From positions 32,001 through 96,000 of the IMG/VR virus record IMGVR_UViG_3300035498_000732: a stretch of DNA of 64,000 bases. The stretch is one strand, 5' to 3'. Shown here piece by piece: positions 1 through 64,000 of the stretch. Positions within the stretch are counted from its first letter, which is position 1; each line of letters starts with the position of its first letter. A model generated the notes under the pieces. It was not told the DNA's origin. It saw nothing but the letters and a program-made list of their open reading frames with translations, and did no database searches. Made by a program: the position numbers and the translations under genes. The DNA comes from a virus (Duplodnaviria; Caudoviricetes).

Positions 1-77
1 TGAAGAATTATTTCAATGCATGCCTTAATACCTATAATGGTACTGAGGGTAAAGAGATGAAAGACTACTTTAAGTAG
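1..77 (+). CDS. 3' end of upstream gene truncated by window start (...KNYFNACLNTYNGTEGKEMKDYFK*)
   Basis: Open frame ending in TAG at 75-77, followed by a terminator hairpin. Confidence 0.6.
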   Translation, partial: KNYFNACLNTYNGTEGKEMKDYFK

Positions 78-87
78 AAGTCTATTG

Positions 88-119
88 GAGCTCGCTGATT
101 ATGGCGAGCTTCTTTTTTA
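88..119 (+). terminator. Intrinsic terminator
   Basis: Stem gagctcgc / gcgagctt followed by a T tract. Confidence 0.75.
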
Positions 120-175
120 TCAGGGATTTTTTTTTTACATTTATATAATTATTAATAATTTGGAGGATAATAGTT

Positions 176-1579
176 ATGGGATATTTTGCTGATAACTTCG
201 ATTATGTACTTGAAAGTATTCAAGTAGTGCATGAAGTATATTTTGGTAAAACCAAAGAAGTTCTTGCAATAGAAAAAGCTATTCATAATCTTAGAGAACC
301 ATATTTAAGTGGAAAGAATAAGAATAATAGTCCTTTAGCAAACTCTCTTCGCCTTGACCCAAATAAGAGAAAACTAGAGGATGCTATATGTAATGCATTT
401 GGATTTTCAGATACATTTATATCTATACAAAATTCTTATACCCAAAATGCATATACTCAGCCCACATCGTATTCTATCGATCTAGGATCTGGTAAATTAA
501 ATAGATCAGCTAGAAGGGCTAGTTCAAAAGTAAAAGGATATAGATTTGATCCTAAAGATAACATTGTATTTACATTAACCATGTTTTCTGGAGTGATTCT
601 TAATCCAGAATATACTGATGCAGAATTGACAGCAATTATACTTCATGAGATTGGGCATAACTTTACAGCTACTAGTGAGAGAGGAACGAGAATTCTTACA
701 GCTATTCCTGTATTAGCTTCTTTTATTAGATGCATGGCAGATATAGTTGCTCAAATATTGCAATATACAGCTCAAGGAATAGTAGCTATAGGTGCAGTTC
801 CAGCACTCATACAAGAATTTATTGAAGATATTGTATTCGGAGCAAATGCCACTAGAACTATTGGAGGAAGATTTAGTAGACTCTTTGATAATTGGCTAAA
901 AGATTTGCAGGAGAAAAATCCAGGAATACTTATGATAATTGGATCTTATTCATATATCATGAATATATATACGGATATTATTGCAACCATGCAATATTTC
1001 TGCAGCCTATTTCCAAATTATTTTCTTCTTCCAGTTGATATGATTGGAAGATTTGTTAGAGGCCTAGGTAGTCCAACTGGATATGCTGATGAGAAATTTG
1101 CAGATTCATTTCCTAGAATGTATGGATATGGCCCAGAGCTTGTATCAGCATTAGATAAAATGGCACTGCAACCAAATAGTTCATTTGAAAAAGCAGCTCA
1201 AGAATTAATTCTTCCACTGCAAGCAGTAGCCTCAATATATTGCACACCATATTGGATGATGGTTTATTTATTTGATGAGCATCCATATACATCTGACAGA
1301 GCTAAATTTATGGTGCAAGACCTTAAGGCCGAATTAAATGATAAATCATGTACTCTTAGTCCAGCTACTAAAAAGCAAATGATTCAAGATGCAGAGAAAA
1401 TTCAGGAAGAATTAGATGCATATTTGGATAGTGCATCTACTATTAAAGCATCTAAAGAATTAGGAATTAGATCTTGGCAAAATGCTATGCAAGCAGTATT
1501 TGGAGGATCTATTAAAGGTAAAATTAAAGCAAGAAATGTAAATAAAGATATTAATAGATTCTTTGATGACTTGGATTAA
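176..1579 (+). CDS. Zinc metallopeptidase (M48-like), putative virion head protein
   Basis: HEIGH zinc motif, downstream DEKFAD and DEHP motifs, hydrophobic middle; GGAGG RBS; late-type promoter at 136-149; N-terminal YVLE|S motif. Confidence 0.7.
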   Translation: MGYFADNFDYVLESIQVVHEVYFGKTKEVLAIEKAIHNLREPYLSGKNKNNSPLANSLRLDPNKRKLEDAICNAFGFSDTFISIQNSYTQNAYTQPTSYSIDLGSGKLNRSARRASSKVKGYRFDPKDNIVFTLTMFSGVILNPEYTDAELTAIILHEIGHNFTATSERGTRILTAIPVLASFIRCMADIVAQILQYTAQGIVAIGAVPALIQEFIEDIVFGANATRTIGGRFSRLFDNWLKDLQEKNPGILMIIGSYSYIMNIYTDIIATMQYFCSLFPNYFLLPVDMIGRFVRGLGSPTGYADEKFADSFPRMYGYGPELVSALDKMALQPNSSFEKAAQELILPLQAVASIYCTPYWMMVYLFDEHPYTSDRAKFMVQDLKAELNDKSCTLSPATKKQMIQDAEKIQEELDAYLDSASTIKASKELGIRSWQNAMQAVFGGSIKGKIKARNVNKDINRFFDDLD

Positions 1580-1607
1580 AATAAGGAGTGCTATAATAGC
1601 ACTCCTT
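1576..1607 (+). terminator. Terminator hairpin, copy 1 of a 32-nt duplicated element
   Basis: aaggagtgcta-taa-tagcactcctt; 31/32 identical to 2191-2222. Confidence 0.8.
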
Positions 1608-1711
1608 CTTTATTTCTTTAAATAGTCAATATTTGATACAAAATCGTTTTTTTTTTTTGAACGTATTTTTAATATTATATATAATACTTGTAAGGAGGTA
1701 CTACTTTAATT

Positions 1712-2194
1712 ATGATAGATATGAATGGCAGCATTGATGAGATTATGAATGAATGTGATATTATTGTAGAATCGAAGAAATCTAGTATAGGAGCAGAAAA
1801 AATAAATTTTCAGAATATTGTTAATCAGCTGCAAGCGATTATGCCTAATGGCTGGAAAAAAGGAATATTTATGGCTGAATATACATCTGGAAGTTATAGC
1901 ATGAAATGCTATGCAGATACTGGAAAAGGCTATAAAATTTGTAATTCCAGAGATATATCTAATGCATTTAAAAATATTAATAAAGAGCTTAATAGTTCTA
2001 GGGATAGTTTGGATACAGATCCATGGTATTCAATTACTATTCATTTTGATAAATCTGGCAAGTTTAAATCAGAATTTGATTATACAAGTCATGATGGAGA
2101 TGTATTGGCATACAAAAAGAAATGGGAAAATAAATATATTGGAAAGAAATCTACTAATGAATCTGTTTTTGAGTCATTATTTAGTCAGATTTAA
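1712..2194 (+). CDS. YezG/DUF600 (EsaG-like) immunity-family domain flanked by phage leader and tail peptides
   Basis: Core FQNIVNQLQAIMPNGWKK..AE...PWYSITIHFDKSGKFKSEFDY...W fits the DUF600 pattern (IPxxWxK, PWxSxT, GKFxxxFxY); leader and tail shared with 2227..2907. Confidence 0.65.
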   Translation: MIDMNGSIDEIMNECDIIVESKKSSIGAEKINFQNIVNQLQAIMPNGWKKGIFMAEYTSGSYSMKCYADTGKGYKICNSRDISNAFKNINKELNSSRDSLDTDPWYSITIHFDKSGKFKSEFDYTSHDGDVLAYKKKWENKYIGKKSTNESVFESLFSQI

Positions 2195-2226
2195 AATAAG
2201 GAGTGCTATTATAGCACTCCTTTTTC
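2191..2226. terminator. Bidirectional terminator, copy 2 of the duplicated element
   Basis: aaggagtgcta-tta-tagcactcctt between convergent genes. Confidence 0.8.
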
Positions 2227-2907
2227 TTATACTAAATTAAGTAAGTCATCAAAAATAGATGATTCATTAGCTGCTTTCTTTTTATCACGCTTTCTATCAT
2301 ATCGTGCTTCTCGTTTATCTTGCATCATTTTTTCATGCGCAGCTAATGATGATCTATACGCATAATCATCTTTATTTTTCATAGGGCCATTCCCATTTCT
2401 GCCATCCATAATACTACTTCTTGCAGTTTTTGAATAGTATTTTCCATAATCATGGTCATGCGTACCTTTTTCAGCTCCTCTAGCATTGGAATATGCAAGT
2501 TCTGCTTCACCTTTTACTTCAGCAATATAATCGCATTCACTCATTATATTCACAATACTCATGTTCATATCAATCATTGACTCATTTGCTGTTTTTCTAG
2601 TGGCCCTATCAACAGATTTATGGAAATTTCCTTTACCTTTTGTATTATATTGATTATCAACTCTATTTCTTCTTCTTTCATAATCCAAAGATGTTTTCAT
2701 TGGTCTACGGGTGCCAGGTTCATCTGATCCTTTGCTTCTTGCCATTTTTTCCATTGCACCGGCATCTTTTCCATAACCATGATCATGAGTTAATTTAGCA
2801 TAATGCCTTCCAGTTTCATAGCCAGCTTCTGCCTCACCCTTTAACTCAGCAATGTAATCGCATTCATTCATGATATTCTCAATACTCATATTCATATCAA
2901 TCATCAT
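2227..2907 (-). CDS. Two-unit tandem-repeat basic protein, putative internal head protein
   Basis: Residues 2-110 and 111-226 each start MIDMNMSIxNIMxECDYIAExKGEAE, contain THDHxYGK and end ANES; GGAGG RBS. Confidence 0.7.
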   Translation of the reverse strand: MMIDMNMSIENIMNECDYIAELKGEAEAGYETGRHYAKLTHDHGYGKDAGAMEKMARSKGSDEPGTRRPMKTSLDYERRRNRVDNQYNTKGKGNFHKSVDRATRKTANESMIDMNMSIVNIMSECDYIAEVKGEAELAYSNARGAEKGTHDHDYGKYYSKTARSSIMDGRNGNGPMKNKDDYAYRSSLAAHEKMMQDKREARYDRKRDKKKAANESSIFDDLLNLV

Positions 2908-3015
2908 CAGTATCCTCCATATAATATATTATATTTGTAATTTATGGTAATACATATCAAGTCATATTAATATTATGTAAAAAAAAAAATATTTTCTCGC
3001 CCCTCTAATTACCTG

Positions 3016-3029
3016 AACATTGAGATAAT
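3016..3029 (+). promoter_or_regulatory. Phage late-type promoter AAC(A/T)-N6-TAAT (representative)
   Basis: Recurs at 13658, 23235, 26034, 39349, 44656, 55708, 56972, 58466, 59786 (+) and 17755, 22291, 39324, 62098 (-); TACA/CACA variants at 136, 42430 and 62704. Confidence 0.75.
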
Positions 3030-3053
3030 TATGCATGAAAGGAGACTTTTCAT

Positions 3054-6000
3054 ATGGCTATGTTTAATGGTATTAAATACGTGAAAAATCTTACTAAATC
3101 ATTTGGATATGCTATGGTAGATGTAGTTGGAGATATGAATCCAACTTTAAAATCTTTTACTGAGACAAATCAGGAACTTGGCAAAGAATTATATGCTACT
3201 GTTACTGATTGGAAAGGTACAGTAAAGAAAGCTAAAACTGCTATAGTAGAGAGTGATGTATATGAATTTGCTAAGACCTATAAAGAGAATCTATTCGAAG
3301 ATTTAAAAAATGGCACTTTCTATAATAAAGCTCGTAAAGATGAATATGAAGTAAGATTATCTGGATGGTCTGATGAACAGCTCAAAGAAGACTTTGGCGA
3401 TATGTTTGACGATGATGATGACATCAATTTTGATGATTGGGATGAAGATGATCTTAGATCTGATTTATTTATCGCAGAAAGCATGGATGATGTAGGAGAA
3501 AAGATTTCTGCTGCAAATGCAGAAGTTACTACAAAGAGTGCAGAATATATTGTACGTGGCCAGAAAGAGTCTACAAAAATATTATATCAGCAGAATAATG
3601 CATTGATGGGCCAAGCATTAAAAGGAATGGCTGCTATTAATTCAAACCTTGGACAATTAGCAGGTATGCCAGAGATGATGCAGGTTCAAGTAAATAATGC
3701 ATCTAAATTCTTTGAAGATACCACAGGACGTTTAGATCATATTACTGAATTATTAGAGAATATTTCCAATAATACAAATCTATCTAATGAATTCAATCAA
3801 TCTAATGAAAAGAGTGATGATTTTACTTTTAGTGATATCATTGACTCTAAGGGAATGCCTAATCTCAAGAAGTATTTTTCTGTAATTAAGAAAAATATAG
3901 CTAATAGTTCTTCTGAGTTTGATATGCTTGGAAACCTATTTGGTGGTGGTAATGTGGCACTCACATTTGCTGCATCTCCATTAGAAGAACTAATGAAAGC
4001 TGCGGTTAAACAAGTTATTCCTAAAGTACTATCATCATCTATGGATAGATTTAATAGTACACTACAAGGATTCTTTGGATCATTAATATCTAAGATTAAT
4101 GGAGGCTATGGATCAGATAATCCAATTATAAATTGGGTGTCAAAGATATTTGGTATCGATTCATCTCTAAATACAGATATTGATCCATCCAGATATGAGA
4201 AAGGGAAAGTTGCATGGGATGGAGTATCTAGAAAAGCATTAGTAGAAGTTATCCCAGGGCAATTATCTAAGATTGTATCGGCATTAACAGGAGAGTCTCC
4301 ATTAGTATTTGATCCAGAATCTGGAACAATGAAGTCCATAACCGATATATATGATAATGCTAAAAATAGAGTTAAGAACTCTGCTAATTATGCTGGTAGC
4401 GATGTAAGAGCACAGATATATGATGTGCTTGATAAGTCAAAGTATTCATTTAGAAGCTATAATGAGAAGAAAAGATTTGAAGATGATCTTAATAGATTTT
4501 TTATGTATGCTTTTAATGCTGGTGGTATAGATGGCAGAGCTATTAAGAGAAGAGGAGAAGGTGGACTTTCAGATATTGGTATAGACAATAGCAAATTACT
4601 TGAGGGAATATTTGAGAAGATATCTGAAACAGAAGAAGGACGTAATTCATTATTAAATCTTAATAGAAGAATCCTTAGAGAAAGAGACAGCTTATCCAAC
4701 CATACTAAATATATGGAGAGAAAGGGCTCCATTGAATCTTACTTGTCAAATGGCATGTTTGATGATTATTTATATGAATTTGAATCAGATGATAATAAGA
4801 AATTAAGAGCTGCTGGCTATAGTACAATGGATTCATTATCTGGGGTTCAGACATTTGCTAAACAAATTGATGATTATGGCCATAATATATTCTATTATCT
4901 GCAAGAGCAATTAATGCGCTTAGATAAGATATATGAGTTCACAGACTATATGGTTGAGAATGGAGTCAATGGTGATTGGATTCCTAGAAGTGATTTAGAT
5001 CAGGATAGACATCTTATTCTTACTGGCGGAAGTACTATTGATAATAATAGATTGATAAGAGCCAGAATAATTACTCCTAGTGGCCATTACGTTAGACGTC
5101 CTCCAAGTAAGCTTAATGAAATTGAACCTGATGAATATCTTGAAAAGACCACTGCAAAATATATTCTTGATGACTATAATAGAAGACAGTCAGAAAATTA
5201 TATAAATGAAAGAAACAGCTATAGACAAGATAATCCAGATTTCATGGAGACTTATAATGATGATACATCTGGAGAATTTAGTTTTAAGGTAGATGTAGAA
5301 AGGGATATTGAAAATAGAGAAGAGAAGAACAGAGATAAAAATTGGATAGACAGATTATTATCAGAGAAGACACTTGAAGGTAAATTAGGTGTCTTTCAAG
5401 AAAAGACTCAAGATTTTCTCAATAAGCCACTCTTATGGGTTAGCAATATGCTTGATAGTGCAAATGAGAAAGTATATAAGTTAATATATGGGACTGATAT
5501 TGAGAAAGACCTTGAAGAGAAAGGACTTATAGGAATTCTTTCTGATAGTATTCATAATACATTTGATAATGTAAATCTCTGGATTGATGATAATATTCTT
5601 GCTCCATTAAAAGCAAAACTTGGCTTAAGAGGTGAAGAAGGTGGCTTATTAACCAAGGTTGCTGATGTAATGGGCTGGGATATTGAAAAATTCAAAAGAG
5701 ATAAAGCAAGAGGAATCTTTGGCACATATGATGAAGATACCAAGACTAGATCTGGTGGATTACTTGGTGACTATATGCAAAGTGTCAAAGATGCTGCTAA
5801 AGATGTGGCTAAATGGGGCACAGGTAGTGTCAGAGATGTACGAGATACAGTATCTAATGGACTTGGATTAAATGAAATAGTAAATCCATATGCTGATACC
5901 GAGACCGAAGCAGGATCATCATATGACCATAGTAATGCTATTATATCTGCATTGAATAATGCTAGTATCAAAGCTGATTATGATCCAGTACAAGCCGGAT

Positions 6001-9000
6001 ATGATATGTATGATCAGATATTTGGAAATTCTGAGCCAGAAGCTCCAAAACCAAAAAATAAATACATCAATGAGGAAAATGAAAATAGAGTAGCCGAAAT
6101 GCTTAATAGCATTAATGGTTATGCTGTAGGTGGACAGGTTAAGAAGACAGGTATTGCTGCTGTATCTGAGGGTGAACTTATTATACCATCTGAGCTTAAT
6201 CCATATTATAAAGGCACTACAAATAAAGCTCAACAGATGAAGGATGAAGATAATGCCGTAAAGAAATTCTTTGGTAAATATGCTTCAGGAACTACTGATG
6301 TTGGAGATGGCAATAATGGTTATATCATCAATATAGCTATCAATAAGGTTGCTGATAAGCTCAAGAAAGCAAATACTACTAGAGAAGAAATTGCTCAATA
6401 TCTTCAGGACAATCCTCCGGATAAAGAGTTGGATGCAGATGGCGAGATTTCTTATTATGTAAATCTGGCTAAGAAATACTTAAATAAGAAGATTTCTGAA
6501 TATGCTATCAATAAGCTTACAGGCGCTAAGAAGAAGATTGTAAAGTACGATAATAGTGCTGGAAATTATACTCTTTCTGATGGCACTGTAATGACTATGA
6601 AAGCCGGTGAGTATGTAAAGAAAGTTGGTGGAGAAGCTAAATTATTTGCCAGCAATTCCAAAAGCTTCCTTGGAGATTCATTTGGTCAACTTGGTAGTGC
6701 ATTTAAGAGTGTAGCTGAAGTATATCATAGATCTACAGATAATAGAAAGGGAAGCGATACTCCAGAAAGCCAAGCATTTGATGAAATGATTGATGATGTG
6801 AAAGAAAACTTCACTAAAGACTATGCTGGAGCTACTACCGTAGGAGCTGGAATTGGTGGGCTTGCATCATTAATTACTGGAGCTGTAGGTGGTCCTCTTC
6901 TTGGAGCTGCTGTTGGTGGAGCTGTTGGACTTACATTGAAGTCTAATAAGGTTCAGGATTGGTTATTTGGTAAAGAAGTAGACACTGATGAAGGAAAGAA
7001 ATTAGAAGGAGGAGTTTTATCAGAGCAAGCATCTAAATTTATAAAAGAGAAATTACCAGATCTTGCTAAGTTTGGTTTAGTAGGTGGTGCTGCTGGTACT
7101 ATAACTGGTCATCCACTTCTTGGTACATTTATAGGATCAGGTATTGGATTTGCAAAGAATTCTGAGAAATTCCAGAGCTTATTATTCAATACTACCAATA
7201 AACAAGGTCATACTACTAAAGGTCTCTTTAATATGACATCTGAGCAATTCAATGATATGATAGCAAAGAGACTTCCTAAGATGGGAGCTGGAGCTATTGC
7301 TGGATTAGCACTCGGGCCATTTGGTTTAGTGCCTAACCTTGTTATTGGATCTGCTATTGGATTTGCATCAGATACAAATACATTTAAGGATACATTGCTT
7401 GGTAAGGTAAATGAGAAAACCAATAAACGTGAAGGTGGACTCATAGAAGAACTTACTAAGACTATCTTCAAACCATTTGTGAATTTTGGTAAGAATACAG
7501 TTGATAGACTTACAAAATGGCTTGATGATGAAATCATGGGTCGTATTTCTAAATCTATTGAGCCAATTGCCCATTACTTTGAAACTCAAGGTTTAAGATT
7601 TGCTAGATGGATTGGCAGAGGATTCAAGGGTGTTGGAAATGCAATTGGCGGTTCTACTACTGGTAGACGTATATATAGAAGAATCATTGAACCAGTTAGA
7701 AATGCTGCTGGAAATTTAGCTAATACAGCTATTGATATTGCTAAAGCGCCTATTACATTTGGAGCTAAAGCTCTTGAAAATAGAGCTATGGCTGGCCAAG
7801 CTCACGATATAAGACTAGGATATACTGATAATCTTACTATTGATGAAGTAATGGATCAGTATAAGAATAATCCATTCCTTACCAATTATGCAGATGGAAA
7901 TGTGCCTTTAGAGATAGAAAATACTAAAGATGCTAATATGTACAGAATGCAGGCAGGAGTATATGATCTTAAAAAGGCTGGTGATCTTAAGAGATTAAAA
8001 GATCTTCAAGGTGCTGTTGATGCTATGGGCAACATCAGCACTACTTATAAGCAAAAGCAGAAAAATATTATAGCAGAAATGAGAGATAAAACTCTCAATG
8101 ATTATAATATAAGACAGTCTAATAAAGATAGACTTGTTGGACTTGTAAAAGCTGGAAAGCTTAATGAAGATAATATTGATGAGTATCTGTCAGATATAAA
8201 AGCAGTTAATGGTGAATCATTCTCTTATGATGATAGAAATAAACTCAGAGAAGCATTACTTACCGGTGCAGGAAAGCTTGCTGATCTTAAGAGCGACTAT
8301 ACTACTCTTGATGAAAATGGTAAATCTGTATTTGAGAAAAACCAAAAGAAGATTATTGAACAGCAAATGAAAGATTTTGGTATTGCAGATGATAAGTTTG
8401 CTAAATTCATCTTTGGTAATCAAGTTCAAAGAGAAAGATTTGCAGAATTGCTTGGCAATACAATCAATAAGATGGAAGAAGAGAATATCCATGATGAAGA
8501 TAAATCTCCAGAAGAAAAGATTGGTGAATCTGTAGAAGATAATGTAAATAATCTTAATAATCATATGCAAGATCGCCATGATGAACTTATTGATCTTATC
8601 AAGCAAGCCATTAATACTATAGCTGCTAGAACTGGTGGTGAAAGACAGTTTGCTGAGAATGGTGATTATATCGGAGAAAATTCTCCTGTAAATTCTAAAG
8701 GCGCCACTAATAAAGCCAAAGATATAGTAGAAGATGCTGAGAAAAAAGCAAATGAAAGCTTAACCGATAATCCATCTGATAAATTTAAATTTGACCAGGA
8801 TTTGGCAAATGAAGACTATTTGAATGCTGCTGATGAAGCTAAGAAAAGACAAGATGATGCTACAGCAGATATAGAGAACTTCGCAACAGCTGCTACTGGT
8901 GGTAAAGTAAATAAGTCCGGTTTAGCTGCTGTATCAAAAGGCGAACTTATTCTTCCAGAATTTTATGGTAAATTTGCTGATGGTGGTATAATTGGTGCTT

Positions 9001-12000
9001 TGAAGGGTGATGGACTTAATATTCCTGGATATGGGAATATAAGGCTGAGACCTGAATTTGGTGGTACACCTAGAAATAAAACTATTACTAGTCTTGATGG
9101 TACTTATGTATATGATGAGGAAAGCCATGAATATGAAGCTGCTGATGCAGAGACAAGAGCTGCTGATGCAAAGAAAGAAAAGTTAAAAGATTCTCTTATT
9201 TCTATTCCTGATAAGCTCAATAATGTTATTGATGCCCTTGGTGGAACAGAAGATGCTGATGACAAAGAGAAAGAGAGTAATGGATTCTTATCCAGTATTC
9301 TTTCTATGCTTGGATTAACAGGAGCATCTGGTATTGGAGCTACTATTCTTAAATTTGCTAGTAAAGGCATTGGATTTGCTATGACTTTACTTGGTCCAAT
9401 TGCTGCAGCTGCTTTGATGGGAACATTCTTCTCTGGTAAACTTGATGGAATAATTAATACTTTTAGCAGTACTATAGGATCATACATAATGAAATTGCTT
9501 GGAGCTGATGAAGATGTAGATACTATTAAGAGTAATATCAGTCAAAGTGGAGAGAATGGTGAAGATGGAGCATCAGATATAGTTAAGTATTCATTGACTA
9601 AGGATTTCCTGAAAGGTGGTAAACACTTTAAAGCATTTTTTAGAAAAGCAAATGAAAAGCTTGCAAATAATAAGTTATTTAGAAATGCAACAGTTCTTAC
9701 CAAAGGAACTAATTTTGTATCTAATGCTTATAATACTATAGCTAATAAATTATTTGGCGGGGCTAAGGATGCTGCAGAAACAGTTGTAGAAGATAGTTCA
9801 GAAAGTCTTTGGGGCAGTTTCTTAGAGCATAATGGCGATAATGCAGCTAGTGCAATAATGAATGAAGGGGATGATTTAGCTAGAGCTGCAGCAAGTGGAA
9901 ATAAAGAAGGTTTATTGAAGAAATTCACAGGATTATTTAAGAATAAGAATGTTGAAACAGCTGCAGAGAGTGGAGTTGAGAAAGCCGCAGAATCTTCAAT
10001 ATTGCAGAGTGCATTAAAGTCTTCTAAAGAGGCTGTGTCTAAGGTTCTTGCTGCTATTGCTGGACATCTTCCAGAAGGATTAAAGAATAATATAAGCAAA
10101 ATTAAAGATGCTATTGATAATCTTATAGAGACTCAGGCAAAGAAAAAGGCTGAGAAAGATGGAGTTGAAAATGCAGCAAAACTCATTCCTCTCGTAGGAA
10201 AAGTTGTTACTGTAGCATTCTTTGTAGCTGATTATCTTACAGGATACAATAAAGCATCTAGTATACTTGGAGTAGAGAATCCTACAGCATGTGAAAAGGT
10301 TATATCTGGACTCGTAAATGGTTTTCTTGGAATTGGCTTCTTTACATCATTAATTCCTTCAAAGTTATTCATTACGACTATGATTGATGTAATTGGCCCA
10401 TTACTTGGAATTGATAGTACTGAATTAAAGCAGAGACGTCAAGAATATGCCGACAAAGTGGAATCATATAATGAAGAGAATGGTACAAATTACTCTATAG
10501 AGCAATACAATTCTAGTGTAAATGGTGAGAAGGGATTCTTTGAAAAGACTATTAGCAATGTCAAGTCATTATTTAGTAGCAAAGCTAGAACTACTAGAGA
10601 TAGTATGCTGGATAGTGATGGCAATGTAGTAGCTGGAGCACTTGATAAGACTACTAAGAGATGGAAGAAATTCTGGCAGAAGAAGGTTGATAATGGAATG
10701 GATCAATCTTATGCAGAAGCTCTCTATAGAAATGAGATCTTACATGATTCTAGTATGTCATTGACAGATGATTATATTGCTGATCTTCAAGAAAAGATTC
10801 AGAAATATCAGCAGACTAGTGGATCTCAGCAGATTCCTGATATTACTGTGGATCTTAATGGACTTATTAGGCATAATAAAGCCAATGGCCAAAAAGGTGC
10901 TAATGTAAGTTATGGTGATACAACTACAGCAGATTATGTAGGTAATTATGCTTTAGGCGGTATCATAAAGAAAACTGGATTAGCAGCACTCTCTAAGGGA
11001 GAGATGGTAGTTGATAATGCTAAAGATGCTATAAGTGCTATTACTAGTAAATTATTTGGTGGACTTGGAAATGTAGATATCAGTGGATATGAGTCAGTTA
11101 CAGATCTTGGTACATTTATTTCTGATCTGATGAATCTTGATGTAAAGACAAATGGATGGGAAGAGTTCTGGAAAAAGGCAGATGCTGATGATGAAGATTC
11201 AGGTGCTTTAGCTCCAATCAAGAAACTGATTAAGAGATTAATTGCATCTATGGTAGCTCCTGTATTTGCCATGAATATGTCTATGAATAGTGTTGCTGGT
11301 ACATTTAGTAATACACTTGGTACATCTAATACCACAGATACTAGTGATCAAACTACCACTACAACAAGTAGTAGCAGTGGATCAAAGTCATTATTATCTA
11401 TGGCGGCTAGTGCTGCAAAAGGAGTATTATCTAAAGTATCTGGCGGCATTAAGAAATTCTTTGGTGGCGGAACTGGCAAAGAAGATTATGATTCAGAAGA
11501 TGGTACATTTATTTCACAGATAAGTGATAAGTATGCCAATCTTAGCTATGGCAATAGTACATTTGCTGATGAAGGATGTGCACCTGCTACAGCTGCAATG
11601 TTTTTGAATAATACCATGGGTAATCAATATGGAGCAAGCATTGAAGATGCTGCTAAATATGCTGTATCTGGTGGATACAAAGTAGACAATGATGGTACTA
11701 AGGATCAATTCTTTAAGGACTACTTTACTACTAAGGGTATTGATACTGAATCTATTCAAAATTCTAAAGGAATTTATGATAGTATTGCTGCTGGTAAGCC
11801 TACTGTATTACTTGGGCAAGATGCAAAGAATACATCAAAGAAGAAATCTCCATTTGGGAAAGATCCTCATTATGTACTTGCTACTGGAGTAGATGAGAAT
11901 GGTAATATTATTGTAAATGATCCTGAAGCTAAGAAAGGCGGTAAAGCTTATAATAAGAGTATATTAAATGGAGTTAAGAATGCTATAGCTCCAAAGAAAA

Positions 12001-13628
12001 ATGGCGGTAGATCTGGATTAATGAAATCTAGATTGCTTAGTAAGCATTATGGCGGAGGAACTGCTCTTTCTGATATGCATATGGGTGAGAATGGTCTTAA
12101 TCTTCTCAAGAGTTTTGAGACATGCAAACTTACAGCATATAAAGGAGCTGGTGAATCAAATTGGACAATAGGCTGGGGCCACTGTGCATCTGATGTTAAA
12201 CAAGGCCAGACAATAACTCAATCTCAGGCTGATAATTACTTGAAGAAAGATGTTGTTGGCTCAGAAGATGCTGTAAAGAAGTATATGGCCAATGCATCAT
12301 TTACTCCAAATCAAAATCAGTTCGATGCATTAGTTGATTATGTATATAATAGAGGGTCTGGAGCAGCAAAAGAATTATTCAATAATTGTAAAACAGTTGA
12401 AGAGTTCTCCAATGGTATTTTGAAATATTGGGGGAGTAATACTGCATCTTACAAAGGAATAATGAATAGGCGTAAAGCCGAGTATAATTTGTTCAATTCC
12501 TCAAAAGATAATGTAGTTACAGATACTTCAGATTCATCTACTAGCACAGATTCAAGCAGTAGTTCATCCTCTGATGGTATTTCAGGACTGTTTACCAATG
12601 GAGTAAAGAAGATCCTCACATCCATGTATGGCAGTGATGTTGTTAATTTCGTATATGGAGATGATAGTGATGATGATGATAGTAGTAGTTCAGATGATAC
12701 ATCATCAACTGATACAACATCTTCTACCAGTGCTGCAACTATAACTGACAATGGTGCAACTGTAAGTTCATCTACAACTATAGGTGAAGCCGTAGCCAAA
12801 GATGCATATAATTACATAGGTAATAAGTATGTACTTGGTGGCAATGATCTTAATAATGGTATTGATTGCTCTGGATTTGCACAGCAATTGTACAAGAAGC
12901 AGGGATTTACAATACCAGAACGTCATTCATCTAATCAGTATACTGATAGTACTACTGGTAAAACAATTAGTGGAGGATCATTCAAAGATCTTAAACCTGG
13001 TGATGTAATGTTCTTCTCTAATAATGGAAAAGCTAGTGGAATACATCATGTTGGTATATATGTCGGCAATGATACAATGGTTCATGCCTCCAATAGTTCT
13101 CCATATCCAAAGGGCGGTGTCAAAGAAACTAAGAATCTTTCAACCAACTCATATTATGTGAAAGAATATGTAGGTGCTAAGAGGTATGGATCTGGTTCTG
13201 GACTCATTGATCAGAGTAAGGTTGTTGATGCAAACAGATTATTTGGCGGAGCTGCATCATCTACAGAAGGATCGATTTCTTCTACTAATGCTGTAAAAGC
13301 TCGTAAAGCTAAAGAGAATAGTACTGCTTATCAGATGTCTGATGGTATTAAGTCTATTGCCAGTAGTATTTCAAATACTGATTTATCATCTATTACAGAT
13401 TCTATTAGCAGCTTGCTTGAAGTACTTAATAAGATTGCAGACAATACATCAGTTATTGCTACTATATGTGATCTTATTAAGAAGATTATACCTGACAATG
13501 GTGATAATGAATCATCATCTACTACTAAAGCAGATACTACTTTAAGTTCTTCTGGCAATAAGGCTACTACAGACGATGAGAAAGTTACTCAAGTTGTAGA
13601 CATTCTTATGAAATTAGCTCAAGCTTAA
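3054..13628 (+). CDS. Tape-measure-like tail protein with C-terminal C39-like peptidase, GH24 lysozyme and NlpC/P60 domains
   Basis: 3524 aa; Gly/Ala-rich hydrophobic repeats; three AxGG...KxGxAAxSxGE repeats; GCAP..HYVL..VNDP (~11508-11990); FETCKLTAY..TIGWGH..NQFDAL..RRKAE (~12081-12495); DCSGF..PGD..HVGIY..HAS (~12780-13190). Confidence 0.85.
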   Translation: MAMFNGIKYVKNLTKSFGYAMVDVVGDMNPTLKSFTETNQELGKELYATVTDWKGTVKKAKTAIVESDVYEFAKTYKENLFEDLKNGTFYNKARKDEYEVRLSGWSDEQLKEDFGDMFDDDDDINFDDWDEDDLRSDLFIAESMDDVGEKISAANAEVTTKSAEYIVRGQKESTKILYQQNNALMGQALKGMAAINSNLGQLAGMPEMMQVQVNNASKFFEDTTGRLDHITELLENISNNTNLSNEFNQSNEKSDDFTFSDIIDSKGMPNLKKYFSVIKKNIANSSSEFDMLGNLFGGGNVALTFAASPLEELMKAAVKQVIPKVLSSSMDRFNSTLQGFFGSLISKINGGYGSDNPIINWVSKIFGIDSSLNTDIDPSRYEKGKVAWDGVSRKALVEVIPGQLSKIVSALTGESPLVFDPESGTMKSITDIYDNAKNRVKNSANYAGSDVRAQIYDVLDKSKYSFRSYNEKKRFEDDLNRFFMYAFNAGGIDGRAIKRRGEGGLSDIGIDNSKLLEGIFEKISETEEGRNSLLNLNRRILRERDSLSNHTKYMERKGSIESYLSNGMFDDYLYEFESDDNKKLRAAGYSTMDSLSGVQTFAKQIDDYGHNIFYYLQEQLMRLDKIYEFTDYMVENGVNGDWIPRSDLDQDRHLILTGGSTIDNNRLIRARIITPSGHYVRRPPSKLNEIEPDEYLEKTTAKYILDDYNRRQSENYINERNSYRQDNPDFMETYNDDTSGEFSFKVDVERDIENREEKNRDKNWIDRLLSEKTLEGKLGVFQEKTQDFLNKPLLWVSNMLDSANEKVYKLIYGTDIEKDLEEKGLIGILSDSIHNTFDNVNLWIDDNILAPLKAKLGLRGEEGGLLTKVADVMGWDIEKFKRDKARGIFGTYDEDTKTRSGGLLGDYMQSVKDAAKDVAKWGTGSVRDVRDTVSNGLGLNEIVNPYADTETEAGSSYDHSNAIISALNNASIKADYDPVQAGYDMYDQIFGNSEPEAPKPKNKYINEENENRVAEMLNSINGYAVGGQVKKTGIAAVSEGELIIPSELNPYYKGTTNKAQQMKDEDNAVKKFFGKYASGTTDVGDGNNGYIINIAINKVADKLKKANTTREEIAQYLQDNPPDKELDADGEISYYVNLAKKYLNKKISEYAINKLTGAKKKIVKYDNSAGNYTLSDGTVMTMKAGEYVKKVGGEAKLFASNSKSFLGDSFGQLGSAFKSVAEVYHRSTDNRKGSDTPESQAFDEMIDDVKENFTKDYAGATTVGAGIGGLASLITGAVGGPLLGAAVGGAVGLTLKSNKVQDWLFGKEVDTDEGKKLEGGVLSEQASKFIKEKLPDLAKFGLVGGAAGTITGHPLLGTFIGSGIGFAKNSEKFQSLLFNTTNKQGHTTKGLFNMTSEQFNDMIAKRLPKMGAGAIAGLALGPFGLVPNLVIGSAIGFASDTNTFKDTLLGKVNEKTNKREGGLIEELTKTIFKPFVNFGKNTVDRLTKWLDDEIMGRISKSIEPIAHYFETQGLRFARWIGRGFKGVGNAIGGSTTGRRIYRRIIEPVRNAAGNLANTAIDIAKAPITFGAKALENRAMAGQAHDIRLGYTDNLTIDEVMDQYKNNPFLTNYADGNVPLEIENTKDANMYRMQAGVYDLKKAGDLKRLKDLQGAVDAMGNISTTYKQKQKNIIAEMRDKTLNDYNIRQSNKDRLVGLVKAGKLNEDNIDEYLSDIKAVNGESFSYDDRNKLREALLTGAGKLADLKSDYTTLDENGKSVFEKNQKKIIEQQMKDFGIADDKFAKFIFGNQVQRERFAELLGNTINKMEEENIHDEDKSPEEKIGESVEDNVNNLNNHMQDRHDELIDLIKQAINTIAARTGGERQFAENGDYIGENSPVNSKGATNKAKDIVEDAEKKANESLTDNPSDKFKFDQDLANEDYLNAADEAKKRQDDATADIENFATAATGGKVNKSGLAAVSKGELILPEFYGKFADGGIIGALKGDGLNIPGYGNIRLRPEFGGTPRNKTITSLDGTYVYDEESHEYEAADAETRAADAKKEKLKDSLISIPDKLNNVIDALGGTEDADDKEKESNGFLSSILSMLGLTGASGIGATILKFASKGIGFAMTLLGPIAAAALMGTFFSGKLDGIINTFSSTIGSYIMKLLGADEDVDTIKSNISQSGENGEDGASDIVKYSLTKDFLKGGKHFKAFFRKANEKLANNKLFRNATVLTKGTNFVSNAYNTIANKLFGGAKDAAETVVEDSSESLWGSFLEHNGDNAASAIMNEGDDLARAAASGNKEGLLKKFTGLFKNKNVETAAESGVEKAAESSILQSALKSSKEAVSKVLAAIAGHLPEGLKNNISKIKDAIDNLIETQAKKKAEKDGVENAAKLIPLVGKVVTVAFFVADYLTGYNKASSILGVENPTACEKVISGLVNGFLGIGFFTSLIPSKLFITTMIDVIGPLLGIDSTELKQRRQEYADKVESYNEENGTNYSIEQYNSSVNGEKGFFEKTISNVKSLFSSKARTTRDSMLDSDGNVVAGALDKTTKRWKKFWQKKVDNGMDQSYAEALYRNEILHDSSMSLTDDYIADLQEKIQKYQQTSGSQQIPDITVDLNGLIRHNKANGQKGANVSYGDTTTADYVGNYALGGIIKKTGLAALSKGEMVVDNAKDAISAITSKLFGGLGNVDISGYESVTDLGTFISDLMNLDVKTNGWEEFWKKADADDEDSGALAPIKKLIKRLIASMVAPVFAMNMSMNSVAGTFSNTLGTSNTTDTSDQTTTTTSSSSGSKSLLSMAASAAKGVLSKVSGGIKKFFGGGTGKEDYDSEDGTFISQISDKYANLSYGNSTFADEGCAPATAAMFLNNTMGNQYGASIEDAAKYAVSGGYKVDNDGTKDQFFKDYFTTKGIDTESIQNSKGIYDSIAAGKPTVLLGQDAKNTSKKKSPFGKDPHYVLATGVDENGNIIVNDPEAKKGGKAYNKSILNGVKNAIAPKKNGGRSGLMKSRLLSKHYGGGTALSDMHMGENGLNLLKSFETCKLTAYKGAGESNWTIGWGHCASDVKQGQTITQSQADNYLKKDVVGSEDAVKKYMANASFTPNQNQFDALVDYVYNRGSGAAKELFNNCKTVEEFSNGILKYWGSNTASYKGIMNRRKAEYNLFNSSKDNVVTDTSDSSTSTDSSSSSSSDGISGLFTNGVKKILTSMYGSDVVNFVYGDDSDDDDSSSSDDTSSTDTTSSTSAATITDNGATVSSSTTIGEAVAKDAYNYIGNKYVLGGNDLNNGIDCSGFAQQLYKKQGFTIPERHSSNQYTDSTTGKTISGGSFKDLKPGDVMFFSNNGKASGIHHVGIYVGNDTMVHASNSSPYPKGGVKETKNLSTNSYYVKEYVGAKRYGSGSGLIDQSKVVDANRLFGGAASSTEGSISSTNAVKARKAKENSTAYQMSDGIKSIASSISNTDLSSITDSISSLLEVLNKIADNTSVIATICDLIKKIIPDNGDNESSSTTKADTTLSSSGNKATTDDEKVTQVVDILMKLAQA

Positions 13629-13692
13629 ATAAATGCAGAGGGTAGATAGCCCTCTGCAACTTTTATGTAATTTAAGAAAGGGGGAATTAAGT

Positions 13693-15606
13693 ATGGCACT
13701 CCCATCGGGTTATTCTAGCACATCTCTAAAGGGTACTGTATCTGTAACAAGTGATACTATAGTAGCTTATCCAGTAAGCTCTGATGGATCTCCTACATTA
13801 TCAGGAACTATCACTGTTAAGCAGATATCTAATGGAGGTAATAAAAAAGAAGTAAAAACAACAAAGACATTTAATGGAACTAGTTGTATTCAATATGATG
13901 ATGATACTACTTTTACTCATCTTATATATGTAAAAGCCAGTACGGTATATGGAACTAATTCTAAGCTATTAGATAAAAAAGGCAAAAGCTATGCAGCTAC
14001 AAAGTATTATATATCTAATCTAACTGCAGGAGTATCAATAACAAATCTAGCAAATAAAACTACAGCACAAGCAACTAAAGCGAGTACCAAGACTAGTTCT
14101 ACCACTAGTAGCAGTAGTGATGCAACCACAACAGATACTACAGAAGATACTGGAGTAGAAGCTGATGTAAGTGCTGGTGCTACCACTACTAAGATTACTA
14201 GTGATGTGGTTATGACTGGAGATTTTCTATCTAATTCTATGGATGGAATATTTGGATTACCATACCAATGGCTTCCAGATACAGACACTAGATTAGATGA
14301 TTCAGAATTTGGCAGAATGTATGCCACTAAGATAGCAGCAAGAATGCCATTATTATTTCTCACCCCAGGAACTCCAGCATTTATGCCAGGTGCAAGCGAT
14401 GATACTAAGGCTAATGTAAAGAGTACTATTGTAGAATCATTATTGGATAACGGTAGTGCTTTATCCAGTAAAGTAGAGACAGCAGTAGAAGCATTACTCG
14501 GAAGTGCAGAAGATGAAGGATGCGCTAAATATTATTCTATGAATTTTGCATACGATGATTACTATTCATATGTCAATCCAATGTGCCAGATTACCGCAAA
14601 ACTACTTGGATTAGATAAAAAAAGTATCACAATAAATAAAAAGACAAAATCTCTTACAGCATTTACATGGCAAGATGCTCTCAGTGGAGATTTTTCTGAT
14701 TATTTTTCTGCGGTTAATGCTATCCCATTCTATATTGATGCTGCTACATCAGTAAGTGAATCTTTCAATAATGATACTACTGCATCTGCATTAGCTAGTG
14801 CAGCTAAGTCTGCCTCTAGTGGTGCTAAAGAATTGAATTTCTTAATGGGTACTGCTAGTTCTATTGGAAAAGAAGGTGGATTATTTGATACAGTAAACAG
14901 TGCACTTGATGAAATTAAATCCGGAATAACTGGTGTAAGTAGTGCATCTAGATTTCTTAATAATGTAACGAATGGATTGACGTCTATAGCTCAAGGTGGC
15001 GCTATGCTATTCCCAGAGATATGGGATAGTAGCTCATTTGGCCGTAGCTATAGTATTAATATTAAATTAAGATCTCCAGATTGTGATGATTTATCAATAT
15101 ATTTGAATGAATTAGTTCCATTATATCACTTATTAGGAATGGTTGCTCCTCATACCTTGAATAAGAACTATAATACCTATTCATCTCCATTCTTGGTAAG
15201 AGCATATTGCAAGGGAATGTTTAATATTGATATGGGAATCATTACATCAATGGATGTATCAAAAGGTAAAGAAGGATCTTGGAATGCAAATGGTCTTCCT
15301 ACAGAGATAGATGTATCTCTTACCATTAAAGATCTATATGAGTTATTTAGTATCACTGCAGCCGATACATCCCTTACCAAAGTATTATCTAGTCCTCTAG
15401 ATATTATTAAGAATACATCTATGATGGATTACTTATGTAATACAGCTGGTGTTAATATCAATAAAGCAGAGATTCAGAGAAATGTACAAATATATTTAAT
15501 GCTTGTGACAAATAATGTCAAGAATTGGCCTAGCAATAAATGGCTTCAATTCCAGACAGCTGTTGATAATAAGCTTCACACCATGTTCAGTCGGCGAAGT
15601 AAGTAA
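13693..15606 (+). CDS. Virion structural protein (tail/baseplate)
   Basis: Follows the tail lysin; late promoter 13658-13671; RBS favours ATG 13693 over 13633; FPEIW..S..RSY..PFLVRAY..G.I pattern resembles tail-tube-fold baseplate proteins. Confidence 0.55.
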   Translation: MALPSGYSSTSLKGTVSVTSDTIVAYPVSSDGSPTLSGTITVKQISNGGNKKEVKTTKTFNGTSCIQYDDDTTFTHLIYVKASTVYGTNSKLLDKKGKSYAATKYYISNLTAGVSITNLANKTTAQATKASTKTSSTTSSSSDATTTDTTEDTGVEADVSAGATTTKITSDVVMTGDFLSNSMDGIFGLPYQWLPDTDTRLDDSEFGRMYATKIAARMPLLFLTPGTPAFMPGASDDTKANVKSTIVESLLDNGSALSSKVETAVEALLGSAEDEGCAKYYSMNFAYDDYYSYVNPMCQITAKLLGLDKKSITINKKTKSLTAFTWQDALSGDFSDYFSAVNAIPFYIDAATSVSESFNNDTTASALASAAKSASSGAKELNFLMGTASSIGKEGGLFDTVNSALDEIKSGITGVSSASRFLNNVTNGLTSIAQGGAMLFPEIWDSSSFGRSYSINIKLRSPDCDDLSIYLNELVPLYHLLGMVAPHTLNKNYNTYSSPFLVRAYCKGMFNIDMGIITSMDVSKGKEGSWNANGLPTEIDVSLTIKDLYELFSITAADTSLTKVLSSPLDIIKNTSMMDYLCNTAGVNINKAEIQRNVQIYLMLVTNNVKNWPSNKWLQFQTAVDNKLHTMFSRRSK

Positions 15607-15661
15607 AAAATAATTGCCCCTTCCACTTCAATATAAGTTTTATAGTGGGAGGGGATTTATT

Positions 15662-16405
15662 ATTAAAAATCGTAAACAGAAATCGCAAGATTATGAAAAG
15701 AAGTACTCTCAGATACCTAGAGATAGAGAAGAGAGATTAAGTTGGATGGTAGATCATTATAATCTATCTCCTAATAAGATGGATGAAATCATTGAAAAGA
15801 AAAGGAATATGGAATTTTATCTTCAATATTACAATTATAAGATTGTATTATATGAGATACCAGAAGGAATGCCTAGACCTAGATTTAGGTTCATAAATAA
15901 GAATAATTATATGATGGCTGCTATGTCTAATCCTAACTTTGTTCAAGTATATTCTCCTACTGCTGGAGATGATTTTAGATTCATGAGAAAATTACAAGAA
16001 GATGAGTTGATACAATTACAACAATTTGTACAAACTCCTTGTGAAGTATACATAGAATCTTATTTTCAGACACCATCATATTTCAATATAACAGATGTAT
16101 TTATAGCAGAGATTGGACTACATCCACAAGTATTAAAACCAGATTGGGATAATATTGGAAAGAAATATTCTGATATGTATAATCACAATATCTGGTTAGA
16201 TGATTCACTAGTAATAGATGGACGAGTAAGAAAGTTTTATTCTATTCTTCCAAGAGTAGAGATATATTTACGCTATCTTAATTATGCCACCAATATTCAT
16301 CAATATAAAAATATCACAGGACGTAAGGAATATAAACCTGAATATCCTATAAACTATTTAGATCAGAAAGGAGAACCATATGGCAAAAGTTGGATCGACA
16401 CTTAG
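15662..16405 (+). CDS. RusA-like Holliday junction resolvase (start uncertain: ATT 15662 or TTG 15614)
   Basis: PRPR, KPDWDNIGK and WLDDSLV motifs of the RusA family; SD GGAGGG 8 nt before ATT 15662. Confidence 0.75.
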   Translation: MKNRKQKSQDYEKKYSQIPRDREERLSWMVDHYNLSPNKMDEIIEKKRNMEFYLQYYNYKIVLYEIPEGMPRPRFRFINKNNYMMAAMSNPNFVQVYSPTAGDDFRFMRKLQEDELIQLQQFVQTPCEVYIESYFQTPSYFNITDVFIAEIGLHPQVLKPDWDNIGKKYSDMYNHNIWLDDSLVIDGRVRKFYSILPRVEIYLRYLNYATNIHQYKNITGRKEYKPEYPINYLDQKGEPYGKSWIDT

Positions 16406-16748
16406 ACAAGAGCTACTTCAGAATTTTTATGATGAAAGTATGATGAACACAATAGCAAAATCTATAGTAGATAATTTAAATTGCAAAGCTACTATTAAAT
16501 ATATTGACCCCGCATCTAAGCAGATTGCAATTACTGTAAAATCGAAAGATAAAACATCTTTCGCTATGTATGATGTGATATCTAATTCAATCATTAAAGC
16601 CATATATCCAATAAGATCTGATTTATCCATGGTTGCTCAATTGGATTATAGCAAAGCTATGACTAATGCATGTAACTTCAATACTATGTATAATGCTACA
16701 ATTACCCCAATTAATGGAACATCATCTATACTTACAGTATATCTTTGA
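16380..16748 (+). CDS. Hypothetical protein
   Basis: AGGAG RBS, overlaps the resolvase end, followed by a terminator. Confidence 0.6.
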   Translation: MAKVGSTLRQELLQNFYDESMMNTIAKSIVDNLNCKATIKYIDPASKQIAITVKSKDKTSFAMYDVISNSIIKAIYPIRSDLSMVAQLDYSKAMTNACNFNTMYNATITPINGTSSILTVYL

Positions 16749-16755
16749 TAAAAAT

Positions 16756-16790
16756 CCCGGTAGGATTATTTCCTACCGGGTTTATTTTTC
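16756..16790. terminator. Bidirectional terminator
   Basis: cccggtagga / tcctaccggg between convergent genes. Confidence 0.8.
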
Positions 16791-17732
16791 TTAAGATACA
16801 ATTGCCTTAATAGAATCAGAACTATAATCTTCAAGTTGAATTGTATTCAGCATCTCCATAAGGGTATAGATAGCTGTATTGGCTTCAATCAACTTATCAT
16901 AATTGATCTTGCCATCCTCAGCATATACCTTAGCAAGCTCTGGATTTCTCATAACTTCCTTAGAAGTACTCCTTACCATCTGCTCAAGTACAGATCTAGA
17001 TCTTCCAGTAGTAACAGAGTTCATTCTTGCTTTAGACATCATAACAGCTTCTTGCTGCTGAATATCAGCAGAATCATCTGTAGTCTCACCTTCTTCATTA
17101 CTCTGCTTAACAGCCTTGATTCTTTCAGCTGCTCCACGCATAATATCATCCATATCTAATTTATCTTGGATATTATCTGTAGCCATCTTCTCTTCTGCAT
17201 CTACTACACGCATTCTAATAGCATTAGTAATATCCTCAATCTCATCAGACTGAGATAAATTATCATAGAACTCCTGCTCATCATCTGGATCAATTGCATA
17301 TGTATCTGGATTATTTACATCAGCATCTTCAATAGCTTCTGTAATGTAATCATTAAGCATATTAGCAGCTTCAGATAAGAATAAAGTCTTACCATTCATT
17401 CTTCTAATAAGATTATCAGCACCATTTTCAGTTACATATTTATGCAATGCTGAAATGCCGATTCCTTTAGCAAAATCAGATACACTATTCATATCTAATA
17501 CTGTCTCATAAATACTCTGAAGCATTCCAGTTACATAAGTTTCAGATACACTCTTTTTGAAATCTGCATATGCTCTAACCTTATTTGCTCTCTTCATATC
17601 TGCAGATTCTTTTAATGAATTTACTTTTCTATATTCAGAATCTAAAGCTACTTGTTCAGCATAGGCAGTTTTTCTCTGAATCTCTTCTTTAGCCTTTTGG
17701 CTTTCATAGATATCTAAATAACTAAATCCCAT
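16791..17732 (-). CDS. Putative virion head protein
   Basis: Late promoter 17755-17768, AGGAGG RBS, repeated xxE|S/A motifs (SLKES, FLSEA, YITEA). Confidence 0.5.
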   Translation of the reverse strand: MGFSYLDIYESQKAKEEIQRKTAYAEQVALDSEYRKVNSLKESADMKRANKVRAYADFKKSVSETYVTGMLQSIYETVLDMNSVSDFAKGIGISALHKYVTENGADNLIRRMNGKTLFLSEAANMLNDYITEAIEDADVNNPDTYAIDPDDEQEFYDNLSQSDEIEDITNAIRMRVVDAEEKMATDNIQDKLDMDDIMRGAAERIKAVKQSNEEGETTDDSADIQQQEAVMMSKARMNSVTTGRSRSVLEQMVRSTSKEVMRNPELAKVYAEDGKINYDKLIEANTAIYTLMEMLNTIQLEDYSSDSIKAIVS

Positions 17733-17771
17733 TTTAGTTCGACCTCCTTATTAAATTATATTGATGTTTTC

Positions 17772-20700
17772 CTATACCACATTGACATTAATATCAGCAG
17801 TCTTAGTTCCATCTTCATTATAAATCATATTAATATTGATAAACTCAGGTACAAGATCTACATAATCTTCATCTGAATGATAAAGATGTTGTACACCAGG
17901 TCCATAATTATCAATACTTAAGAACTCAAAGTATTCAATAGATTCTCTGAATTTATTTGTTACATCAGTAATCAAATTCGGAATATGAAGACTAGGTTCA
18001 CCATTAAGATCCTCAATGATAACTTTCTTTACATATGCCTTAATGTAATCTACAGTATTTACATCATGAGATGTCTTTAATTTAAGATCAAAATTAAGCT
18101 GTATATTTACTCTATCTATCAGAGTATATCCATCCAATGTAAATAATTTAGATGGGCCATATGTATTGAAGAACTTAAAGTCTAATCCAAATGGATTCCA
18201 AATCTTACTATTAGCATTATCAATGTATGCTTTCTTATAATTTAACTGATTTACAAAGTAATCCATTCTATCTTCATTCAATGCATACTGATATCCTACT
18301 ACTGGAAGACTTATTAATTCATATGCCTGATCCATTGTTTCATCACCATCTACTACACTTAGCTTAGATGACATAATACCAGAATAATTTACAAAGAAAT
18401 CCAATCCATCATTAACTTCAAACATATTTGTCACAGAATAATTTTCAAGTCCAGGAATATATGCATCAAGATCATATCTTCCTGCAGCACCACCATCTTC
18501 TACCAACACATATATTTTAGCAGGAGTATTACCAGCAAAGTAACCATAATCAGATCCTTCTTGACCGCAAATACCAAGATTCTCTATTCTGATATTATTT
18601 TCAGAATCTAAGATAATATTCTTTGTCTCCATTACAAATTGGAAATTGAATGAATAAGTAGATGCATCAAATGATACAAAATTACCCTCAGAGTATCTAT
18701 ATGCAGATCCATTTCTGTATAAGACAGTGAATACTTTAACTTTCATTGCTGTTACCACTGTGACTAATTCATCATCTAACTCTACTTGTTCTTCTTCATA
18801 TAATCCCATATCCTCCTGGATATTTTGAGATACAGTAATATCCATCTTATAACAATTATTATCAGTAATAAACTTACGATACCAATCTATATAATTGCAG
18901 ATAAACTGAATATCAGAATCCTGATTGATATACTTATAATTCATATACTTACTTTCATCAATAACGCAGAGATAGTATGATGCATATTGCTGATCTCCAG
19001 CATTAATGATAATAGTATATGGATTTGTATAGTAGAATACTGTATTATCACTAGTATCTACTTCAAAATCTTTTTCATCTGTAACCAAATACATGAAGTC
19101 TAATACAGATGCATCATATACTGGCTGTACTTGTGAGATATTATCTACTACTTTATAAGTAGGATTATTTACTACTTCATCATTTTCTGTAAATTCAGAC
19201 TCAGTCCCTTCTCCACCAGTACCCTCCACTCCATCTGTAAGTACAATTGTATCGTAATCTTCACCAGATGATTCTTGAGTAGGTGGATTCTCAGTATCTA
19301 CATTAGTAGTGTCTACTTCATAATCTGTTACTCCAGACTCTAATCTGGTTTCTGCATCTGGATCTTCTGCATCACTTTCTTCCATTGCAGATAATGCTTC
19401 TGTAGCAGCTGTATTAATAGCTACTAATTCAGGTTCAATATCTGGATCATCTAATGCTGATACTGTTGATGGTTCCCCTTCATCTGTATTACTTGATTCT
19501 TCTCCAGTATTATCTATCTCCCCCTCTGATTGTTCCTCATTCGAGTCGCTCCCTTCTTTTTCTGACCCATCTGCTGTTTCCCCATTTTCATCTGTTTCAT
19601 TGTTGTCTGATTCACTGTTTTCTTCACTGGTTCCTTCTCCTCCGCTGTTCTCTCCATTATCACCTGTCGATAAATCTTCTGGAGTTTGATTGCTCTCAGT
19701 TTCTTTATTATCGTCTTTATCATCTCCATTACCCTCCTCAGGTTGATCTGTAGTATCTATAATTTCATTATCCTCTTTAGTAGCAAGATCTCCTAATCCC
19801 TCTTCAGATATATCATTATGAATAAGAACTCCATATCCATCTGCGCTACTATATTTAATAATAGCACCAGCAGGAATTACGTACCTTTCATTAGTATTAA
19901 TTGGAAGATCACATTTTCTAGTGAAGAGCTTAATGGTATTCGTTGGAATTATATTAGACTCTTCATCTTTAATAAGAAGATGTGCATAATATGTATGCTC
20001 AACTTGGTTATCTACTTTACGATCCATTCTAATCATATTATCATCAGTATTCAACTGATTAAAATAATTATCAAGGTCTGTATCTGTAGTAATAGCTCCT
20101 CTAGCTAATGCTTCTTTAGGTATAATGGTCTTTAATTCATCAGCACTTTTAGCGTCTTGGCCATTCTCTGAATCTGTTTGAATCCAAACCATTGAAGTTA
20201 TATTGGAATAATTATAAGTATCAGACTCAAGTGTAGCAAATACTGCATCTTGAAGATACTTAAAGTTACCCTCATATGCTTTTGTAGTCTGCATTCTTAC
20301 ATTAATTTCTGTATTGATCTTTGGAGTATATGATGTACGTTCAAATTTAACACGTACTCTTGTATCATCAAGTAAGATATAATAGCAGAACTTACTATCT
20401 GTAGGTGTTACTCCTCCCTCATATATAGGAGTCAATGTTGTGGTTATTCCATTATCTACTACATCCACTACAAAGTCAGCTAATTGATCCTCATGAGTAA
20501 ATATAAAAGTCTTATTGTCAATAAGATTACTGGTAATCAATTTATTCTGTACTGTGGTAAGGGTAACCTGATATAATTGAACTTGCACTCCTAAATATTT
20601 CTCTCCTCCATATACCATTGTAACAGGAGCATTAAGGTAAGGATTAGTAATATTAGAAAGATTATTCGGTTCTGAATTATCATATCTAGCAGTATATACA

Positions 20701-21173
20701 GTTTCATTCTGATTAATAGTAACCTTAGTAAGGACTATATTGTAGTATGGATGAAACTCATATGTTTCTGTATCATCATTATCCTCTTCACCACTATCTA
20801 TATAAATAGAGCAGTGCTTATCAATAACAAACATATCATTTACTGAGTACTTCTCTATATCACTATATTTAATACAGATAATAGCAGTCAATGATGCAGG
20901 AGTAGCATAGATATCATCTATGCCATATAATATAGCATGGGTAATGATATTTCTATCATATTTTGCTCTATTAGGAAATACTTCATTGGATAACTCAGAT
21001 GCCATTTGTACATTCATTTGCATCTTAGCAGTTTCCAATGATCCAATATATCCATATATGCCCATTGATAATGTCTGCTCATCTTCATCTACATACTGTT
21101 GCTTTACTTCTTTTACTGCATCAGCAATAGCATATACATCTGAGCTAAGTAAATTATCAAATACTGTAGCCAT
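17772..21173 (-). CDS. Baseplate wedge protein (T4 gp6-like) with large acidic insertion
   Basis: N-terminal SNEVFPNRA..I..HA..PA and central G.D..S.DELK..P...AITTDTD.NY patterns resemble baseplate J/gp6 proteins; D/E/S/N-rich insert at ~19080-19810. Confidence 0.65.
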   Translation of the reverse strand: MATVFDNLLSSDVYAIADAVKEVKQQYVDEDEQTLSMGIYGYIGSLETAKMQMNVQMASELSNEVFPNRAKYDRNIITHAILYGIDDIYATPASLTAIICIKYSDIEKYSVNDMFVIDKHCSIYIDSGEEDNDDTETYEFHPYYNIVLTKVTINQNETVYTARYDNSEPNNLSNITNPYLNAPVTMVYGGEKYLGVQVQLYQVTLTTVQNKLITSNLIDNKTFIFTHEDQLADFVVDVVDNGITTTLTPIYEGGVTPTDSKFCYYILLDDTRVRVKFERTSYTPKINTEINVRMQTTKAYEGNFKYLQDAVFATLESDTYNYSNITSMVWIQTDSENGQDAKSADELKTIIPKEALARGAITTDTDLDNYFNQLNTDDNMIRMDRKVDNQVEHTYYAHLLIKDEESNIIPTNTIKLFTRKCDLPINTNERYVIPAGAIIKYSSADGYGVLIHNDISEEGLGDLATKEDNEIIDTTDQPEEGNGDDKDDNKETESNQTPEDLSTGDNGENSGGEGTSEENSESDNNETDENGETADGSEKEGSDSNEEQSEGEIDNTGEESSNTDEGEPSTVSALDDPDIEPELVAINTAATEALSAMEESDAEDPDAETRLESGVTDYEVDTTNVDTENPPTQESSGEDYDTIVLTDGVEGTGGEGTESEFTENDEVVNNPTYKVVDNISQVQPVYDASVLDFMYLVTDEKDFEVDTSDNTVFYYTNPYTIIINAGDQQYASYYLCVIDESKYMNYKYINQDSDIQFICNYIDWYRKFITDNNCYKMDITVSQNIQEDMGLYEEEQVELDDELVTVVTAMKVKVFTVLYRNGSAYRYSEGNFVSFDASTYSFNFQFVMETKNIILDSENNIRIENLGICGQEGSDYGYFAGNTPAKIYVLVEDGGAAGRYDLDAYIPGLENYSVTNMFEVNDGLDFFVNYSGIMSSKLSVVDGDETMDQAYELISLPVVGYQYALNEDRMDYFVNQLNYKKAYIDNANSKIWNPFGLDFKFFNTYGPSKLFTLDGYTLIDRVNIQLNFDLKLKTSHDVNTVDYIKAYVKKVIIEDLNGEPSLHIPNLITDVTNKFRESIEYFEFLSIDNYGPGVQHLYHSDEDYVDLVPEFININMIYNEDGTKTADINVNVV

Positions 21174-21187
21174 TGTTGTTCTCCTCC

Positions 21188-22264
21188 TTATTTAATCCAT
21201 CTTAGCCTTGGCACATACGTAGTAGATGTCTTTGTAGGCTTCTCCATTTTAATATATGCACCACTAGCCCAAGTTCTATCAATACGCCCAGAATCATGAT
21301 TAAATGTAGACATAGTTTCACTGTTTGCATATTTTTCCATAAGCGTATTAAATTCATATATAATCAATGGATTCATATCTTCTATAAAAGCAGATTTCCA
21401 TTGTATAGATAAAGATAATCCAGCACTAGAAAAGTCTCCATTGCCAAATACACTTCTTGGAACTGATGTAGGATAGCACCCCCACAATTTGGCATAGTGA
21501 GCTATTGTCATCATGTCATCTAGGAGAGTAAATTTATATATAGCAATCTGGTCATGGAGTACTTTATTCTGTATATATCTAATATCAGGAGTTATTCTTC
21601 CTAATCTCTTTAGTCTCTCATATTCATCATATGCTTTAAAAAACATGTATATGTCAAGATGCCTAGTATCTTCAAACTCCAAAGAAAATGAAAATCCATC
21701 ATCTGATGCCTCTGAACTTCCTCTATATTCATAATTATTTCCATGCATATTTGAGGCAATATCAATATCTACCGAATTTATATCCGGTAGATCTAATGTA
21801 TCTTTTACTCTATTATGAAGAAGAGCTATAGTACCACCTTTATGAGATGACTGTAATGAATCTATTACCTCTGGATAATAATCCTTCAAGTTTACAAAGA
21901 ACTCTACATTCTCTAATTCACTTTGAAGATTATTATTGGTGCCATCCATTATATGAAGATCTGGTTTAGTGAAAAATAAAACCTCTTTCGTATTAGGCAT
22001 TCTATTATATGGATCATTATAACCAAACTTACTATATTTGGTATACATACCACTTTTAATAGTAGATGGTTTTAATAGTCCATGGGTTTCAAGCATAGAT
22101 GAATCTGAATTAGATATTTGATTAAAATTAGCTCCGGTAATTTGTCTATATAGAGTATTCTTAGATCTATTTAATCCATACTCTAGACTATTAGCTCCTA
22201 ATTTATCATGTTCATTATCAGAGCTTATATTAGTAATCTTACTTACTTTGCCTTTACTAGCCAT
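21188..22264 (-). CDS. Virion structural protein (tail tube/baseplate-like)
   Basis: AGGAGG RBS before ATG 22264; late promoter 22291-22304; FSLEFED..WGCYPTSVP pattern resembles tail-tube-fold proteins. Confidence 0.5.
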   Translation of the reverse strand: MASKGKVSKITNISSDNEHDKLGANSLEYGLNRSKNTLYRQITGANFNQISNSDSSMLETHGLLKPSTIKSGMYTKYSKFGYNDPYNRMPNTKEVLFFTKPDLHIMDGTNNNLQSELENVEFFVNLKDYYPEVIDSLQSSHKGGTIALLHNRVKDTLDLPDINSVDIDIASNMHGNNYEYRGSSEASDDGFSFSLEFEDTRHLDIYMFFKAYDEYERLKRLGRITPDIRYIQNKVLHDQIAIYKFTLLDDMMTIAHYAKLWGCYPTSVPRSVFGNGDFSSAGLSLSIQWKSAFIEDMNPLIIYEFNTLMEKYANSETMSTFNHDSGRIDRTWASGAYIKMEKPTKTSTTYVPRLRWIK

Positions 22265-22436
22265 GCCAGACTTCCTCCTTTCACGTAACAATTATTGATA
22301 AGTTCTGCTATTTAATAAGTCCTCGATTGCATATTATATCAGTAATAAATAAAGCCAATAATTGTGATTGAATCTATTAATTACCATTATTCAATAAAGC
22401 TAAATGAAGATTTAAAGAAAGGATGGAAATACAATT

Positions 22437-22709
22437 ATGATGAAGAATAGAACCAATAGAATTAATGGAGTACCAATGGCAGGATGTGCATCTGTCTTTG
22501 ATGATAGATTCATGAGAGAGAATTTTCCAAATTCTGTATCTAAAGAGGAACCAATGTGGGTTCCTTTTGAAGAGCATAGAAGACATATAGATTATTCTAG
22601 AATGGATATATATGATGGGTATATTGCAGATGTATTCCTTAATGGTAATTTCATTGGATCAATAGATAGTAAATCAGTATTAGAAGTTAAATGCAGAAGA
22701 AAAGTATAA
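22437..22709 (+). CDS. Small early protein, paralog 1
   Basis: Shares INGVPMAxCxxxxDDxFMxxNF with 22877..23167; duplicated promoter and leader. Confidence 0.7.
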   Translation: MMKNRTNRINGVPMAGCASVFDDRFMRENFPNSVSKEEPMWVPFEEHRRHIDYSRMDIYDGYIADVFLNGNFIGSIDSKSVLEVKCRRKV

Positions 22710-22876
22710 AAATATTTTTCAATTACTATTGGCTTTATTTTTTTCTTATCAAAATATATTTCAATTGCATATTATAATAATAGAATAAAGCCAGTAATTG
22801 TGATTGACCATCCCGCAATTAGTCGTCGCTCGTAAGAGCTAAACAAAGATTTTAAGAAAAGGATGGAAATGCAATT

Positions 22877-23167
22877 ATGATGAAAAAAGCACCGACAATT
22901 AATGGGGTACCAATGGCATGTTGTAGCCAAATTTGTGATGATGAATTTATGGAGATTAATTTTGGTAGTAAACCAAGGCGATCTAATACTAACTATAATT
23001 ATACTGAAGAAGTAATAACAAGTGTAGAAGACCTTGGAAGATCAGATGAATATCAATTAAAAGTACCATCAGGAGCTAAAGCTATGATATATGTAAATGG
23101 GTGTCCTGTGTTTGGGCCAATAATAGGAGAAGCACAGATATCTGTTATAGAAATTGAATATTATTAA
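22877..23167 (+). CDS. Small early protein, paralog 2
   Basis: Same N-terminal motif and leader as 22437..22709. Confidence 0.7.
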   Translation: MMKKAPTINGVPMACCSQICDDEFMEINFGSKPRRSNTNYNYTEEVITSVEDLGRSDEYQLKVPSGAKAMIYVNGCPVFGPIIGEAQISVIEIEYY

Positions 23168-23282
23168 TATTCAATCCCATTATTGGCTTTATTTTTTCTT
23201 ATAAATCTCTGAGAGCTTCACATATCAGTGCCACAACATTAAATTAATTTAATATGATTAAAATAAGGAGGATATAAATGCT

Positions 23283-24911
23283 ATGATTAATAGTGTAATT
23301 CACGAAACTATTCTTAGAGATATAGTAGATTTAGTTAGTGATGTGAAGGATGACTATGAAGCCGCAAGCGGGATACTGAAAGCATCAGGTGGAAATGCAT
23401 ATAGTTCTATCATGAAGGCTACATCAGATTTAGTATTAGTTTTTCCATTTCTATGTGACAGTACTGTAAGCATGGAAACAGCTAATATGACATCTAAAGC
23501 TATTGAACGCCAATGTGTAACAATGCTTAGGCTTCTTTTTTCTGCATGCCAGATTTCTGATTATAGTAATGGCAGGGAGTTTTTAGCTCAATTTCATAAT
23601 AATATTAAACCAGATACTCCTGGAGAAATGGATCTTGATGATTTTCTTACTATAATGGATAAATACACAGAGTCAGGGGATCTTATTATTAGAGATCGCA
23701 AGGCATATAATACCATTATGGAGCAGCTTCACAATATGTGTAATCAGGAACCACTTGCTGAAACTATAAATGAACAATCATTGTCTGATTTTAGTATATT
23801 AGAGAGAAATGGTAGTCTCAGTGTTCTTGGAGAAGCCAAGAATAATAATGACAGACGTAACAATAGAAATAGTGGTGGCAGCAGAAATAACGGTGGCAGA
23901 GGAACTAGATCTGATAAACCTAGATCTGGCCGAGGCAATGCTACATCTACTTTTGAATATGATGACGATGCATTTGAAAAAGCAATAGCATATGCATATG
24001 GAGATGAAGAAGATAGAGCTGCTCAGGATCTTGAAGATGCTATGAAATGGCGTAATAGCAAGGCCGGAAAGGCCAGTGTTACTAAAGATAAGAAATCTTC
24101 TATGGATAAGTATATACAAGGCCAAAAAATATCTAAAGTTCTGCAAGGTAAAGCTAAGGCTAATGTAAAAGTAAATGACAAAGATCTTATGGATCCGAAA
24201 GACCTTGCTCAGTTTTATAAAAATATGGCGGATGCTCAGAATAATATGATTCTTGATACAGATGCCAAGAAAGCTAATGAACTTCAGCCTTCATTGATGC
24301 TGATCAATTATACATATAAAAATGATCAGGGATATTATTGCCCTGCTCAATTTGTATGTGGAGTTAAATGCCGTCTTATTCCTGTTGATCCTGTAGATAT
24401 TGCTAATAGGATTTTAGTTAAGCATCAGGATAGAAATGTATTATTTAATTTTATTAGAGCTACTACAGGCGAGACTGCATTTGTAAAAGATTTCTTATTC
24501 GCTATTGATAGAGCAAAGATTGATGCTATGTCTAATTCCAGAACTGGATCTTCAAACAAGATGTGGAAGGTTCTTGAGCGTAGAGCAAATCTTTCTAAAT
24601 ACCGTCAGTATTTTACTAAGAGTAATGATTGTGCTATGATTACTACTCTTGGTATTTCTAAAGAATTAGCTGAATACATTAAGAAAGAAAATGGCATTGA
24701 TATGGAGAATCCTAAAGTTGCTGCCCAGATTATGGAAGGCTATAATCTTATGGGATTTATAGTTATTGATGAAGCTGTAGAAGTAAATAAGTTCTTATGG
24801 GATAATGGTGAAAGGTATTTTGAAACCATTACATTTAATAACTTGGAAAGGGAAAATTCTGGCGGTGAGTATAAGAAAGCTCTTAATCTCATGCAGAAGA
24901 TGTACAGGTAG
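23283..24911 (+). CDS. Putative virion head structural protein
   Basis: Late promoter 23235-23248, AGGAGG RBS, first gene of the head-protein block; low-complexity N/R/G insert. Confidence 0.55.
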   Translation: MINSVIHETILRDIVDLVSDVKDDYEAASGILKASGGNAYSSIMKATSDLVLVFPFLCDSTVSMETANMTSKAIERQCVTMLRLLFSACQISDYSNGREFLAQFHNNIKPDTPGEMDLDDFLTIMDKYTESGDLIIRDRKAYNTIMEQLHNMCNQEPLAETINEQSLSDFSILERNGSLSVLGEAKNNNDRRNNRNSGGSRNNGGRGTRSDKPRSGRGNATSTFEYDDDAFEKAIAYAYGDEEDRAAQDLEDAMKWRNSKAGKASVTKDKKSSMDKYIQGQKISKVLQGKAKANVKVNDKDLMDPKDLAQFYKNMADAQNNMILDTDAKKANELQPSLMLINYTYKNDQGYYCPAQFVCGVKCRLIPVDPVDIANRILVKHQDRNVLFNFIRATTGETAFVKDFLFAIDRAKIDAMSNSRTGSSNKMWKVLERRANLSKYRQYFTKSNDCAMITTLGISKELAEYIKKENGIDMENPKVAAQIMEGYNLMGFIVIDEAVEVNKFLWDNGERYFETITFNNLERENSGGEYKKALNLMQKMYR

Positions 24912-24932
24912 ATAGGAGGTAAATGATCGAAA

Positions 24933-26009
24933 ATGAGTAGTTTATTATATGAACATGGAAAACGATTGGATAACTCCGTATTTGCAGATACAATTATCAA
25001 TAAGAAAGATTATGAAAGCATCATCTCTGAGAATATGGATCTCACAGATATGCAGACATTAGCTACTGTAAATGCTATTAATGAAGCAGATAGAGCAGCC
25101 GTACTTACTTCTCTTACATCTAGACTCTATGATAATATTGTAGATAAAGTAGATGATATTGATTTTGGTACTATTGCTACTTCTAAGGGTGATATTACTA
25201 AAATTGAGAATTATGAGAGATTATTGGATTGTATCGAGGTATTGAGATCAATTGTTAAGGAATATCATCAGTCTACTGAACCTATTGATGTAGTATCTGA
25301 TGCTATTACTAATATTAGAAATCGTACTAAGCTATGGACTAAGTGTTATGCTATGAATTTGGAGTTACCTATAATCTTATATCAAACAATGACTATGGCT
25401 TGTGTATCTTCAATTTCATTATTGATTGCTACTAGTATTGAATTTATTAAAAATTCAGAAGATGGCACATATACAGCTGCCTTAGATAAAGTGGCTTATA
25501 ATAAAACAAGTGTTAATCTTCTCTATAGTAATCTTAAGAAGTTTAATAATGCTTGTAAGTCTGGAGAGATTGATGAAGTTGTTAATCATATCATCTCTAC
25601 AAATTCTAAGCAATTTGTTGGTGCTGTATGTAATATTCTGGTATCTGGTGCTGCAGTGGTAGCAATTATTAAATTCATTGTACCTATGCTGAGAGAATTG
25701 GTATACTTCTTCTATTCTGCTAAACAGTCTGTATCTGACTATTTTGCTATTCAGGCAGATTTATTAGAGGTAAATGCTAATAACGTTCAGTATAAGTCCG
25801 ATATTCCAGATGAGAAACGTACTATCATCTATAATAGACAGAAAGGCATTGCTGATAAATTTAGGAATATTAGTAATACTTTTGCTATTAAGATGAATAA
25901 AGCACAACATGATGCTGATAAGAGTATCACTAGTGAGAAAAAGAAATATAAGATTTCTGATATTACCTATGAGAAGCTTGATTCAGACGATTCATATGGC
26001 TTATTTTAG
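24933..26009 (+). CDS. Putative virion head protein with hydrophobic segment
   Basis: Co-oriented with the previous gene; INE|A motif; hydrophobic stretch VGAVCNILVSGAAVVAIIKFIV. Confidence 0.5.
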   Translation: MSSLLYEHGKRLDNSVFADTIINKKDYESIISENMDLTDMQTLATVNAINEADRAAVLTSLTSRLYDNIVDKVDDIDFGTIATSKGDITKIENYERLLDCIEVLRSIVKEYHQSTEPIDVVSDAITNIRNRTKLWTKCYAMNLELPIILYQTMTMACVSSISLLIATSIEFIKNSEDGTYTAALDKVAYNKTSVNLLYSNLKKFNNACKSGEIDEVVNHIISTNSKQFVGAVCNILVSGAAVVAIIKFIVPMLRELVYFFYSAKQSVSDYFAIQADLLEVNANNVQYKSDIPDEKRTIIYNRQKGIADKFRNISNTFAIKMNKAQHDADKSITSEKKKYKISDITYEKLDSDDSYGLF

Positions 26010-26127
26010 CTATCATGTATTCTTTTAAAAATAAACATAATAATAATTGGCAGCCTAGCATGGTTATAAGCCATGCTTGGCTACTAAATCCTAAAGTAAA
26101 ATATATTTTATAAGGAGGATATACATA

Positions 26128-27255
26128 ATGGTATATGGAAGTATTTATGGTGCTTCTAGATATGGCGTAAGTGAGGCTCAGTTCAATCCTGACTATGCTA
26201 TGCCTGATGGACCATCATTGGTGGTCGAAGAGTCTATTAAATTCGACCAGAATATGTTTGATGTTATTATTGAACGTGATTTTGTAGAGTGTGCTGCTAT
26301 GCAGGGCGCTATTAGCGAATCCACTCTTTATGCTATTGATGAAAGCTTTGTTTCTGACGTTTGGGGAAGAGTTAAAGAGTTTATTGCTAAGGTAAAAGAA
26401 AAGATCGTATCTATTGCTAAGGCTGCTGCATTGAGAGTAAATGCATTCTTTACAAAAGATGGATCTGCTCTTGTTGAGAAGTATGGCCGTCAGTTTGATG
26501 CTGCTGATGTATCTAAGCTTGAAATCAAGGGATGGAGAGAGAAGAAAGAAAGCGGAAGTGGCATTCTTGCTTCATTAGGAAATACAAGTGAACTTTCTGT
26601 AGTTAAATCATATGAAGGTGCTATTACTGTCAGCACACAGAAGGAAAAAGATAAATTTGAAAAGGAGCATGGTGTAGATAAGGTATTATCTACATATCTT
26701 GGTGGCAAGAAGACTACGTATGCTACATTCACAAAAGATGCAGAGTCTAAAGTATTTAAGGATCCAGCTACTGTAAAAGCAAGCAAGATTAGAAATACAA
26801 TCAAAGATATCGTTTCTGGTAATGGAAAGAGCATTAATGAAATTACTGAAATCAAAGATACAACTGAAAAAGCATATTCCACAGCAGAAGAAGATGCTCA
26901 GAAACAGATAGATAAAGCTAGAAGTGATACATATGAAGATGATGCAGATGCTGGCAATGGCGGCAAAGGCAAGACATCTCAGGAAAAACATGATGCAGCT
27001 GTATTCCAGGCAGAGTGTGCTAAGTTTGTCATTAGTGAAAACTCGAAGGCTGTTAGTAAAGTATTTTCCACATATCTTGATATCTTAAAACTTGATCTGA
27101 AGCAAGCAAGGAAGGCATTTATTACTATTGCTTCTAAGGGAGCAGGCAAGGTTACCGAGTCTACATTGCTTGAGGCTGTACTTGATGCTGATGAGTATGA
27201 AGTAGATTCATTCTTTGATCAGTACAGCTATGACTTTGAAGAACTTATTTCATAA
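26128..27255 (+). CDS. Internal head protein, paralog A
   Basis: Starts MVYGSIY; several xxE|S motifs in the first 75 aa, then amphipathic W..VKEFI.K; late promoter 26034-26047 and 5' hairpin. Confidence 0.6.
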   Translation: MVYGSIYGASRYGVSEAQFNPDYAMPDGPSLVVEESIKFDQNMFDVIIERDFVECAAMQGAISESTLYAIDESFVSDVWGRVKEFIAKVKEKIVSIAKAAALRVNAFFTKDGSALVEKYGRQFDAADVSKLEIKGWREKKESGSGILASLGNTSELSVVKSYEGAITVSTQKEKDKFEKEHGVDKVLSTYLGGKKTTYATFTKDAESKVFKDPATVKASKIRNTIKDIVSGNGKSINEITEIKDTTEKAYSTAEEDAQKQIDKARSDTYEDDADAGNGGKGKTSQEKHDAAVFQAECAKFVISENSKAVSKVFSTYLDILKLDLKQARKAFITIASKGAGKVTESTLLEAVLDADEYEVDSFFDQYSYDFEELIS

Positions 27256-27278
27256 TCTATAAAGGAGGAAAACAAATT

Positions 27279-28412
27279 ATGGTATACGGAAGTGTATATA
27301 GTTTAAGGGAATCTGCATTGAACTATGTAGAGCCTTATGAATTTGATGATTCCATCTCCTTTACAGAGATGGGTGCTATTGCAGTTGCTGAATCTACAGA
27401 AGATTGGAACAGAATGATGAGAGCTATTGCTCTTACAGAGTTATCATATGTTGCAGAGGCAGGCCAGGAATTGATTTATGAGTCTGTAGATATCGAGGCA
27501 ATTAAAAATAAAGTAGTTAAGTGGTTTCAGAATCTTTGGGCTAAAATCCAGGGTATCGCAAAGACAGCTCTTGCTAAGTTTGCAAGCTTTGGCAAGAATG
27601 ATGAATCATTCATTGATAAATATTCTAAAGATATTTATACCGGTGAAGATAATATTCCAGATGGATTTTCATTTAAAGGATATAAATTCCATGAAAACCT
27701 CAAGAGTTTATCTGATGATGTAAAGTCCGAATATGAAAAAATTACTAACAGAGTTCCAAATAAAATAAAAGTAGTAAGTGGATACAAGAAATCAGCTGAT
27801 TCTAGTACAACAGGTAGCAGTGTTATTAATAAATTTTTATCAGAGTCTGATACTACATTTAGTGATCTTGAATCTAGTTTTAGAGCTTCAATTTGTGGAC
27901 ATGGATCTGGGAAAGTATCTGCTTCTGATTTTGGAAAGGAATTAGATAAATATTTTAGAGGAAGTTCAGCTAAAGTGTTTATTAATAAAAATGGTATCGA
28001 TGCTAAGAACTTAATATCTATTGTTAGTGGAGCTAAAGATGCTATTGATGCTGCTGAGGATGCCCGTGATACTGCAAAGGATACGATTGATGAATCAATC
28101 GATAAAGTGGATGAGGCTGCAGACAGCTTTAATGATACGCCTGAAGATTCTACAGATGCTGAAGCTGTAAAGCTTCAGTCTGCAAAGTCTAGATACTTTA
28201 CAAAATATTCTGGTTATTTAAAGAATATTGAGTCTGCTGTATCTATTTGGTTCTCGCATTATATTTCAGCACTCAAGGATCAGAATCGTCAGGCAAAGGC
28301 TATCTGTGTTAAGCTCGTAGGTTTTGCAAATGGTGTTGGCGGTAAGAAAGATCTTACAAAGAATGAAGCTGCTTCTATCTTAGAAGACCGTTTTGCAACT
28401 ATCTTTGATTAA
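27279..28412 (+). CDS. Internal head protein, paralog B
   Basis: Starts MVYGSVY; LRES, AES and IYES motifs, then IKNKVVKWFQNLW; same architecture as the previous gene. Confidence 0.6.
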   Translation: MVYGSVYSLRESALNYVEPYEFDDSISFTEMGAIAVAESTEDWNRMMRAIALTELSYVAEAGQELIYESVDIEAIKNKVVKWFQNLWAKIQGIAKTALAKFASFGKNDESFIDKYSKDIYTGEDNIPDGFSFKGYKFHENLKSLSDDVKSEYEKITNRVPNKIKVVSGYKKSADSSTTGSSVINKFLSESDTTFSDLESSFRASICGHGSGKVSASDFGKELDKYFRGSSAKVFINKNGIDAKNLISIVSGAKDAIDAAEDARDTAKDTIDESIDKVDEAADSFNDTPEDSTDAEAVKLQSAKSRYFTKYSGYLKNIESAVSIWFSHYISALKDQNRQAKAICVKLVGFANGVGGKKDLTKNEAASILEDRFATIFD

Positions 28413-28482
28413 AAGATAAAATCTAGCCAGAGGGGGTTTGAAAGCCCTCTCTGGTATTTTTCATAAAAAAGGAGAGTAGAAT

Positions 28483-30972
28483 ATGTTTAATTTTACGCCT
28501 GATATGCTCTTAGAAAGTGAAATTACTATTCCTTCTATATCTCATTCTAAGCTTACTAATGAAAGTTATTTTTTGACAGCATTAGAGACTGTTCAAAGAA
28601 TCCAGGATGAGTATACCTCTGTTAAAAAGGAATTGTATGAGGGATTGATGAATGAATCATCTACTGATGATTTTAAACGTATATATTCTAAAGCATACGA
28701 AACATCGTTTCCTAGAAAGCAGGATATTACTGTGAAAGAATCTGAAGATTCTACTGAGTCTTTTATCAAGTATTTTTCAGATTCTATTAAAATCCTTAAT
28801 ACTGCTATAGGAAATATTTCTGGGGCTACTACTAGAATGGAGAATCAGATTCCTATTATTAATAAAGAATCTGCTCATATTATTGAAGCATGTGAAAAAG
28901 ATGCCAAGGATTGCCATTGCCCAATCTGCGGTAATTCTCCATGCACATGCAAAAATACTTCTGAAAAGCTTTTTAAATATGATACCAGTAGAGGTCTTCC
29001 AATTACTAGAATTGACTTTTCTTCAATGGAGAAAGTATGCTCTGGTATTGAATATGAAGATGTATACAAGAATATTACAGAAGAAGTCAATCTTGAATAT
29101 TCATTAAATAAATCTACTATGTGTGGATTAAATGAATCTGTTGAAGTATCTAGATCAAATTATGGCAGGGACATTTTAAATAGTTTTGGTTCATCTAAAA
29201 GATATAGTGTAAAAATTAATAAGAACTATATGGATTATTGCAATGAATCTGTATTAGGACTTAAAGAGCATGTATTATCTATAAAAGCTGAAGGTAAGAG
29301 AATTGCTAAATCTTTATCAGAAGCTGTAGATAGAATTGAAGCTGCAAAGAATGCCACTATCACAAATAGATACATCAGAGAAGATGGTACTGACTGCGAT
29401 TTAGATAATGATCAGGTGCAGAATCTTGATTTAGCTTGTAAGGCTAAAACTGATGAATGCATTAGCAAATGTAATGATGCTATCATGGCATTAGGTGCTA
29501 AGCTCGATATGCTGAATAGTGAGTTTAATCAATGCAAAGCAGTGATTGCTCAGTACTCATGTGGTCAGGATCAGCCTGTTGCATTACCTGAGCCAGAGGT
29601 TATTGATATTAGTCCTACTCCAACAGAGCCAACAGATAATGGTATTCCTGGAGCTATTCAAGAAGATCCAGATAGTGATGAGTTACCTCCAGAAGGAGAG
29701 TACGGGGATACAAGTGGAGAAGAGGATGATTTTGACTATGATGTAGATGATGATCGTCCATATTCAGAAGCATTAGAATTATTTGCTCTTGATACTATTA
29801 TTGGGGAGACCCAATTTGATGCATACATTAGAGACATTCTTAATGAATCATCTGATCTTTATATCACTGAAGGACTTATCTCTAGTGCTAAAGATGTTCT
29901 GAATAGAATCATGCAATTCTTGAAGAAGATCTGGGGTAAATTTACTAATTCCATGAATGCACTATTCGAAAATGATGTAAAGTATCTTGAAGAGAATAAG
30001 AATATTATTATTGGTAATACTCCTAAACGAGTAAAGATTGAGAATTGGTATGACTATAAGCTGGATAAGATCAACAATGCAGAGCTTAAAAATATCAACA
30101 ATAACTTTGTGGTTCTCCAATCAGCAAATGCAGCTGCGGTAGAATCCATGGCTACCAATAGTGTAGTTAAGAAATGTGGAGATCCGAAGAATGGAAAGAA
30201 TGATACATTTGCTACATATTTTAATGAGTATGAGAATACAAACTTTGCAAATACAGTAGATAAATTCAAATTCTACTTTAGAGAATCTCCAAAGACTCTT
30301 AATGCAAATACTCTTACACAGAAGCAAATGACTGCTATGTTTGATTATTGCTATTCATTTAAGGATAAAACTCTTAAGGTGTTAAAAGAAGAGATTAATT
30401 CAGTGAATGATATGCATGACAAAGCAAAGAACTCTCTTAATTTACTTGATGATCTTGTACCTGCAGAGGAAGAGAAGAAAGAAGGACAAAATGTAGAACA
30501 GAATAGTGCGAGAGTTGATTTTAGTAGCATTTATAATGACTATTTTGCTGAGGATATCGATATTACCAACAAAACAGCACCAGATAAAAATGTTACTACT
30601 AATGATTCTCCTACTAAAAATGCAGTCAATACTCAAGGCACAGATGATCAGGCTAAAGAAGTAGAAAAACGTAATAATGATGCTACACAAGATAATGTAA
30701 AAGCTAAAGGAATATCCAAGGATACCATCTCTATTATTAAGAATTACTATGATAATGTATTTGGTATGACTAAGGATTTTGTGTCTACTCGTCTTACTGT
30801 AGCAGAATCTGCTTACCGTGACTATATGAAATTATTCAGATGGCATGTTGGTGAGTATAAGGGTACCAAGGATAAGCAAGATTCCTCTGGTGATGTTGTT
30901 CAGCCTACCAATAATGGTGGTAAAAACAAAAACGAAGAGGATAATACAATTCCAGTTGAAGATGAGACGTAA
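28483..30972 (+). CDS. Internal head protein, two modules joined by an acidic linker
   Basis: Many L/I-x-ES motifs; second module YITE|G..NRIMQFLKKIW resembles the two upstream paralogs. Confidence 0.55.
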   Translation: MFNFTPDMLLESEITIPSISHSKLTNESYFLTALETVQRIQDEYTSVKKELYEGLMNESSTDDFKRIYSKAYETSFPRKQDITVKESEDSTESFIKYFSDSIKILNTAIGNISGATTRMENQIPIINKESAHIIEACEKDAKDCHCPICGNSPCTCKNTSEKLFKYDTSRGLPITRIDFSSMEKVCSGIEYEDVYKNITEEVNLEYSLNKSTMCGLNESVEVSRSNYGRDILNSFGSSKRYSVKINKNYMDYCNESVLGLKEHVLSIKAEGKRIAKSLSEAVDRIEAAKNATITNRYIREDGTDCDLDNDQVQNLDLACKAKTDECISKCNDAIMALGAKLDMLNSEFNQCKAVIAQYSCGQDQPVALPEPEVIDISPTPTEPTDNGIPGAIQEDPDSDELPPEGEYGDTSGEEDDFDYDVDDDRPYSEALELFALDTIIGETQFDAYIRDILNESSDLYITEGLISSAKDVLNRIMQFLKKIWGKFTNSMNALFENDVKYLEENKNIIIGNTPKRVKIENWYDYKLDKINNAELKNINNNFVVLQSANAAAVESMATNSVVKKCGDPKNGKNDTFATYFNEYENTNFANTVDKFKFYFRESPKTLNANTLTQKQMTAMFDYCYSFKDKTLKVLKEEINSVNDMHDKAKNSLNLLDDLVPAEEEKKEGQNVEQNSARVDFSSIYNDYFAEDIDITNKTAPDKNVTTNDSPTKNAVNTQGTDDQAKEVEKRNNDATQDNVKAKGISKDTISIIKNYYDNVFGMTKDFVSTRLTVAESAYRDYMKLFRWHVGEYKGTKDKQDSSGDVVQPTNNGGKNKNEEDNTIPVEDET

Positions 30973-30976
30973 TATT

Positions 30977-31011
30977 AAGTCCTAGGGGTGATCCCTAGGA
31001 CTTTTTTCTTT
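30977..31011. terminator. Bidirectional terminator
   Basis: aagtcctaggg / ccctaggactt plus T tract between convergent genes. Confidence 0.8.
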
Positions 31012-32196
31012 TTATAGATTCTTGAAATCCACCATTAATCTTAGATATAAAGAAACTGTTGGTACAAAGTCTCCATCTTGTACTTGATATACTACTTGTT
31101 TTCTACTTAATACATATCTTCCGTCATATGCACTATTAGCCTTATAATTGCTAATCATGTATATCTTATTTGGAGTAAAATATCTTCCATTTACCAGATT
31201 TTTGGTTACAGATACAGTAGTATTATACTTCATCATTTTGAATTTAATTCTACTTGTCGAATCTTTAGTACGTACATATGATGTTCTTCCCGTATCACTA
31301 CTCAAAGTTACATCTACAGTATTACCTTTCTTATCTACTCCAACTACATCAGAGGTTTGCTTTGTCAATTTCTTATCTTTATCAAATGTACTATAATCTG
31401 CATCGCAATGCATAATATACATTCCACTACTACCATCAATATATAGTCCAGGAGTTGCAGTATCTGCATCAGTAGTATTATCTATATTAATCTTTACAGT
31501 AGAATAATCTCCACTACCATCAGGAACGTACACATCTTTCTCATTCAAAAAATAAGTGCAATTGAAATCATTAAAGAATCTATATCCATATAGATATATT
31601 GGATATAATTCATCTACATATTTTAAGTATTGAGATACTGTAGTAAGCGGAGGCATTATTGTGACTGGTAATTTTCTGGCAGCTATCTTATTTATACATA
31701 ACTTGCTAAAGTGTTTTAATCCCAAATATACAAGAGTACTCTTATTTATTTCAGAGTATATATTGTCTTTGAAATTCTTTCTATTCTTATTCAATATACC
31801 ATCATATACTAATCCTATTGTAACCCTGTTATATGCAGATTCACTACCATTACTTTCTGAGGCATCAGCAATCAAATCTTCATCAAAATCTACAGAGTTA
31901 GGCATAAAGTAAGTAAACTGTTGCTTTATATCTACTACACCACTAGGATTACTTTCATTCATATTATAATTCTTTATCTCAAGATATAATTTAGAATTAC
32001 TATCTTCTGCATGCTTGATCATATTATTATATACGCTAGTCCTAAGATTTGCTGTAAGATATATCAATGGCATATTATTATTGTCATAATCATAGTCTAA
32101 TAAGACATTAGATATAGACTCTGTTTCTATATCTGTTTCACTTCCTTCATATACCCATTTACATGCAATCTTTGCTTTATACTGTACATTAACCAT
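31012..32196 (-). CDS. Putative virion structural protein (baseplate hub-like)
   Basis: GAGGAGG RBS; beta-rich with DYDxNNMP, YxxGYRFF and FTPNK..GRY motifs; assignment tentative. Confidence 0.45.
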   Translation of the reverse strand: MVNVQYKAKIACKWVYEGSETDIETESISNVLLDYDYDNNNMPLIYLTANLRTSVYNNMIKHAEDSNSKLYLEIKNYNMNESNPSGVVDIKQQFTYFMPNSVDFDEDLIADASESNGSESAYNRVTIGLVYDGILNKNRKNFKDNIYSEINKSTLVYLGLKHFSKLCINKIAARKLPVTIMPPLTTVSQYLKYVDELYPIYLYGYRFFNDFNCTYFLNEKDVYVPDGSGDYSTVKINIDNTTDADTATPGLYIDGSSGMYIMHCDADYSTFDKDKKLTKQTSDVVGVDKKGNTVDVTLSSDTGRTSYVRTKDSTSRIKFKMMKYNTTVSVTKNLVNGRYFTPNKIYMISNYKANSAYDGRYVLSRKQVVYQVQDGDFVPTVSLYLRLMVDFKNL

Positions 32197-32250
32197 ATAT
32201 GCTCCTCCTCTAAATTTTACAAAAAAGAAAGAGGCGCATAGCCTCTCTCT

Positions 32251-33255
32251 TTATCTTAACAGATCATCCAGCATCAAAGGATTGCCAGAGAAATAATAAT
32301 TATTGATATGTTTCAGACCCTCAATATCGTACTTCTTAGGAGAAGGATTTTTATTCTCAGCATATTCTGAAGAATTTAAATATAAAGTCCCTTGCCTAAT
32401 CAAATCTAATACCATAGATCTTATACTCACTTTATTTCTTTCGACTTCTGATAATGATATATGCTCTCCCAAATTATATGCATGAATAAATTTCCTATAA
32501 GACAAGATCTGAGGTATAGATCTTGCAGGAAATTTAGTATATGCAAATAACTCAGTTGGACCTAATCTGGGACTTGGCCTCTCGAAATTTCCAGATGCCA
32601 GTCCGCATTCTACTATCAGATTATCCATTATATTAGAACTATTACATATGAAACTACTATCAGTACCTTTGTACTTTCTAGGTCTTAACCATGTCACCCT
32701 GCATGTTGGATAATTGTATACAGTCATTCCACACATAGGATCCTTTGATAATATTATAGATGGTTTATTACTAAGTGTACAAATAGTGTCAATTATTGCA
32801 ACAGCCTCAAATGCTGTATTATAGTAATAAATGTCATCAAAGTATTCAACTAATGACTCCAGTATAGTGAGATTTTCATCAATCCACTCTGTATTTCCAG
32901 AAGCCATTTTGATAACAAAATCACTATTATATTCTGGATAAAATGTTTTATTATCCACAGGTACATTATTAGAATTTACTATATAGAAAGTAGCATGCAC
33001 TCCTATATTTCTAAAGTAATTCTTATAAAATGCCACCATGTCCAAAATCAGTGAGCATAATTCATACTCCTGTGGAATAACAAAGTTTTTGCCTAAGAGA
33101 CTATTCTTAATAGAGTATAAGTCTATAAAGAAATTAATCTCTGTAGCATTAGAGCCTGCATATGCTTGATGAATCAACTCAGATAATCTAGTAAGCTTTA
33201 TAAAATACTTACCTACTATCTGAGACACTTGTGGGTATTCATATTCTTTTCTCAT
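32251..33255 (-). CDS. Hypothetical protein, possibly PIN/5'-3' exonuclease-like fold
   Basis: FFIDL, FEA and IILSKD weakly echo FEN/T4 RNase H motifs; GGGAG RBS before ATG 33255. Confidence 0.35.
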   Translation of the reverse strand: MRKEYEYPQVSQIVGKYFIKLTRLSELIHQAYAGSNATEINFFIDLYSIKNSLLGKNFVIPQEYELCSLILDMVAFYKNYFRNIGVHATFYIVNSNNVPVDNKTFYPEYNSDFVIKMASGNTEWIDENLTILESLVEYFDDIYYYNTAFEAVAIIDTICTLSNKPSIILSKDPMCGMTVYNYPTCRVTWLRPRKYKGTDSSFICNSSNIMDNLIVECGLASGNFERPSPRLGPTELFAYTKFPARSIPQILSYRKFIHAYNLGEHISLSEVERNKVSIRSMVLDLIRQGTLYLNSSEYAENKNPSPKKYDIEGLKHINNYYFSGNPLMLDDLLR

Positions 33256-33256
33256 A

Positions 33257-33658
33257 CTAGTCTCCCAGCAGGATAGATCTAGGATCAAAGTAATCTCCAG
33301 ATGGATTATCATCATCAAAGAGAGTACTTACTGAGTCCTTAAAATCATCCCTATCTTTAATTATATTTAATACATCCTTTGTGTTACCATATCCTTCCTC
33401 TAATAAAACTTTAGTAAGTTCATGAGGACCTTCTTCTGTTAAGAAGCTAAAGCCTTTATCAGCTTGCTCCTTATTATCTCTAATATGCCATCTACGAAGT
33501 TCAAGCTTAGTTTTCCCTTCTTCAGGTTCTTCATCTTGTGGCACACCCCAAGCTACTCTTCTCATAGCCAGGAACGTAGAACCCTTTTCATCAAATACTT
33601 TATCACTGCCTTCTAAAACATGATATTCAAATTTCTTATCAGGATCGAATTTACCCAT
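33257..33658 (-). CDS. PC4/YdbC-like ssDNA-binding protein
   Basis: RRVAW..KLELRRW..KGFSFLTEE fits the PC4/YdbC pattern; GAGGAGG RBS before ATG 33658. Confidence 0.6.
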   Translation of the reverse strand: MGKFDPDKKFEYHVLEGSDKVFDEKGSTFLAMRRVAWGVPQDEEPEEGKTKLELRRWHIRDNKEQADKGFSFLTEEGPHELTKVLLEEGYGNTKDVLNIIKDRDDFKDSVSTLFDDDNPSGDYFDPRSILLGD

Positions 33659-33671
33659 TATCTTTACCTCC

Positions 33672-33941
33672 TCATACATCTTTACTTTTTCTTCTATTTA
33701 CTTTAACAAACTTTTTACGTTCTTTCCTAAACTTAGGAGAATACTTTAACAATATGTCATATACTGCTTCTGTATTCACCTGCTCAGTGCATACTGGATC
33801 GCTTACATAATAATCCTCTCCAAGTAAATAATCCATTAGCATATTTACTGCAACTTGTCCATTCATCGGTGGGCAAAATATATTATTTGGATCATCATTC
33901 TTAATTAACCAATCATAAAATTTGCCTATAGGTGTATCCAT
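33672..33941 (-). CDS. Hypothetical protein
   Basis: AGGAG RBS, operonic. Confidence 0.6.
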   Translation of the reverse strand: MDTPIGKFYDWLIKNDDPNNIFCPPMNGQVAVNMLMDYLLGEDYYVSDPVCTEQVNTEAVYDILLKYSPKFRKERKKFVKVNRRKSKDV

Positions 33942-34015
33942 ATTATAACTCCTTTTCTTTCATGTTTCAGCGAAATAAAAAAGAGAGGGCTTACACCCTC
34001 TCTTATTTTTTTTTC

Positions 34016-34729
34016 TTATGCCTGAACGCAGTTATACTGGCCAAGACTTACATAACCAACCTCATTGCACAATTCCTGCACAGATGCATCGGTCATCATC
34101 TCTAACTGAAGAGTCCAGTTGTTCGGTCTAACCATCTGGGTATTTACTACTGGCTGCATAATGATTCCATTATAATAGATCTTAGATCCATCATCATTCT
34201 TAGCTCCGAAGATCAACTCCATGCACTTATTGAAGTCAACTCCATAAATCACACAGTGACCTTCCTGGAACATCCCATTACGCTCATACACTTCGCTAGT
34301 AACTTTATCCCACTGGATCTTCTTTGTGTCACGTACCTGGAACAGATTCTCGAATACATCAATTGCATCCTGACTGATCTGCCATTTACGTCCATTGTTT
34401 AATTCAGAATAGATATTCTGAACCCTTTCAGCAATACTGCCAGATCCACGCTTGGATTCAACTGAGTCAAATCCATATGCTACATCTTCATCATCAGAAT
34501 GTGGAACCTGATTAAATGAAAATGTTACTGCTAAGCCCTGTCCATTCGGCATAGGCTCAATGTAGCATCCGCGATAATCTGCGAATGCAGGCTTGATGCG
34601 CTCATTCAACATCTTAGCCAAATTGTGTGTTGTGACAACACGGATTGTCTTTGTACCATTGAATGGCTCAAATTCTGTTACATCCAATGAATACTTCTCT
34701 CTTGTTTCTTTCTTTTCTTTCTCGCTCAT
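34016..34729 (-). CDS. Hypothetical early protein with highly expressed codon bias
   Basis: AGGAGG RBS before ATG 34729; TATATTAT promoter motif at 34805-34812; own terminator ~33982-34003. Confidence 0.65.
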   Translation of the reverse strand: MSEKEKKETREKYSLDVTEFEPFNGTKTIRVVTTHNLAKMLNERIKPAFADYRGCYIEPMPNGQGLAVTFSFNQVPHSDDEDVAYGFDSVESKRGSGSIAERVQNIYSELNNGRKWQISQDAIDVFENLFQVRDTKKIQWDKVTSEVYERNGMFQEGHCVIYGVDFNKCMELIFGAKNDDGSKIYYNGIIMQPVVNTQMVRPNNWTLQLEMMTDASVQELCNEVGYVSLGQYNCVQA

Positions 34730-34830
34730 TTTTGGCGCCTCCTTAAATGAATAATTTTTGTATAATAACTGATTCATGTACACTCGTCAGCTATCATCAA
34801 GATTATAATATATGCCTATATTTATTTTTG

Positions 34831-35832
34831 CTAGGCATATTTTGATGTATCATGAGCAAGCGCTACACCATTCATTTGATTCATCATCTTAGCAGCATCT
34901 TCACTCTCTACAAATTCTCCCTCTTTCAAATATCCAATAATATACATCTTATTTGATGGAGTTTTCACGATCATATAATCAGATTTAATAGAATCTAAAT
35001 CTATATCTTTCCCATATGGTACTACAATTGTATCAGTTATATTCTCTCTAATTATCATCATAATTGCTAAAGCACAATCTCTATCCAATTTAGTCTGCTC
35101 TTTATCTGCATATGATAATTCTATAGATAATGGGAATATATTAAAGCACACATTGAAATCGTACATGAAATTATTCTGTACTAATAATGTCTTTACATCT
35201 GGGCAATATCCAAAGATTAATTTATGGTTAGGATCGTTAATTCTTTTCAATTCTGTTTGCCCTAATCCAAATAAAGCATTATCAAATCTCTTCAGTTTAG
35301 CCATGCTCAATATTGTGTCAAGATCATCATCCATATATACATTTACACCAGTAGAATATTGAACTCCATTACATGCAGTCATTATAGAGTAATCCATACC
35401 TTCAATAATAGTATCAATGGATACACAACATCCAGCATATAATTGCGTTGGATAGGGATTATTATACTCATAAAATATATCATTTACATTCTGCCTGCAT
35501 ACACAATATGGAACATTATTACCATTTTCCAAATCAGATCGTCTATGCAATGTAACTATCACATCATCCATAAGAGATCCAGCACCATTATCTACAGATA
35601 CTAATGAGAATATTACTAACCCATCAGCTCTAAGCATTCTATAATTATCAAGAATGTAATTTGGATTTACTTTATCTTCTCTTCCATCATCATATTTAAT
35701 TTTAACGGTCTCTATATTTTGTACTCCTGTGATTCTAATAAGCTCCAATTTATCATCATCAATATATCTATAGAATTTACATCCTATAAGAGATAATACA
35801 TCTTTATTTGTTAATGCCTTCTTCATAACCAT
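34831..35832 (-). CDS. Hypothetical protein
   Basis: 333-aa ORF with AGGAGG RBS. Confidence 0.65.
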   Translation of the reverse strand: MVMKKALTNKDVLSLIGCKFYRYIDDDKLELIRITGVQNIETVKIKYDDGREDKVNPNYILDNYRMLRADGLVIFSLVSVDNGAGSLMDDVIVTLHRRSDLENGNNVPYCVCRQNVNDIFYEYNNPYPTQLYAGCCVSIDTIIEGMDYSIMTACNGVQYSTGVNVYMDDDLDTILSMAKLKRFDNALFGLGQTELKRINDPNHKLIFGYCPDVKTLLVQNNFMYDFNVCFNIFPLSIELSYADKEQTKLDRDCALAIMMIIRENITDTIVVPYGKDIDLDSIKSDYMIVKTPSNKMYIIGYLKEGEFVESEDAAKMMNQMNGVALAHDTSKYA

Positions 35833-36130
35833 TTACCTCCTTTATTAGACTAACTATCTTTTCCCTTATTGCAACGTCTAAATCTTCCTCGGAAATATCA
35901 TGTAAAGTTACTATAGTACATATTCCAAGTAATGAATCTGCTATATACTCTATCAGTATCTCCGGAGAATATTCTGTAGTAACTCCAGAATATCCATTAG
36001 CTATTTCTCCAGCTAATCTTGTTAATATATTCATTGCATTCAATACAATTTCTTTTTCTGTTTTATTTTTATCTCTTTCTTTTATAATACCTTTAATCTC
36101 TTCAATACTATAATATTTAAATACGTCCAT
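35804..36130 (-). CDS. Hypothetical protein, degenerate MazG-like helical fold possible
   Basis: LIEYIAD..I..LHDIS..DLD.AI.EK resembles the C-terminal half of MazG-like NTP pyrophosphatases; early motif at 36215-36222. Confidence 0.35.
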   Translation of the reverse strand: MDVFKYYSIEEIKGIIKERDKNKTEKEIVLNAMNILTRLAGEIANGYSGVTTEYSPEILIEYIADSLLGICTIVTLHDISEEDLDVAIREKIVSLIKEVNGYEEGINK

Positions 36131-36237
36131 AAAATCATTCTCCTTTCATCTATCTCTCAGTTCCTTTATTAGTGAAAAACTATGAGAGGCTTGCTCTAAG
36201 CCTCCCATACTTGTATAATATACGACCACAAAAAATA

Positions 36238-37854
36238 TTACAAAGCAATTTGCTTTATCAGGCTGCCTAATCCCTTAAGGGTAGACCTTTTTATTGTTGT
36301 AGAGCCATCATAATATTCTGATTCTTTATAGTATTTAGAGAAATTAAAATCAGGATCTGATTTCTGTACCTTCTTCATATACTTAGAGAAATCATTTAAT
36401 ACTCTAGATCTAAGCTTATAATATTTATCTTTTACTTCTTTAGTATCCTTTTTCTTACAAGCTTGAATCTTATGCTCCAACTTACAATTTATCCACCATA
36501 GCTTACACAATTCATCTTTAATAGCATCATCATTATCTAAGCTTTTTAATAGAGTATGAATCTCTTGGTATTTAACCTCATAATTCTTATATACTTTAAT
36601 TGTGAGATCGCCATTATCATCAATCTCTATTGGAACAGTATCTTCATGACAAATACTAGAAGCTTTTAATGATTTATCTATTACTTCATATATAGCTAAT
36701 ACTACAGGATCATTATACTTCTTCAAAGCAGCTTCATATACAGTAGATGTTGCAGGGATAGCATTCTTCTGTAATCTGTTTACCATAGCTTGAATCTTCT
36801 TTGGTTTATAATCTTTTGCTAATCCTTCATATACTTTATATACTGTAGGATTCTTAACCTGAGATATATTAGCTGGAGTAACAAGATTACTAGGCTTATT
36901 GGTTATATCAATATTGATAAACTTCAGCATTGAATCTACAAATTGAGAGCAAATCATACTTAAGTCATGATTATTATTTCTTGTTCTATTTGCCACTACA
37001 TTGAATAAATTGCTTACAGAGTAAGTAGCATTTTTCCAATTTGCAATATACCAATCCAGATTACCCCTGAGCTTATCATATTGTCTCTTTGGTAAGAATA
37101 CAACTTGTACAAAGATCTTTGCTGCTGGAGAATCTTTTAAGTAACCGGTGATGGATTCAAATGATAATCCACCTCTTGCTTTTGCATTCATATTATAAGA
37201 ATATAATCTCTCTAAGCTAGCATCAAATCCAATAGCACTATGAGAATATTCAGATGAAGTTACACTAGTAATCAATTTTCCAAATGTAGTATAAGTGAAT
37301 GTGCAAATTAAATATACAGGTTGGAGTAATTCACCTGATTCATTTACTATGCTAATATTCTCTTCACGTATATTAGCAGTAGTCTCAGTAAGATCAATCA
37401 TATTGCATGAATGCTCACGCACATAGCTCCAAAGATTTTCTCTAGCAGCTACAAATGATTCTGTAGTTGGCTCTATTCCAGCAGGCCATCCTATTTTAAG
37501 TAAAGCTTTTTTATTTTCATCAGATTCATTTGCTATATACTTAGCATATGTTTCTCTGACTAATCTTCCATATGAATCTCCAGCACCAATCATACAAGTT
37601 CTGCTATAATTATCAAGCCATTCTTTCTCATTATCATTCATGTCATCTACTACACCAGTCTGATATATTTCATCTGGATTAAATAATGGCACATGATTAG
37701 GGAGTTCATCTTTAGTCATCGTTATATCATTCTTGACAGCATCTAAGGAAGATTTAAAAACCTCTTCAGCATTTACACTTTCAAGAATTGTATTGGAATC
37801 TAAATTGCTCTGATATATCTTGAGCAGATTAGACATTGATTTTATTGTATCCAT
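36238..37854 (-). CDS. Virion protein with permuted papain-like (YiiX/YebB-type NlpC/P60) domain
   Basis: YSHSAI followed about 95 aa later by MICSQFV (His before Cys); ILES, VNES and VYEA motifs. Confidence 0.65.
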   Translation of the reverse strand: MDTIKSMSNLLKIYQSNLDSNTILESVNAEEVFKSSLDAVKNDITMTKDELPNHVPLFNPDEIYQTGVVDDMNDNEKEWLDNYSRTCMIGAGDSYGRLVRETYAKYIANESDENKKALLKIGWPAGIEPTTESFVAARENLWSYVREHSCNMIDLTETTANIREENISIVNESGELLQPVYLICTFTYTTFGKLITSVTSSEYSHSAIGFDASLERLYSYNMNAKARGGLSFESITGYLKDSPAAKIFVQVVFLPKRQYDKLRGNLDWYIANWKNATYSVSNLFNVVANRTRNNNHDLSMICSQFVDSMLKFINIDITNKPSNLVTPANISQVKNPTVYKVYEGLAKDYKPKKIQAMVNRLQKNAIPATSTVYEAALKKYNDPVVLAIYEVIDKSLKASSICHEDTVPIEIDDNGDLTIKVYKNYEVKYQEIHTLLKSLDNDDAIKDELCKLWWINCKLEHKIQACKKKDTKEVKDKYYKLRSRVLNDFSKYMKKVQKSDPDFNFSKYYKESEYYDGSTTIKRSTLKGLGSLIKQIAL

Positions 37855-37860
37855 TGTCTA

Positions 37861-38061
37861 TCAAGCTCCTTTATTTTTATCTTCATAATCCTCTGCATTC
37901 TTTCGAATTTGATGGATTATCCAAGCTAAATCTACTAATAGATTTAATCCATATATAGCACCATATATTAATACAAATAATTTGATCAATGGTGTTACAT
38001 ATGTAAATACGAGTTCAAATGCTGCAATATATCTTTCAGTAAAGGTCTCCAAAAGTATCAT
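37861..38061 (-). CDS. Small membrane protein
   Basis: Hydrophobic core, AGGAGG RBS. Confidence 0.55.
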   Translation of the reverse strand: MILLETFTERYIAAFELVFTYVTPLIKLFVLIYGAIYGLNLLVDLAWIIHQIRKNAEDYEDKNKGA

Positions 38062-38064
38062 ATA

Positions 38065-39303
38065 CTACACCTCCTTTAAGAGATCTAATTGCTCTTGTAA
38101 TTTATCAAGAGTATTCATCTGGTCACCTAACAGCTCTGACTTTACCTCCTTATCTGTTTTATCCATCTCTCCCCATATATCTGTAGCAGCAGATAATTTA
38201 GGATCTACTGCTAATTGAGAGAAACTAACGAAATCATTACCAGTAAATGCTTTATATATTGATTCATTATCAAATATTCCATTGGAGAATAATGATTTAT
38301 CCACACAATTCTTAGATGGATAATATAATGAATAATTGCAATCTTTTAATAAGTCTGAACCATTCTCTACTCCACATTCTGTATAGATATCTTGTAATAA
38401 GATATCTTTAGCCACATATAATCTTTCTTCTAAGGTTATATTATTCTGACAATGCACTAGTACTGGTTTATCTTCACAACTTATCGGCATCATAGTCTCA
38501 TTCACCCTGAAAATCTTATTTCCTTTCTCATAAGTATCATCGACTAATTGCATCTTTAACTCAGCAAGTACTTCTAATAATTGGTCGAATTGATTATTAG
38601 TTACTCTTACATAATTAAATTCGCCATCTTCTTTTATTCTATTTTCTTTAGCAATCTGTTTCTCTCTGTATGATTCCATTGGTCGGTTATTTGGGTTATT
38701 ACCACCATCTTTAATCTCAATAATAAGATTATATGGAATAATCATCATGTCACTTATATAGTGCAAAGTTTGCCCATTATATTCATATGGAATAATTGGA
38801 CCAGGGCACATAATATCATTAGGAGAATAGCCCATTACTCTATCAAGAAACTCTAATATATTTCTCTCGTACTTTCCTGTATAAGTATATCTATGTCCTT
38901 TGAAGTTATATGTGCCAGAGATACTTCTATTTGCCAGCATCTTCTCTTGAAATTCTGGATCTGCTGCCAAATTCCAAGTGCCATACTTAGCCTCTTTTCT
39001 AGAGTTTACCATTTCAATATATCTTTCTTTGCACTTAGGATCTTTTGTAAGTCTATCATACCTGCAGGTCTTCTCATTCCAATCAGTTTCTCTTCCACAA
39101 CCACATACACAGGTTCCATGGTCTTTCTTATTGATATAATTAAATAATACTCTTGCTGCAGAGTATCCTTGAGGAATCATATCTTGATGGTATTTATCAA
39201 TATGAGCTACAAGATTATCCTTAGTATCATGATTGCCACAATATGGACATTTATACCTTTTCTTGCTTTTAGAAACAGCCTCGTTAAGAATATATTTTGA
39301 CAT
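38065..39303 (-). CDS. Zn-finger plus PD-(D/E)xK (TnsA/T4 gp4-like) endonuclease
   Basis: CPYC..H..H finger, CVCGC, and YE..IPY..HYISD..IIEIK nuclease motifs; late promoter 39324-39337. Confidence 0.7.
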   Translation of the reverse strand: MSKYILNEAVSKSKKRYKCPYCGNHDTKDNLVAHIDKYHQDMIPQGYSAARVLFNYINKKDHGTCVCGCGRETDWNEKTCRYDRLTKDPKCKERYIEMVNSRKEAKYGTWNLAADPEFQEKMLANRSISGTYNFKGHRYTYTGKYERNILEFLDRVMGYSPNDIMCPGPIIPYEYNGQTLHYISDMMIIPYNLIIEIKDGGNNPNNRPMESYREKQIAKENRIKEDGEFNYVRVTNNQFDQLLEVLAELKMQLVDDTYEKGNKIFRVNETMMPISCEDKPVLVHCQNNITLEERLYVAKDILLQDIYTECGVENGSDLLKDCNYSLYYPSKNCVDKSLFSNGIFDNESIYKAFTGNDFVSFSQLAVDPKLSAATDIWGEMDKTDKEVKSELLGDQMNTLDKLQEQLDLLKEV

Positions 39304-39438
39304 ATTTCAGTACCCCCTATAGAATTATCTATAAGTTCACTCAGGGTAAACAATCCTATAATTAACACAGGTTTCAGGTAATTACGAATATTTTTCTAAT
39401 AAGCGAAACAAATAATATAATTTAGGAGGGTAAGTACT

Positions 39439-39804
39439 ATGACAGAGTATTTATTATCTACTAATGATTTCGGTGAACCGAAGAAATTAATTGACAATGC
39501 TGCAAGAGGTATTGACATATTAAGATTACTCATTTTAACCCCAGGGCATAATCCATTATTCCCTAAAATGGGATGTGATCTTATTAAATATCGTCATATA
39601 ATGTCAGATGAATTACCTACATTAAAAAGCATTGTAACAAAGCAGATTGATACTTATTTGCCTGAATGCTTAATGGATTCGGTTGAGCTCGAAATAGTTC
39701 AGAACAAGTATATCAATATCATTATCCAATGTAGAGATGGAGTTATATACACATATGACTCTACAGATGATATATCACCAGTGTCATTGGAAGTGGTATA
39801 TTAA
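39439..39804 (+). CDS. Baseplate wedge subunit (gp25/GPW-like)
   Basis: LILTPGHNPLFPKMGCDL matches the gp25 T.PGE...P.FG motif. Confidence 0.7.
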   Translation: MTEYLLSTNDFGEPKKLIDNAARGIDILRLLILTPGHNPLFPKMGCDLIKYRHIMSDELPTLKSIVTKQIDTYLPECLMDSVELEIVQNKYINIIIQCRDGVIYTYDSTDDISPVSLEVVY

Positions 39805-39821
39805 AGAAGGAGGATTTTATA

Positions 39822-41792
39822 ATGGCAAACATTAATGATCTCAAGACAGGACCAGCAGCCACCAATGCCCCTATTCAGATTACAGATCCTAATCTTATGG
39901 CTAAGAGAAAACCTATTAAGGTGAATTTATCTAGTCTTACAGATGATGAGTCTAATACAGAATCCACAAATACAGTGGCAAAAGAGCCTACTAGAAGAGA
40001 AAGGGTTAATGGAGCTGTAGATCTTGTAGCAGCAAATACAGTATCTGAAGTTACTAGTGATGGCACCAAGATTTTTAAGCCTACAGATATTCCAAAGATC
40101 AAAGATCCATATGAGAAAGAACCTGAAGTAATGGAAACACAGGTTAAAAATGAATTGCATGATGTGATTACTCGTAAGCAGGCAGAGGCTAAAGCTGAAC
40201 TTGAAGCTCTTATGGCAGAGAGTGAAGTTAATGAGAAGATCGTTAAAGAAAAAGGTATTACATTTGATGAAGATGGTAATGCTATTGCTGCTGATGGAAA
40301 GGCAGCTGAGTTATCAGATGAAGATAATTTAGAGGCTGCATTAGATATTGAACTTGCTCAGATGGGAGTTTCCCATATGAATCCACCTCATGAGGATGAT
40401 CATGAATATGAGACTATAGATGATGATGAGTTCAATAATCTTATGAATGATTTTGATCAGGAAAATCCTGGAGAAGAGATCAGCAGAGCACAAGCTCCAG
40501 AGCCAGTAGCTCAGGAAATTCCTCAGAATATAGTAGAGTATCATTACTATCAGGAAGGTGAACTTGAGGCAGAAGATGAGGAAGATTTGTATGATCCTGC
40601 AGAATCAGAATCTCCACAGGAAGATGAGCCGGATGAAATTGAAGATGATGTAGATGGTCTTCTTAAAGAACTTGAAGAAGCTAATAGTGATGAAGATGAT
40701 GAAGATCTGGATGAGGAGGAACAGCAGAAAGAGTTTGAGGAGTTTACGCAAGAAGCTTCTAAGATTATGAACTTAGCTCCTCGTAGATTAGATATCTCTG
40801 GATTTAAAGTAGCAGGCAAGGTATCTGCTACATCAGTATTATCATCTCTTACTTCTGGCAAAGCAATTGATAGTAGTGATTGGGCTTTGTCCAATTCCAA
40901 ATTACCAATTACCATGAGCAAATTCAATGGTATTGATTTAAAGAATTTGTCTAATTTTTCTTCTGGTAGAAGAAATAGACAGAATACTGCAATGGAAAGA
41001 TATAAGCTACTTTATGATCATGATCTGAATCCATATAAGCCGGATACTGTAGAGGGATGGGCTAAGACTATCTCTTCAGAAGATGAGGATGATCTCTTCT
41101 TTGCTGTATATGATGCTACATTCCATAATGCAAATCATATTCCATATACTTGCCCAAATGAGAAATGTAATCATGCATGGATATCTGAGCATATTCCTAC
41201 ATCATCTATGTATAGATTCGTAGATCCTGAATTTGAGAAAGAATTTATGGCTATTAGAGATAAAGGACCAGTGAAAGGACAGCAGAGAAATATAACAACT
41301 AAGATTGTTCCTATTACTGATTCTATTGCTGTAGGAGTAAAGAATCCTGATATCTATGATAGAAGATTTGTATATGGACTTGTAGGCGGAGAATTCTACA
41401 CTAAATACAGTGATGTATTGGATATTTACCCATTCATTGACCAGTTCTATAAGATTGATTCTGTAAATCAGAGACTTGAGCAGATTATTACAGCTCCTAA
41501 GGGTAAAGAAGGAGAGCTTCTTAAGAATATTAAGAATAGAGTAATCATCTATAACCGTATTATCAAGTCATTTGATACAGATGAATACAATCTTCTTATT
41601 GCAGTATTAGGACAGAGAGATGAGAATGAAGATAAGAAGCGCGTTGAATACTTTATTCCTGCAGCAACTTGTCCTAAATGTGGTAGAGCAGTTCCAGAAC
41701 AGATCTTATCTGAGGCTAATGGAACCACTATTGAAACACAGCTTTTTACACGGCGGCCTTTGGCACTCATAGCCAATACATCGACAACCTAG
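39822..41792 (+). CDS. Baseplate hub assembly protein (T4 gp26-like) with acidic N-terminal half
   Basis: CPNEKC and CPKC motifs in the C-terminal domain; adjacent to gp25-like gene. Confidence 0.55.
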   Translation: MANINDLKTGPAATNAPIQITDPNLMAKRKPIKVNLSSLTDDESNTESTNTVAKEPTRRERVNGAVDLVAANTVSEVTSDGTKIFKPTDIPKIKDPYEKEPEVMETQVKNELHDVITRKQAEAKAELEALMAESEVNEKIVKEKGITFDEDGNAIAADGKAAELSDEDNLEAALDIELAQMGVSHMNPPHEDDHEYETIDDDEFNNLMNDFDQENPGEEISRAQAPEPVAQEIPQNIVEYHYYQEGELEAEDEEDLYDPAESESPQEDEPDEIEDDVDGLLKELEEANSDEDDEDLDEEEQQKEFEEFTQEASKIMNLAPRRLDISGFKVAGKVSATSVLSSLTSGKAIDSSDWALSNSKLPITMSKFNGIDLKNLSNFSSGRRNRQNTAMERYKLLYDHDLNPYKPDTVEGWAKTISSEDEDDLFFAVYDATFHNANHIPYTCPNEKCNHAWISEHIPTSSMYRFVDPEFEKEFMAIRDKGPVKGQQRNITTKIVPITDSIAVGVKNPDIYDRRFVYGLVGGEFYTKYSDVLDIYPFIDQFYKIDSVNQRLEQIITAPKGKEGELLKNIKNRVIIYNRIIKSFDTDEYNLLIAVLGQRDENEDKKRVEYFIPAATCPKCGRAVPEQILSEANGTTIETQLFTRRPLALIANTSTT

Positions 41793-42058
41793 TACGTGTA
41801 GGTAAATATTGTAAGGGATTTGCTTCGATAGATCAACTTCAACAGATGCCATATGAGGATTTTCATGAGTTGTTCTATCAAGCATATGTCCAAGCAACGA
41901 CTGACGAAGGCCAGAAACAAAGAGAGGCAGAAGAAATAGAAGAGCAATTTGAAGAAATGGTACCTCAGCAGTACTACGGATCGACTGACATGGGAATAGC
42001 TATTAAGAATGCCGTAGAAGCAGAAAAGAATAAACCTAAGAAACCGCCTAGGAAATAA
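41744..42058 (+). CDS. Probable -1 frameshift extension of the hub protein (gp51/tail-chaperone-T-like)
   Basis: The -1 frame is open from 41735 to 42058; ATG 41846 has no RBS; CTT TTT site at 41742-41747. Confidence 0.5.
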   Translation, partial: FYTAAFGTHSQYIDNLVRVGKYCKGFASIDQLQQMPYEDFHELFYQAYVQATTDEGQKQREAEEIEEQFEEMVPQQYYGSTDMGIAIKNAVEAEKNKPKKPPRK

Positions 42059-42077
42059 AAGGAGAATATAAGAATAG

Positions 42078-42413
42078 ATGAATGATAGAATTTCATATAT
42101 TAATTCCATTAATTTCCATGGTCAGCATGATAATATGGCCCCAACAATCATCAGATACTTTGATGAAACCATGGGGTTATATGGTATAATAGGAAATAAT
42201 ACGATATCCATAGACGTTACTAATACAGATGGATCTCTTATTTTTGGTATCAATTTGAGAACTGTTTCTGATGCTGACACATTGGAATCTACTTTAGAAC
42301 AATGCAGTAGTCCAATAAGTATATATGGAAGATCTTTTTCAATTTCATATACTAGACATAATGATTTGGAAATACATATTACAGTGAGTCCAGTAAGTGC
42401 ATCTCCTCTTTGA
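42078..42413 (+). CDS. Hypothetical protein
   Basis: AGGAG RBS; ends within a terminator hairpin (~42398-42428). Confidence 0.6.
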   Translation: MNDRISYINSINFHGQHDNMAPTIIRYFDETMGLYGIIGNNTISIDVTNTDGSLIFGINLRTVSDADTLESTLEQCSSPISIYGRSFSISYTRHNDLEIHITVSPVSASPL

Positions 42414-42459
42414 GGGGATGCATTTTTTGCACATATTATTAATTTAAAGGAGGTGCTGT

Positions 42460-44265
42460 ATGGAAATATATGATAGAAATTTTCTATTAACAGAAGCTAA
42501 TGGATTACGATTCTATATGAAAGATGCATCAAATAGTCTTGAAATAAAATTTCTTGGATTGAATGATAATTATGATAATCCTTTACTAGAGGAGTATGAT
42601 AAAAAGAGTCAACTAAGATTCACTGCAGAGATATTAGATCAACAGAAATTCATTAAAAGAAATGAATTACAGAAGATAACGAATCCTATATTCTTTGAAC
42701 GTGCTGGAGTTCCTACATCTGATGGATTATTATCTAATGAAATCTTTGGTATTACCATGGAAGAGAGATCTGGTATATATGCTTATATAGATCTTAATGG
42801 AACTTATATAGATCCATCAATATATAAAGCTATGATTAAAGTCAATCCAGATGTCAAGAAAGTAGTACATGGAATTGGTAGTTGGAAGATTACAGATGAT
42901 GGTAATCTAGTAGAAGATGAAAAGGGAGATAGTGGTATAGCATTTATTAAATCCAATATAGATAAAATTAAGTTTAAAAAGAATGATTCTATGAGTAGAA
43001 ATCTCAAGATTGATTATATTGAGAAAAATATCAAGAAAGCATTTATAAAATATTGGATTGTAATTCCTGCATACTATAGAGACGTAAATACATCTGGATC
43101 TAATGTAGGAGTGGGATTCATCAATAAGATGTATTCTAATCTTATATCATTTGCTAACCAGAGTTATGAAGAGAATTATTATGGGCTCTCTAAAACCCAT
43201 GCTACGTCTGGGCGTATTCAAGAGACTATTCTTGCTATATATGATTACTTCAGTGGAAATACCAATTCTATGATTGGAGATAAAGATCAAGGTGTAGGAC
43301 TACAGGGTAAATTTGGTATAATTAGACGTTCTGTTACATCTAAGACTGCTGATTATTCTTGTCGTTTGGTTATCTCTGCTCCTAATGTAAAAGCAGAGAG
43401 AAGAAATGATATGATGGTAGATTTGGATCATGCTGCTGTACCATTATCTACAGCAATTACCATATTCTATCCATATATACTTTTCTTAGTAAGAAGATTC
43501 TTTGAGCAAGAATTTTCTAGTAATACCTTATATCCATGTGTAAATATAGATACAAAAGAAGTACATTATTATCATGCTAAAGATCCTCTTATTGAGTTTT
43601 CTGATGAGAGAATTACAGCAGAGATGAAGAGATTTATTCATGGTAATTCTAATCGTATTATTCCAATTGAGATACCAGTGGAAGAAGATGATGGAAGAAC
43701 CTATTATATGTACTTTAAAGGAATACTTGGAGAACCAGGCAATCCAGACTATAATCCAGAAGCAATTTTTCAGAGAAGACTTACATGGGTAGATGTATTC
43801 TATAGAGCTGCCGTAGAAGCATGTAAAGATAAAGTAGGATTGGTTACACGATATCCTATGGACTCTAGATATAATCAGTATCCTATCTCATTGAATGTAT
43901 CATCTACAATAGAGACTGAGAATATGGTTGTTGATAATACTTTTTATAAATTCTATCCAAAGATTAGAGAAGAAGATATAGGGTCCGATACAAGCTCTAT
44001 GTTTATTGATACATTCGTAATGAGTAATCTATATCTTCCTGCTATTGGCGGAGATTATGATGGCGATACTGTTACTTTGAAGGGAGTATATACTACCGAA
44101 GCTAATGATGAGCTTAAAGCATATATGAATACTAAAGCTAATTATGTAGACCTTGGTGGTAATATCATTAGAACTCCTACCAAAGAGGCAATCATATCAA
44201 TGTATTCTTTGACAATGATGACAGATAATATAATTGAGGGTGTATTAACTAACCCAGAGTTCTGA
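42460..44265 (+). CDS. rpoC: Multisubunit RNA polymerase beta' subunit, N-terminal/catalytic part (probably virion RNAP)
   Basis: DGLLSNEIFG, GKFGIIRR..KTADYSCRLVI, TRYP and catalytic GGDYDGD; late promoter 42430-42443 and LLTE|A leader suggest a packaged enzyme. Confidence 0.9.
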   Translation: MEIYDRNFLLTEANGLRFYMKDASNSLEIKFLGLNDNYDNPLLEEYDKKSQLRFTAEILDQQKFIKRNELQKITNPIFFERAGVPTSDGLLSNEIFGITMEERSGIYAYIDLNGTYIDPSIYKAMIKVNPDVKKVVHGIGSWKITDDGNLVEDEKGDSGIAFIKSNIDKIKFKKNDSMSRNLKIDYIEKNIKKAFIKYWIVIPAYYRDVNTSGSNVGVGFINKMYSNLISFANQSYEENYYGLSKTHATSGRIQETILAIYDYFSGNTNSMIGDKDQGVGLQGKFGIIRRSVTSKTADYSCRLVISAPNVKAERRNDMMVDLDHAAVPLSTAITIFYPYILFLVRRFFEQEFSSNTLYPCVNIDTKEVHYYHAKDPLIEFSDERITAEMKRFIHGNSNRIIPIEIPVEEDDGRTYYMYFKGILGEPGNPDYNPEAIFQRRLTWVDVFYRAAVEACKDKVGLVTRYPMDSRYNQYPISLNVSSTIETENMVVDNTFYKFYPKIREEDIGSDTSSMFIDTFVMSNLYLPAIGGDYDGDTVTLKGVYTTEANDELKAYMNTKANYVDLGGNIIRTPTKEAIISMYSLTMMTDNIIEGVLTNPEF

Positions 44266-44319
44266 TTATTTATTATGATGAAAACTTTGTAGTATTATGT
44301 AATTATTCGGGGTGAGTAG

Positions 44320-44652
44320 ATGAATAGCAGTCAGATACCAACACTCAAGAAGTGGGTAGAACACAAGTATGCTACTGGTACCAGAATTGAAGAATCTAAT
44401 AAGACAATCATACTAGACCGAAATATTATTACATTAGATGGAGTTAGATTATATACAGATGGTATACGAGAAACAAATGATGAATTCCAGACTATAAATA
44501 TATCTGGGTTCAATTATGCTATGGTATGTTTTTATGGGCAACAATACAAAAGTTTTATCAATAGAATCATCATATATTGTAATCCTAATTCCTCATGGGA
44601 TCTTTTTAAGTATGCCAGGACTGTGAGGAATATATTAAAAACCTACCAATAG
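44320..44652 (+). CDS. Hypothetical protein
   Basis: GGGGTG RBS, 110 aa. Confidence 0.5.
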   Translation: MNSSQIPTLKKWVEHKYATGTRIEESNKTIILDRNIITLDGVRLYTDGIRETNDEFQTINISGFNYAMVCFYGQQYKSFINRIIIYCNPNSSWDLFKYARTVRNILKTYQ

Positions 44653-44741
44653 TGAAACAATGAAGTAATTCATTTAAACCAAGTTTCTAAGAGGCACTAT
44701 TCTGTGCCTCTTAATTTTTATGATTAAAGGAGGAAAATACT

Positions 44742-45494
44742 ATGGCATTAGGAGATTCAAATCAGAATCAGAATAGGACATATGCTCCTACATATTGGAG
44801 CAGATGGAGTATCAAACAGAAGGATGGAAAGCTTAGATTATCTCCAAGATTTTCATCTGGATTATTAACACTTGAGATTAGTAAATCTACATCAGATTTC
44901 AAGTGGGAGAATGTGGCTAGTATTACACTTAGCCCTATGAAAGCTTCCATCTTTGCAAGTGAAGTAAATAAATTCTTAAATGAATTTAGTTTAGGGGAGT
45001 TTTCTGGTAAGGCATATGGCGTTGACACTGGCATTAAAGAAGTAAGACCTATCATTGCAATCACTATGATTGACGATCAGCCTACTATTGTAATTGGAAA
45101 GGTTACTCCAGATGGAGCATTTGAGTCACGTATTGATTATAAGCTCAATACAGAATATCACTATGCATTAGAGTGGAGAAATCTTGATGAGATGGATGTA
45201 GAGAAGTCTTATTATAATACAGCTGAAATTGAGCAGATTATTGATCTTTGTAATGAATTTGCAAGAAGTGCATTTGGAGCAACTGCAGCTGCTACATGTG
45301 ACATGATGAAATGGGATTATCAGATGCCTAAGAATATTGAGGCTATTGCTCTTAAGCTTGGAGTGGAGACTGGTAAGATGAGCAGTAATAATTCTCGTAG
45401 TGTTGGGAATTCATTCTTTAACAAGGATGACAATAAAAACAGTGGAACCACTAGGAGAAGCACAATTGAAGAATTGGAGAATGAATTAGGATGA
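44742..45494 (+). CDS. Hypothetical protein, possibly ssDNA-binding
   Basis: AGGAGG RBS; beta-rich core, S/N-rich linker, acidic C-terminus; promoter 44656-44669. Confidence 0.45.
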   Translation: MALGDSNQNQNRTYAPTYWSRWSIKQKDGKLRLSPRFSSGLLTLEISKSTSDFKWENVASITLSPMKASIFASEVNKFLNEFSLGEFSGKAYGVDTGIKEVRPIIAITMIDDQPTIVIGKVTPDGAFESRIDYKLNTEYHYALEWRNLDEMDVEKSYYNTAEIEQIIDLCNEFARSAFGATAAATCDMMKWDYQMPKNIEAIALKLGVETGKMSSNNSRSVGNSFFNKDDNKNSGTTRRSTIEELENELG

Positions 45495-46159
45495 TTGATC
45501 TGGCGCCAGATATACATCCATTATTTTCATTTGGGGCCATTTTCGATACAGATTTTGGCCTCATAAAATTACTGAAAGATCAATACAGAGCAGAGAGTAC
45601 TTTTGATCTCTCTGTTCTGGATCTTCCAGATGATGATCTTAAGAAGATCTTAGTATCAAGAAAAGATATCAATCCATTATCTGTTTGCATGCTGGACTAT
45701 GAGAATAATAAAGAATTAGCAAATGATTACTATGATCAATTTATGGATAACGAAATAGTTAATATCTTAGATAGATCTGCATTTACTGCTATTGGAAGAC
45801 TCTTTATTTTATGCCCAACTGCATCAGATGATATTTGCCCAGCTGTATCATTTAGAAATAAATATGAGGTAGAATTTCTTAGGAATCAGATATTAGGATC
45901 TGAATATAAGATTGACTATGATGAAGTAATGGAGACAAATTTGAATTGTAGTGGCTATGATCCTATAATTGTAAAAGATTGTATGGAATTTGCCACTTAT
46001 AGAAACTATGATGGGCATAATATATATTTACCTCGTTATGGTTTTAATATGATTCACCAAGATGGAAAAGAATTGGTAGAACCTACTATAGCTATTGGCT
46101 TTTTGAGGCATCAGTGTATAGTAAGTTTTATTGATGTATATAAAAGAAAGGAAGGGTAA
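45491..46159 (+). CDS. Hypothetical protein
   Basis: ATGA overlap with the previous gene. Confidence 0.6.
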   Translation: MIDLAPDIHPLFSFGAIFDTDFGLIKLLKDQYRAESTFDLSVLDLPDDDLKKILVSRKDINPLSVCMLDYENNKELANDYYDQFMDNEIVNILDRSAFTAIGRLFILCPTASDDICPAVSFRNKYEVEFLRNQILGSEYKIDYDEVMETNLNCSGYDPIIVKDCMEFATYRNYDGHNIYLPRYGFNMIHQDGKELVEPTIAIGFLRHQCIVSFIDVYKRKEG

Positions 46160-46160
46160 T

Positions 46161-48134
46161 ATGAGTGATACCGAAAAGGCCACAACAATTGCTAATATTG
46201 AGACAGAAGAAGGCCCTGTAGAAGTAATGGATGAGGAGGATTATATTAGAGTAGCTGTAAGCAATGGCATGAATATTGATAAGCTTGATAAAGCTATTCA
46301 GAAGATCAATCCAAAGAAGAAACCAGAAGATATTATTATCTCTAATATCGTAAAGAAGCCTTCTCTTAGAAGAGTTCAACTCAGAACCATTAAAGATCTG
46401 GCAGAAAAGGTGATGGCTACATATGGTCCTATGGAATCCAATACCGCCATAATTAAAGGAAACTCCAAGGAAACTATGGTTACTAAGTATTCTAAGGATG
46501 GGCATACAGTATTAAAAGGCAATACATACATTGATCCTATCGAGATGTCTATCCAGGCAGAAGCAGAGAATATTACTAGCCGTGTAGAGAGAGAAGTTGG
46601 AGATGGTACATCATCTGCTATTGAGATGGCTGCTCTTATCTTTGAAGAGCTATGCAATATTGAAGAGCAGGCAAAATATCGTCCTTATGCTCTTATGAGA
46701 TCTTTCCAGAAGGTAGTAGATATGATTAAAGATGAGATCAAATCATCTGCTAGTCCATTAGAGTTAGATGATATCTATAATATCTCTATGATTTCTACTA
46801 ATGGAAATACAGAAATTGCTACTCAGATGAGGCAGATTTATGAGACTTACGGCAATGATGTTTACATTGATGTCCGTCCTAATACAGGCAAAGAAGATAT
46901 GATCAAAGTATATGACGGATTAACTATGGATGTGGGATATTCTGATGTAGCATATGTAAATGGTGCTGATGGAATGTCTACTATTAAGGATGCTAGAATA
47001 TATTACTTCTTAGATCCTATTGATACTAGAGAAATGATCTCACTCTTTGAGAAGATTATCATTGAGAATATCATGATTCCAATGCAGAATGAGATGCAAT
47101 GTATTCCTACAGTAATTGTATCTCCAATCATGTCCAGAGATATGTCATCGTTGATGGAGCAGGTTGTGACCATGATGTATAAATACAATGATGCAGGATT
47201 AATTTCTCAGAAGCCACCACTTTTGGTTATTACTAATCTTGGAGTATATACTGAGTATTTTAATGATATCTCAAGGCTCTGTGGATGTAAAGCTATCTGC
47301 AAATATAATGATGACGAAATTTATAAAGCAGATGTAGAAAAAGGATTAGCTCCTACATTAGATACTGTAGTAAATTTCTATGGAAAATGTGATGAAGTAT
47401 CTGCTGGTGTAGATAAGACCAAATTCATTGGGCCTCATCTCATTCATGCAAGAGATCCAGAGACAGATGAAGTATTAAGAGATGAGAATGGCGATTTCAT
47501 TCCATCATCTACATACAAGATTGTATTGTCATCTCTTGAGGGTGAGCTTATCAATGCTCAGAATAATAAAGCTGATGCAAATGTAATTGGTAATCTTAAG
47601 AGAAGAATTAATTCTTTAAAAGCCAATATGATTGATTTCTTTGTAGGTGGAATGTCTATTTCAGATAGAGATGCAAAGAGAGATCTTGTAGAAGACTGTG
47701 TACTTAGTTGCCGTTCTGCTGCTAAGAGTGGTGTTGGGTTTGCTGCTAACTTTGAAGGATATATGGCTTCTCTTTTTGTATGGAGAGAACTTCGAGATGA
47801 AGCAATCAAGTCTGGTAATGAGGAGAGTATTTCAGATAATTGTGACATTTTAATGGCTCGCATCATCGTATCTGCTTACTACAATATGCAGGTTAAGTTG
47901 TACTCTACATATGAATCTGATTTAAAGAAGGTAAATGAGATTATCATGCAAGGAGCACAGAAGTATGGCAATCCATTTAATCTGGCTACAGAGAAATATG
48001 ATGGAAAGGTTATTACTTCCATTGATACAGATATTGTAATCTTAGATTCTATTGCTAAGATTATAACTCTGATGTTTACGGCTAATCAGGCTATGCTTCC
48101 TTCACCTGTAGGAAATAAATATTTGAACGATTAA
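46161..48134 (+). CDS. groEL: Phage GroEL-like chaperonin
   Basis: TYGP, SKDGHTV, VGDGTSSA and VGG.S....K.D.VED motifs; RBS favours ATG 46161. Confidence 0.9.
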   Translation: MSDTEKATTIANIETEEGPVEVMDEEDYIRVAVSNGMNIDKLDKAIQKINPKKKPEDIIISNIVKKPSLRRVQLRTIKDLAEKVMATYGPMESNTAIIKGNSKETMVTKYSKDGHTVLKGNTYIDPIEMSIQAEAENITSRVEREVGDGTSSAIEMAALIFEELCNIEEQAKYRPYALMRSFQKVVDMIKDEIKSSASPLELDDIYNISMISTNGNTEIATQMRQIYETYGNDVYIDVRPNTGKEDMIKVYDGLTMDVGYSDVAYVNGADGMSTIKDARIYYFLDPIDTREMISLFEKIIIENIMIPMQNEMQCIPTVIVSPIMSRDMSSLMEQVVTMMYKYNDAGLISQKPPLLVITNLGVYTEYFNDISRLCGCKAICKYNDDEIYKADVEKGLAPTLDTVVNFYGKCDEVSAGVDKTKFIGPHLIHARDPETDEVLRDENGDFIPSSTYKIVLSSLEGELINAQNNKADANVIGNLKRRINSLKANMIDFFVGGMSISDRDAKRDLVEDCVLSCRSAAKSGVGFAANFEGYMASLFVWRELRDEAIKSGNEESISDNCDILMARIIVSAYYNMQVKLYSTYESDLKKVNEIIMQGAQKYGNPFNLATEKYDGKVITSIDTDIVILDSIAKIITLMFTANQAMLPSPVGNKYLND

Positions 48135-48190
48135 TTAATTTTGCAGGTAGGCTTTTAGTCTACCTGCTCTTTTTAAGGAGGATAAGAAAA

Positions 48191-48355
48191 ATGGATAATG
48201 CAAAAAGTATAGAAGTTAGAGTTACTGATATTAATAGCATGGATGTATTTATGACTTGTGTGGAAGCTGTCAAAGATGATAAAGGGCAGATTACTTATAA
48301 TACAACCAATATCAAGATCTCCAGAGGAGATATACAGAGATTAAATAGGCTTTAA
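48191..48355 (+). CDS. 54-aa hypothetical protein (absent from ORF track)
   Basis: AAGGAGG RBS; MDNAKSIEVRV...QRLNRL*. Confidence 0.6.
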   Translation: MDNAKSIEVRVTDINSMDVFMTCVEAVKDDKGQITYNTTNIKISRGDIQRLNRL

Positions 48356-48384
48356 TACCTATATACAGCTAAAGGAGAAACGTA

Positions 48385-48912
48385 ATGGAGCAATTTACTA
48401 GAATTAACAGTGAAATGATAAGTGATCATAGAACAAAGTGTAATGACGGAACGTTTAAATATCCATTAATCAATGGTGGAGCAAGGTTTGCTGGAACATA
48501 TAAGGCTGATGATGAAGTTGGGCGAGAATATGCAGTATTCTATTCATTATCAAATGAATACTGTGGTGAAAGTTTTGACGATATGAGAGGAGTAGAAAGG
48601 ACAACGATTATAGACATGGAATCTATTTCTAAATTAAGCAGGAAATTGAAGATTTATGATGTAAAAAAGAATGGAATTGTAAGACTTATTGAAGAGTCTA
48701 AAAATAATGACTTGGTGAATAGAATTGTTATATCATACATTATTCATTCTAATAAACATGTGGTAGCTGCATCAAAGCATTTGTATTCATTTAATAAAGA
48801 TGAAATGTGTGATGATACATATCTTATGCTCTCAGATATCGTTAAAGATTATCCATGCATTGAGCATTCAGCTATTGAAGATGGAAAGTTATTTATAGAT
48901 GTATGTGAATAA
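48385..48912 (+). CDS. Hypothetical protein
   Basis: AAGGAG RBS. Confidence 0.6.
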   Translation: MEQFTRINSEMISDHRTKCNDGTFKYPLINGGARFAGTYKADDEVGREYAVFYSLSNEYCGESFDDMRGVERTTIIDMESISKLSRKLKIYDVKKNGIVRLIEESKNNDLVNRIVISYIIHSNKHVVAASKHLYSFNKDEMCDDTYLMLSDIVKDYPCIEHSAIEDGKLFIDVCE

Positions 48913-48990
48913 GGTATATATTGTTAGTAATGTGGGAAATTATAATTAGATAAACTTTTAATTATATTTCTTTAAAGGGGGTGATGGTGT

Positions 48991-49752
48991 GTGGTAACAA
49001 CTTTTGCGCAATATATTAATAATCCTGCAGGTATGAAAAATGCTGTTATCTCTCACAGAGAGATGTACAGACAATTGTATTCAGCTAAGCTGGATGCAAT
49101 TTATATCCGCGAAAATGGTAATATAGACTATGTGGTCTATAAATCTAAAGATGATTATTATATTCATTTTAAGATTCCATCTGAAATGATAGAAGATTTC
49201 TATTATGATGTGGTATTACAATTTTCGCCTGCAGGACTTGGCAAAGGATTATCCACTTCTATAAGTGACTATTCTATCAGATTCTTTTCTAATGATCCTT
49301 CTTTCATGTATACTTTTACCCATGCATTTTATAAGAATGATTTATTAATTAAAGATCTCATGCCAAGAATGTCTAAGACTGCTCTTAGAAAAAATGCTGA
49401 TGAGAAAAATCCAGATAACCAGATAGGATATGTGAAGGTATTTTACTTCGCATATCTTATTATGGAGAATAAATCGTTATTTTCTAAGATCAGATTAGAT
49501 TCTATGTCTATTCCATATGACAAAAAGAAATTACTAGCCGATGTAGTTGATCAAGACACTAAGGTAACAGAACGACAAGAACAAAAACCGAAAAAGCCTA
49601 AGAAAGACAAGTCCGCTGAATTGCCGGAAGAAGAGACTAGAAAACCTGGGAATGCAACGCCCAGAATTAAGAGAACCAGTGGAGTCACTAAAACGCCAGT
49701 AACTAAGAGAACACCTAAAACTGGCAAAGTGAAACGAACAAAACGTATTTGA
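48991..49752 (+). CDS. Hypothetical protein with basic C-terminal tail
   Basis: GTG start after GGGGG; K/R/T/P-rich tail. Confidence 0.6.
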   Translation: MVTTFAQYINNPAGMKNAVISHREMYRQLYSAKLDAIYIRENGNIDYVVYKSKDDYYIHFKIPSEMIEDFYYDVVLQFSPAGLGKGLSTSISDYSIRFFSNDPSFMYTFTHAFYKNDLLIKDLMPRMSKTALRKNADEKNPDNQIGYVKVFYFAYLIMENKSLFSKIRLDSMSIPYDKKKLLADVVDQDTKVTERQEQKPKKPKKDKSAELPEEETRKPGNATPRIKRTSGVTKTPVTKRTPKTGKVKRTKRI

Positions 49753-49756
49753 GATA

Positions 49757-49764
49757 TATATTAT
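49757..49764 (+). promoter_or_regulatory. Phage early-type promoter (T/C)ATATTAT (representative)
   Basis: Also at ~22330, ~22768 (+) and 34805, 36215, 58429, 62901 (-), upstream of non-structural units. Confidence 0.55.
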
Positions 49765-49799
49765 ATACGTGAGTTTCATTTAGGGAGGTTTAAAAAATT

Positions 49800-51807
49800 A
49801 TGGAAGAATGTGTTGATTTTAGAAACGGCCCACCATTTATAGCAGTCGATTCATGGATAATTGACAGAAAGGAGGACAATATTATTTGCTCCAGTAAAGG
49901 AGCACTTTTTGCACCTGTAACAAAGGTGCTTTATGGAGATGATGATCTAGACAATCCAGCAAATTGTTTCATCTTATCACCAAAGAAGTGTTATAACTCT
50001 GATGAGATGAGACCGCACATGTGTCTGTACATAAATTACTTTGAAAAGTTTTATGATACAGATAAAGAATATTTAACCGTGATGGCTAAGATTAAGTATT
50101 ATATTGATTACCAGCCATCATATACGAAAGAGATGTTTATAAATGACATTATCAGATATATTCTGACATCAGATATATTTGGTAAAGTCGGTACAATGGT
50201 GATGGATAATTACTTTATTCATTTGAAGTATAAAAACCCAAAGAATCCAGCACTAGAATATACGGATGATCATGCTAGAATTTTAATGCATATGAGTATA
50301 TTAATGAATCTATGTATTCCATTATTAACACATTTTGCTTATGTGAAGAAAGTGGAAAATGTAGATGAATTTTTACTAGAAGCGTTTGATAAGATATTTG
50401 AATTATTTGGCGTAGATATGTTTTCTAAGTTATATGAAACTTCCATAACCAATATCAAGGAGAAGGCAAGAAATGATGAAGAGTTATGGAATATGCAAGA
50501 CATCAGAGGCATTAATGTTATTACACATGCACAATCTGCTGTTAGAAATATAATTTTAAATCTAATGCCAAAATATGTATTCAGCGCTAATGTGGTTAGT
50601 CTTAACTTCGTGAGTATAAAAAATTGCACGAAATATACTATTGATATAGGATATGAATATAGTTTTATAAGTTTATCTTCATCAAGGAGGGATGAAGATA
50701 GTACCAGTGAGTTCGATTGGAGTACAGTCGCGCGTTGTCGTGAGGCAGCGTAGAAACCTCTCTTGGATATAGGAAATATATCCGTGCTGGGAAGTGCTAA
50801 AGCCTGATAGCCTATATGGAGACGAAAGTCAGAAACAAATATCGGGATGGTATATGAGGAAACTCTAAGTACTATAATAATGCGCAATCAGCAATGAAGC
50901 ATTACTATTATTAGTAATGAACGTTCAACGACTAGAAAAAGCTAAATATCTGCATTTGGAGAAATACCATAAATGGTGGTCAAGACTCAACCAATAAACC
51001 AGGCAGGTTGAAGATAAGCATATTCATTAGAGTATGTGAAGCGAGTATCGTTAGTGATTAAGTTCACGAAATGGGAGGCATCTCAGGTGTACGGTAACAG
51101 TATGCCTAAGATGAAGATATAGTCTCGTCATATAGGTAACACCTATAGTTAAGAAGACGAAGTACGAAGCGCAATTAGTTAAACAGAACGAATCTATGTA
51201 TATCCAGAATAAAGTAAATTCAGAGGCTACTATGCAATTGATAGAAACATTGTATGGACCCTTTGATCAAGATGAGATTGATTTCTATTTCCATGAACTT
51301 GGAGATTATGATGCTGTTATAAATAGCTTCCAGAAGAAATTGATTTTCAACTTGTTTTACAAATATTTTGGAAATACTGTTTCTGCTAATTCTATTAACA
51401 GAATAGATTATATTAAATTGATGATTGCAGCAAAAAGAATTCTGCAGTCTCAATGTTTAGTAATGCTACCTTATGTGATTAGCAGTAAGGTAGAAAAGTT
51501 AATCAGTCGTAAGTCTGTAAATCGTAAGGACCTTGTAAAGATTGAATCTTCTGAATTATTTCCACAAGTTTTACAGAAGTATCAAGAACCTGTATTTGAT
51601 CCTACAACACAAGATTCAGATAATGCTTTAGCATATAATGCTGAGAATAATAAAATCATTAAAGAGATTCTCAGTATGATAGCGACTGTATTAAGTAGTG
51701 ACTTTAAGATCATTGATTATAATGATCCAAAAATTAATGGCAAAACAATAGAAATAATTCCAGATATTATTATAGAGGAATTTTTAATCTATGTAATGCT
51801 GATATAA
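49800..51807 (+). CDS. Intron-split gene, join(49800..50717,51160..51807), 521 aa; putative sigma-like specificity subunit of non-virion RNAP
   Basis: Intron removal gives in-frame STSEFD|KYEAQLVKQNESMYIQ; early TATATTAT motif at 49757-49764; function inferred from size and position near the chaperonin, as recalled for AR9 gp226/gp228. Confidence 0.65.
50718..51159 (+). ncRNA. Group I self-splicing intron (IA-like), no homing endonuclease ORF
   Basis: P1 cgat|tg:cagtcg with U.G at the splice site; P tgctggga 50785; Q aatcagca 50886; R gttcaacgacta 50923; S aagatatagtc 51114; P9 hairpin 51131-51147; terminal G 51159. Confidence 0.93.
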
Positions 51808-51823
51808 GAAAGGAGTTGTATTT

Positions 51824-52519
51824 ATGAAATATGAGAAATATATAGCTCAAGATTTTAAGATGGAGTTCTTACCAGATAGAACTCCATATGTATATACTAA
51901 GATTACACCTGAATGCCAAGAATATCTTGACCAGGTTACTGAATCTGGTATTATGATTTTCACTAATGCAATTAAAATGAGTGGATTAGATGATATAATC
52001 AATAGAATAGGAAGAGATAAAGATTATCTTACTATCGTAATGGGTAAAAAGGCTAGGCATAAATCTAATGATATTAGTGAAGAAATGATCATTAATTCAG
52101 TAGATACTTTAATGGATATTGTGTGCGGTACAATGGATAAATATCCTGCAACGGGATATCTTTCTGATAATATTACACCTATCTATGTAACAGGCAGAGC
52201 TAATTATCCAGACAAGTTTACTGATATTATCAAAGATGCTGCGGTGTCATATGATGATAACAATGTATGCTATTCTGTTATGCTTGATCCAAAAGCATAT
52301 ACATCATGTGTTGCACCATATAGCTCAGTATATACACAAGCAGAAATCTCTGTTATGAATGCAGTAGATGCTATTACATATGATGATGGCAATGCTGTCA
52401 TTGTTACAGATGCTAATGATGGCTCTGGACCATCTATAGAGAGATGCCACAAGATTGCATGCTCTGTATTATTCAATGTAGTATCTATAGCAAACACCAT
52501 AAGTGTAATGACATCATAA
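51824..52519 (+). CDS. Hypothetical protein
   Basis: AAGGAG RBS. Confidence 0.6.
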   Translation: MKYEKYIAQDFKMEFLPDRTPYVYTKITPECQEYLDQVTESGIMIFTNAIKMSGLDDIINRIGRDKDYLTIVMGKKARHKSNDISEEMIINSVDTLMDIVCGTMDKYPATGYLSDNITPIYVTGRANYPDKFTDIIKDAAVSYDDNNVCYSVMLDPKAYTSCVAPYSSVYTQAEISVMNAVDAITYDDGNAVIVTDANDGSGPSIERCHKIACSVLFNVVSIANTISVMTS

Positions 52520-52545
52520 TTCATATATAAAGGAGATGTGTATTT

Positions 52546-52731
52546 ATGAAAACTACTGTCATAACCAATATTAGAGATGAAAGAGGATGCCCTAAAACAA
52601 AGGCTGAAGTAATCTTAGAATTGGTGAAATCAACCGCAATGTCTGGATATAGATATCCTGATAGAGCAGAGGAATTATATAATTCTTTTGTCAATAAAGA
52701 GATCTTTATAGAAGGGGAGATGGAAGTATAG
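52546..52731 (+). CDS. Hypothetical protein
   Basis: AAGGAG RBS similar to that of the previous gene; terminator follows. Confidence 0.6.
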   Translation: MKTTVITNIRDERGCPKTKAEVILELVKSTAMSGYRYPDRAEELYNSFVNKEIFIEGEMEV

Positions 52732-52812
52732 ATTAAGCAGGGGTGCCTATTTGGTACCCCTGTTATTTTATCAAAGTATATGTAACTGATTATAATGAGG
52801 AGGTGAAGTATT

Positions 52813-53850
52813 TTGGATTCATCTGGATATAGACAATTCTTATTAGATTCAATACCATCTGCTTCACCTGCATCAGGGGGCAGATTTATTTTGTGCAGAT
52901 GTTTTGAGTGTGGTGATTCTAAAGATCCTACACATGCACATCTTTATATTGCCATACCACAATCAGATGATGAAGTATCTTGGGCATATTGCCAAAAATG
53001 CAAGATGCATACCATAATAACTCCAGATGTATTGGATAGATGGGGTTTATTCAATTCTGATGCTAATGCATATCTCTCTATACAGAATAAGAGATCTTAT
53101 AAGCATAATATCACTAAGAGACTTATGGGTAGAACTGTGTATAATATAAGAAATTCTTATGTGACGCAGTGTAGAGAATCTGAATTGAAATTGAAATATA
53201 TCAATGATAGACTTGGTATCAATATAGATTATCAAGAAGCTTTAGATAAAAAGATAGTACTCAATTTAGGAGACTTATTGTATAGTAATAGAATTGCTGA
53301 ATATACAAGAGATTCTAATATTATAAGTCAATTAAATGATTTTTTTGTAGGATTTATAAGTTCCGACAATGCTTATGTGAATATGCGTAGAGTAGTATCT
53401 GAAGGAAAAGTATATCATAGTATAGATAAAAGATATATTAGATATAATATATTTGGCAAATATGATAATCTTGAAAGATTCTATACAATACCAACTAGAA
53501 TTAATTTAAATTCTCCAAATAGAATTAAGGTAAATATTGCAGAAGGTGAATTTGATATACTTTCTGTGTATTATAATCTTAGACAAGATCCCAACCAAGT
53601 ATATATGGCTATTGGTGGTTCTGGATATATTGGATTACTAAGACATATTCTGGTTAAATTGAAGCTATTCTATATAGAATTGCATCTTTATCCAGATAAT
53701 GATTCTGTCGGATTGGAGGAAATAGATCAAGTATATCAATTAACCAGACCATATAGAATACCAGTAATCATTCATAGAAATACTATGAGTGGGGAGAAAG
53801 ATTTTGGAGTTCCAGCAAATAGAATTATAGAGGCAGTATATGAAATGTAA
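52813..53850 (+). CDS. DNA primase (Zn ribbon plus TOPRIM)
   Basis: CFECGD..H..CQKC; AEGEFD, YPDND and KDFG motifs; TTG start after GAGGAGG. Confidence 0.85.
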   Translation: MDSSGYRQFLLDSIPSASPASGGRFILCRCFECGDSKDPTHAHLYIAIPQSDDEVSWAYCQKCKMHTIITPDVLDRWGLFNSDANAYLSIQNKRSYKHNITKRLMGRTVYNIRNSYVTQCRESELKLKYINDRLGINIDYQEALDKKIVLNLGDLLYSNRIAEYTRDSNIISQLNDFFVGFISSDNAYVNMRRVVSEGKVYHSIDKRYIRYNIFGKYDNLERFYTIPTRINLNSPNRIKVNIAEGEFDILSVYYNLRQDPNQVYMAIGGSGYIGLLRHILVKLKLFYIELHLYPDNDSVGLEEIDQVYQLTRPYRIPVIIHRNTMSGEKDFGVPANRIIEAVYEM

Positions 53851-53933
53851 AGGCTAGAGTCAATCTGGCCTTTATTTTTTAGCCTGAACTTTATAATAAA
53901 TAAATAAATCATTTTGTAAAGGAGGTAATTTAA

Positions 53934-54752
53934 ATGGCAAAATGTGAAGCTTCGACAGTTATTAAGACTGCCAAAAAATATGATGGTTATTTGGAGAAAG
54001 CTAGTAATTCTAAACTTGATGACTTCACTGCAAATGCTGGAACCAACAATTATACCATGTTTGGAAGGGACTACGATAAACTCATGGGTACTAAGTTGAA
54101 TGGACAATCGTGGTGTGCTATGTACTTGTGCATTATGTTTGTTTATGCATATGGGCTCAAAGCAGCTAAGAAGTTATTGGGTGGAAATCTGTTTTCTTAC
54201 ACTCCTACAGGGTATACTAAAATGGGAGCCAAGAAAAAGACACCTAAGGCTGGTGATGTAGTATTTTTCTATAATGCTACATTAGGCCGTATAGCTCATG
54301 TAGGACTTGTAACAAAAGTAGATTCTAGCAAATTCTATACCATCGAAGGTAATACTTCATCTGATGCCGGAGTAGTACGTAATGGCGGATCAGTGAATCA
54401 AAAATCTTATTCTTTATCTTTATCAACAGCATATTTCGCTACCCCATCATATTCTAGCGTAGATGTTGGTACAGACAACAAAGTTGGGACATCATCGGTA
54501 AAAAGTACATCATCTGGCAGAAGCAATCCTTATACAGTTCCAACAGGTACACTTAAGAGAGGTTCTTCTGGAAGTACAGTAAAATGGCTGCAGTATGAGC
54601 TTAATCAGTGGAAGTCTACTCTCAAAGAAGATGGAGATTACGGTGCAAAGACAGAAGCACAAGTTAAAGCCTATCAGAAATCACATGGTCTTACAGCAGA
54701 TGGAGTTGCTGGGACCAAAACCATTGCAAAATTAAAGAGTGATGGGGTGTAA
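53934..54752 (+). CDS. CHAP-domain endolysin with PG-binding domain
   Basis: WCAM, GDVVFF, HVGLV and IEGNT motifs; C-terminal LKRGS.G..VKWLQ..DG.YG..T...V..YQ..GL..DG. Confidence 0.9.
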   Translation: MAKCEASTVIKTAKKYDGYLEKASNSKLDDFTANAGTNNYTMFGRDYDKLMGTKLNGQSWCAMYLCIMFVYAYGLKAAKKLLGGNLFSYTPTGYTKMGAKKKTPKAGDVVFFYNATLGRIAHVGLVTKVDSSKFYTIEGNTSSDAGVVRNGGSVNQKSYSLSLSTAYFATPSYSSVDVGTDNKVGTSSVKSTSSGRSNPYTVPTGTLKRGSSGSTVKWLQYELNQWKSTLKEDGDYGAKTEAQVKAYQKSHGLTADGVAGTKTIAKLKSDGV

Positions 54753-54754
54753 TT

Positions 54755-55429
54755 ATGGTAATGGGAACAGAAGGTCTTAAACTCTTAAAGAGCTATGAGA
54801 CATGCTCACTTAAGGCTTATATAAATTCTGGTGAAAAAAATTATACTATTGGATGGGGTCATAGCTCATCCGATATTAAAAAAGGCCAGACAATAACTCA
54901 AGCACAAGCAGATGCATATCTTAAAGAAGATTTAAAGAGTTTTGAGAAAATAGTAACTAATAATATTAAGCTTACTCTCAATCAGAATCAATTCGATGCA
55001 TTAGTGGATTATGCATATAACAGAGGATCTAAAGGATTAAAGCAGCTTGCTAATAATTCTAAGACTATTTCTGATTTATCTAAAAATATTTTAGTATATT
55101 GGGGAACCAATGAATCTGCTAAAGCAGGCATCATGAAGAGACGTAAAGCGGAAAAAGCATTATTTGATAAAACATCAGGAGGTAGTTCAATGAATCCTTA
55201 TTCAGTACCAGGTAACAAAGTAGTCCTTAAAGCAGGAATGGCAACTAGTTCATATGTGAAGTGGTTACAATTTGAATTAAATAAAGGAGGTGCAGGCTTA
55301 GTAGTAGATGGAGAATATGGCTCCAAGACTGCAGCTGCTGTAAAAGCATATCAGAAGGCTAATGGCCTTGTAGTTGATGGCATTGCCGGACCTAAGACAA
55401 TTGCTAGTTTAAAGGATAATGCTGCATAA
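54755..55429 (+). CDS. GH24 lysozyme with PG-binding domain
   Basis: YETCSLKAY, TIGWGH, NQFDAL and RRKAE motifs; C-terminal PG-binding repeat. Confidence 0.9.
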   Translation: MVMGTEGLKLLKSYETCSLKAYINSGEKNYTIGWGHSSSDIKKGQTITQAQADAYLKEDLKSFEKIVTNNIKLTLNQNQFDALVDYAYNRGSKGLKQLANNSKTISDLSKNILVYWGTNESAKAGIMKRRKAEKALFDKTSGGSSMNPYSVPGNKVVLKAGMATSSYVKWLQFELNKGGAGLVVDGEYGSKTAAAVKAYQKANGLVVDGIAGPKTIASLKDNAA

Positions 55430-55445
55430 GCATATTTAAAATGGG

Positions 55446-55685
55446 GTGATTTTTATGACTGCTGATGAGTATAATACTAGTACAAAATTCGGTATGTCTT
55501 ATAGGGAAATTCTACCTATACAAAGAAGACTCATGTTTCTTGGATATCCATGTACAGATAATGGGCAATGGGATAAAGTTACTGAAGATTCTATAAATAG
55601 ATTCAAGATAAGGAATGGGCTGAAGGGAGATGGGATTCCTACAAGAGAAACACTTGAACTATTAGCACGAAGAGCCGGGGCTTAG
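55446..55685 (+). CDS. Stand-alone peptidoglycan-binding domain protein
   Basis: IQRRL..LGY....G.W...T..SI..F...NGL..DG pattern. Confidence 0.7.
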   Translation: MIFMTADEYNTSTKFGMSYREILPIQRRLMFLGYPCTDNGQWDKVTEDSINRFKIRNGLKGDGIPTRETLELLARRAGA

Positions 55686-55736
55686 TCCCCGGCTTTTTAC
55701 CCTCTAGAACTTTTATGTAATTGGAGGTGATTTAAT

Positions 55737-56978
55737 TTGGGTAAATTTATAAATACAGAACACAAGCAGATGGTGGATACAATTACTAAAGGTGTCGTTA
55801 AAGACATGCTTAAGAATCCATATTATCTTTTTGAAAATACTAAAGCTACTCCGGTAATATTCTATGAATTAGACTCTACTCAAACTACATTAGATGATTC
55901 TACTAGAATGGAGTATGAACAGACTGGATCTAATTCTCCTCTTAGATTTAAGAGAATTAAAGATGTATATCTATATGGATTAGAAAGGATAGAGATTCAT
56001 TATTCTAATGGAGAGAATGGATTAGAGGCAGATCCTATTCAAGGAGATTGCACAGATCTTCCAAATACCATTAATCCAACTCCTGGTTGTTATTTTGAGA
56101 TTCCATATCTTAATGGGGATCAGAGGCATTATCTATTCGTTATTACAGATGTAACAGATGATACTATGGATGATGGAAATAATATTCATAAAATGTCATA
56201 TGAATTGAGTGCTACAGATAGTGGAAATTGGGAAGCATTACAGAATCAGGTTGTAGAAGATTACAGATTTATTCCATCTAATATTGGTACTAAGAAGAAT
56301 GCAGTTGTATTATCTTCTAGATATGATCTAGCAGAGAGATTAGATGATATAGGTACTATTCTACGGCAATATTATAATGAGTTATTCTATAATGATAGAG
56401 TACAGACATATACTTATCAATTAGTGACTAATTATAATATTAATGATTCTATGGTAATAGAATTTATAATTAGAAATAAGCTCATGGGTGGTAATGGAGC
56501 AGACTATATGTATGTATCTCATAAGAATCCAGTGCCAAAGACATTCTCTATTGATTATACGGATTCTTTATTTAGAGCTATTGAAGCAGGAGATAAAGAT
56601 AAAGTTGCTGATGCTAAAGTAATGGGTACTTATCATCTTATTACAAATATGACCACTATATTCATGACCAGGCAAGAGCCATACTTTTATATGAATTATG
56701 ATAATTCATATGTTATGCAATCATCTGGTAATGTAGTACAAACATTTGATGTAGATTTTATAGATAGAATTATGTCTAATGAATTATATGACTATGATGA
56801 GTATAATGCATATTTGAATATCGTAATTAAATATATGAATGGAATGATTTCTGTAAATGATTTGGATGTGCAAGCATTAGAAGATATAGAATATGTAGCT
56901 TCTCAGCAATTGTATTATACTATGCCTATAGTGATATATTGTGTTGAAACCTACATAAAGTCACTAATTTCAACATAG
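55737..56978 (+). CDS. Putative virion structural protein
   Basis: Late promoter 55708-55721, GGAGG RBS, TTG start. Confidence 0.5.
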   Translation: MGKFINTEHKQMVDTITKGVVKDMLKNPYYLFENTKATPVIFYELDSTQTTLDDSTRMEYEQTGSNSPLRFKRIKDVYLYGLERIEIHYSNGENGLEADPIQGDCTDLPNTINPTPGCYFEIPYLNGDQRHYLFVITDVTDDTMDDGNNIHKMSYELSATDSGNWEALQNQVVEDYRFIPSNIGTKKNAVVLSSRYDLAERLDDIGTILRQYYNELFYNDRVQTYTYQLVTNYNINDSMVIEFIIRNKLMGGNGADYMYVSHKNPVPKTFSIDYTDSLFRAIEAGDKDKVADAKVMGTYHLITNMTTIFMTRQEPYFYMNYDNSYVMQSSGNVVQTFDVDFIDRIMSNELYDYDEYNAYLNIVIKYMNGMISVNDLDVQALEDIEYVASQQLYYTMPIVIYCVETYIKSLIST

Positions 56979-57020
56979 TAATAATTTATGGCATATTTTC
57001 CAGAAAGGAGATCTATACAT

Positions 57021-57320
57021 ATGGAATATCAATCCATTGAATCTATCTTCAATGAGGCTGTTATTGAAGATATTGAAGAAGAAGCATTAGATGCATCAGA
57101 ATATGGTGATATTATTGATCAGATGGCTGGGCTGTCTGATATTAATGATTCTCTGAGAACTGTACAAGATGGTACTCCATCTACTTTAGTAAATACACTT
57201 ATTGGGGATAAAGAGGTAATTGAAAAGATTGACAGAATAGATACTGAATGTGATGAGTATCCAGATTTTGATCAAGAGGATTATTATGAAGATGAGGAGG
57301 ATATTAGCGATGAGCAATAA
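57021..57320 (+). CDS. Acidic small protein, putative head component
   Basis: AAGGAG RBS before ATG 57021; late promoter 56972-56985; IFNE|A motif. Confidence 0.5.
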   Translation: MEYQSIESIFNEAVIEDIEEEALDASEYGDIIDQMAGLSDINDSLRTVQDGTPSTLVNTLIGDKEVIEKIDRIDTECDEYPDFDQEDYYEDEEDISDEQ

Positions 57321-57663
57321 AGAGACTTTTATGGCTTTTGATCCATTAGATCCTGTAGATAATATGATCTTAACAGATCCTAACTGCGATGATATGGTTG
57401 CAGAAGTGGAGAGTTATATTGACAACTGTGCTAAAGGCAATAACTCCATTATTACAGAATCTGCAGATGAAGATATTGATTATGCAGATGATGTAGATTA
57501 TTTCTCAGATGATGGAGATTTTGTAGATATGCCATCTGATATTGCATCAGAAGATGCAGAAGATTATGGCGCTGCTGAGATGGAATTACTTGCAGGAGAT
57601 TTTGCCAATAATGATGCTATTGATTCTATTGATGATATGGAGTTCATTGAAGGCGAAGATTAA
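57310..57663 (+). CDS. Acidic small protein, putative head component
   Basis: GAGGAGG RBS before ATG 57310; IITE|S motif. Confidence 0.5.
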   Translation: MSNKETFMAFDPLDPVDNMILTDPNCDDMVAEVESYIDNCAKGNNSIITESADEDIDYADDVDYFSDDGDFVDMPSDIASEDAEDYGAAEMELLAGDFANNDAIDSIDDMEFIEGED

Positions 57664-57678
57664 TTAAGGAGGATCATC

Positions 57679-58242
57679 ATGAAATTAAAGGTTATTGTAG
57701 AACCAACTACACCAATTGTTGGTTTAGAGTCAAGACCTGTAAAAACAACAAAAAGGTTTGAACTTACAGAGATGCAGATTAAGCGTTGCTTAAATTCTAA
57801 TGCTAAGGTATACGTTGAAGCTAGTGATGGAACGAAGCACCAAATTACTTATAATAATCTGAATTCTATTAAGAATATCTTATCAGAAGCAGATAAGAAA
57901 GTAGCAGATGAAGAAGCTGCTAAAAAAGAAGCTGAGAAAGCAGCACAGATTGCTGCAGCAGAAAAGGCTGCAGAACAGAAACGTGCTCGTGAAGCTGCAG
58001 AGAAAGCAAAAGAAGAAGCTGCTGCTAAGAGAAGAGCAGAAGAAGCAGCTGCAAAGAAGGCTGCTATTAGAAGGGCAGCAGAAGAAGAAGCTGAGCGTAA
58101 GCGTAAAGAGGCTGAGGAAGCTGCTAAAGCTGAGGCTGAACGTATTGCAAAAGAAGAAGCTGCTAAAAAAGAAGCAGAAGAACTTGCAGAGATCGAGAGA
58201 ATGGTTGCTGCAGATGAAGCAAATAAAAAAGAGGATGAGTAA
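57679..58242 (+). CDS. Protein with long E/A/K/R charged helix
   Basis: AGGAGG RBS; ~70-aa globular N-terminus followed by EEAAK-type repeats. Confidence 0.75.
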   Translation: MKLKVIVEPTTPIVGLESRPVKTTKRFELTEMQIKRCLNSNAKVYVEASDGTKHQITYNNLNSIKNILSEADKKVADEEAAKKEAEKAAQIAAAEKAAEQKRAREAAEKAKEEAAAKRRAEEAAAKKAAIRRAAEEEAERKRKEAEEAAKAEAERIAKEEAAKKEAEELAEIERMVAADEANKKEDE

Positions 58243-58425
58243 GAAACTTATGGAAGGAGTAGGCAGTAAATGCCTACTCCCTTTTCCGGACCAATGCCCC
58301 CATTAGCCCATTCCATAAGTTTCTGTTCCCATAGTATCCTCCCTCTCCAAATTCGGGTCCCGTCATGTTAGCAGACCCCCTTTACAAGTTACTACGAAGC
58401 ATCTATAAACCCCTGATGCTTCAAG
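58242..58425 (-). ncRNA. Putative G-rich structured small RNA, possibly encoding micropeptides
   Basis: Early TATATTAT motif at 58429-58436 (minus strand), four stems, eight runs of 3 or more G. Confidence 0.5.
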
Positions 58426-58497
58426 TATATAATATATCATTAAATAGCATAGAATTTACAAATAAAACTTTTATTTAATTTATATAGGAGGTGTAAT

Positions 58498-58779
58498 ATG
58501 TTATTTGGATTAGAATATAGTACAACAGAGCCTTTACCAGATTATGAATTTAAGTATAAACAAAAAGTTCACTTAGAAAAAACACCTGTATTCAAGAGTG
58601 CAGACACAGAGAATTTCTTTAAATTAGTTACTGGAGATTTCTATGTACAGAATACCAGACCTGTAAGAGGAATGATTAAACTAGTTGCTAGTGAGAGAGA
58701 TTGTGATATTAGAATGGATACATTATGGTATGCTAGAGTAAAAGATCTAGTAAATATAATTAAAAAGAGGAGATCATAA
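58498..58779 (+). CDS. Hypothetical protein
   Basis: Late promoter 58466-58479, AGGAGG RBS. Confidence 0.6.
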   Translation: MLFGLEYSTTEPLPDYEFKYKQKVHLEKTPVFKSADTENFFKLVTGDFYVQNTRPVRGMIKLVASERDCDIRMDTLWYARVKDLVNIIKKRRS

Positions 58780-59783
58780 TGAGCAAAATATATAATATAT
58801 ATCTTGATGCAGGACATGGTTTACATACTCCAAATAAGTGTAGCTTAGATGGTTCTGTTACTGAATGGGAATTGAATAATAAAGTATGTAAATTTATTGA
58901 AGCTAACTTGGCTAAGTATAATTGTGTAGTTTATAGATGTGATGATACTACAGGAGAAACTGATCCTGCTCCTACTACTAAGAGACTTACTGTAGCAGAG
59001 ATTGGAAATGCTGATGTATGTATATCTATTCATCATAATATCAGTATATCCAGTCCTAATGATGCTACTGGTGTAGAAGTATTTGTACATAATAGAGCTA
59101 CACAAGATTCTATTAATCTTGGTACTGAAATTCTTCATGCATTATCTTCATCTACTAAGATGAAGAATAGAGGATTGAAAACTGGATTATTGAGTATGTG
59201 TGCACCTAAGACATTTCCAACTGTACTGGTTGAAGGTGGATTCCTTACTAATAAGTCAGACTTAGAGTATATTACTTCAGATAAGGGAATTAAAGCATAT
59301 GCATCTGCTGTATCACATTCTCTTATATCTTTCTTTGGACTTACTAAGGATTATACTGAAAGTGTATCAGGGCATAAGCATACTTCCTCAGAGTATTATG
59401 TAAGTAGTGCTTGGGAGAATCTTACAAATAAAACAGGCCCATATACTGTATTAGCAACTGCTATTGCGGTATGCGATAAGAATGCTGGCTATAAAGTATT
59501 TGCTAATGATGGATGTATAATACATGAGTCTACTCTTAAATTAGAAACATCTGAAACTAAATATGTTAAAGTGGGGTCAAAAGGAGATAGAACTATGTCC
59601 CATGGTCAAACTCTTAAGATGAGAGATAAGCCAAGTGGAAAGAATGGTTCTGTAATTACAGAGATTCCATACGGAACTACTCTTATTTTAAGGTCCAAGA
59701 CTAATAGTTCCTATTGGTTATGCATGACTAGAGATGGAATATATACTGGATATTTATATAATGGATATTTAAATGAAATTTAA
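58779..59783 (+). CDS. N-acetylmuramoyl-L-alanine amidase (Amidase_3) with SH3b-like domain
   Basis: YLDAGHG, E, SIHHN, GVE and VLVEGGF motifs; C-terminal LKMR..P......I..IP.G...W...G..GY. Confidence 0.9.
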   Translation: MSKIYNIYLDAGHGLHTPNKCSLDGSVTEWELNNKVCKFIEANLAKYNCVVYRCDDTTGETDPAPTTKRLTVAEIGNADVCISIHHNISISSPNDATGVEVFVHNRATQDSINLGTEILHALSSSTKMKNRGLKTGLLSMCAPKTFPTVLVEGGFLTNKSDLEYITSDKGIKAYASAVSHSLISFFGLTKDYTESVSGHKHTSSEYYVSSAWENLTNKTGPYTVLATAIAVCDKNAGYKVFANDGCIIHESTLKLETSETKYVKVGSKGDRTMSHGQTLKMRDKPSGKNGSVITEIPYGTTLILRSKTNSSYWLCMTRDGIYTGYLYNGYLNEI

Positions 59784-59796
59784 CCAACATTAGTGT

Positions 59797-60023
59797 AATG
59801 CATACCTACCTGTAATAAAGCTTGCCTTTAAGTAAGATTGCATTTTTTGTGTTCCTTTCTGTTTTGGCCTTGGGAAGTTCCGTGTATGTCTGTTATCGAC
59901 TGGAGCGGAACTCCTGGCCATTGTGCTATGGTTGTGTTGTTTTGGTTGTTGTTGTTTTTACTTTCATGATTTTTTTCTCTTTGCAATTAGAGTCTGGGTT
60001 CCGCGGCCCAGACTCTATTGTTT
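59797..60023 (+). ncRNA. Putative U-rich late small RNA (alternatively 71-aa membrane ORF 59822..60037)
   Basis: Perfect late promoter 59786-59799, internal GC hairpin, terminator 59988-60017; the ORF lacks an RBS and runs through the terminator. Confidence 0.45.
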
Positions 60024-60056
60024 CAAAAACACTTTAATAAAATAAAGGAGGGATAA

Positions 60057-61019
60057 ATGTTTATGTTTGAAAGAGATAAATTTAAACAAGTTGATATTTT
60101 TGACATTGTTTTGATTATTACTCTTTCAATAGCCATCATACTTTATGGGATAGCAGCATGTGAATACATCGACGAAGTAAGGTTGTTAAACGAGTATAAT
60201 CAACGCTGCATTGATGAAAGTTCTGATAATGCATACTCTATTATGTCAGGTTTGATTACATCATTATGCCTATCTGCAGAGGGAAGCATACAGCTTAGCA
60301 TATCAGATGCAGAAGATCAATTAACAGATGAAGATATAGAATATGTAAGCAAATTGCTTGATACTCATGGCAGAGATGATGAAATAGAAGATAAGTTTAA
60401 TGATTTCTTTGATAAGAATTATTTCACTTATATAAGAAACTCTAATAATGATATTTTCATTTGCGATCAAGATTGTATCATTGCAAATTATAGTAAGCGT
60501 GAAGATGAAATCTATGGATACTTATCATGGGATAAAGTTATTGGTTCAGATAATGCGCCACAGCTTGTAGGAGATGCATTAGCAGATTTATTAGACTCTA
60601 ATACTAGAAACTATATAGCATATATCAATGATGGATCCGGTACAGTATTAGAGCAAGACGATATACGAGACATGTATGTGTCTGGTGGAATTGATGCTCT
60701 CAAGTATGTAAATGTAATTGTCCCTGTGTATATAACAGATGATCTTAGAGGGCATTATAGTAATGAATATTACAATGGAGAAAGAAATTATAAAGTTATA
60801 ATTGTACAAGAGTTTAATATTTATGATCAATTTCTTAAAGTTCAACCAGATATTCAAGATACATATCCTAGTGGATTTAGTGAAGATGAATTATCTAGTA
60901 TTACTATAGTACTATATATCTTAGGACTGTGCTTATTAATTGGTATGGTTCTTTTTGCAGTCATCATTGTGTATATATACAATAAGCATATCAGTAAATT
61001 AGTACAAAAAAAAAAATAA
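60057..61019 (+). CDS. Two-TM membrane protein with large extracytoplasmic domain
   Basis: Hydrophobic helices near both termini, basic C-terminus, AGGAGG RBS. Confidence 0.7.
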   Translation: MFMFERDKFKQVDIFDIVLIITLSIAIILYGIAACEYIDEVRLLNEYNQRCIDESSDNAYSIMSGLITSLCLSAEGSIQLSISDAEDQLTDEDIEYVSKLLDTHGRDDEIEDKFNDFFDKNYFTYIRNSNNDIFICDQDCIIANYSKREDEIYGYLSWDKVIGSDNAPQLVGDALADLLDSNTRNYIAYINDGSGTVLEQDDIRDMYVSGGIDALKYVNVIVPVYITDDLRGHYSNEYYNGERNYKVIIVQEFNIYDQFLKVQPDIQDTYPSGFSEDELSSITIVLYILGLCLLIGMVLFAVIIVYIYNKHISKLVQKKK

Positions 61020-61034
61020 CTAGGAGGTGATAAC

Positions 61035-61799
61035 TTGTTCAGCGTTGAGGAGTACTTCACTGTTACATCGTCTCAAATCAGCGCAGTTCTAGATTATTTA
61101 TTCCAGTTTATATTAGTATATATATGCTGCTTTATCGGTGCAGCCATTAGAGACTTAACAACAGCATCTAAGTCTAAAACTAAAGTAGATATAGGCAATG
61201 CATTTATATTTTCTACTCCATGTGCATTTATAATGACTACTGCATTTAATCTAATATCCAGCAAAGCTGGATTTAGAACATTGGTGCTAGCATGTGTATT
61301 TATGGGCATGTGGTCTAGAGAAGTAGCATCTCTACTATTGAATAACAAAGTTGCACTTGGAATTGTAAGGTACTTTGTCAAAAGCGTAATACATGGTTTG
61401 TCTACTGATGATTTAAATACAGAGACAGACCGCTTATCTGATATATTTGAAGATGCTGTAGGAAACGGTAAGAAAACCGCTTCTGAGGAAAATAATAATG
61501 ATGATAGTACACTTGCTAAGGATGATAGTCAAAATTGCGCCACAGCAAATGATGATCCTCCTAAGGATGCCACACCTGAGGAATCTGGTAAAGAAGAAAC
61601 AAGTGAAAATAAAGATGAATCTACAGATTCTAAAACAAAAGAAGATACTAATAATGAGGAATCTAACACAGAGGAGAATACTACTACAGAAAATAATTCT
61701 GAATCTACTGATAAAAAAGAAGAGGATGACGATAGTAGTGAAGAACTTGGTGGAGATCCAGTAGGAGAATATAGTTGGACTAAGATAATAGGGTACTAA
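61035..61799 (+). CDS. Multi-TM membrane protein with acidic tail, holin candidate
   Basis: Three to four hydrophobic segments then a D/E/N/S/T-rich tail; downstream of the amidase. Confidence 0.5.
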   Translation: MFSVEEYFTVTSSQISAVLDYLFQFILVYICCFIGAAIRDLTTASKSKTKVDIGNAFIFSTPCAFIMTTAFNLISSKAGFRTLVLACVFMGMWSREVASLLLNNKVALGIVRYFVKSVIHGLSTDDLNTETDRLSDIFEDAVGNGKKTASEENNNDDSTLAKDDSQNCATANDDPPKDATPEESGKEETSENKDESTDSKTKEDTNNEESNTEENTTTENNSESTDKKEEDDDSSEELGGDPVGEYSWTKIIGY

Positions 61800-61806
61800 A
61801 AAATAA

Positions 61807-61838
61807 TGCGCTAGGAATATTCCTAGCGCACTTCTTTT
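61807..61838. terminator. Bidirectional terminator
   Basis: tgcgctagga / tcctagcgca between convergent genes. Confidence 0.8.
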
Positions 61839-62072
61839 CTAATATAATAATGTCTTTGTCATATGCAACTCTTTGCCATCCCAGAGCTGCAAATATGGTA
61901 AATACATCTCACCTGTATGATAGATGTAGATATATTTATAAGGCTCATCATTCTCTATCTCATCGATAGATCTGATGGTCTTCAAATCTGATGGATTATA
62001 ATAGATTCCTCTGTTAAATCCAGGAAGAGATTCAACTGATTTATCTAATTTAATAGTATGCTTTCCAATCAT
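61839..62072 (-). CDS. Small protein, paralog of 62118..62372
   Basis: Shared IR..D....PY.Y.YI....G..Y..P.L...DG.EL; late promoter 62098-62111. Confidence 0.65.
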   Translation of the reverse strand: MIGKHTIKLDKSVESLPGFNRGIYYNPSDLKTIRSIDEIENDEPYKYIYIYHTGEMYLPYLQLWDGKELHMTKTLLY

Positions 62073-62117
62073 TAATTATTCCTCCTTACTTAGTAGAATT
62101 ATATTAATGTTCAGCTA

Positions 62118-62372
62118 CTATTTAAGGTAGTCATTTATCATAGTCTTATCCACAGCACAATCCGTAGGACATAGTTCACCATCACTAAAGATTAGCAGCT
62201 TAGGATAGACTATCCCGATTGACTTACTATATATGGTACCCCTAAGGTCTAATATGTAGAGATACTCATATGGTCCATCAGCGATATCATAATCCCTTAT
62301 CACCTTGATATCCTTCTCAGTATACTTTAAATTAGGCATACTGTGTATCGGTTTTAACACTCTGTTTGCCAT
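62118..62372 (-). CDS. Small protein, paralog of 61839..62072
   Basis: GGGAGG RBS before ATG 62372; shared motif. Confidence 0.65.
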   Translation of the reverse strand: MANRVLKPIHSMPNLKYTEKDIKVIRDYDIADGPYEYLYILDLRGTIYSKSIGIVYPKLLIFSDGELCPTDCAVDKTMINDYLK

Positions 62373-62469
62373 CTCTCTTTCCTCCCTAAAAAATATGAAA
62401 ACAATAGTTGGTATATATACCATTCTATTACATGGTAATAGTATATAACTACTAAAAAATACTTTTACA

Positions 62470-62896
62470 AAAATTTATAACCCTGCTATTTCTAGCAGGG
62501 CTATGTTTTTCTTCAGCACGCCCACGCTAGGAGCAAGCATGAAGGAACATAGAAAAGTTTTCACTTTCTTATAAAAAATATTCGTTAATAAAAGTAATAA
62601 AAATATATCTACCATAGCTACCTAGCATAACTATGGCAGATATTTCAGGAGAAGTATAAATACCAAGATATCTATACGATGTACATTCTATGGAAAAATA
62701 TACATTATCTATATGTATTTATAATAAAAAAAAAAAATAGCACAAGCCCTCCAGGAGACTTGTGCTTGGAACATAGTGTAGTGCTTAGAAAGGCACAGGC
62801 ATCCTGGAATGCCCATAACAAGAGAGACTGCACCGGGTTTTGGGAGATCGATGCAGCCAATATTGAATTATGCAAAGATAGTTATTATCTTTACAT
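62470..62896 (-). ncRNA. Cluster of up to three putative small RNAs (~62726-62896, ~62598-62705, ~62470-62580)
   Basis: Minus-strand promoter motifs at 62901-62908 and 62704-62717; terminator stems at 62739-62766, 62605-62643 and 62481-62500 with G.U pairs favouring the minus strand. Confidence 0.55.
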
Positions 62897-62946
62897 GGTT
62901 ATAATATGCAATCACATAATTATGTTTTTACAAAAATAAAAATAAA

Positions 62947-62972
62947 CCCTGCTAGGAATTAACCTAGCAGGG
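62947..62972 (-). terminator. Terminator of the putative capsid gene
   Basis: ccctgctagg / cctagcaggg followed by a T-rich tract on the minus strand. Confidence 0.8.
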
Positions 62973-62996
62973 AATTATTCTTTCTAAGAAATCGAT

Positions 62997-64000
62997 TTAC
63001 AGATCTTCCAATCCATTGTTCAACAGATGTACCTTACCCTGTACAGGCTGATACTCGAAGAACCTCCAGCGCTCGAATGCATGAATTGCAGGCAGTGCCG
63101 GGTTATTGATATTACGGATCTCATTAGATACATACATCTGATAATCATAGATACGATATACAATCCTCTGAGAGTTATGCGGGCAAAGGATAACAATAAG
63201 ATCCTGACGTCCACGCATCTTATCAGAACCAATGAACTGATATGTTCTCTTGTCAGATGTAATGACACCCTTAGTATAGTCAAGCTCAACCTGACCAATT
63301 GAATCAGGAGTCTTATATTCATATGTGGTCGGCCCAATACGACGGATAGTATCCGGATCACCGAATACAGTAACAGTCATGTTCGGATCATTAAGAACCT
63401 GAAGCATCTTAGATACAAGACGATCGAGCTTATCCATAAATGTTTTATGTCTCCACTCGATGTGATCCAGAGCGTAGTCCTGACGCGGCTCGAAGTCATA
63501 AGTGATCTCAGCTTTGCTACGTGCAGGCATAGTATTCCATGACTTCTCAAGATTCTGCTTAATCTTATCATCCTTGTAGTTAGCAAGAGTGGTCTTGAAT
63601 AAGCTCATATACTTTGTAAGCTGGTTTACATCATACAGTACAGCAATATCCTTAATCTCTTCCGGAGAGATAGTTGTATTAATCGGGATGGATGTACCGA
63701 TCTCGATTAACTGAGAAATTGCTTTCCAAGATGTAGAGCAGGTAGTACTCATAGCATTGGATGTATCAAGACGAGCCTGCAGTCTAACAGTATTGATTGC
63801 ACCATACATATCAGCGATCTCAATTACATTATGATCAAGAGATGCAGAGATGCAGCCCTTAAGCTCAGCAGTAGTGCCATCAGCATCAGTCTTATATGTG
63901 ATAGAGATAGGCTGAATTACAGCACGCTCCTTACCACCAAAGTTCGGCTCCATACGGATAGCTGTACGATACCATACATCATATGTACCAGCTGTATCAG
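62997..64000 (-). CDS. Probable major capsid protein, C-terminal part (5' end outside window)
   Basis: Frame open to the window edge; strong high-expression codon bias; ISPEEIKDIA..YD.N.L region resembles the T4-like capsid E..QDL..G.D segment. Confidence 0.6.
   Translation of the reverse strand, partial: DTAGTYDVWYRTAIRMEPNFGGKERAVIQPISITYKTDADGTTAELKGCISASLDHNVIEIADMYGAINTVRLQARLDTSNAMSTTCSTSWKAISQLIEIGTSIPINTTISPEEIKDIAVLYDVNQLTKYMSLFKTTLANYKDDKIKQNLEKSWNTMPARSKAEITYDFEPRQDYALDHIEWRHKTFMDKLDRLVSKMLQVLNDPNMTVTVFGDPDTIRRIGPTTYEYKTPDSIGQVELDYTKGVITSDKRTYQFIGSDKMRGRQDLIVILCPHNSQRIVYRIYDYQMYVSNEIRNINNPALPAIHAFERWRFFEYQPVQGKVHLLNNGLEDL

Follow-up and report, generated by a model that had tools for sequence, protein, structure and literature searches.

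A pair of convergent genes, here called A and B, raises the question of whether short peptides that their products share at both ends are tags that load changing cargo into the head of a giant phage. The genes lie on contig IMGVR_UViG_3300035498_000732 (126,688 bp, 33.7% G+C, estimated to be 52% complete, for a full genome of about 245 kb), which comes from an uncultivated AR9-like giant phage whose hosts are probably of the Clostridia type. The window is the whole stretch of 64,000 nucleotides that was analyzed (positions 32001-96000 of the contig). Features are listed in Table 1; coordinates are those of the window unless the contig is named.

Table 1. Positions of the genes, tags and regulatory elements discussed in the text.
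Feature	Position	Strand	Remarks
Predicted promoter of zincin gene	127..147	+	T-run, ACA-N6-TA late-type core
Zincin-like gene	176..1579	+	467 aa; HEIGH motif, hydrophobic segments; phrog_2767 and weak Peptidase_M48 match
Predicted terminator hairpin, copy 1	1576..1610	.	Left edge of gene A cassette; direct repeat D3
Predicted promoter of gene A	1647..1671	+	12 T, then AACG-N6-TA
Gene A	1712-2194	+	160 aa
Leader of gene A, MIDMNGSIDEIMNECDIIVE	1712..1771	+	Ends I-V-E; leader HMM 39.7 bits
YezG/DUF600/EsaG-like core of A (residues 31-143)	1802..2140	+	Pfam, AF2, Foldseek
Tail of gene A, TNESVFESLFSQI	2153..2191	+	Tail HMM 22.2 bits
Predicted terminator hairpin, copy 2	2191..2225	.	Bidirectional, common to convergent A and B
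Gene B	2227..2907	-	226 aa; two basic units in tandem, leader-core-ANES followed by leader-core-tail
Tail of gene B, ANESSIFDDLLNLV	2230..2271	-	Six-frame scan, tail HMM
Internal (second) leader copy of gene B	2518..2577	-	Immediately after ...TANES; DNA pattern, leader HMM
First leader copy of gene B	2845..2904	-	DNA pattern, leader HMM
Predicted promoter of gene B	2968..2989	-	11 T, then TACA-N6-TA
3524-aa virion-type protein gene	3054..13628	+	Pfam: C39-like, lysozyme, NlpC/P60 domains; opens virion gene block
Gene C	contig 121771-122169	+	132 aa; leader and tail
Gene D	contig 122216-122647	-	143 aa; leader and tail
Two further T-run/late-core sites at C/D pair	contig 121709-121730; 122688-122710		

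The sequence-only reading had described a 20-residue leader common to A and B, with a third copy inside B, and a common C-terminal tail. Both open reading frames and all of these elements were recovered. A degenerate DNA pattern of the leader matched the window three times (1712, 2577 and 2904) and none of 100 shuffled sequences, and a six-frame scan of the whole 126.7-kb contig yielded five leaders and four tails in four genes (A, B, C and D). The leader (consensus MIDMNxSIExIMxECDYIAE, 20 residues, pI about 4.1) and the tail (consensus NESSIFDDLLxLV, 12 residues) are both acidic, and in the AF2 models neither had confident structure (pLDDT below 60 in gene A). Invariant columns of the family alignment numbered 17 and included M1, I2, M4, N5, S7, I8, I11, M12, E14, C15, D16, I18, A19, E20 and E132. 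The invariant tag residues show many synonymous codon differences, both between gene copies and between phages, which places the selective constraint on the peptide and not on the DNA. The DNA pattern had no match in the viral, metagenome and genome contig collections that were scanned with it. The leader was thus absent from the bacterial genomes covered, where homologues carrying it would have spoken against the sequence-only reading. The true start of gene B is probably the second ATG (2904), as judged from the spacing of the ribosome-binding site, and its tandem organization appears as an 87-nt repeat with a spacing of 327 nt.

Searching for further carriers of the leader and tail, as had been proposed, extended the family to a second pair, a relative contig and nine metagenome proteins. 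Genes C and D form the second convergent leader/tail pair, 88 kb from A and B. The nine metagenome proteins (124-233 aa), all with leader and tail, were found by a word-indexed search with D as query. Searching viral contigs with the family alignment returned contig IMGVR_UViG_3300035505_000222 (G015), with two family members, as sole relative; the same search of metagenome contigs returned no related locus. No PHROG or Pfam family was assigned to B, C or D, and neither A nor D had a tblastn match in 50,697 phage records. The family was not found in AR9, in phiR1-37-type records or in 8 complete AR9-like genomes, leader and tail had no match in 17 records, and no group of AR9 proteins with a common leader was found. 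Since the family is absent from AR9 and the 8 complete AR9-like genomes, nothing can be transferred from cultured relatives.

The cores between the tags had been described as unrelated, which holds for A against the rest (15-23% identity, the background level) and fails for the others. B, D and most relatives have homologous cores with the motifs HDHxYGK and PMKTxDDYR and 29-35% identity; they therefore represent one family and not unrelated cargoes. Family cores are basic (pI 9.3-10.1) and are flanked by the acidic leader and the acidic tail. Apart from A, they are helical or disordered, at low confidence. The AF2 model of D (13-row alignment) was helical with a mean pLDDT of 57, too low for a fold search; in the ESM Atlas its best score was 0.81, to a match without a named family.

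Proteins of the YezG/EsaG/DUF600 type (PF04634) are immunity proteins of the type VII-secreted nucleases YeeF/EsaD. Assignment of the core of A to this family, already made in the sequence-only reading, was upheld by profile and structure. The core matched PF04634 with 41.5 bits (cut-off 21.7; E 1.9e-10; residues 33-151), and gene A scored 35.3 bits with this profile in the genome scan. With 76 homologues, AF2 modeled residues 31-143 at a pLDDT of 93-97. The proposed Foldseek comparison returned BH3703 (2ia1, 3i0t) and Staphylococcus aureus EsaG (8gup, 8guo) as its top six matches, with a probability of 1.00 and a TM-score of about 0.6; the E-value was about 2e-7 for 2ia1, 8gup and 8guo. An exhaustive search retrieved about 150 homologues of A, nearly all of ~125 aa and aligned to residues 30-143 only. 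The closest (44-49% identical) begin and end at the domain edges and lack leader and tail, and neither the leader HMM nor the tail HMM scored in any of the about 150 proteins. The tags were therefore joined to an imported domain, as the earlier idea of a captured bacterial domain grafted between tags had supposed; both the YezG assignment and the grafting are well supported. Judged by its sequence, A is the only true cargo swap in the family, with a bacterial immunity domain in place of the core. The pI of the A core is 8.8, compared with a median of 5.05 in 75 homologues.

Genomes with homologues of A belong to Lachnospiraceae, Oscillospiraceae, other Clostridia and one Synergistaceae MAG. 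Two loci were examined, both of Lachnospiraceae; in each, the homologue is located directly 3' of genes for an Endonuclea_NS_2 nuclease and an FtsK/HerA-type ATPase. Endonuclea_NS_2 nucleases of Lachnospiraceae-type loci include those encoded at L008 3252-3974 and L010 5166-6002. YezG-type proteins are normally paired with such a cognate nuclease, and only ~52% of the phage genome is in hand; A could hence confer self-immunity to a nuclease of the phage's own, host-DNA-degrading or packaged, encoded in the missing half. We consider this quite improbable, since Endonuclea_NS_2 had no match in the 126.7-kb contig, and so none beside gene A, or in 18 related or jumbo-phage records, 8 complete genomes included. 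It is also at odds with the organization of A, which stands by itself as a cassette complete with promoter and terminator.

Another phage contig, IMGVR_UViG_3300001487_000187 (L042), encodes at positions 6979-7464 a further YezG-like protein of 161 aa with 37% identity to A; its gene adjoins a split RNA-polymerase beta-like gene. The protein has an extension of its own of ~40 residues, which starts MIDIND and ends ..LLLE↓AS (here and below, ↓ marks a boundary after Glu). This extension was rejected as a family leader: the alignment is limited to MIDxN and ..E[SA]xKK, and the extension looks SHOCT-like instead (weak, E 0.022). At least three more proteins encoded on L042 have the weak SHOCT-like motif close to their N-terminus. 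The first helix of YezG in many homologues (..SVFQDIFDLI..; P0065 residues 3-15) is weakly similar to the tail (..ESVFESLFSQI); this could be chance likeness between amphipathic helices or the remnant of a truncated second domain. The tail HMM score of P0065 (9.4 bits) was judged not significant.

Expression signals set the tagged genes and the zincin gene apart from the remainder of the contig. Upstream of all four genes, a run of 10-13 T is followed by (A/T)AC(A/G)-N6-TA and then GGAGG. The AR9 late promoter consensus is AACA-N6-TA/G (PMC5312081). The cores before A (1660-1673, AACG-N6-TA) and B (2966-2979, minus strand, TACA-N6-TA) follow T-runs and each deviate from it by one mismatch, in agreement with the late-type promoters that had been noted for both genes. 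A T-run with AC[AG]-N6-T[AG] was found at just 5 sites in 126.7 kb, all of them in front of A, B, C, D or the zincin gene; these genes may thus form a small regulon of their own or have a late promoter class of particular strength.

In G015, the gene order is zincin, a single shared terminator, a one-unit family gene and a giant virion gene, with no gene A. The window exceeds this order by gene A, which brings a promoter, a leader, a tail and a further terminator copy, and by the second unit in B. The two terminator copies (35 nt, 94% identical) are 615 nt apart. Absent at the syntenic G015 site and bracketed by the duplicated terminator, gene A thus represents the insertion or deletion of an entire cassette. 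Each gene combines a conserved promoter-RBS-leader block with a conserved tail-terminator block, so that recombination could move whole cassettes as well as cores. C and D are nearly identical over a block of some 125 bp that runs from promoter to leader. This block and the terminator duplicated around A are what would be expected if the shared ends were by-products of DNA-level shuffling modules and the peptides functionless; such shuffling, mediated by PeSL cassettes, is reported for T4-type phages (PMC2839356, PMC4122927). We regard this explanation as highly improbable, since leader and tail are kept as protein despite many synonymous changes between copies and phages, and since no promoter precedes the internal leader of B. 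The boundary Glu residues are, moreover, among the invariant positions.

The surroundings of A and B are those of virion genes. The open reading frames 3' of the 3524-aa gene match PHROG 'virion structural protein' families; the tagged genes are situated within a virion gene block, and they share their promoter type with the zincin gene. Homologues of the zincin are annotated as 'phage structural protein' in phiR1-37 (g204) and as 'zincin protease' in AR9 (g051), and the zincin gene adjoins a leader/tail family member in G015 as well, which makes the adjacency conserved. An equivalent tag family beside the zincin gene of other AR9-like phages was sought at 18 zincin loci, where leader and tail gave no match.

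Several further features of these neighbors were recorded. The C39-like, lysozyme and NlpC/P60 domains of the 3524-aa protein are located toward its C-terminus, and the motif GGx[VI]xK[TS]G[IL]AA[VL]SxGE[LM][IV][IVL] occurs three times, dispersed along its length. Immediately 3' of the virion structural genes, a 263-aa open reading frame (15614-16405) contains a RusA Holliday-junction resolvase domain (46.8 bits). The zincin terminates in ..NRFFDDLD, and its G015 homologue extends further to ..SSTILNDLL. Other AR9-like homologues have loosely similar, acidic amphipathic C-termini, e.g. ..ALFDTIDKRFDEIL; the homologues compared are those of loci L005 (620-2149) and L022-L039. The C-termini of the zincin (..NRFFDDLD) and of the S77 protease described below (..ESFDLIYDDIML) were discarded as family tails, the likeness being one by eye with tail HMM scores at noise level; the C-termini of the zincin homologues are likewise similar by eye and without a tail HMM score.

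A Peptidase_S77 domain (T4 gp21-type prohead protease) is encoded at contig positions 101116-101568 (39 bits, cut-off 27), within a protease gene at 101005-101943, and Glu is invariant at both tag boundaries (E20 and E132). At the leader boundary, P3 is always I, V, F, M or L (I-A-E, I-V-E, F-N-E, M-N-E, L-D-E and V-N-E). The tail boundary is most commonly A/T/S-N-E followed by Ser: B and D have A-N-E↓S, A has T-N-E↓S and C has Y-K-E↓S. The protease gp245 of SPN3US cleaves after A-X-E with Ser preferred at P1' (PMC10052503), and the Glu contexts at both boundaries appear, as sequences, to agree with motifs published for S77 proteases. The leader site I-A-E follows the rule of T4 and not the S/A/G-X-E rule of phiKZ-like phages, so that two motif flavors must be assumed. 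Two natural fusions are joined at the boundary Glu: one is B (...TANE↓S-MIDMN), which lacks the first tail, and the other is metagenome protein P0011 (...tail-ALYE↓VKGEAE), which lacks the second leader.

The C-terminal extension of the S77 protease contains 5 Glu-Ser pairs where 0.57 are expected (P about 3e-4); in SPN3US, gp245 cleaves off a C-terminal propeptide of its own. Among the substrates known for giant-phage proteases, propeptides at the C-terminus are rare (PMC10052503); S77 substrates in giant phages lose N-terminal propeptides, and the only C-terminal one known is that of the protease itself. For this reason, the packaging reading is at its weakest where it assigns a role to the tail. 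In AR9, the Peptidase_S77 match (L044; G019 88778-89578) consists of two pieces ~375 bp apart on the same strand, both below the cut-off, which is consistent with an interrupted or diverged protease gene. An acidic, coiled-coil-like protein of 829 aa (28483-30972), without a PHROG match or a tblastn match in 50,697 phage records, has eleven Glu-Ser pairs and 5 N-E-S sites, compared with about 0.46 expected from the contig-wide rate. These sites are only suggestive; the protein may be another protease substrate of the scaffold or inner-body type.

By analogy with known internal proteins, A to D would be internal proteins of the capsid, or ejection proteins, whose targeting peptides can be removed, and A an injected nuclease inhibitor; we judge the chances of this reading to be even. 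The genes would be transcribed late from their shared special promoter type. For the steps after transcription, i.e., encapsidation, cleavage, injection and neutralization of a nuclease, we infer a coherent sequence of events from analogy. The precursors would be near-neutral, each with an acidic 20-residue N-terminal leader, a basic core of pI 9.3-10.1 and an acidic C-terminal tail, and the acidic ends would mask the basic core. The leader, possibly with the tail, would steer the precursor into the assembling prohead, and the S77 protease would cut after the invariant Glu of hydrophobic-x-E in the leader and of (A/T/S)-N-E↓S in the tail. The freed basic cores would remain with the packaged DNA and enter the cell alongside it. 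Most cargoes would thus be disordered basic DNA-associated proteins; A would arrive with the DNA and neutralize a host EsaD/YeeF-type (Endonuclea_NS_2) nuclease. An injected inhibitor is plausible because the T4 Ip proteins share just their leader and all three inhibit GmrSD nucleases, and a counter-measure of this type is plausible because a YeeF/YezG-like pair is an abortive-infection system in Yersinia. The position of bacterial homologues of A behind Endonuclea_NS_2 genes likewise makes the target plausible. As part of this explanation, held as a whole at even weight, the core of A would originate from Clostridia-like bacteria.

Late expression alone is also compatible with a role inside the infected cell. 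A to D may be late cytoplasmic proteins that are never packaged, small and basic, which bind DNA and, for example, condense or organize that of the phage, their acidic end helices masking the core or docking to a common partner such as the zincin; the YezG-like A would then act late in the infected cell, e.g., against nuclease toxins of neighbors, the second option of the sequence-only reading. The termini are indeed conserved as peptides and their removal is only putative, the basic cores are flanked by acidic ends, and the zincin gene has the same rare promoter type and a conserved adjacency. We nevertheless consider this unlikely: the junctions of the B and P0011 fusions coincide with the boundary Glu, an S77 protease is present whose motifs match the Glu contexts, the genes are within the virion gene block, and a defense inhibitor whose synthesis is confined to the late phase would miss the time at which entering DNA needs protection.

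The packaging reading can be extended to a two-ended cargo code, in which an N-terminal leader and a C-terminal tail, each cut at Glu, are part of a movable promoter-leader/tail-terminator cassette. Through recombination, this cassette would take up new cargo for the capsid. One captured cargo, an antitoxin mimic of the YezG/EsaG type, would be injected and would act at entry against nuclease toxins of the EsaD/YeeF type or against abortive-infection systems. We put this forward tentatively, as a possibility that is somewhat doubtful. If the packaging reading holds, the principle of the T4 internal proteins, a portable tag and injected anti-nuclease proteins, would reach AR9-like giant phages of anaerobic Gram-positive hosts, with a second, C-terminal tag added and EsaD/YeeF-type nucleases as a concrete target class, and a phage would have turned a bacterial immunity protein into a counter-defense. 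The tags, a natural short pair, would be a candidate for loading foreign proteins into giant-phage heads. If the proteins are not packaged, a domain has nonetheless clearly been swapped within a cassette whose expression signals and tags are conserved.

Conserved regulatory blocks around variable small genes are likewise found in the PeSL cassettes of T4-type phages. These appear to differ from the present blocks, which reach into the coding sequence (leader and tail) and are late and not early elements. With the YezG/EsaG/DUF600 proteins, the core of A has profile and fold in common; in contrast to them, A is phage-encoded, has no nuclease gene nearby, carries a leader and a tail, and has a basic core. 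The Flag-TA system of Yersinia enterocolitica, a YeeF/YezG-like toxin-antitoxin pair, acts as an abortive-infection defense against phages (PMC12643550). It combines a nuclease with an antitoxin of the YezG fold, for which a phage YezG-like protein would be a natural counter-measure; its likeness to A is by analogy, as it is a Gram-negative system with an RNase toxin and a flagellar trigger.

In SPN3US, of a related lineage, the N-termini of the ejection paralogs gp53 and gp54 are identical (PMC5694885) while their bodies have diverged, a pattern like that of A to D (PMC10052503, PMC5694885). The protease gp245 is an S77 homologue as well, and its A-X-E motif with Ser at P1' corresponds to A-N-E↓S at the tail boundary of B and D. 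The propeptides of SPN3US are mostly of 111-254 residues and N-terminal only, unlike the short tags at both ends found here, and neither a family tagged at both ends nor an imported immunity domain has been described for phiKZ-like phages.

[quoted passage not shown] The three proteins have only a packaging leader in common, and all inhibit GmrSD nucleases (PMC12373910); the known T4 cargoes are injected GmrSD inhibitors (PMC12373910, PMC9958956). Like the putative cargoes A to D, they are small proteins with unrelated bodies (as A has against the rest) and a short N-terminal leader ending in hydrophobic-x-Glu, basic, expressed late, encoded at variable loci and accompanied by an S77 prohead protease. 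The leader of A to D is twice as long as that of T4 and has no sequence similarity to it; in addition, a conserved C-terminal tail is present, and one cargo is a recognizable bacterial immunity domain. A to D occur in an AR9-like giant phage of probably Clostridia-type hosts and are putative internal proteins. By analogy, they can best be regarded as a giant-phage variant of the internal-protein scheme of T-even phages.

Follow-up and report, generated by a model that had tools for sequence, protein, structure and literature searches.

Two small predicted early genes of an AR9/PBS1-like jumbo phage carry complementary ends that could close the whole transcript

The window analysed here (64,000 nt; bases 32001–96000 of a 126,688-bp IMG/VR virus record; 33.7% GC, record about half complete) derives from a distant, uncultured AR9/PBS1-like jumbo phage. 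Two small tandem genes, each with its own promoter-like box and T-run, occupy the gap between two divergent genes with virion structural PHROG matches. A search with the 542-aa protein encoded to the right of the gap recovered AR9, PBS1, BpSp and Internexus together with Staphylococcus and Fusobacterium jumbo phages (about 30% identity), and the gene order at the locus is that of AR9 (gp211, gp212, gap, gp213), whose record annotates an early promoter in the gap. Both flanking genes are syntenic with late AR9 virion genes, which bears out the placement of the pair between divergent late structural operons in a first-pass annotation of this DNA. The features of the locus are given below by window coordinates and strand.

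21188–22291, minus strand: left neighbour of the units, virion structural PHROG match
22326–22744, plus strand: unit 1, comprising promoter-like box, 5′ arm, leader, ORF, 3′ arm and T-run
22326–22338, plus strand: unit 1 early promoter-like box ATTGCATATTATA, predicted start at about 22344, 6 nt past TATTAT as in the AR9 consensus
22347–22372, plus strand: unit 1 5′ arm, outer part A 22347–22360, inner part B 22364–22372
22384–22426, plus strand: unit 1 leader hairpin, anti-SD CCAUU (22384–22388) with SD GGAUGG (22421–22426), present in the minimum free energy (MFE) structure
22437–22709, plus strand: unit 1 ORF, 90 aa
22719–22744, plus strand: unit 1 3′ arm, B′ 22719–22726, A′ 22727–22740, T-run 22738–22744
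22764–23197, plus strand: unit 2, same order of parts as unit 1
22764–22776, plus strand: unit 2 early promoter-like box ATTGCATATTATA, predicted start at 22782 or 22783
22782–22807, plus strand: unit 2 5′ arm, A 22782–22796 including G22794 (G.U pair), B 22797–22807
22808–22866, plus strand: unit 2 leader hairpin, anti-SD CCAUCC (22808–22813) with SD GGAUGG (22861–22866)
22877–23167, plus strand: unit 2 ORF, 96 aa
23171–23197, plus strand: unit 2 3′ arm, B′ 23171–23178, A′ 23179–23195, T-run 23192–23197
23235–23246, plus strand: AR9-type late promoter-like motif AACA-N6-TA for the 542-aa virion gene, past the unit 2 T-run and bounding the early units
23283–24911, plus strand: right neighbour of the units, 542-aa gene, virion structural PHROG match

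The tandem units, arms, ORFs, downstream complements and T tracts all lie where the first-pass annotation had put them. The promoter boxes contain GCATATTAT at 22329 and 22767 and are followed, 8–9 nt further on, by AATAAAGCCA(A/G)TAATTGTGATTGA in each unit; the leaders are 93–95 nt long and carry GGATGG as SD. With starts placed at about 22344 and 22782 by analogy with AR9, the 5′ arms begin 0–4 nt after the predicted +1 positions. The 3′ arms read TCAATTAC followed by TATTGGCTTTATT in unit 1 (22719–22739) and TCAATCCCAT followed by TATTGGCTTTATT in unit 2 (23171–23193), begin 9 and 3 nt after the respective stop codons and run, through TATTGGCTTTATT, into T7 and T6. The stems had been described as 13 bp, a 3-nt bulge and 9 bp in unit 1 and as about 22 bp in unit 2; the outer stem and bulge of unit 1 are as described (13–14 bp, 3-nt bulge), with an inner part of 8 bp including one G.U, and the unit 2 helix consists of 15 bp with one G.U and a weaker inner part, about 22 bp in total. 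A terminator scan of 22200–23320 detected no local terminator-like hairpin on either strand, in agreement with the earlier description, while ordinary GC hairpin plus T-run terminators are used by the phage elsewhere in the genome.

The AR9 early promoter consensus is AAATATATATTAT-N6-G(+1) and the late consensus AACA-N6-TA/G (PMC5312081). The window boxes, GATTGCATATTAT, match the early consensus at 9 of 13 positions, with A instead of G at +1, and the CATATTAT variant is also found in the syntenic promoters of BpSp and of two further relatives (L037 and L062). Only three copies of the box were counted, the third being a minus-strand copy at 62722–62912. The start sites assigned to the window are predictions from the AR9 consensus, and the experimental data that bear on them are those published for AR9, in which a start lies at the predicted position and the downstream gene has no early expression. 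The primary early start at 181724, exactly 6 nt after the box, was assigned to g214 with a 340-nt UTR (Table S2, PMC5312081) and a late start site was mapped at 182012 (Table S3, PMC5312081), with g214 FPKM values of 0.69, 20.7 and 1427 at 5, 20 and 40 min (Table S4, PMC5312081) against 20–1300 for AR9 early genes at 5 min (PMC5312081). Because g214 is essentially silent at 5 min (FPKM 0.69), AR9 early RNA appears to stop before g214, an indirect sign of release at the U-run, and the 181724 unit looks like a separate small early gene. Between this start and g214 lie T-runs and a conserved ORF of 15 aa (14 aa in BpSp); the ORF is unannotated and encodes MFKALRTVLSIIGLQ in AR9 (L009, NC_031039; 4047–4330, corresponding to 181705–181990 of the record) and MFKLVRIIVSLING in BpSp. 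The late motif of the window occupies the relative position of the mapped AR9 late g214 start, and many relatives likewise have AACA-N6-TA between their T-run and gp213 homologue. The label 'early' is supported, in that the box resembles the AR9 virion RNA polymerase consensus and is syntenic with an experimentally mapped early start.

The two encoded proteins are 37% identical overall, and the shared block INGVPMAxC..DDxFM..NF is as first reported. Close relatives of both came only from metagenomes (P0002–P0006 and P0008), with P0005 as the closest homologue of the unit 1 protein and P0002, P0003, P0004 and P0008 as homologues of the unit 2 protein at 63–75% identity. Searches of contigs from viruses, metagenomes and genomes, made with the proteins, their alignment or a DNA pattern, gave no match, nor did blastn against phage records, and neither protein had a Pfam or PHROG match. 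ESM Atlas scores for the mini-proteins were below 0.85 and the AlphaFold model of the unit 2 protein was of low confidence (pLDDT 64). At 90 and 96 aa, with a maximum 15-residue Kyte-Doolittle mean of 1.0–1.5, neither has a transmembrane-like stretch. ORFs at the same slot across relatives span 30–123 aa, are mutually unrelated except for close pairs and fall into no PHROG family. The host-takeover or anti-defence role proposed for such ORFs is a guess.

Membership of a type I toxin system, with which the units had been compared, is not supported, since the proteins (90–96 aa) are not hydrophobic and no antisense RNA was seen. No antisense promoter or terminator stands out, minus-strand sigma-70-like matches being at chance level and a minus-strand terminator being absent; a phage-type antisense promoter is possible.

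Both the MFE and the centroid structures of the two transcripts (RNAfold) contain the closing helix, with fold energies at z = −5.25 (unit 1) and −3.32 (unit 2) relative to shuffles, MFE predictions on AU-rich 400-nt RNAs being error-prone. Energies of the arm duplexes, which end in or at T7 and T6, are −24.6 and −26.1 kcal/mol. Outer arm A is mostly unpaired in simulated nascent RNAs (0.54–0.88; unit 1 0.68–0.88), and once A′ has been made the A:A′ pairing probability is 0.79 in unit 1 and 0.80 in unit 2. Inner arm B pairs instead with the start-codon region (22871–22881) in the MFE structure of unit 2. The loop closed by the helix is about 370 nt, as against the short loop of a local stem-loop terminator.

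Of random pairs of fixed 30-nt windows drawn from this genome, 0.015% share a contiguous Watson–Crick run of at least 13, and a chance origin of the arm pairing can be excluded. Exact 13–14-nt inverted repeats within 2 kb are not rare genome-wide (about 14 expected, Markov control), and the significance of the arm pair rests on position, extension and conservation, not on the rarity of a 13–14-mer; duplex energy between wide windows of 100 × 60 nt was not discriminating. No other gene of the contig is similarly bracketed.

Alignment of unit 1 with unit 2 shows that conservation is concentrated at the ends and the ribosome-binding site (RBS): the promoter is identical at 15 of 16 positions, the 5′ arm at 23 of 24 (22348–22371 vs 22784–22807), the RBS region at about 90% and the 3′ arm plus T-run at 17 of 17, with the arm-to-RBS stretch and the bulk of the CDS at near-random identity. 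The 5′ side of inner arm B is 100% conserved, whereas its 3′ side has decayed. Both paralogue lineages occur separately in metagenomes (P0005 unit-1-like; P0003, P0004 and P0008 unit-2-like), which indicates that the duplication is old and that the arms were kept constant by selection or gene conversion.

Alignment of homologues of the 542-aa protein allowed 52 IMG/VR loci to be retrieved from genomes of up to 285 kb, with about 32 distinct syntenic gaps, most of which contain a similarly built unit whose arm sequences differ. In most relatives the gap is 420–630 nt, with TATATATTAT-N6-G close to the left border and a T-run close to the right one, and the layout is regular (ORF start at +94 to +167, stop 26–72 nt before the 3′ end). 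When candidate units were folded from start to T-run, 15 of 26 had 11 or more of the 14 nt preceding the T-run paired with the first 35 nt, a level reached by 2% of 400 control T-runs from the same loci, and none of the 15 end-paired units has a local hairpin. An inverted-repeat scan adds about ten variant-promoter units (L014, L030, L034, L043, L046, L047, L048, L049, L052 and L054). The closing helix is only 10–16 bp in most relatives, and its arm sequences vary by lineage (for example GAAAAGACUUG.., AAAUAAAGGUCUAA, GACCUAUGGAUAUU and AAUAGACAAAUGUAUCUAUU). Gaps of 1.0–2.0 kb in L037 (3592–4982), L056 (3939–5000), L021 and L062 contain multiple early units, some of the extra ones not panhandles; the occurrence of at least two units in several relatives indicates that tandem expansion of the slot is recurrent.

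Cognate arm duplexes of 17 units averaged −19.9 kcal/mol against −7.8 ± 3.6 kcal/mol for non-cognate combinations, and the cognate arm was the best partner for 15 of the 17 5′ arms (the two exceptions being close relatives of each other), in a set of phylogenetically non-independent units with about a dozen distinct arm sequences. Covariation is family-wide: complementarity is kept across the slot with differing arms, whereas the window pair alone has nearly none (one A-to-G change). It is drawn from non-homologous units at the syntenic slot of distant relatives, not from orthologues of the AATAAAGCCA arms themselves. Juxtapositions inside the helices comprised 10 G.U and 2 A.C, an excess that favours selection on the plus-strand RNA over selection on the DNA and strengthens an argument first made from the two G.U pairs of the window. 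With this covariation, the 10:2 ratio and the location of the arms at the predicted start and the U-run, the proposal of whole-transcript 5′–3′ closure at the RNA level is supported, and the long-range helix is very probably a selected feature of the RNA.

Predicted RBS access is 0.62 in unit 1 (weak occlusion) and 0.26 in unit 2, which ranks 13th among 132 genes. The RBS is occluded across the family, with an access of 0.31 in the units versus 0.47 in 70 neighbouring genes (p = 1.9e-4), and the leaders of relatives' units contain pyrimidine-rich anti-SD segments. In silico removal of the first 25 nt raised RBS access in L031, L036, L056 and unit 2, while removal of the 3′ arm left it unchanged in most units, so that the suggested activation of these mRNAs by 3′ processing is not supported. 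Since only some units show altered RBS access when either arm is removed, closure and restraint of translation may be two separate properties.

Our best reading, to which we assign a probability of roughly 60%, is that each unit is expressed as a self-closing, self-terminating monocistronic early mRNA of an AR9-like jumbo phage, as described for aapA1. Transcription, probably carried out by the injected virion RNA polymerase, would start about 6 nt past CATATTAT, and the 5′ arm (the first 15–25 nt) would remain single-stranded during synthesis of the leader, the ORF and a post-stop spacer of about 10–15 nt. The 3′ arm would emerge just before the U-run, at which point the two ends would anneal into a helix of 13–22 bp that occupies the place of a terminator stem, making the whole mRNA the 'loop' of its own intrinsic terminator. 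Termination at the U-run would prevent early transcription from entering the late virion operon 40–90 nt downstream, and the released RNA would be a closed panhandle in which pairing of both ends gives protection from 5′- and 3′-dependent RNases. In the leader hairpin, stacked on the closing helix, an anti-SD (in many relatives together with an anti-start) would pair with the RBS, so that translation would be restrained. The helix would be the cause both of termination and of RNA stabilisation, and the panhandle would provide end protection and translational restraint; any role of the proteins is putative.

The traits of the helix (10–22 bp, −11 to −27 kcal/mol, at a U-run and upstream of a late promoter) fit those of an intrinsic-terminator stem, given that it abuts the U-run, that no other terminator is present and that the late promoter lies just downstream. 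The reading requires the stem around a 370-nt loop to form during the pause at the U-run, which is kinetically plausible but counts as a reservation. Yarnell and Roberts reportedly found in 1999 that an oligonucleotide annealed to the downstream arm can stand in for the hairpin. A 'terminator whose loop is an entire gene', one of the options raised in the first-pass annotation, has a published precedent in the aapA1 mRNA, in which an 11-bp 5′–3′ helix was reported to cause efficient transcription termination (PMC5416894). A promoter-specific terminator bypassed by late transcripts was also considered and dropped, because the AACA-N6-TA motif lies downstream of the U-run.

Comparison with known systems places the units close to several of them. 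Like intrinsic terminators, they have a stem of 10–22 bp and about −11 to −27 kcal/mol directly before a U-run, A-rich sequence on the 5′ side that pairs with the U-run, and a placement suited to insulating a downstream operon. In contrast to such terminators, the loop is the whole mRNA (300–480 nt rather than 3–8 nt), and the 5′ end of the transcript supplies the upstream half of the stem. With aapA1/IsoA1 of Helicobacter pylori and with hok/Sok they have in common, by prediction, a full-length mRNA that is locked where its two ends pair; in those systems the SD is also sequestered and the RNA compact and stable (PMC5416894). In contrast to those genes, the slot encodes soluble-looking ORFans of 45–123 aa (90 and 96 aa in the window) and not membrane peptides of 30–50 aa, the genes are phage early genes that are apparently read by the virion RNA polymerase and have no detectable antisense RNA, and the SD is not part of the closing helix; deleting the 3′ arm in silico leaves the RBS unfreed. 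The AR9 181724 unit (Lavysh et al. 2017, PMC5312081) matches the window units in syntenic slot and promoter class, and it too has a leader that is long and structured, a small ORF, and T-runs before an AACA-N6-TA late promoter; it differs in that its ORF is only 15 aa, that a local hairpin stands 16 nt before the T-run and that the segment abutting the T-run pairs with the leader at about +11 to +21 (MFE), not at +1. In AR9 and BpSp alike, a local hairpin precedes a 16-nt spacer with long-range pairing to the leader; two competing long-range pairings are possible in this variant, a point against the proposed reading.

It is also conceivable, and in our view unlikely, that the closing helix acts only post-transcriptionally, as an end protection or translation lock in the manner of hok and aapA1, the 3′ end arising through processing or from a different signal, with later opening of the RNA by a nuclease to activate translation. 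The 5′–3′ locked, inert aapA1 and hok mRNAs offer a known model for this, and both the family-wide RBS occlusion and the gain in RBS access on removal of the first 25 nt (L031, L036, L056 and unit 2) agree with it. However, the 3′ arm abuts or enters the U-run in essentially every unit and there is no other terminator before the late promoter, the predicted RBS stays closed after removal of the 3′ arm and an antisense partner is not evident. Processing stems that bracket genes are classical in rrn operons. The parallel suggests that the terminal duplex could be an RNase III site like the stems of rRNA precursors, its cleavage trimming or destroying the early mRNA at a set time; the roughly 22 bp of units 1 and 2 equal the minimal RNase III length, but the 10–16-bp helix of most relatives is too short and typical of terminator stems, and we regard this explanation as highly unlikely.

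An origin of the arms as DNA-level repeats is more doubtful still. They might be MITE-like cassette ends, recombination or inversion sites, or ORFan-shuffling modules like the PeSL cassettes of T4-type phages (PMC2839356), given that unrelated ORFans occupy the same slot in different phages and that A′ of unit 1 and A of unit 2 form a local inverted repeat (I3) bracketing promoter 2. The MITE alternative named in the first-pass annotation is not upheld, as there are no target-site duplications at the flanks and the arms are unique, with no further copies in 126.7 kb. Moreover, the arms covary, unlike a conserved recombinase site, the G.U:A.C ratio of 10:2 favours plus-strand RNA, the arms of single-unit relatives surround the gene and not the promoter, and in the window the leftmost promoter lacks an upstream A′ and the rightmost A′ a downstream A. 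PeSL cassettes likewise have conserved regulatory ends around fast-changing ORFans in tandem units, but consist of local GC hairpins by sigma-70 promoters, many per genome, that act through DNA recombination (PMC2839356), whereas the pairing partners here lie at opposite ends of a gene, at one locus only, and covary. A PeSL cassette was rejected as an identification of the units, with only three promoter-box copies and stems that are long-range and locus-specific. That the arms are two opposed copies of a protein-binding site, such as an operator for early-gene shut-off, is scarcely credible: both arms are conserved in sequence and not just in complementarity between the window units, but across relatives the sequences are wholly different with complementarity kept, and the 3′ copies keep only the A half.

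No description of panhandle early transcripts in phages was found in the literature searched, the coverage of which was incomplete. If the 5′ end does serve as the upstream half of the terminator, correct initiation, termination, end protection and translational restraint would be coupled in one helix. The design is conserved in a large clade of giant phages, its locus lying between two operons of late virion genes. A principle known from aapA1 and hok, toxin genes of chromosomes and plasmids, would then apply to phage early genes as well, here apparently read by a virion RNA polymerase, and the '340-nt 5′ UTR' of AR9 would be re-annotated as a separate small gene. For AR9/PBS1-like jumbo phages in general, laboratory phages included, we propose tentatively, at slightly less than even odds, that one slot is given over to a 'self-sealing', RNase-resistant, translationally restrained early mRNA, whose 5′ end completes its own terminator, with a fast-replaced ORFan, possibly an arms-race effector needing delayed or dosed synthesis. 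Such a regulatory device would be so far undescribed for phage early genes. This fast-evolving ORFan slot is worth screening for host-takeover or anti-defence activity, and the idea is open to laboratory testing, the hosts of AR9 and PBS1 being B. subtilis.

Several other features of the genome were observed. On the minus strand at 62722–62912, the third copy of the promoter box (gATTGCATATTATA) precedes about 170 nt of GC-rich sequence without a convincing ORF, which ends in a canonical hairpin plus T12; the element is a candidate early phage small RNA with no Rfam match. Its RNA contains UUCAAUAUUGGCU, which resembles the 3′ arms of the mini-genes, and competition of this RNA for the 5′ arms was rejected because the predicted pairing is not above background. 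An Rfam scan of the whole window at gathering thresholds gave no match, and a 442-nt, GC-richer gap free of ORFs lies at 50754–51195. A 91-nt tRNA-Ile(tat) called by ARAGORN at 26114–26204 (plus strand) overlaps the start of a 375-aa ORF at 26128 and is likely to be a false call. An element of about 110 nt that resembles a leader occurs four times in the contig, beyond the window or at its edge (10800–10950, 11331–11422, 31450–31600 and 104543–104640), with a TATAAT-like box, ggataagtaa..gcttatctaaa and ggggatca.aatgatc hairpins and the end cgcccttggagaaa, and may be a repeated promoter with a structured 5′ leader. Upstream of several genes, a T10–12 run followed by an ACAT..TATAAT-like box was found at window positions 78–175, 1580–1711 and 2908–3053 and at contig positions 121569–121770 and 122648–122915, a pattern that may represent a separate promoter class with an upstream T-tract.
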